Part shown: in pieces, positions 1 through 15,720 of the stretch
Layout of the letters: every line of letters starts with the position of its first letter
Numbering within the stretch: the first letter of the stretch is position 1
NCBI GenBank assembly: GCA_048941265.1
Contig: JBHLNT010000097.1
Location: 1 to 15,720, forward strand
Direction of reading: 5' to 3'
Length of the DNA: 15,720 nt
Source of the DNA: Promethearchaeota archaeon
GTDB lineage: Archaea > Asgardarchaeota > Lokiarchaeia > Sigyniarchaeales > SOKP01
Made by a program: the position numbers and the translations under genes
The notes under the pieces: generated by a model
What the model was told of the DNA's origin: nothing
Seen by the model: the letters and a program-made list of their open reading frames with translations, nothing else
Databases searched by the model: none

Positions 1-195
1 AAAAATTAAAAATCTATACTTTATAAATAAATCATGAAATACGATTATTTAAAATTAGAGTAAAAAATTATTGTATCAAAATTATTCTGAGTATAACAAT
101 TTTGGCTTATACTATTTCTAAGAATATGCATTTTATAAGAGATACTATTCTATTATTAAAATAATAAAAAAAATTAATTAAAATAATAAGAAAAA

Positions 196-855
196 CTAAA
201 TTTTAAGAGATTTATTTTCTAATATTTCTACTTTTATACTGGGGTCTTTTTTGGCCATGAGTTCCTTATAATCATTCAAATTCTTGTCCCAATCTTGCCT
301 TTATATATGATTTATATATAAATTGTGCATTGGGATAAGAATTTCAGGTTTGATATCCAAAGCTGCCATACATGATTCTTCAAAATCCATGGTATAAGTT
401 CCCCCACAGGGCAGCATAGCTACAGTAATATCTTTTAGATCCTTCATTTCGGGTATTCTTTCAGTATCACCCGCGTGGTAGATGCGTTTTCCTTCAGTTT
501 CAATTATCATTCCTGCCCATTTACTACTCTGCGGATGTGTAGGTTTCTTTATTGTATATGATGGAACTAACTCAATTTTAATATCGTCCACTTCAAAAAC
601 TTCATGGAATTTTAGGCCTTTTCCATTAAATTTATCTAAATTTTTTGATATACTTTCGGGACCGATTAAAATTGTTGAATCTTTCATTAATTTTTTAATA
701 TCACCGCGTGAAAAATGATCTCCATGGGAATGTGAAGAAAAGATGATATCTGCTTTTTCTGCATCTCCGGGTACTTGATATGGATCCGTGTATATAACCT
801 TTCCACTTTCAGTTTTAATTTTAAAGCATGCGTGGTTTATCCAAAAAATTTCCAT
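196..855 (-). CDS. Metallo-beta-lactamase-fold metal-dependent hydrolase (UlaG/UPF0173-like), interrupted by a 30-nt intron; exons 855-324 and 293-196, 209 aa spliced
   Basis: Motifs HACF, TDP, SHSHGDH (HxHxDH), HAGDT, LPCGGTYTM and IPMH. The ORF track stops at TAA 303-301, but the same frame continues as WDKNLNDYKELMAKKDPSIKVEILENKSLKI to TAG at 198-196, which looks like the expected C-terminal helix and strand. Confidence 0.88.
294..323 (-). other. Predicted 30-nt bulge-helix-bulge intron in a protein-coding gene
   Basis: Minus strand: outer helix AAAUUCUU-a-UCCCAA (344-330) pairs with UUGGGA-c-AAGAAUUU (292-278); central helix UGCA/GGCA (3 bp plus A.G); bulges CA|A (325-323) and AG|A (295-293); 9-bp intron stem UUUAUAUAU/AUAUAUAAA with loop AAAUC. 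Contains an in-frame UAA. Confidence 0.85.
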
Positions 856-860
856 TCATT

Positions 861-867
861 TCACCTT
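861..867 (-). promoter_or_regulatory. Shine-Dalgarno site (AAGGTGA) of the MBL hydrolase gene
   Basis: Archaeal-type AGGTGA located 5 nt upstream of the ATG at 855. Confidence 0.6.
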
Positions 868-934
868 AATTGCTTTATAAAAAGATTTTTTTACTTATTT
901 TTAAGGCAAATAGTCATTTATAAGTTTCGTCATT

Positions 935-2746
935 TTAATTTTGAATCGGTTTTTTTTTCTTCAAAATTTCTAAACGGAGATTTTTAGCATCTTCAAAATT
1001 AGGATTGATTTCAAGACAACGAGTACAAATATCAAGAGCATTATCGAGACGATTTAACTTTAAAAATAATTTTGCTATATTATACCAGGCCTTACTATAA
1101 TTGGAATCAAGGTCTATGGATCTCTTAAAGAAATTCTTTGCTTGATCATAATCTCCAATATTAAAATATGCTAAACCAAGATCATTCCATAATATCGCGT
1201 TTTTGGGATTAAGCTCCAAAGCGTTTTTGCAGGCATAGATTGCTTTATTATATTCTCCTTTTTCATTATAAGCATAAGTGAGATATTCCCATCCCGCTAA
1301 GAATGTCGGATCTCTCTCTAAAGCTTGTTTATAGGATTTAATTGCTTGCTCTATATTGCCCGTCATTTTATAGGAATAACTTAACTTTTTCCAAGATTCA
1401 ATGGAGTTATTATCTATTGCTAGGGATTTATTAAAGATCTCAATTGCTTTATCATATTCATTAATTTCGGCGTAAATATTCCCAAGTTTATTTAATATTT
1501 CCATATTATTCGGATTTATTTCTAATGCTTTTTTATATGCATGAATCGCTTGTTCATAATCTTTTTCCTCAACATAAATATCACCAAGGGTTTTCCAAGG
1601 AATGATGTTATTTGGTTCAATTTCTAATGCTTTCTTATAGGCATCTTTAGCTTTTATATTATTCTTCTTCACTTGATAGAGATCCCCAAGAAAAATCCAA
1701 GATTTTTGATCATTTGGATTAATATCTACTGCTTTATTATAAGCAGCAATGGCTTTTTCATAGTTACTATCCAAAGTATATAAATTTCCTAAATTAATCC
1801 ATGCTTCTAAGAAGTTTGGATTTATTTCTATGGTTTTTTTATAAGCATCAATTGCATTTTTCAAATCATTTTTTCTTAAAAATATATTCCCCAGTTTATT
1901 CCAAGCTTCTACAAAATCGGAATTTACTTTTACTGCAGTTTTATATGTCTCAATTGCTTTTTCTAGATCATTTTTTTCATTATATACAGCACCCAACTCT
2001 TTCCATGCCTCTAAAAACTTCTCATCAATTTCTAAAACATTCTTATATGCATCTATTGCTTTCTTAAAATCTTTTAGTTTTCTATATGTAGAACCGAGAT
2101 TATTCCAAGCATTTAGAAATTTTGAATCAATTTTAATAGCTTTTTTAAAAGCGATTACTGCTTTATTTAATTCATTATTCTCTTTATATACTGTTCCTAA
2201 ATTATTCCATGCATCTATAAAATCTGAACTAATCTCTAAAGCTCTTTTAAATGCTTCAATGGCTTTATTTGGTTCATGAATGTTTTTATATACCAATCCA
2301 AGATTATTCCACGCCTTAATATATTTTGGATCGATATCAACTGCTTTAAGAAATGTCTCAATTGCCTCATTAAACAGTCCTGTGTCTATATATGACAATC
2401 CAAGATTATTTAATGCCTCTAAAAATTTAGGATTGATTTCCAAGACCTGCTTATATGCATTTATTGCATTATCAAATTCTTTTTTCTCAAAATAATGATT
2501 TGCATGATTAATAGCTAAAAATAATTTCAGCTCTTTAGCTCTTTTAATATATTCTTCAATCTTTTTTTCAGATCTCTCAGTTAATATCGGATTTCTATTA
2601 ATATTATTAAATTGCATTAACTTTTCGGCAGCAGCAAGATATTTCTTTATCGCTTGTTGATATTCATTATTTTTATCATGAACCAGAGCCTCATTTGCAT
2701 CGTTAATTGCATCTTTAAATAATTTTGAAATATCCATTTTTAACAT
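935..2746 (-). CDS. MIT-domain plus tetratricopeptide-repeat protein (about 15 TPRs); start may be the ATG at 2737
   Basis: 34-aa repeats of the form AWNNLG..Y......KAI.A(Y/F)KKA.EI(N/D)P. Residues ~9-74 align without gaps to the MIT domain of the Vps4 encoded in this window. Confidence 0.9.
   Translation of the reverse strand: MLKMDISKLFKDAINDANEALVHDKNNEYQQAIKKYLAAAEKLMQFNNINRNPILTERSEKKIEEYIKRAKELKLFLAINHANHYFEKKEFDNAINAYKQVLEINPKFLEALNNLGLSYIDTGLFNEAIETFLKAVDIDPKYIKAWNNLGLVYKNIHEPNKAIEAFKRALEISSDFIDAWNNLGTVYKENNELNKAVIAFKKAIKIDSKFLNAWNNLGSTYRKLKDFKKAIDAYKNVLEIDEKFLEAWKELGAVYNEKNDLEKAIETYKTAVKVNSDFVEAWNKLGNIFLRKNDLKNAIDAYKKTIEINPNFLEAWINLGNLYTLDSNYEKAIAAYNKAVDINPNDQKSWIFLGDLYQVKKNNIKAKDAYKKALEIEPNNIIPWKTLGDIYVEEKDYEQAIHAYKKALEINPNNMEILNKLGNIYAEINEYDKAIEIFNKSLAIDNNSIESWKKLSYSYKMTGNIEQAIKSYKQALERDPTFLAGWEYLTYAYNEKGEYNKAIYACKNALELNPKNAILWNDLGLAYFNIGDYDQAKNFFKRSIDLDSNYSKAWYNIAKLFLKLNRLDNALDICTRCLEINPNFEDAKNLRLEILKKKKPIQN
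990..2520 (-). repeat. Degenerate 102-bp coding tandem repeats (TPR units)
   Basis: Recurrent plus-strand motif resembling ttattcca(a/t/c)gc at about 102-nt spacing (near 1795, 1897, 2100, 2203, 2305). Boundaries are approximate. Confidence 0.7.
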
Positions 2747-2823
2747 TAAAATAAACTGACTTATAATGATATAAAAATTAAAAACAGACTATATAATATT
2801 ATTTCAGTCCAAATATTAAAAAA

Positions 2824-3198
2824 TCAATCCTTATCTTCTATCTTCCATTCTGGACTGGCTAAAGTACTTATTTTTGAAATATTTAATATTTCTGATTTTG
2901 ATACTTCAATCTGACCCAATCTTTCTTCTAACATTTTATTTTCAAAATTGGGTAATTCATTTAACAAATTAGGCGTTGAAATTATATTTATTGGAGTTTT
3001 GTGAGAATCAGACAAATTAGGTTTTGTTTCATTTATGAAATTTTCATTTTCCTTCTTATATAATCTAAAAAATGGAGCTTCTGGTTTTAATGGATTGAGA
3101 TATAGCTCACTTACTTTAGAGGGATTTTTTGGCAAAGAAAATCTCATAATACGACAAGATGGACAATTAATCTCATCAAGTCCGTGGATACATGGCAT
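2824..3198 (-). CDS. Small hypothetical protein with N-terminal CxH-x7-CxxC putative zinc site
   Basis: Begins MPCIHGLDEINCPSC; 124-aa ATG-started ORF filling the gap in the same orientation as its neighbours. Confidence 0.75.
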   Translation of the reverse strand: MPCIHGLDEINCPSCRIMRFSLPKNPSKVSELYLNPLKPEAPFFRLYKKENENFINETKPNLSDSHKTPINIISTPNLLNELPNFENKMLEERLGQIEVSKSEILNISKISTLASPEWKIEDKD

Positions 3199-3483
3199 TG
3201 TTAATCTTTTTTTAGTTTTGACTAAATTATTTATTCTTATAAATTAATATCTTCTTTTATTCTTTTTTATAATTTGATATTACATCTTGTTTTAAATTAG
3301 GTTAAATTTCAAAATTTTATCAAAATTTTTTAATCTATAAACTATGTTAATCCACATTGCGTACGACAAAATAATAAATTAGGAATCTAAATGTATATAT
3401 TGAAATAAGAGAATTAAAAATCATAAGTTTATTATTTATAGCAAATTTAATCTTTCACAATTCATTAGGACATTTAATAAATT

Positions 3484-4620
3484 ATGACTAAAGGTATAAT
3501 CTTATCTGGAGGTTGGGGTACTAGATTACGCCCACTCACTTGCACGATACCAAAAACCTTAATACCTGTGGTTAATAAACCTGTAATTGAACGGCAAATA
3601 CTTCTATTAAAGAGTGCAGGAGTAAAAGAATTAGTTCTTGCCGTAAGTGTAATGGGAGATGCATTAAAATATTATTTTAAAGATGGAGAAAAACTTGGAC
3701 TTAAAATTCATTATACTAATGAAAAAAATCCAATGGGAACTGCGGGAGCAATTAAATTAGCTGAAGATTTTTTAATAGATGACAATTTTTTCATGCTAAA
3801 TGGCGATGTCATATTAAATTTTGATTTTAAGGAAATGTTAGAATTTCATGAACATTCAAAAGGTATAGGAACAATAGCAAGTAAGATTGTTGAGAACCCA
3901 TCTAGATATGGAGTTTTAATAGTTGAAGAAAAATCCAAAAAAATCTTGAAGTTTCAAGAAAAGGAATTATTTACCTCTTTAAATGGTAAGCAAATTCCTA
4001 TGCCTATTAATGCAGGCGTCTATATCTTAGAGCCTGAGGTATTTTCTCACATTAAACCACATAAAAAGGTGTCAATTGAGAGAGAAATTTTCCCTCAACT
4101 TGCAAGTAATGGAAGATTATACCATTTTTCGATATCTGGAATTTGGAAAGATATTGGTAAGCCTGAAGAATTGTTGGAGGGTAATTTCCTCTTAATGCAA
4201 GATATTATAAAAAATCTAAAAGAAAAAAGAAATAACTTGATTGATGAAACTGTGAAATTAGAGGGAAAGGTTTTAATTTATCCTCCAGTTACCATTGGTC
4301 AGGATGTTGTAATTAGAAATAATTGTATTATTGGTCCTAATGTTGTAATTGGAGATAATGTCTACATTGATAAAAACACTGAAATTAAAGAATCATTAAT
4401 TTATAATGAAACTTATATTTCAAAATACGTTAAAATAGAAAAATCCATTATTTCTGATAATTGTCATATTCATGATGGTGCTATTTTAAAAGGTAATGAA
4501 CAAAATTTAGTAATTCTCGCCTCATATGTACACATATTAAAAAATATTAAACTTAATGCTTCCAAGACAGGTTCTATTTCTATTTGCCATCATGAAATAA
4601 TAAAAAGAGATATAAAATGA
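3484..4620 (+). CDS. NDP-sugar pyrophosphorylase (mannose-1-phosphate guanylyltransferase/GCD1-like) with C-terminal left-handed beta-helix
   Basis: ILSGGWGTRLRPLT..PK signature, GTAGAIK, LNGDV, INAGVY, WKDIGKP, then hexapeptide repeats (IGQDVVIRNNCIIGPNVVIGDNVYI). Confidence 0.92.
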   Translation: MTKGIILSGGWGTRLRPLTCTIPKTLIPVVNKPVIERQILLLKSAGVKELVLAVSVMGDALKYYFKDGEKLGLKIHYTNEKNPMGTAGAIKLAEDFLIDDNFFMLNGDVILNFDFKEMLEFHEHSKGIGTIASKIVENPSRYGVLIVEEKSKKILKFQEKELFTSLNGKQIPMPINAGVYILEPEVFSHIKPHKKVSIEREIFPQLASNGRLYHFSISGIWKDIGKPEELLEGNFLLMQDIIKNLKEKRNNLIDETVKLEGKVLIYPPVTIGQDVVIRNNCIIGPNVVIGDNVYIDKNTEIKESLIYNETYISKYVKIEKSIISDNCHIHDGAILKGNEQNLVILASYVHILKNIKLNASKTGSISICHHEIIKRDIK

Positions 4621-4656
4621 TTTTACAGTTTAGATTTTAATAATTATTTATTTTTT

Positions 4657-5265
4657 TTAGTTATTTTTCTCTTTAAATTTTTCAGCAATCAATTCCAAAT
4701 AGGATTTTCTTATGGAATCTTCTCGTTCTATACCAAATTGGCTTAAAAAGCTGAATAAAATATCTCTAGCGTTATCTAACTCATCATCAGTATCTACTTG
4801 CAATTCAACCTCAATAAAGTACTCTTTTAAAATGGGGATATAATCTATTAATGCTTCCACCAAATATTCTTTATAATTGAATTCATATAACTCTCTCTCT
4901 TTCTTTACGGTAAATATTTCTCTAAATCCTAATGATTTTAATATCAGTTTTAATTGTATACCATCACTAATTATGACTTCTAATTCATTGCGAGATTTAG
5001 TTAATGAATCTAGCTTTTTTCCCTTATAAGTTAAATAATACTTAATAATTCTCTTTTCTAAATCATTAATATCTTCTTGAAATTCGATAGATTTTCGAAT
5101 CCGTAGTGCTTCATCAGTTTTTTTAAAATCTCTTAATTCTATTGGCATATTAAAATATGTATCTTCATGCAATAATGAAAACTTATGAATACCATTCGAA
5201 TCTTCGAATTTTTTTCTCAAATCATCAGGATTTGAAACTTTAGCTTTAATTTCAACTTCGATCAG
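4657..5265 (-). CDS. cyaB: CYTH-domain protein (class IV adenylate cyclase/CyaB-like triphosphate tunnel metalloenzyme)
   Basis: Extending the track ORF upstream recovers the ExExK signature (IEVEIKAKV). Also HEDTYF, ALRIR, LTYKG, SRNELE, LGF...VKKER, FIEVE and RKSYLEL. Probable CTG start at 5265. Confidence 0.88.
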   Translation of the reverse strand: MIEVEIKAKVSNPDDLRKKFEDSNGIHKFSLLHEDTYFNMPIELRDFKKTDEALRIRKSIEFQEDINDLEKRIIKYYLTYKGKKLDSLTKSRNELEVIISDGIQLKLILKSLGFREIFTVKKERELYEFNYKEYLVEALIDYIPILKEYFIEVELQVDTDDELDNARDILFSFLSQFGIEREDSIRKSYLELIAEKFKEKNN

Positions 5266-5411
5266 GTAAAAGTCACTTTTTTATTTTTGATATGAATAGT
5301 AATTAACGATTTAATATTAATTAACAATTAAGATATTATAAGCATATCAATTTGAGCTGAAAATATATTAATATACAGGAACTTGCAAAGAAATATGGCT
5401 ATTTACCATAT

Positions 5412-6317
5412 ATGGTTGAAAGATATGTTGATTTTTTAGGTATGGATGAAACTATAAAACTTTTAGAAGCGAATGAGCTTCCCTTAACTCCTTCAATCAG
5501 AGTTAATACATTAAAAATAGAGGTTAATGAGTTAAAAAAAAGATTAGAAAATAAGGGTTTTAAATTAGAACCAATAGAATGGATACCATATGGTTTTAAA
5601 GTTCTCGAAGAGCCACTTAAATTAGGTTCGCTCCATGAATTTTTACAAGGTTATTTTTATATACAAAACACCGCTTCTATGCTCCCTCCAATTATTTTGG
5701 AACCAAAACCGAATGAAACAGTAATTGATATGTGTGCCGCGCCTGGAGGTAAGTCAACCCATTTAGCCCAGATTATGAATAATAAAGGAAAATTAATTTT
5801 AATAGAAAGGAATCAAAAAAGAATCCCTGCCTTAGAAATCAATATAAGAAGAATGGGAATCAAGAATTCGATAGTTCTTAATTTTGATGCCATACATATT
5901 TCTAAATTAAACGTTAAAGCTGATAAGATCCTATTAGATGCTCCCTGTACAGGGGAAGGTTTGATTAGAGAGGATAAACACAGAAAAAAAAGTAAAAATA
6001 TAAATGATATTAATAAAATGGCTTCTATTCAGAAAAAACTATTAAAAGCGGGTTTAAATTCATTAAAAACAGGAGGGTTATTACTTTATAGCACATGTTC
6101 TATAGCACCTGAGGAAAATGAGATAGTAATCAATGAAGTAATTCAAAATAATCCTAAATTTTCAATAGTAAATATAAATAATCAATATGGGGCAAATGGA
6201 CTTACTAAAGTATATGAATATCTCTTAGATAATCAATTAGAACATTCACAAAGAATCTATCCACATCTTCATGATACAATTGGATTTTTTATTTGCCTTA
6301 TTACGAAAATAGACTAA
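5412..6317 (+). CDS. NOL1/NOP2/Sun-family RNA cytosine-C5 methyltransferase; true start probably ~15 codons upstream (5367)
   Basis: IRVNTLK, G.FYIQ..ASM, DMCAAPGGKS, LLDAPCTGEG and YSTCSIAPEENE (both catalytic Cys present), GFFI. Confidence 0.93.
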   Translation: MVERYVDFLGMDETIKLLEANELPLTPSIRVNTLKIEVNELKKRLENKGFKLEPIEWIPYGFKVLEEPLKLGSLHEFLQGYFYIQNTASMLPPIILEPKPNETVIDMCAAPGGKSTHLAQIMNNKGKLILIERNQKRIPALEINIRRMGIKNSIVLNFDAIHISKLNVKADKILLDAPCTGEGLIREDKHRKKSKNINDINKMASIQKKLLKAGLNSLKTGGLLLYSTCSIAPEENEIVINEVIQNNPKFSIVNINNQYGANGLTKVYEYLLDNQLEHSQRIYPHLHDTIGFFICLITKID

Positions 6318-6428
6318 TTTTGTGTTATAAATAAAAAATTAGCTAAATAAAAATAGATTTAAATTCAAGATCTTATATACATAATTTACAAAAATTTTTT
6401 TTAAAAATAATTTTAGCAGGGAATAGAT

Positions 6429-8879
6429 ATGAATTTGAAAAAAAATACATATGTAGCTTTTTTTTTTCTTATCTCAATGATATTATCTTCTATGATTTCA
6501 TTAAATTTTATCAACGTTGCTGCAGATGAGGGGGGAGGTCCTCCATATATGGACTGGGATGTCAAACCTGATCCCCCAAATGATAAATGCTATTGGGATT
6601 TTAATAATGGAACATTAGTTGGCTGGCATATATCGGGAGATATTGGCAACAGAGATTTTATATATAATATAACAAGCATGAGATATCTGAAGAACATATT
6701 ACCTGAAGGACATGCATATGGTGTTCTTTTACAAGAAGTATATTATGATATGGTGAATAGAGAAATAAAAGCTTATCCTGAATCATCTGATCATCCAATA
6801 GTAAATGCATCTTTAACAAATTTCACTTTAGGTCGTATTTATCCATGTGATCCATATGTACCTTCGTATAATTTGGCCAATTATTTCATTCCCAAGAATG
6901 ATACTACTGGAAATCCTCTCACTATTGCTTGGAGTGCCAATGCTTTAAGTCATTATTATGGTTGGATGCTTTCTAATTATACATCGGATATATGCGATGT
7001 AATATATTATGGGAATACTATTGAACTATATAATTCAACTGAAGGAACTTATGTAAATCTAACTTATGATAGTCATGGAATTTTGATCGATGGAAAACTT
7101 AAGGTATATTTTGGAGGTCCTAATGATCGTGCTGCTCCTAAAATAGTTAATTATTCACGAGTTTATAATTTCCAGAAGGATTGGGATCTCACACTAGGTG
7201 ATAAAGTCGGTTGGCATCTGAGTGGTGATTTCGGACCTGGAGTTGAATCTGACTTAATATATAATATTACAAAAATCGATTACTTCTTCAACGCAACTGG
7301 GCATGATATATATGGTAAGGAACCTTATCATTATGGTGTTAGTTTAACTCCAATGATCTGGAATGTGAGTCTTAACACTTTGCAAATAGCGAATCTATCT
7401 ATAAATCCCATATTAAATGTTTCACTTGTAAACGTGACCTATTCCTTACTCGAGCCTTTTAGTCGTGATGTTGGAAGTGGTCTTGGACTCTTATGTAATC
7501 CTTTCATTCATAAGAATTCTTCTGGAATACTTGATATAGATTGGTGTGCTGAAGCAATGCGCCAATTTTATTCTCAATTTCTTATGGGTGGTGCTCAAAA
7601 GTATGCAAATATGCAAGTCTCAGGGAATTCAATTCTCTATACAAATGATACTGCTGAAGCATATTGTAGTTTGACTTATGATAACAATGGCATTTTAACT
7701 TATGGAGAACTCCATACAGATTTTCAAGGGCAAGGCATTCACACGGTTACTTATACCAGAATTTATGATTTTAATCCCTTAAATAATATTGATTGGACAG
7801 ATGAATTTGATCAAGTTGGAGAATCTATGATATATTATATGAACGAAACTAAGCTTAAATTTGATTTTATAAAGACAAATAACACTATGGAATACGATCT
7901 CGAGTTTGAGGATGGAGAATGGCGCGAAAATGTAAGATATTATCAACAGGTGTGGGCAAATTTTTCTACAGATGATGGTAGTGGTTGGAATTATGAAGGT
8001 ATTATAGCAATTGGTCAAGCAAATGAATATCTGCCCATAATTCTTGGAGGTGGTGACGGAGATGGTGGTCCTCTTCCGATATACCTAGTACCAAGCGGAA
8101 CTAATGGAGAAGACTTAGCAAAAGTATGGAAACCGTTAGTAGATTTTGGTCAACTACCTTTTGATGGACTTTTAAATGGTTCTAACTGGATTGAGTTCAT
8201 TGATAGTTCATTGGGAGATTATACCGTATTTAAATATTTTGCTGATGGAATGCTTCAATATATTTATTCTACAAATGGTTCAAAAAGTTTTATTTCACCC
8301 TATGGTGGTCCCACATTTATATATCCAGAGAATTATGTTGCAAACCTAACAGATTTAATTAAAGATACTGCTTTAGATTTTTCTTTCCAACCTTCAGGAA
8401 TGGCAAGTTTCAATGTTTCCATTCATATTAACATGACTGAGGATACAAAACTTGTTTTCACAGGTTTTAGTAAACAACCGATTCAGACCTCATTATCAAA
8501 TGCTTTATTTTATTTTGATATTTGGTTTAATAGGACTAATGTGGATTCATTATTAAGTGAACCAATAAATATTTCCGTCATTTACAAAGGCTCGACCAAA
8601 TACAGCAACATTAAAATATATTTTTATAATGAAACTTCTAAAGCTTGGGAATTAGTTAGTTTTTCACTAATTAATAATGTCTTTGAAATTTCTCTTACAC
8701 ATGCCTCCCTTTTTGCGTTTACTGGAGTAACCCCTTCTACTTTTCCAACAGGAGGAGGTGGAGGTGGAGGTGACAATAACAAAGAAAAGGAAGCTGCAAT
8801 ACCATTTGGAAACTATTATTTAATCTTCTTGGCTCTAGCTGTAATAGGATTAGTAATTTATAAAAAACGTAAATTATAA
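6429..8879 (+). CDS. Large secreted, membrane-anchored surface glycoprotein with ~200-aa internal repeats and a C-terminal sorting signal (Loki-CTERM-like)
   Basis: N-terminal signal peptide (basic residues then a hydrophobic stretch), many N-x-S/T sequons, Gly7 linker (8751-8771), then IPFG, a transmembrane helix and KKRKL. Confidence 0.85.
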   Translation: MNLKKNTYVAFFFLISMILSSMISLNFINVAADEGGGPPYMDWDVKPDPPNDKCYWDFNNGTLVGWHISGDIGNRDFIYNITSMRYLKNILPEGHAYGVLLQEVYYDMVNREIKAYPESSDHPIVNASLTNFTLGRIYPCDPYVPSYNLANYFIPKNDTTGNPLTIAWSANALSHYYGWMLSNYTSDICDVIYYGNTIELYNSTEGTYVNLTYDSHGILIDGKLKVYFGGPNDRAAPKIVNYSRVYNFQKDWDLTLGDKVGWHLSGDFGPGVESDLIYNITKIDYFFNATGHDIYGKEPYHYGVSLTPMIWNVSLNTLQIANLSINPILNVSLVNVTYSLLEPFSRDVGSGLGLLCNPFIHKNSSGILDIDWCAEAMRQFYSQFLMGGAQKYANMQVSGNSILYTNDTAEAYCSLTYDNNGILTYGELHTDFQGQGIHTVTYTRIYDFNPLNNIDWTDEFDQVGESMIYYMNETKLKFDFIKTNNTMEYDLEFEDGEWRENVRYYQQVWANFSTDDGSGWNYEGIIAIGQANEYLPIILGGGDGDGGPLPIYLVPSGTNGEDLAKVWKPLVDFGQLPFDGLLNGSNWIEFIDSSLGDYTVFKYFADGMLQYIYSTNGSKSFISPYGGPTFIYPENYVANLTDLIKDTALDFSFQPSGMASFNVSIHINMTEDTKLVFTGFSKQPIQTSLSNALFYFDIWFNRTNVDSLLSEPINISVIYKGSTKYSNIKIYFYNETSKAWELVSFSLINNVFEISLTHASLFAFTGVTPSTFPTGGGGGGGDNNKEKEAAIPFGNYYLIFLALAVIGLVIYKKRKL

Positions 8880-8893
8880 TTAAATAATTTTAA

Positions 8894-8903
8894 TTTTTTT
8901 TTT
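8894..8903 (+). terminator. Oligo-T putative archaeal terminator after the surface-protein gene
   Basis: T10 run about 15 nt after the stop codon, at a convergent gene junction. AT-rich background weakens the call. Confidence 0.35.
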
Positions 8904-9483
8904 ATTGTTTTATTCTCAAATAATACCCTTTATCTATTAGATTTAAGGCCACTAAATCATTTATTTTAAGAGTGGAATATCGGTCTTTATCGACTTGAGA
9001 TTGAGCAACAGAAATTAACTCATTTGATTGATTGAGAATTAATAAAAATTCAGATTTTTTTAGGTTTTCGGGAATTTTAGAAATAATCTCTTTTGTAATC
9101 CTATTTCCATATAAAACTGCTTTCTCACCCTTATCATTCACAATAATATAGTTTTTTTCAGAAAAAACATTCATTTGATATAAGAATTCTACTCCTTCTA
9201 AACTCATAAAAAAATTGCTCCGCTTTATAAAACCAACATAGATTCCCATTGAAATAATCGAAATTTCTGAACTAAAATTATTAATTATATCGTTTAAACA
9301 ACTAGGAACTAAATAAATAATGGGATATTTGGAATTAGGAAATAAATCATTAAAAGAAATAAAAAGTAGAAAATCTATTTCATTTAAGAGTGATAAAATT
9401 TTGGGTTCAATTTTTATAATTGATTTTGATATTATGGTCTTTTCAGTTTTATTGATAATTCTGAAATTATTATTACTATACAT
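8902..9483 (-). CDS. nip7: Nip7-like large-subunit ribosome biogenesis protein (PUA domain)
   Basis: GEKAVLYGNRI...LILNQSNELISVA...LIDKGYYLR matches the Nip7 pattern (E..FLYGN...D.G.YLR); also the SMGIYVG motif. Confidence 0.8.
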   Translation of the reverse strand: MYSNNNFRIINKTEKTIISKSIIKIEPKILSLLNEIDFLLFISFNDLFPNSKYPIIYLVPSCLNDIINNFSSEISIISMGIYVGFIKRSNFFMSLEGVEFLYQMNVFSEKNYIIVNDKGEKAVLYGNRITKEIISKIPENLKKSEFLLILNQSNELISVAQSQVDKDRYSTLKINDLVALNLIDKGYYLRIKQ

Positions 9484-9561
9484 GATGAAATAAGATAAAT
9501 AGAAATAAGATAATTATTTTATATTAATCAAGAAGATTATTAAAGATATAGGGTATGATAT

Positions 9562-10278
9562 ATGGGCATTAGAAAAATTGAAGACGAGATTGATTTAAAG
9601 GAAGCGATGAGAAAGAGAGCTGCCGAATTAAAAATAAAAGAAATCCAAGCTAAAGCATCAACAGAAAATTTAACAAAAGAGCGAATCAGAGAATTAGCTA
9701 AGAGACATGGGGTTATTTTAGCCTTAACTCCCGAATTAAAAAGCGAAGTGGAGTTGCTGCAAAAGAAGTACAATATTCCATCTTCAAAAATAATGACAGA
9801 ACAGATAACGGAAAATGATGTTTTGATAAAATTCTCTAAAATTGACCATCAAAAGTTAGGAATGCTGGCTTATCAACGAGTATTGATGAGGAAAGAGGAA
9901 ATAGGAGTAGGATTATTGCCTATTTCAGAAGTTTTCGATTTAGTTAATACCGGACTATTAAAAGGGATCGTTGAAATTAAGGATGTAATGAAAGCAATGA
10001 AAATTCTCAATAAAACAAACGTGATTGATGATATAAAAAAATTAGATTCGGGACTAATAATGATTCAATTTTTTCCAATTCAATATACTGTAGACCAGGT
10101 AAAATTAATTGAATTAGCTAAAAAAAGTGATTATCTTACAATAGAAAATGTATGTCTTGAATTCAAATGGTCTCAAGACCGCGCTATAAAAGTTCTGAAG
10201 TCTTTAGAAGATAGTGGGTTGGCAAAATTTAGTGAATCTCTTTTGAAAGGAAAGCAATGGTTTTTTCCCTCATTATAA
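9562..10278 (+). CDS. ESCRT-II Vps22/Vps36 (EAP30)-like winged-helix protein
   Basis: LG.....L.....G.GLL.I.EV, IQFFP.....DQ..LIELA....YLT......F.WS..RA..VL..L...GLA and terminal WFFPSL mirror the Vps22/SNF8 C-terminal winged helices; adjacent to Vps25 and Vps4. Confidence 0.85.
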   Translation: MGIRKIEDEIDLKEAMRKRAAELKIKEIQAKASTENLTKERIRELAKRHGVILALTPELKSEVELLQKKYNIPSSKIMTEQITENDVLIKFSKIDHQKLGMLAYQRVLMRKEEIGVGLLPISEVFDLVNTGLLKGIVEIKDVMKAMKILNKTNVIDDIKKLDSGLIMIQFFPIQYTVDQVKLIELAKKSDYLTIENVCLEFKWSQDRAIKVLKSLEDSGLAKFSESLLKGKQWFFPSL

Positions 10279-10283
10279 AATAA

Positions 10284-11195
10284 TTATTCAAGTTTTACCT
10301 TGAAAGCTATTTGCCCATCTTCCAATTTTATAATGTTTCCTCTGTCATCTTTAGATAAAATTCTAAATATTTCTTCCAAGTCAACTTTAGGAAGACTACT
10401 AAACTCTAATTTAGATTCCCTTATCTCATATATTAAGATGGGTTCTAACTTACCATTATCAATAGCCCATTCATATATATCATCGGCAAATAGATCTAAA
10501 GTTCTCCAGTAGATACGTAGTTGATCTTCTTTTTTAGACAAAAATTTAGCAAGTTCTTGATCGACTAATTCCAGCGCAATTTCATGTACCGCTTGTTTTC
10601 GATCCTCAAAGTTAGCAAACGGTTTTTCGGTATATAATTCTCTAAGATAAATAATATGAAGGATGGCACATTTGGCATAATCAAATAGAACTTTACTCCA
10701 TTCGGTTTTCCAAGATTGATAATCCGTAGGATTCTTTTTTTTATTAGGGATCGAATACATAAAAGCGTATTTTGGTTCTTCAATCCACGGGTGTTCATAC
10801 AATAATTTTTCATAAGGAGATAATTCTTTTTCAATAACCCCTTTTTCTCCAACTATCTCCTCTTCAAGTTTCTGAAGTTGAGATTCAATATAACTAGCAT
10901 TTTCAGTATAAGTAGCTTTATCCATTTGTTCGAATTGTTTCAGTAAATATTTATCAATATCATTTAAACGGGCTTCAATTTGTTCCAAATTACCCTTATA
11001 GATTTCCTCGGTTTTGAATGCCTCATCTTTTATGTCCAATGGAGCTTCTTTTAAAGCTTCTTGTTCTTTTAATTCTTTTTGTCTCTTTAGTTCTCTTAAT
11101 CTTTGAAGTTCTTTTCTAAGAACTTCGAGTTCTTTATCGGCAACTTTTTGAACTTCTTTTGATGTTTCCTCTGGTTTTTCTCTTTGTCTTTCCAT
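10284..11195 (-). CDS. vps25: ESCRT-II Vps25-like protein with N-terminal coiled-coil extension
   Basis: SWKTEWSKVLFDY, KPFANF, IYWRTLDLFADDIYEWA and LIYEI match Vps25 (W..LV..., IMWR.PEEW...IYQW..., TLYEL); lies 28 nt downstream of vps4. Confidence 0.85.
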   Translation of the reverse strand: MERQREKPEETSKEVQKVADKELEVLRKELQRLRELKRQKELKEQEALKEAPLDIKDEAFKTEEIYKGNLEQIEARLNDIDKYLLKQFEQMDKATYTENASYIESQLQKLEEEIVGEKGVIEKELSPYEKLLYEHPWIEEPKYAFMYSIPNKKKNPTDYQSWKTEWSKVLFDYAKCAILHIIYLRELYTEKPFANFEDRKQAVHEIALELVDQELAKFLSKKEDQLRIYWRTLDLFADDIYEWAIDNGKLEPILIYEIRESKLEFSSLPKVDLEEIFRILSKDDRGNIIKLEDGQIAFKVKLE

Positions 11196-11223
11196 GTTTC
11201 AATATTTTAGATTTTAATTTAAA

Positions 11224-12426
11224 TTATTCTCCATATTCATCTTTCCAATCTTCATATTGCTTTAAAATAGCTTTAGAAGTCATTGGTTTTACTCTTTTTA
11301 AGGTTTTTTTAAAGTCATTTAAGTTGACATCTCTCACTTTAACTTCTTTATCTGAATTGTCCAATAAACCACCCATATCTAACTCTCGGATTGGAAGCAT
11401 TATTACTTCTCGGCATACATTTGAGATATCTCTTCCGGAATAATTTTCAGTTCTAACCGCTAGTTCTATAAAATCCTCATCAGTTAGAGATGTATTTACT
11501 CCTGCGGTATGAATTTTAAAAATCCCTGCCCTTGCTGGTACATCTGGAAGTGGAACATATACTTTCTTTTCGAAACGTGAAAGCATGGCATTATCGAGAT
11601 CCCAAGGTCGATTAGTGGCTCCTAAAACAAGTAAAGGTTTATCATAAGTTGATTTTAGGCCTTGAATTTCACTTAAAAGCTGTGTTTTTACTCTCCTTTC
11701 ACCACCACTTTCAGCCCCATCCCCTCTCTTTGTAGCAACTGAATCAATTTCATCCATAAATATTAAGCTTGGTGCTTTCAATCTTGCGACTTTAAAGAGC
11801 GCACTGATTAACTTTTCACTTTCACCTAACCATTTACTTAACATATCAGCTGAAGATGCACTAAAAAAAGTTGCTTTACATTCAGTTGCAGCTGCTTTCG
11901 CGAGTAGTGTTTTTCCGCATCCTGGGGGCCCAAATAACAATATTCCTGACCAGGGTTTTCGCGCTCCTGTAAATAATTCTGGTTTTACCATAGGCAAAAC
12001 TATAGCCTCTCTTAAGGCTTGTTTACAATTTTCCAATCCTGCGATTTCAATCCATCTTACATTTGGAGATTCTGTAACTATTGTTCCTGAGATCATATCT
12101 AATAGTTCTTGCTCTTCATCACTCGCTCTATCTCCTTTATCTCCCTCAGTTTTATCAGCACTTTGTGCTGGAATACCTTTTCTTGCTCGAGCTCCTCCTA
12201 ACTTATACTGAATCTGTCTAGCTCTATCCATATATTCTTTAATACTTGTTTCACAGATTTCTTTCATTTTTGGGTTTTTCGTGTATTTCACAAACTGAAC
12301 TAAAATCTCAGCAGCCCTAATGTATTTATTCATCGCTTGTTGGAATTGACCTTGGGAATCGAGAGTTACTGCTTGTTGTGCCTCTTTTTTAGCATAAAGT
12401 AATAATTTCGAATCTGAAGATGACAT
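11224..12426 (-). CDS. vps4: Vps4 AAA+ ATPase (MIT plus AAA)
   Basis: N-terminal MIT, PNVRW.EIAGLE..KQALREAIVLP, RKPWSGILLFGPPGCGKT, SKWLGESEK pore loop, FMDEID Walker B, LGATNRPWDLD, YSGRDI, C-terminal YEDW...YG helix. Confidence 0.95.
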   Translation of the reverse strand: MSSSDSKLLLYAKKEAQQAVTLDSQGQFQQAMNKYIRAAEILVQFVKYTKNPKMKEICETSIKEYMDRARQIQYKLGGARARKGIPAQSADKTEGDKGDRASDEEQELLDMISGTIVTESPNVRWIEIAGLENCKQALREAIVLPMVKPELFTGARKPWSGILLFGPPGCGKTLLAKAAATECKATFFSASSADMLSKWLGESEKLISALFKVARLKAPSLIFMDEIDSVATKRGDGAESGGERRVKTQLLSEIQGLKSTYDKPLLVLGATNRPWDLDNAMLSRFEKKVYVPLPDVPARAGIFKIHTAGVNTSLTDEDFIELAVRTENYSGRDISNVCREVIMLPIRELDMGGLLDNSDKEVKVRDVNLNDFKKTLKRVKPMTSKAILKQYEDWKDEYGE

Positions 12427-12649
12427 ATGTATATATCAAAAAATTTATGATATTTATAACTAATCTAATCAGATATTTGTAATAATTATTTGTTTAAAAG
12501 AATATATCATATTATCCCTTAAAATTTTATAGATGAAAATTGGACTCCACTAAAAATATAATCAATTTGCTCCAGAATCAATATAATAAAATTTTATATT
12601 ATGAAATTTATACTATATATAATAAAAAAAATATTAATTATTGATAACA

Positions 12650-13276
12650 ATGGGATTTCTGAAAGATTTATCTGGATGGTTAAGTGGTGGAAGAAAGAAA
12701 GATACAATCAGAACTGTTACTGTGAGGCTTAAAGTCTTCAATAAAAGGTTGATGCGTCAGTCGAAAAAATTAGAAATGAGTGCAAAATTAGCTAAAGATA
12801 AAGCAGTACAACTTCGACGAGATGGAGACTTAGAGGGTTCCAAATTCCACGCAAGAAATTATCTTCAAGTTAAAAATCAAGCGAGAGCTGTAGATGCGTT
12901 TCGCACAAATTTAGAAGGATTGCAATTTAAGCTTGAAAATGCAGGAGCAGTAAAAGATGTTTCTGAAATATTAAAAGGTGTCGCAGTTGCGGTAGCGGGA
13001 ATCAAATCTCAATTATCTGTACCTCAAATTACTGAGCTGATGAAAAATATAGACTTAGATGTTGAGGATTTCGCAGTTGCTCAAGAAATAACTTCAGAAG
13101 GCATGACTGATATGAACCTTGATACTGCTGTTACAGATTCGCAAGTTGATGATTTTCTTGGTGAAATTGATGCCGAAATTGGAATAGAAACTGGTGTTGC
13201 TTTACCCTCTGCTGCAGGGGGTAGCCAAAAAATTAAAGAACTAGAAGAAGAATTAAACCGATTAAAAAATGATTAA
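12650..13276 (+). CDS. ESCRT-III Snf7-domain protein, Vps2/24/46 class (ATG 12650; alternative TTG 12641)
   Basis: Basic N-terminal helical hairpin (AK.KA.....GD.EG.K.HA.N), acidic C-terminal half (QVDDFLGEIDAEIGIE), C-terminal MIM1-like ELEEELNRLK; divergent from vps4. Confidence 0.9.
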   Translation: MGFLKDLSGWLSGGRKKDTIRTVTVRLKVFNKRLMRQSKKLEMSAKLAKDKAVQLRRDGDLEGSKFHARNYLQVKNQARAVDAFRTNLEGLQFKLENAGAVKDVSEILKGVAVAVAGIKSQLSVPQITELMKNIDLDVEDFAVAQEITSEGMTDMNLDTAVTDSQVDDFLGEIDAEIGIETGVALPSAAGGSQKIKELEEELNRLKND

Positions 13277-13372
13277 TTTTTTTCTTCACTAATATCTTTT
13301 TACTTAACCTTAAAAAAAGTCAAATTATTTTAGTTTGGATTCTATATTTATTTTATTAATTTTAAATGAATT

Positions 13373-14389
13373 GTGATAATTTTGAATCCAGAATTAATTA
13401 CGATTGGAAGTTGTACTCTTGATTGTATTATCCAAATCAAGGATATTTTAAGATTTGAGCTATTTGATAGAGAAATCGTGAAAAAGTATACTGCCATCGA
13501 ATACAGCAAGAAATTGAATATAGAAAACGTGAGGTTTGTTCCTGGAGGCTCTGGTGCAAATATAGCAGCAAATTGTGCAATGTTAGGATTGAGAACAACA
13601 TATATAGGAATTCTTGGAAACGATTTTTCTGCTGAAATTTGTTTAGATGATATGAAGATGAGAGGAGTAGATCTTTCTCAAATTAAACAGACAGATGAAG
13701 ATGGCACTGCTTTTTCAGTTATTTTAAGAACAGACTGGGGAAAAGATAGAAGTATTCTTGCCGCAAAAGGAGCAAATAATTTGCTACAACCTTCTGATAT
13801 TAAAGAAGAACTATTTGAAAATATTAAAGCTTTTGCTTGGACCTCACTTACAACTGAAAGCGGTTGCCAAGCAATTGAAAAAGCACTAACGCTGACAAAA
13901 AATAATGGAGGCAAAGTCTTTGCAGCGCCAAGTATGTCGATCATAAAAAATAATCCCAAATGGGCAAAAATTTTAATTTCAAATTCTGATGTCGTATCCT
14001 TAAATAGCGATGAGGCCCAGGAATTTACAGGGGAAAAGGATATACTTCATATGATTCATCACTTTCTTAAACTTGGGGTAGGACTGATCTCAATTACAGA
14101 TGGTCCAAATGGTTCAATTATTTCAGATGGAAAAGAAATCGTGAATAGCAATGTATATCAGGGAAAGGTCGAAGATACTACAGGAGCGGGAGATGCATTT
14201 TTAAGCGGCATACTAATTTCAACTTTAAATAATTTTTCTCTTCAAAAAACCTCGAAAATGGCAACTGCTATGTCATTCTTAGAATGCAAAGAAATAGGTG
14301 TAAGGGAAGGATTGCCAAATAGCCTTTCGGAATTAGAAGATTTTGTTAATAAAAATGAAATAAAACAAGTGATTTCCAAAGTTATATAA
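13373..14389 (+). CDS. PfkB/ribokinase-family carbohydrate kinase
   Basis: IGSCTLD, PGGSGANIA..CAMLG, GILGND, SLNSDEA, ITDGPNGS and DTTGAGDAFLSG signatures. Start is GTG 13373 or TTG 13382. Confidence 0.93.
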   Translation: MIILNPELITIGSCTLDCIIQIKDILRFELFDREIVKKYTAIEYSKKLNIENVRFVPGGSGANIAANCAMLGLRTTYIGILGNDFSAEICLDDMKMRGVDLSQIKQTDEDGTAFSVILRTDWGKDRSILAAKGANNLLQPSDIKEELFENIKAFAWTSLTTESGCQAIEKALTLTKNNGGKVFAAPSMSIIKNNPKWAKILISNSDVVSLNSDEAQEFTGEKDILHMIHHFLKLGVGLISITDGPNGSIISDGKEIVNSNVYQGKVEDTTGAGDAFLSGILISTLNNFSLQKTSKMATAMSFLECKEIGVREGLPNSLSELEDFVNKNEIKQVISKVI

Positions 14390-14474
14390 ATCCAAATAAA
14401 ATAAATCTTAGAATCATTAAATTTTAATTTCTTGATGTATTTTTAATTAACATTAAAACGCGCTCTTAGTATAG

Positions 14475-14502
14475 AGCTATTCATATACGGAATAGCGTAA
14501 AA
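14475..14502 (+). other. 28-nt tRNA intron at non-canonical D-loop position 15/16
   Basis: 7-bp stem GCUAUUC/GAAUAGC; 5' bulge AG|A; central GUAU/GUAA (3 pairs including U.G, plus G.A); 3' site AA|U with a weak outer helix (relaxed BHB). Excision keeps G15 for the G15-C48 pair. Confidence 0.8.
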
Positions 14503-14524
14503 TGGTCAGTATGCCAGGTTGCCA

Positions 14525-14552
14525 ATTCTTAACGATCTGTTAAAAAACAAAC
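14525..14552 (+). other. 28-nt tRNA intron at canonical position 37/38
   Basis: Outer helix is the anticodon stem CCAGG/CCUGG; central UUGC/ACAA (3 bp plus C.A); bulges CA|A and AC|A; intron stem UUcUUAAC/GUUAAaAA. Confidence 0.9.
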
Positions 14553-14683
14553 ACCTGGCGACCCGGGTTCAATCCCCGGAGGGCGCATCTATTTTCTTTT
14601 AAAAATTATACCCTTAAATAATGATTTAAATATTTCCTTTAAAGTATATTTCTTCTAATTAGTAAGGGATGAGTATTTAGAAC

Positions 14684-15520
14684 TTAAATATTTTCATCGA
14701 ATACATCAATTCCAAAATATTCTTTCGTAATATCTAACAACCAACTTAAATATTTCTTGTAATCTTTTTCTATTTTTATACCGAAAGCTTCTATTAAATA
14801 ATCTGTTATTATTTTGGAGCTGATTTTTTTCTTACCTTTATAACTCATGGCAAATTGAGAAATCGTCTTTGCCAGTGCGTATGATTTTTTAATTTCATTT
14901 TTTAATAAAAATAAGCTTAATGCGGACTTGGATTCGCTTAAAAATCGTTCGATGAGCTTATTTTCAATGAATAATTTCTTAGGCTCAAAAATGCCATTTT
15001 CATCTCTGATAATCCTTGTCCCCTCCAAAATAATGAACTTTTTATATTTTTCTTTATTATTAGAAAAATTTTCTTTAGAAATAATATTTATATCGGCTTT
15101 AAATGAGTTTTGAGTAATAAACTCAAAAAGATTTCGAACATGCTTACGAATATATTTCTTATCGAGGACGAGAACCATTTTTCTCTTGAAAACGATTGCT
15201 TTAAGTATATTCGCTAAAATTGAAGATGATATATTAAGCTTGATTAAATCCCTATCAATAACTTCGATACCAGGAATTTCTTTATCTTTAAGTGCTTCTT
15301 CTAATTCTGTTTCTGGAAGTACAAAATGAAAATCTGCAATGAAGTAATCTCTAATTTTCAAATTTTTGTCGATATATGCTATAAAAGTATGTGGGCAAAT
15401 TGTATTGGCTGCAATATTAACAGCAAGCAGGCCACTTGAAACTGTTTTAATATCAGTTTCTGAAATTTCGATATTTCCACCTTTAGAACAAGAAGGGCAT
15501 ATAATTTCGATATTTGGCAT
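14684..15520 (-). CDS. Hypothetical protein with N-terminal CPxC...CxH putative zinc-binding domain
   Basis: ICPSC...GLLAVNI....ICPHTFIAYIDKNLKIRDY; 278-aa ATG-started ORF. Resembles a Lokiarchaeia hypothetical family as I recall it, not verified. Confidence 0.8.
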   Translation of the reverse strand: MPNIEIICPSCSKGGNIEISETDIKTVSSGLLAVNIAANTICPHTFIAYIDKNLKIRDYFIADFHFVLPETELEEALKDKEIPGIEVIDRDLIKLNISSSILANILKAIVFKRKMVLVLDKKYIRKHVRNLFEFITQNSFKADINIISKENFSNNKEKYKKFIILEGTRIIRDENGIFEPKKLFIENKLIERFLSESKSALSLFLLKNEIKKSYALAKTISQFAMSYKGKKKISSKIITDYLIEAFGIKIEKDYKKYLSWLLDITKEYFGIDVFDENI

Positions 15521-15642
15521 AAATCATTAATTTCTTTTGTGAGATGATTTAATATTATTAGTATTCATTTTAAAAATTTATTAAACTTAAAATTTTATAT
15601 CCTTATAGTCTTTTTTTCTAGTATATTATAAAATTAACCGAT

Positions 15643-15720
15643 TTAAATTTGTGCCTTTAAATTTGCAATTCTATCCCAGTAGGGACTATTTTTTAGTAAA
15701 ATCGAATAGAAAAAAGACTC
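15643..15720 (-). CDS. Possible 3' end of a gene entering from beyond the window
   Basis: Open frame from the window edge: ESFFYSILLKNSPYWDRIANLKAQI followed by TAA. Too short to assign. Confidence 0.35.
   Translation of the reverse strand, partial: ESFFYSILLKNSPYWDRIANLKAQI

What the first reader, a model, noticed from the sequence alone, without database searches (positions are those of the whole stretch)
278..344. tRNA-type (BHB) intron inside a protein-coding gene of an Asgard-like archaeon
Seen: the MBL hydrolase frame reads ...IPMHN-LYINHI*RQD-WDKNL...KI*, a 30-nt in-frame insert with a UAA directly after the PMH motif. The mRNA folds into a bulge-helix-bulge: exon-exon outer helix, central UGCA/GGCA helix, two 3-nt bulges (CAA, AGA) on opposite strands, and a perfect 9-bp intron hairpin. 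Established: archaeal splicing endonuclease EndA cuts after the second nucleotide of each bulge and RtcB ligates. Applying that rule removes exactly 323-294 and gives CAC A|AU UGG (H-N-W), a 209-aa protein. The well-known archaeal mRNA intron of this type is in crenarchaeal cbf5. Inference: this lineage splices an ordinary enzyme mRNA with tRNA-splicing machinery, and pipelines would mis-call such genes as truncated or pseudogenes. It is mechanistically reminiscent of eukaryotic HAC1/XBP1 non-spliceosomal splicing.
Basis: partly seen in the sequence, partly recalled or inferred. Interest (0 to 1): 0.95.

Follow-up and report, generated by a model that had tools for sequence, protein, structure and literature searches.

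The report
tRNA-type intron in Asgard enzyme gene
A 30-base insert carrying a stop codon splits a metal-hydrolase gene of a Loki-type Asgard archaeon, and it has the shape and evolutionary behaviour of an intron cut out of the messenger RNA by the cell's tRNA-splicing enzymes, which in print is known for very few archaeal genes.

Summary
No RNA data exist to prove it.

- **The site.** The minus-strand MBL-fold hydrolase gene (window 855..196) carries a 30-nt insert (323..294) with an in-frame TAA directly after PMHN.
- **The fold.** The flanks and insert form helix, 4-nt helix, 3-nt bulges and a 9-bp hairpin, in the geometry that gives the canonical 37/38 intron in one of this genome's own tRNA genes.
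- **What removal does.** It gives PMHN-WDKNL, contiguous in all 11 full-length homologues aligned.
- **Spread.** An insert of exactly 30 nt sits at the same site in 15 of the 129 Asgard genomes with a match (400 searched). It is also in one metagenome contig and one second copy. A 29-nt frameshifting version lies in a tandem paralogue.
- **Selection.** Hairpin pairs covary. Exon 2 is under purifying selection (pN/pS 0.17), the insert is not (0.90).
- **Machinery.** The genome encodes two EndA paralogues and RtcB.
- **Distribution.** Presence is patchy among close relatives, needing at least 5 changes on the gene tree.
- **Possible mobility.** A look-alike 30-nt insert in an unrelated zinc-ribbon gene hints that the intron moves.

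In the papers searched, only cbf5 (coding region) and HVO_1309 (5' UTR) are known cases. This scan has noted candidate BHB introns in other protein genes on other DNA (unchecked notes).

The parts
324..855 (-). Exon 1 of the MBL-fold hydrolase gene (177 codons plus the first base of the Asn178 codon)
   Evidence: PF13483 E=2.8e-26, covering residues 2-177. ORF listed. Ends in the invariant PMH motif.
294..323 (-). 30-nt BHB intron (predicted)
   Evidence: Absent from 11 of 11 full-length homologues aligned. An insert of exactly 30 nt lies at the same site in 15 genomes. pN/pS of its in-frame codons is 0.90.
301..303 (-). In-frame TAA inside the intron, within the 3' arm of the hairpin
   Evidence: A stop (TAA or TAG) stands at the same codon in 16 of 16 30-nt inserts.
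199..293 (-). Exon 2 (last two bases of the Asn178 codon plus 31 codons, WDKNL...SLKI); the stop TAG is at 198-196
   Evidence: Aligns to the C-terminus of intron-less homologues; W179, V199, I201, L202 and L207 are invariant in 36 sequences. pN/pS is 0.17 among intron-bearing genes. In the model of a 91%-identical homologue it forms a helix and strands at pLDDT 91-97.
330..344 (-). 5' strand of the exon-exon outer helix (h)
   Evidence: Pairs with 292-278, 14 of 15. The inner 6 pairs are kept in 15 of 15 sequences apart from one cell.
326..329 (-). 5' strand of the central 4-nt helix (UGCA, exon 1)
   Evidence: Pairs with 299-296: U-A, G-C, C-G and A.G. The first three pairs are kept in 15, 15 and 14 of 15 sequences; the fourth is A-U in 2 of 15.
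323..325 (-). 5' bulge CAA; predicted cut between 324 and 323
   Evidence: Geometry. The cut rule was checked on the genome's own tRNA-Ser(UGA). In G202:C151 the third bulge base is G, and the Asn codon survives only if that base is intronic.
300..322 (-). Intron hairpin (h'): 9 bp with the 5-nt loop AAAUC
   Evidence: 96.3% of cells paired across 15 sequences; 5 of 9 pairs show changes on both sides.
296..299 (-). 3' strand of the central helix (GGCA, intron)
   Evidence: It is UGCA, giving a perfect 4-bp helix, in G234 and in the G275 paralogue.
293..295 (-). 3' bulge AGA; predicted cut between 294 and 293
   Evidence: The bulge is AAA in the other 14 genomes.
278..292 (-). 3' strand of the exon-exon outer helix (h)

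Best explanation
The 30 nt at window 323..294 (minus strand) are an archaeal bulge-helix-bulge (tRNA-type) intron inside the coding sequence of an MBL-fold hydrolase gene of a Loki-type Asgard archaeon.

Inferred mechanism: in the pre-mRNA, the end of exon 1 pairs with the start of exon 2 (outer helix) and with the 3' end of the intron (central helix). The intron's own 9-bp hairpin forms the inner helix. This presents two 3-nt bulges on opposite strands. The genome's two-paralogue splicing endonuclease EndA cuts after the second base of each bulge. RtcB then joins the exons and probably circularises the intron. The mature mRNA encodes a 209-aa enzyme with the conserved PMHN-W junction; unspliced mRNA would give a 184-aa truncated product.

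Shown here: the structure, its conservation and covariation, selection on exon 2, the restored junction, and the presence of the enzymes. Inferred: cleavage and ligation themselves.

The intron is older than the split between two genera. It has been lost, or re-acquired, several times.
For: 1. **Junction.** Removal restores PMHN-W, contiguous in 11 of 11 full-length homologues aligned. W179 is invariant and N178 at least 90% conserved in 36.

2. **Same site, same size.** 15 of the 129 genomes with a match (400 of the phylum searched) have one in-frame stop there, and all 15 have an insert of exactly 30 nt. One metagenome contig, L054, and a second copy, G202:C151, add to these. Four database proteins of 180-186 aa end there with other insert sequences.

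3. **RNA-level constraint**.
- Hairpin 96.3% paired, with 5 of 9 pairs changed on both sides.
- Whole structure: 9 pairs with double changes against a shuffled mean of 4.3 (0 of 500 shuffles reach it) and 0-4 in slid controls.
- 82% of cells paired against 30-52% when slid.
- No indel in 15 sequences, so the 4+3 / 4+3 geometry is kept.

4. **Exon 2 is translated in intron-bearing genes.** pN/pS is 0.17 for exon 2, 0.27 for the last 50 codons of exon 1, and 0.90 for the insert's in-frame codons. Synonymous-site divergence in the insert is 0.24, against 0.62-0.76 in the exons.

5. **A frameshifting version.** The tandem paralogue in G275 carries a 29-nt version with a perfect 4-bp central helix and a 7-bp outer helix. 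It shifts the frame, so only removal of the 29 nt, or a 29-nt ribosome jump over them, restores ...HNWDKPLEPFKEL....

6. **5' cut site.** In G202:C151 the first intron base is G. Asn178 is kept only if that base is removed.

7. **Cut rule and uniqueness.** The cut rule and geometry reproduce the 37/38 intron of this genome's tRNA-Ser(UGA). The site is the single outlier of a genome-wide scan.

8. **Machinery.**
- Two EndA paralogues, both above the TIGR00324 cut-off.
- The first is most similar to solved tRNA-splicing endonucleases such as 3p1z_B, E=1.8e-37.
- RtcB scores 569 bits.
- Asgard archaea are reported to have the broad-specificity (alpha-beta)2 EndA (PMC5829648, passages).

9. **Only copy.** This is the only copy of the gene in the assembly found with this query.

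10. **Exon 2 is structural.** It forms a helix and strands at pLDDT 91-97 in the model of a 91%-identical intron-less homologue.
Against: - No RNA evidence of any kind. No spliced junction and no circular intron have been seen for this organism or its relatives.
- The central helix has only 3 Watson-Crick pairs plus A.G in 13 of 15 sequences. Free-energy folding alone draws a 6x6 internal loop instead of the BHB, so the substrate is 'relaxed'.
- The central and inner outer-helix pairs hardly vary, and they overlap conserved codons (P-M-H-N-W). Their conservation therefore says little for the structure.
- All 16 inserts of 30 nt are a multiple of three and keep a stop at the same codon. Splicing does not require this, and it could point to another recoding or regulatory use.
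- The sequences are related, so the shuffle controls overstate significance.
Confidence: 0.85

Rival explanations
1. Programmed translational bypass (ribosome hopping, as in phage T4 gene 60). The peptidyl-tRNA-Asn leaves AAU, the ribosome slides over the hairpin and stop, lands 30 nt downstream, and resumes at UGG.
For: In 14 of 15 genomes the bases before UGG read AAU, so take-off and landing codons would match. A stable hairpin and a stop lie in the gap.
Against: - In G000 and in the G275 paralogue the landing codon would be GAU, not AAU.
- The stop lies six codons after the take-off codon, not next to it.
- Bypass does not explain the outer exon-exon helix, the 4-nt central helix, or two 3-nt bulges kept without any indel.
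- That no bypass is known in archaea is my recollection, not the result of a search.
Confidence: 0.04
2. Stop-codon read-through, or a tolerated in-frame 10-residue insertion. The 30 nt stay in the mRNA and the protein is 219 aa.
For: The 30-nt length keeps the frame in 16 of 16 loci.
Against: - Both TAA and TAG occur at the stop position.
- The insert's codons evolve with pN/pS 0.90 and follow base-pairing, not peptide conservation.
- The G275 version is 29 nt and shifts the frame.
- The insert sits directly after the invariant PMH motif. That this His binds metal is recalled and was not tested here.
Confidence: 0.03
3. Inactivating insertion. The gene is a pseudogene, or makes only a 184-aa truncated enzyme, and exon 2 is a remnant.
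For: Gene callers emit 180-186-aa proteins. The Pfam domain match ends at residue 177.
Against: - Exon 2 has pN/pS 0.17 across 16 intron-bearing genes from two genera.
- Its invariant residues are kept.
- It has no conserved start codon of its own (listing).
- The insert never suffers an indel.
- It is the only copy in G000.
- Exon 2 is an integral helix-strand element of the fold.
Confidence: 0.05
4. Assembly artefact, or a DNA-level mobile element (a tiny transposon with a target-site duplication) of no RNA significance.
For: A 3-4-nt direct repeat (ATT / AATT) flanks the insert, so its borders can slide by up to 4 nt.
Against: - The insert is in contigs of at least 3 runs from 3 studies: X2 record 9, X4 records 24 and 28, X3 record 17. 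It is also in 15 separately assembled genomes.
- It has no terminal inverted repeats.
- The look-alike insert in the zinc-ribbon gene shares only 1 nt of flanking repeat.
- Compensatory changes show selection on RNA pairing.
Confidence: 0.02

Closest known systems
BHB intron in the cbf5 (pseudouridine synthase) pre-mRNA of Crenarchaeota (Watanabe 2002, as cited in Yokobori 2009; PMC2738675, abstract and outline read)
   Same: - A short tRNA-type intron inside a protein-coding sequence.
- A relaxed BHB.
- Hosts with the heteromeric (alpha-beta)2 EndA.
- Patchy distribution, with lineage-specific loss inferred.
- Causes mis-annotation of the gene.
   Different: - Different host gene: an MBL-fold hydrolase, not an RNA-modification enzyme.
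- Different phylum: Asgard, not Thermoproteota.
- Splicing of cbf5 was shown experimentally; this one was not.
- Here the intron is fixed at 30 nt with an in-frame stop, and a possible sequence relative sits in a second gene.
BHB intron in the 5' UTR of Haloferax volcanii HVO_1309 (Schwarz et al. 2020, PMC7714728, passages read; PMC10485636, passages)
   Same: An mRNA substrate of the archaeal splicing endonuclease other than tRNA or rRNA.
   Different: - It lies in a 5' UTR, not in the coding sequence.
- The host is a euryarchaeon with the alpha'2-type enzyme.
- Cleavage was shown in vitro and in vivo.
Archaeal pre-tRNA BHB introns, very abundant in some Asgard lineages (preprint 10.64898/2026.10.13.758758, abstract read and term search)
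   Same: The same motif and cut rule. This genome's own tRNA-Ser(UGA) intron fits the identical geometry. The predicted enzymes are the same.
   Different: The host RNA is an mRNA, and the exon-exon helix is built from codons. The preprint's text holds no occurrence of 'mRNA'.
IRE1/RtcB unconventional splicing of HAC1/XBP1 mRNA in eukaryotes (reviewed in PMC13149111, passages; RtcB's role is recalled)
   Same: Spliceosome-independent, protein-enzyme splicing of a short intron from an mRNA, which changes the C-terminus of the protein. The ligase family would be the same (RtcB in metazoa, recalled).
   Different: The endonuclease (IRE1) and the recognition motif (paired stem-loops) are different. 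That system is regulated by stress; nothing here shows regulation. This is an analogy only, not homology of the intron.

Membership tests
Archaeal BHB (tRNA-type, EndA/RtcB-spliced) intron | Two 3-nt bulges on opposite strands, separated by a 4-bp central helix | tested here: met
   Bulges are 325-323 and 295-293. The central helix has 3 Watson-Crick pairs plus A.G in G000 and 12 others, and 4 pairs in G234 and the G275 paralogue. This is a relaxed, not a strict, BHB.
Archaeal BHB (tRNA-type, EndA/RtcB-spliced) intron | Flanking helices on both sides (hBHBh') | tested here: met
   Outer helix 14 of 15 bp in G000, with a 6-bp core in all 15. Inner hairpin 9 bp, 96% paired, covarying.
Archaeal BHB (tRNA-type, EndA/RtcB-spliced) intron | Cutting after the second base of each bulge yields a functional product | tested here: met
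   It gives PMHN-W, as in 11 of 11 full-length homologues. The rule was validated on the genome's own tRNA-Ser(UGA). The G202:C151 variant constrains the 5' cut.
Archaeal BHB (tRNA-type, EndA/RtcB-spliced) intron | The host encodes the splicing endonuclease and the RtcB ligase | tested here: met
   Two EndA genes (C258, C323) score above the TIGR00324 cut-off. RtcB on C70 scores 569 bits.
Archaeal BHB (tRNA-type, EndA/RtcB-spliced) intron | Cleavage by EndA, and a ligated exon junction or circular intron, observed in RNA | not testable with these tools
   No RNA run was listed for the locus. Only DNA contigs could be laid.
cbf5 pre-mRNA intron family of Crenarchaeota | Located in the cbf5 gene of Desulfurococcales or Sulfolobales | tested here: not met
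   The host gene is PF13483 MBL-fold. Its homologues carry Asgard names. It works like the cbf5 intron but is not a member of that family.
Programmed translational bypass (T4 gene 60 type) | Matched take-off and landing codons, with a stop directly after the take-off codon | tested here: not met
   In G000 and the G275 paralogue the codons would be AAU and GAU. The stop is six codons downstream of the take-off codon. The codons do match in 14 other genomes.

The most novel reading that the evidence does not exclude
Loki-type Asgard archaea harbour a family of mobile ~30-nt BHB mini-introns that colonise protein-coding genes wherever an exon can supply the short central-helix partner (UGCA just upstream of the insertion point). 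Two things would follow. EndA/RtcB splicing of mRNA would be a regular part of gene expression in the closest archaeal relatives of eukaryotes. And introns would be gained and lost in their protein genes on short evolutionary time scales.

Support so far:
- The MBL intron in two paralogues.
- Its patchy distribution: at least 5 changes on the tree.
- A 30-nt insert of the same 1+9+5+9+4+2 layout, with a stop, in a zinc-ribbon gene of G227. It is absent from 11 orthologues.
- A conserved 29-nt frameshifting BHB-like insert in that same gene.
Probability: 0.3. Interest if true: 0.88.

Novelty: new member of a known kind. Interest (0 to 1): 0.7.

Why it matters
- **Few published cases.** The papers read here list two archaeal mRNAs as substrates of the tRNA-splicing endonuclease. 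One is cbf5, in the coding region. The other is HVO_1309, in the 5' UTR. [quoted passage not shown] This would be a coding-sequence case in an ordinary enzyme gene and, as far as my searches show, the first in Asgard archaea, the lineage nearest to eukaryotes.
- **Annotation.** It shows that stop-interrupted 'truncated' genes in these genomes can be intact. Public protein sets already hold 180-186-aa mis-calls of this gene.
- **A natural experiment.** Intron-bearing and intron-less alleles at about 90% protein identity allow study of intron gain and loss, and of how a broad-specificity EndA picks mRNA substrates.
- **If mobility is confirmed.** It would bear on how introns can spread into protein genes without a spliceosome.

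Tried and rejected
- **RNA evidence.** The look-up of sequencing runs listed no RNA holder, so expression and splicing could not be examined. Only DNA contigs were laid.
- **More introns in this genome.**
  - A strict scan gave 12,505 raw candidates and about 130 after frame rescue, mostly AT-rich noise at gene ends.
  - A relaxed scan ranked by energy gave no second convincing case.
  - C157:4102-4122 and C345:3254-3225 read like frames antisense to real genes, judged by eye from the translations.
  - C113:3423-3378 has an intact unspliced C-terminus.
  - The scan needs an outer helix, at least 80 open codons upstream, and a rescued stop or frameshift. It would therefore miss HBh'-type introns, 5'-proximal introns and stop-free in-frame introns.
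- **Covariance model R1.**
  - On G000 it found only the known site.
  - The weak hit G003:C307 lies in an uninterrupted ORF and is rejected.
  - The weak hit G194:C90 (E=0.05) was not resolved.
- **Other leads.**
  - The G028 match with three stops is an intact gene whose stops lie beyond its end.
  - Intron-like pieces in G261, G244 and G008 are AT-rich intergenic stretches, not introns.
- **Zinc-ribbon 29-nt insert.** Covariation did not exceed the shuffles: 1 double change, 317 of 500 shuffles as high. That candidate rests on the frame and a contiguous homologue, not on covariation.
- **Window RNA scans.** Rfam and ARAGORN found nothing in the window.
- **Literature.** Five searches found no report of a BHB intron in an Asgard protein-coding gene. 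The library lacks most subscription journals, and I read no supplements.

Full report
**What is in the sequence**

The gene lies on the minus strand from 855 to 196. Its 184-aa ORF matches the MBL-fold family PF13483 (E=2.8e-26, residues 2-177). The ORF ends at a TAA (303-301) seven codons after the PMH motif. The same frame then stays open for 35 more codons, to a TAG at 198-196.

- Outer helix 344-330 with 292-278, 14 of 15 pairs.
- UGCA (329-326) against GGCA (299-296), three Watson-Crick pairs and one A.G.
- Bulges CAA (325-323) and AGA (295-293).
- A perfect 9-bp hairpin, 322-314 with 308-300, loop AAUC preceded by A (AAAUC).

RNAfold gives -23.1 kcal/mol, z = -5.0, and 0 of 200 shuffles do as well. 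The unconstrained fold draws a 6x6 internal loop in place of the weak central helix. Cutting after the second base of each bulge removes 323..294 and gives CAC A|AU UGG, 209 codons.

**Is the cut rule right for this organism?**

I did not rely on memory for the geometry. In this genome's tRNA-Ser(UGA) gene (C343:16589-16692) the order is helix, 4-nt helix, 3-nt bulge, inner helix. A cut after the second bulge base puts the intron between positions 37 and 38, the canonical site. PMC7714728 and PMC10485636 (passages) describe the motif as a 4-bp helix flanked by two 3-nt bulges.

**Homologues**

The read-through translation found 1011 proteins at E<=0.001, of which the best 120 were listed.
- 116 of the 120 are 204-223 aa long.
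- 4 are 180-186 aa long.

In an alignment of 16, the 11 full-length homologues, up to 91% identical, read PMHN-W without a gap and share the C-terminal ~30 residues. The four short proteins stop just after PMHN or PMHK, with other tails (LYIDHI, LCIINI, LYMFHV, or none). In 36 full-length sequences W179 is invariant, and exon 2 holds further invariant positions. Named hits are Promethearchaeota, Lokiarchaeota, Hodarchaeota and Hermodarchaeota MAGs.

**The same insert in relatives**

A six-frame search covered 400 genomes of the phylum. It matched in 129 at E<=1e-40, and 15 carry one stop inside the match.
- G000 and G006, that is 2 of the 4 matching genomes of the genus.
- 13 of the 47 matching genomes of a second genus, g11.

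All 15 have an insert of exactly 30 nt between ...GCAYA and ATTGG.... The same holds for a metagenome contig (L054) and a second copy in G202. Intron-less alleles occur in the closest relatives: L050-L053 (87-90% identical) and G005 and G009 of the same genus.

DNA contigs of three further runs hold the insert with 0-19 differences and no gap, so it is not an assembly artefact. One divergent contig of run X2 has 79 letters where the window has 109, which fits an intron-less relative in the same sample.

**RNA constraint, not peptide constraint**

On the 15-sequence alignment:
- The hairpin is 96.3% paired, and 5 of its 9 pairs change on both sides (for example U-A to C-G, A-U to G-C).
- Over the whole structure, 9 pairs show double changes, against 4.3 +/- 1.2 in shuffles (0 of 500 reach 9) and 0-4 when the 3' partners are slid.
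- 82% of cells pair, against 30-52% when slid.

The sequences are related, so these controls overstate significance. The central and core outer pairs are nearly invariant and overlap conserved codons, so they say little either way. There is no indel in any of the 15, which keeps the 4+3 / 4+3 spacing.

Nei-Gojobori counts over 120 pairs of 16 intron-bearing genes:

| Segment | pN/pS |
|---|---|
| Exon 2 | 0.17 |
| Last 50 codons of exon 1 | 0.27 |
| Ten in-frame 'codons' of the insert | 0.90 |

The insert's synonymous-site divergence (0.24) is well below that of the exons (0.62-0.76). Exon 2 is therefore translated in frame with exon 1, while the insert is conserved as RNA.

**Two informative variants**

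A covariance model of the site was searched over 135 genomes of the family and returned 20 places. They were the 15 known loci, the second copy in G202, one new strong hit and three weak ones.
- **G275.** The tandem paralogue has a 29-nt version with a perfect UGCA/UGCA central helix and a 7-bp outer helix. It shifts the frame, so read-through cannot rescue it. Removing the predicted 29 nt gives ...HNWDKPLEPFKEL....
- **G202:C151.** The third base of the 5' bulge is G. The invariant Asn codon survives only if this base belongs to the intron, which narrows the 5' cut to the BHB-predicted position or one base upstream.

**Machinery**

G000 encodes two EndA paralogues (201 and 198 aa). Both score above the TIGR00324 cut-off, and the second also touches beta-subunit models weakly. 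The first is most similar to solved tRNA-splicing endonucleases (3p1z_B, E=1.8e-37). RtcB is present (569 bits). PMC5829648 reports that Asgard archaea have the (alpha-beta)2 enzyme with the loop linked to broad substrate range (passages).

ARAGORN finds only 12 tRNA genes in this 91%-complete genome, 9 of them with introns. Rfam's tRNA model finds 26 matches, 22 above its cut-off, and many span 100-137 nt. This fits the heavy interruption of tRNA genes described for some Asgard lineages (preprint 10.64898/2026.10.13.758758, abstract).

**Uniqueness in this genome**

I scanned both strands for the BHB geometry (intron 14-120 nt). A candidate also had to have at least 80 open codons upstream and a gain of at least 20 codons on removal.
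- The scan left 2,931 of 344,673 raw candidates.
- Ranked by the energy of the imposed structure, this site is first at -19.2 kcal/mol and the next is -9.4.
- Three decoy geometries gave 14,189 candidates, of which one reached -14.
- The next real candidates were inspected and rejected.

This scan would miss relaxed or 5'-proximal introns.

**History**

A quick maximum-likelihood tree was built from 62 genes, 16 with the intron and 46 without. Three loci were dropped because the motif search failed on them. The tree scatters the intron-bearing genes: 10 changes on the best tree, and at least 5 forced by well-supported branches.

The introns are clearly homologous and sit at one site. The simplest reading is an old intron lost repeatedly by precise deletion or by recombination with intron-less alleles. 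Lateral re-acquisition is not excluded. The intron-less site is itself a small hairpin (CCAAU-GCAUA-AUUGG), which supplies the outer helix.

**Hints of mobility (partly followed)**

The model's weak hit in G227 (E=0.002 in one genome; 135 were searched) lies in a small zinc-ribbon gene. There a 30-nt insert with the same 1+9+5+9+4+2 layout, a GGCA 3' segment facing an exonic UGCA, and an in-frame TAA is absent from 11 of 11 orthologues. Its removal gives AK-SMKCGDC, against AKNMKCGDC in those orthologues. It lacks a good outer helix (HBh' type). Identity to an MBL intron is only 19 of 30 by my own count, so common origin is possible but not shown.

The same gene carries, in 12 of 12 loci, a 29-nt frameshifting insert with a fully paired 4-bp central helix and a hairpin. 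An uninterrupted homologue in G244 supports the joined reading. Its covariation is not above chance.

**Comparison with what is known**

The closest case is the cbf5 pre-mRNA intron of Crenarchaeota (PMC2738675, abstract). It has the same mechanism and the same pattern of gain and loss, in another gene and another phylum, and there splicing was proven. The second published case is HVO_1309, in a 5' UTR (PMC7714728).

Five full-text searches found no report of such an intron in an Asgard protein gene. The new Asgard tRNA-intron preprint does not mention mRNA. The library misses most subscription journals, and I read no supplements.

Unchecked notes of this scan describe candidate BHB introns in carB, rtcB and fwdB on other DNA. 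Within the scan, therefore, the phenomenon has been seen before, though not in this gene.

**Verdict**

[quoted passage not shown] It is a new member of a known but very rare kind. Direct RNA evidence is the missing piece.

Noticed in passing
L151:1333-1380 (G275:C50:8032-8079, + strand): The tandem second copy of the MBL gene in a third genus (g2) carries a 29-nt version of the intron. It has a perfect 4-bp central helix and a 7-bp outer helix. It shifts the frame, so only its removal restores the conserved C-terminus.
   Followed up: yes
L153:658-696 (G227:C52:66657-66695); orthologues L157-L167: A 30-nt insert containing a stop, with the same layout as the MBL intron, sits in a small zinc-ribbon gene of one genome and is absent from 11 orthologues. 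It may be a transposed relative of the MBL intron (covariance-model E=0.002; 19 of 30 bases identical).
   Followed up: partly
L157:1592-1643 and the other 11 rows of alignment A5: The same zinc-ribbon gene has, in 12 of 12 loci, a conserved 29-nt insert that shifts the frame and folds as a central 4-bp helix, two 3-nt bulges and a hairpin (no outer helix). An uninterrupted homologue in G244 (L169:327-581) supports the joined reading. Covariation is not above chance.
   Followed up: partly
G000, whole genome: ARAGORN finds only 12 tRNA genes (9 with introns). Rfam's tRNA model finds 26 matches, many 100-137 nt long, in a 91%-complete 5-Mb genome. Most tRNA genes are probably heavily interrupted and escape standard callers.
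   Followed up: partly
window 278-344 compared with intron-less loci L003, L004, L044-L046, L050-L053: The intron-less target site is itself a small hairpin (CCAAU-GCAUA-AUUGG) made of the P-M-H-N-W codons. The intron sits in its loop, and the pre-existing stem becomes the outer helix.
   Followed up: partly
window 266-376, run X2 record 11: A divergent DNA contig from the same study has 79 letters where the window has 109. That is 30 fewer, as expected for an intron-less relative living in the same sediment.
   Followed up: no
proteins P0005, P0017, P0033, P0052: Public protein sets hold 180-186-aa versions of this enzyme that end just after PMHN/PMHK with differing tails. These are further intron-bearing lineages mis-called as truncated genes.
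   Followed up: partly
window 301-303 and the same codon in 15 other loci: All 16 of the 30-nt inserts keep an in-frame stop at the same codon. In the two cases where it is TAG, the pairing partner has changed to C. Whether the stop is selected (to end translation of unspliced mRNA) or is a by-product of the stem was not resolved.
   Followed up: no
window 935-2746, minus strand: The neighbouring gene encodes a 603-aa protein that looks like many tandem TPR-like repeats by eye. It is not related to the finding.
   Followed up: no

Follow-up and report, generated by a model that had tools for sequence, protein, structure and literature searches.

The 30-nt insert in a metallo-beta-lactamase-fold hydrolase gene of this Lokiarchaeal genome is very probably a true enzyme-spliced mRNA intron. 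It belongs to a group of BHB introns, 28-38 nt long, that interrupt protein genes of one Promethearchaeia (Loki) family, and the gene content and the sequences suggest that the cells probably splice mRNA with their tRNA-splicing enzymes. We prefer this reading because the insert can fold as a BHB together with the flanking exon bases, its exact removal restores conserved proteins, the fold has experienced compensatory change, and the genome encodes EndA and RtcB. Cleavage would fall behind the second base of each bulge and would be made by the same (alpha-beta)2 EndA that processes the tRNA introns, with the exons then ligated by RtcB. An unspliced hydrolase message would run into a stop 7 codons into the intron and would lose the last 32 residues.

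The hydrolase intron and the tRNA-Gly introns of the window

The window, which is the whole analysed stretch of 15,720 nt, carries three introns at the places and with the lengths proposed by a reading made from the sequence only (Table 1), and all three are confirmed. Each of them begins with A, consists of one hairpin and has a central helix of three pairs plus one mismatch that involves A, as had been described. The BHB, i.e. two 3-nt bulges on opposite strands with a 4-bp helix between them and flanking helices, is found in all three in a relaxed form with three of four central pairs. The mRNA intron has its mismatch on the intron-proximal side like the canonical tRNA intron. These details had been presented as a common design; they do occur in the three window introns, but wider sets show that neither the A start nor the 3+1 helix, though common, is fixed, so that these details are less special than had been implied.

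Table 1 Features of the hydrolase gene and the tRNA-Gly gene in the window
Feature	Position	Strand	Description
Hydrolase gene, exon 1	324..855	-	177 codons plus 1 base; ends directly past the PMH motif; Lactamase_B_3, E 2.8e-26
Hydrolase gene, exon 2	196..293	-	32 codons including the junction codon, plus stop; without a start of its own; overlooked by ORF calling
Hydrolase mRNA BHB intron	294..323	-	30 nt; A, 9-bp stem, 5-nt loop, central-helix strand, 3' bulge; in-frame TAA inside; missing from intronless orthologues
Whole BHB motif of the hydrolase intron	287..335	-	6-bp exon-exon helix (330-335 with 287-292), 4-nt central helix, two 3-nt bulges
tRNA-Gly(GCC) gene	14460..14587	+	three exons; 72 nt once spliced
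tRNA-Gly D-loop intron	14475..14502	+	28 nt, inserted behind base 15; BHB relaxed, its exon helix weak and its mismatch exon-proximal
tRNA-Gly intron at the canonical 37/38 position	14525..14552	+	28 nt; BHB with intron-proximal mismatch

Excision at the bulge positions extends the hydrolase frame from 184 aa to 209 aa, as long as the open frame of G005 and G009, two genomes of the same genus without the intron, and leaves a 72-nt tRNA-Gly. ARAGORN found no tRNA in the raw window and called a tRNA-Gly(GCC) of 72 nt after both inserts had been deleted. Two introns in one tRNA-Gly(GCC) gene are ordinary for Asgard archaea. Exon 2 of the hydrolase gene is, judging from a pN/pS of 0.19 against G006 (0.18 for exon 1), under purifying selection, where the exon 2 value is based on only 32 codons with synonymous sites near saturation. 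On a genome-wide scale, the hydrolase site is tied first among 720 frame-repairing BHB-like matches and is second of 1947 by constrained energy.

The insert is not an assembly error, because contigs from two sequencing runs bridge it gap-free. One is run X2, from the same study as the possible source, and the other is run X4 from another study, in which one contig is identical and one has 16 differences in 248 nt. A contig of run X3 (86% alike) includes the intron but extends for only 22 nt on one side and was thus not counted as bridging; run X8 has no coverage at this site.

At least 15 of the 114 family genomes with a match have a 30-nt insert at the identical hydrolase site; in addition, a 29-nt version occurs in a paralogue and four metagenome contigs also carry the insert. 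All 20 copies have a length of 29-30 nt. When 15 related copies are compared, five of the nine pairs of the inner stem are altered on both sides, while none of 500 shuffles reach five double-sided changes and slid controls show 0-2; this test is inflated because the aligned copies are kin, with 13 of the 15 coming from one genus. G-U pairs are tolerated in the stem, as in RNA. The BHB fold has thus been kept by compensatory change, with a conserved structure and a variable sequence.

Presence of the hydrolase intron changes seven times on the gene tree, and flank divergence jumps at the intron site between the close relatives G006 (with intron) and G009 (without intron). We lean towards the view that introns are gained and lost at an occupied site via interspecies DNA recombination, by which flanking exon sequence would be replaced, but the patchy tree could also come from repeated loss of an old intron. 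A covariance model built from the 15 hydrolase introns is site-specific: it revealed no new intron in the genome (150 of 12,349 candidates scored), and the other known intron sites reach at most 18 bits. In pattern scans, 56 of 60 matches lacked the hydrolase context, both viral matches among them.

Interrupted protein genes in the genome and in the family

Five further protein genes are interrupted in the same genome, namely those for uL11, acs, an acetoacetyl-CoA-synthetase-like protein, kce, and a FAD oxidoreductase. Each of these inserts is missing from intact orthologues and each splits a conserved motif; among the six inserts, two are frameshifting and four are in frame. A lack of further mRNA BHB introns, the first half of what would have refuted the sequence-only reading, is thus not what is seen: this genome has six, and the family has many more. 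In total, six gene families hold at least 15 mRNA intron sites. Of 13 placements compared per site, the BHB register scores best at 15 of 15 sites, and boundary slide ranges are variable (0-3 nt). Exon helices are weak in acs and at uL11 sites 16 and 33, and inner stems are bulged at uL11 site 23.

Alignment of the six seeded families (211 kb) yielded nine further sites, while no convincing intron site was found in 189 kb of aligned flanking genes, where detection is weaker because these genes are less conserved. With no intron in 445 sampled segments, mRNA BHB introns are, as far as these alignments reach, rare per gene yet recurrent in a few same genes. They had been supposed to be widespread, which holds across lineages and within these few genes and fails on a per-gene basis. 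Ambiguous inserts were excluded from the counts (60 nt in frame in acs of G001; 33 nt in L129; 75-78 nt in L108 and C196; 21-36 nt in L231 and L232).

A scan for the motif alone in this genome of 30% GC gives mostly noise (23,355 matches). Decoy geometries score almost as well (6 matches compared to 0-3 in one scan, 4 compared to 1-4 in another, with a strict filter that was chosen after seeing the matches). As motif scans barely separate from decoys, the case for mRNA introns is built on homology. Candidate C91:7219-7252 was dropped as it lies inside an intact frame, and C157, C138, C113, C211, C219, C127, and C323 were dropped as shadow frames, gene ends or operon junctions, as judged by reading and not by homology. 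MAFFT failed to align different intron sites in register, so that a general model was not obtained.

The gene for ribosomal protein uL11 has one match per genome in the family. Of 85 family genomes, 37 have an interrupted copy; the inserts occupy four sites, and most of them shift the frame. The four sites fall within 18 codons, and a single gene may carry up to three introns. A structure-blind spliced alignment, which allowed inserts up to 90 nt, returned 50 inserts at four sites, all of 28-38 nt, and 38 of these are frameshifting. Their BHB scores are 11.5-19, compared to 8.5-13.5 for exon controls, and insert length varies at one site (28-30 nt, 30-36 nt). The idea of one fixed design does not survive this broader view: a complete central helix is seen in 43 of the 50 uL11 inserts, at 8 of 15 mRNA sites and in 5 of 12 tRNA introns, and 19 of the 50 uL11 inserts begin with a base other than A. 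The uL11 genes of other Asgard families look intact among the matches listed, and the intron signal in this gene looks confined to one Asgard family.

Splicing enzymes and the source of the introns

The genome encodes two EndA paralogues and one RtcB. The catalytic EndA paralogue is closest to PDB entries 3p1z, 3ajv, and 2cv8, which we take to be crenarchaeal enzymes, and the alignment spans their extra loop. With two EndA paralogues, one of them with a crenarchaeal-type extra loop, and RtcB, it is plausible, as had been proposed, that one tolerant endonuclease serves tRNA and mRNA substrates alike. The mRNA and tRNA introns would then have a common enzyme and no recent common ancestor.

Several known classes of inserts do not fit. 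Group I and group II self-splicing introns have a multi-domain ribozyme core of at least 100 nt, while the hydrolase intron is a single 30-nt hairpin. It starts with AT and the ends vary across sites, unlike the GT-AG ends of spliceosomal introns. A MITE or IS-derived DNA hairpin is disfavoured by the lack of a second genomic copy in the search with the hydrolase covariance model and by the variable slide of 0-3 nt in place of a fixed target duplication. An intron that bears a homing endonuclease would need an ORF, and there is none in the loop of the 20 hydrolase copies (29-30 nt) or of the 50 uL11 inserts (28-38 nt, in a search for inserts of up to 90 nt).

That the inserts persist unspliced, in pseudogenes, by ribosomal read-through or bypassing, or in functional truncated proteins, we regard as very improbable. 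Four of the six inserts in this genome are in frame, and the end codons match, as bypassing needs, in 14 of 15 hydrolase copies and in copies of the acetoacetyl-CoA-synthetase-like gene; however, the hydrolase copy of the window, uL11 and acs are without such matched ends, the stops differ (TAA, TAG), the downstream exons stay conserved, and uL11 inserts are mostly frameshifting, vary in length at one site and mostly have the complete central helix. The sequence-only reading had the introns spread from tRNA to mRNA; tRNA introns of the same cells might have been copied, e.g. by reverse splicing into anticodon-loop-like hairpins followed by reverse transcription. Size class and geometry are alike in both sets, the mature exons of a BHB geometrically make a stem with a 7-nt loop, intron positions in tRNA-Gly(GCC) also turn over among relatives, and recurrence in uL11 and acs would fit transcripts that are presumed to be abundant. 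Yet when the six mRNA introns are compared with 12 tRNA introns, no likeness exceeds that of hairpin-preserving shuffles (p 0.14-0.99); half of 24 automatic calls were dropped from this tRNA set as outside 25-31 nt, and the set misses tRNAs with T-arm introns. An A-N-Y-U-Y loop, a motif that was picked after inspection, is found at 10 of 15 mRNA sites compared to 1 of 12 tRNA introns, RVT_1 has no match in the 91%-complete genome, and flank replacement points toward DNA donors. Almost no copying is reported even between Asgard tRNA genes, as far as the consulted part of that study goes (Goswami et al., bioRxiv 10.64898/2026.10.13.758758). We consider this route improbable, though an old transfer from tRNA to mRNA may have been erased since.

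Doubtful, too, is the possibility that the introns are remnants of homing endonucleases that have lost the ORF, or partners of such nucleases, and that they occupy conserved nuclease targets, shield the allele from cutting and are copied by break repair. Every site is in a highly conserved motif, flanks are replaced near sites, a LAGLIDADG-like ORF is convergent to acs in this genome, and such ORFs are found in archaeal rRNA BHB introns, of which short deletion derivatives exist, according to the part of PMC2738675 that was consulted. Against this, the examined flanks of the other five introns showed no recognisable ORF of this kind (on the hydrolase contig, about 200 nt remain downstream), and neither did ORF lists, read by eye, for the region up to 1.5 kb from acs in the carriers G001, G005, and G006. 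The LAGLIDADG_1 profile gave no match and LAGLIDADG_3 gave two on other contigs, in a search that also missed the acs-linked ORF. There is no long ORF-bearing version among the 20 hydrolase-site copies, and the four clustered uL11 sites would require several nucleases. It is also rather unlikely that the introns are retained as regulatory switches, where the splicing rate or a loop-reading protein sets gene output. The loop motif is maintained across genera despite diverging stems, introns recur in a handful of genes while the flanking genes gave nothing convincing, and a regulatory role has been proposed for the cbf5 intron (PMC2738675, in the part consulted); but each intron is missing in close relatives, different sites within one gene come and go independently, the window's own hydrolase intron does not match the loop motif, and the weaker detection in flanking genes affects the comparison. 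As a tentative alternative, which we rate somewhat below even, the family may have its own class of mobile enzyme-spliced mRNA introns, with a shared pentaloop that is read by some factor, movement between species, and accumulation in few conserved genes.

Relation to known systems and significance

Our literature search on archaeal mRNA BHB introns found only cbf5 and one Haloferax 5' UTR. Splicing of the cbf5 pre-mRNA intron of Sulfolobales and Desulfurococcales (16-44 nt) has been shown experimentally (Yokobori et al. 2009, PMC2738675), while that of the Lokiarchaeal mRNA introns is predicted from sequence. According to the consulted part of that paper, the cbf5 intron is, like the Loki introns, a short BHB insert in a conserved motif of a protein gene, with cleavage by a hetero-oligomeric EndA (predicted for the Loki introns) and with loss in some lineages. 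However, cbf5 represents one site in one gene with a single gain; the Loki set spans six gene families and at least 15 sites, with as many as three in one uL11 gene. The Loki-family introns further differ by their patchy, probably lateral distribution and their Asgard host. The HVO_1309 intron of Haloferax volcanii is an EndA-processed BHB in mRNA, with cbf5 named as the only other case in the part of the source consulted (PMC7714728); it is located in the 5' UTR and breaks no reading frame, whereas the Lokiarchaeal inserts interrupt coding frames. With respect to Asgard multi-intron tRNA genes, the window tRNA-Gly, with its D-arm and canonical introns, missed by finders and accompanied by a two-paralogue EndA, is an ordinary example, going by the consulted parts of bioRxiv 10.64898/2026.10.13.758758 and PMC11291895; the main text of the former never mentions "mRNA" or "cbf5". 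Archaeal rRNA BHB introns, as far as covered in the consulted part of PMC2738675, are alike in their BHB ends and strain-level gain and loss, but an ORF-bearing form was not found at the hydrolase site and the Loki hosts are mRNAs.

A more distant likeness, without demonstrated homology, is found in IRE1-XBP1/HAC1, a system with one regulated target. Its nuclease and recognition motif differ from EndA and the BHB. According to the consulted parts of the sources, this is spliceosome-independent mRNA splicing (PMC13149111) with ligation of XBP1 by RtcB (PMC11747266), and here, too, a protein nuclease and an RNA ligase excise a short intron and restore the frame.

Archaeal protein genes have been treated as intron-free except for cbf5. 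The number of sites, together with a uL11 gene that is interrupted in more than four of ten genomes of one Asgard family, would imply mRNA splicing. A practical consequence is that, in these genomes, real genes come out truncated or split in gene calling. The many natural gains and losses offer material for studying how BHB introns get into genes. A bearing on intron origins near the root of eukaryotes had been suggested and is not supported; uL11 looks intact in the other Asgard families among the matches listed. Descent of spliceosomal introns from these introns finds no support either, because their chemistry is different and the uL11 signal seems limited to a single family. The findings show that protein genes with introns are tolerated in an Asgard lineage, which has no nucleus. 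If the family indeed has its own mobile class of introns, mRNA splicing would be routine, and perhaps regulated, for a ribosomal protein and central enzymes, and a set of protein genes with introns would have arisen independently on the basis of tRNA-splicing chemistry.

Three introns in the window and their setting

All three introns that the sequence-only reading had placed in the window were confirmed. When the two downstream ones are cut out, a tRNA-Gly(GCC) of 72 nt is obtained; these two tRNA introns are ordinary. At loci of same-genus relatives (L268 of genome G009, L274 of G005 and L353 of G003), intron positions in tRNA-Gly(GCC) differ from those in the window, and a tRNA-Gly(UCC) carries a T-loop insert. 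The remaining intron interrupts a hydrolase gene (minus strand, Pfam Lactamase_B_3), and its removal extends the reading frame from 184 to 209 aa. Contigs from two other runs, one of them from a separate study, span this 30-nt insert gaplessly.

The genome (5.0 Mb, 91% complete) is that of a Loki-type Asgard archaeon, since its nearest named relatives are Promethearchaeota/Promethearchaeia and the window carries Vps4, Snf7 and ESCRT-II genes. The predicted surface protein, which is without Pfam match, seems to contain internal repeats, and a run of glycines precedes its C-terminal hydrophobic tail. Judged by eye, the first 75 residues of the TPR protein resemble the MIT-like beginning of the Vps4 encoded in the window.

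Features of the window and of further contigs (C) of the same genome (G000); L068 denotes a locus on C18
Feature	Location	Strand	Remark
Hydrolase mRNA intron	window 294-323	-	
tRNA-Gly(GCC) intron	window 14475-14502		
tRNA-Gly(GCC) intron	window 14525-14552		
TPR protein	window 935-2746	-	603 aa; directly upstream of the hydrolase gene
Predicted surface protein	window 6429-8879	+	816 aa
ESCRT cluster (EAP30/Vps36-family, ESCRT-II, Vps4, Snf7)	window 9562-13276		expected for Asgard archaea
uL11 intron	C196:21625-21654		structure scan
kce intron	C24:62031-62061		31 nt; structure scan
FAD oxidoreductase intron	C184:26193-26223		31 nt; structure scan
LAGLIDADG-like ORF	C18:44-1471 (L068:1-1428)	+ (in L068)	convergent with intron-bearing acs

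Among the first 30 orthologue loci of the hydrolase, 28 are intronless and two (this genome and genome G006) have a 30-nt insert at the identical base. A family search gave matches in 114 of 135 genomes; carriers were sought among matches with short open frames, and their loci were fetched and checked. Thirteen further carriers were confirmed, all from genus g11, giving at least 15 of 114, a floor because four partial loci were left out and stop-less inserts in longer frames escape the screen. A 29-nt version occurs in a hydrolase paralogue of genome G153, and 4 of 60 pattern-scan matches are four additional 30-nt copies. In an alignment of 15 copies, 93% of the cells pair, and both sides have changed in 5 of 9 inner pairs, which was reached by none of 500 shuffles, a test inflated by the kinship of the copies. 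The fourth pair of the central helix is unpaired in 13 of the 15. Exon 2, with only 32 codons, has a pN/pS of 0.19 compared to 0.18 for exon 1 (two same-genus carriers). On this comparative evidence, the insert is a real mRNA intron that is conserved as a structure.

Further interrupted genes and their frequency

Five other genes of this genome are interrupted. A further family search revealed internal stops in acs and in an acetoacetyl-CoA-synthetase-like gene, both caused by 30-nt BHB inserts, and three more inserts come from structure scans (see table). All five were compared with orthologues: same-site inserts, this genome included, occur in 7 of 27 loci for acetoacetyl-CoA synthetase, 5 of 30 for uL11, 4 of 30 for acs, 3 of 22 for kce and 1 of 30 for the FAD oxidoreductase. 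At all 15 representative sites from the six families, the BHB register was best against 12 other placements in a scoring that did not reward an initial A. The acs gene of genome G001 (L205) has three clear inserts and an ambiguous one of 60 nt, and the FAD oxidoreductase gene of G023 (L165) has two in-frame, stop-less inserts that are invisible to stop-based screens. A single TAA lies within the match to acs exon 2 in G009, G015, G023, G013 and G025, and may be the natural stop.

For a motif-free sample, proteins of 40 stretches from two relatives (G033 and G029) were aligned to this genome. The detector, which picked up all 6 of the 6 known introns, found no BHB intron in 445 gene segments (406 kb). 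For genes conserved enough to align and introns not shared with the two relatives, the rate is therefore no higher than about 0.7% of genes, or roughly 30 genes. Despite this low overall rate, the same six gene families are interrupted repeatedly: they gave 9 further sites in 211 kb aligned (from genomes that are not independent), and flanking genes gave no convincing site in 189 kb aligned.

An intact uL11 query against 331 genomes of the phylum matched in 85 family genomes: 41 look intact, 37 are confirmed as interrupted, 3 stop at contig edges and 4 fall outside the matches listed. Among the matches listed, uL11 of other Asgard families looks intact, with 190 matches lying beyond this list. 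In 36 genomes, spliced alignment without reference to structure revealed 50 inserts with lengths of 28-38 nt; the 4 control loci had none. The inserts fall at four sites, with up to three per gene; 38 cause a frameshift and 43 have the full 4-bp central helix. In three genes (L340 of G112, L342 of G074, L347 of G154), three introns are packed into 18 codons. The resulting exons measure about 20-30 nt, and the order of splicing may therefore matter.

Probable splicing and relation to tRNA introns

The genome codes for two EndA paralogues and one RtcB. The 208-aa EndA subunit, the presumed catalytic one, has its nearest PDB matches in the crenarchaeal enzymes 3p1z, 3ajv and 2cv8, and aligns across their extra loop including its lysine. 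Extra loops of this kind accompany relaxed specificity (PMC12397907), and two paralogues are usual for Asgard genomes (bioRxiv 10.64898/2026.10.13.758758). For a single gene, read-through, bypassing or decay may be the explanation, but none of them can account for inserts in single-copy uL11 that shift the frame and differ in length. We infer from these sequence comparisons that the mRNA inserts are probably spliced.

It had been proposed that the window's introns share one design and spread from tRNA to mRNA. Size (25-38 nt), a single hairpin and A-rich bulges are indeed common to mRNA and tRNA introns. The A start is variable across the sets (15 of 15 representative mRNA sites, 31 of 50 uL11 inserts, 7 of 12 tRNA introns), as is a complete central helix (8 of 15, 43 of 50 and 5 of 12, respectively). 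Spread from tRNA found no support: no match between mRNA and tRNA introns of this genome exceeds hairpin-preserving shuffles, and A-N-Y-U-Y at the hairpin centre, a motif picked after inspection, occurs at 10 of the 15 mRNA sites, against a mean of 2.4 in shuffles, and in 1 of 12 tRNA introns. The loop of the window's hydrolase intron, AAAUC, lies outside this motif. Most likely, therefore, the two sets share an enzyme and not a recent donor. The initial observation is confirmed and its interpretation partly supported.

Distribution and probable mobility

On a gene tree of 59 rows, in which carriers are oversampled, the hydrolase intron requires 7 changes, 5 of them forced by strong branches. 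Between G006 (with intron) and G009 (without), 0-2 of 30 bases differ upstream and 4-6 of 30 downstream; local divergence also rises at the acs and acetoacetyl-CoA synthetase sites. Replacement by DNA of another species fits this pattern better than clean loss via a spliced copy, and no RVT_1 gene was found in this 91%-complete genome. The LAGLIDADG-like ORF, missed by the genome-level family search, adjoins, in the flanks examined, only acs among the six interrupted genes, and no long, ORF-bearing intron form was seen; homing is thus possible but not general.

The tRNA introns of Asgard archaea have already been described (bioRxiv 10.64898/2026.10.13.758758; PMC11291895). Full-text searches, covering few subscription journals, listed no publication on BHB introns in Asgard mRNAs. 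Of the known archaeal mRNA cases, one is cbf5 (PMC2738675) and one lies in a 5′ UTR of Haloferax; the paper on the latter names cbf5 as the sole other example (PMC7714728). The window's mRNA intron, by comparison of sequences, belongs to a family-wide set that affects several genes. Broken uL11 calls across family f1 could distort completeness estimates and trees wherever this gene serves as a marker.
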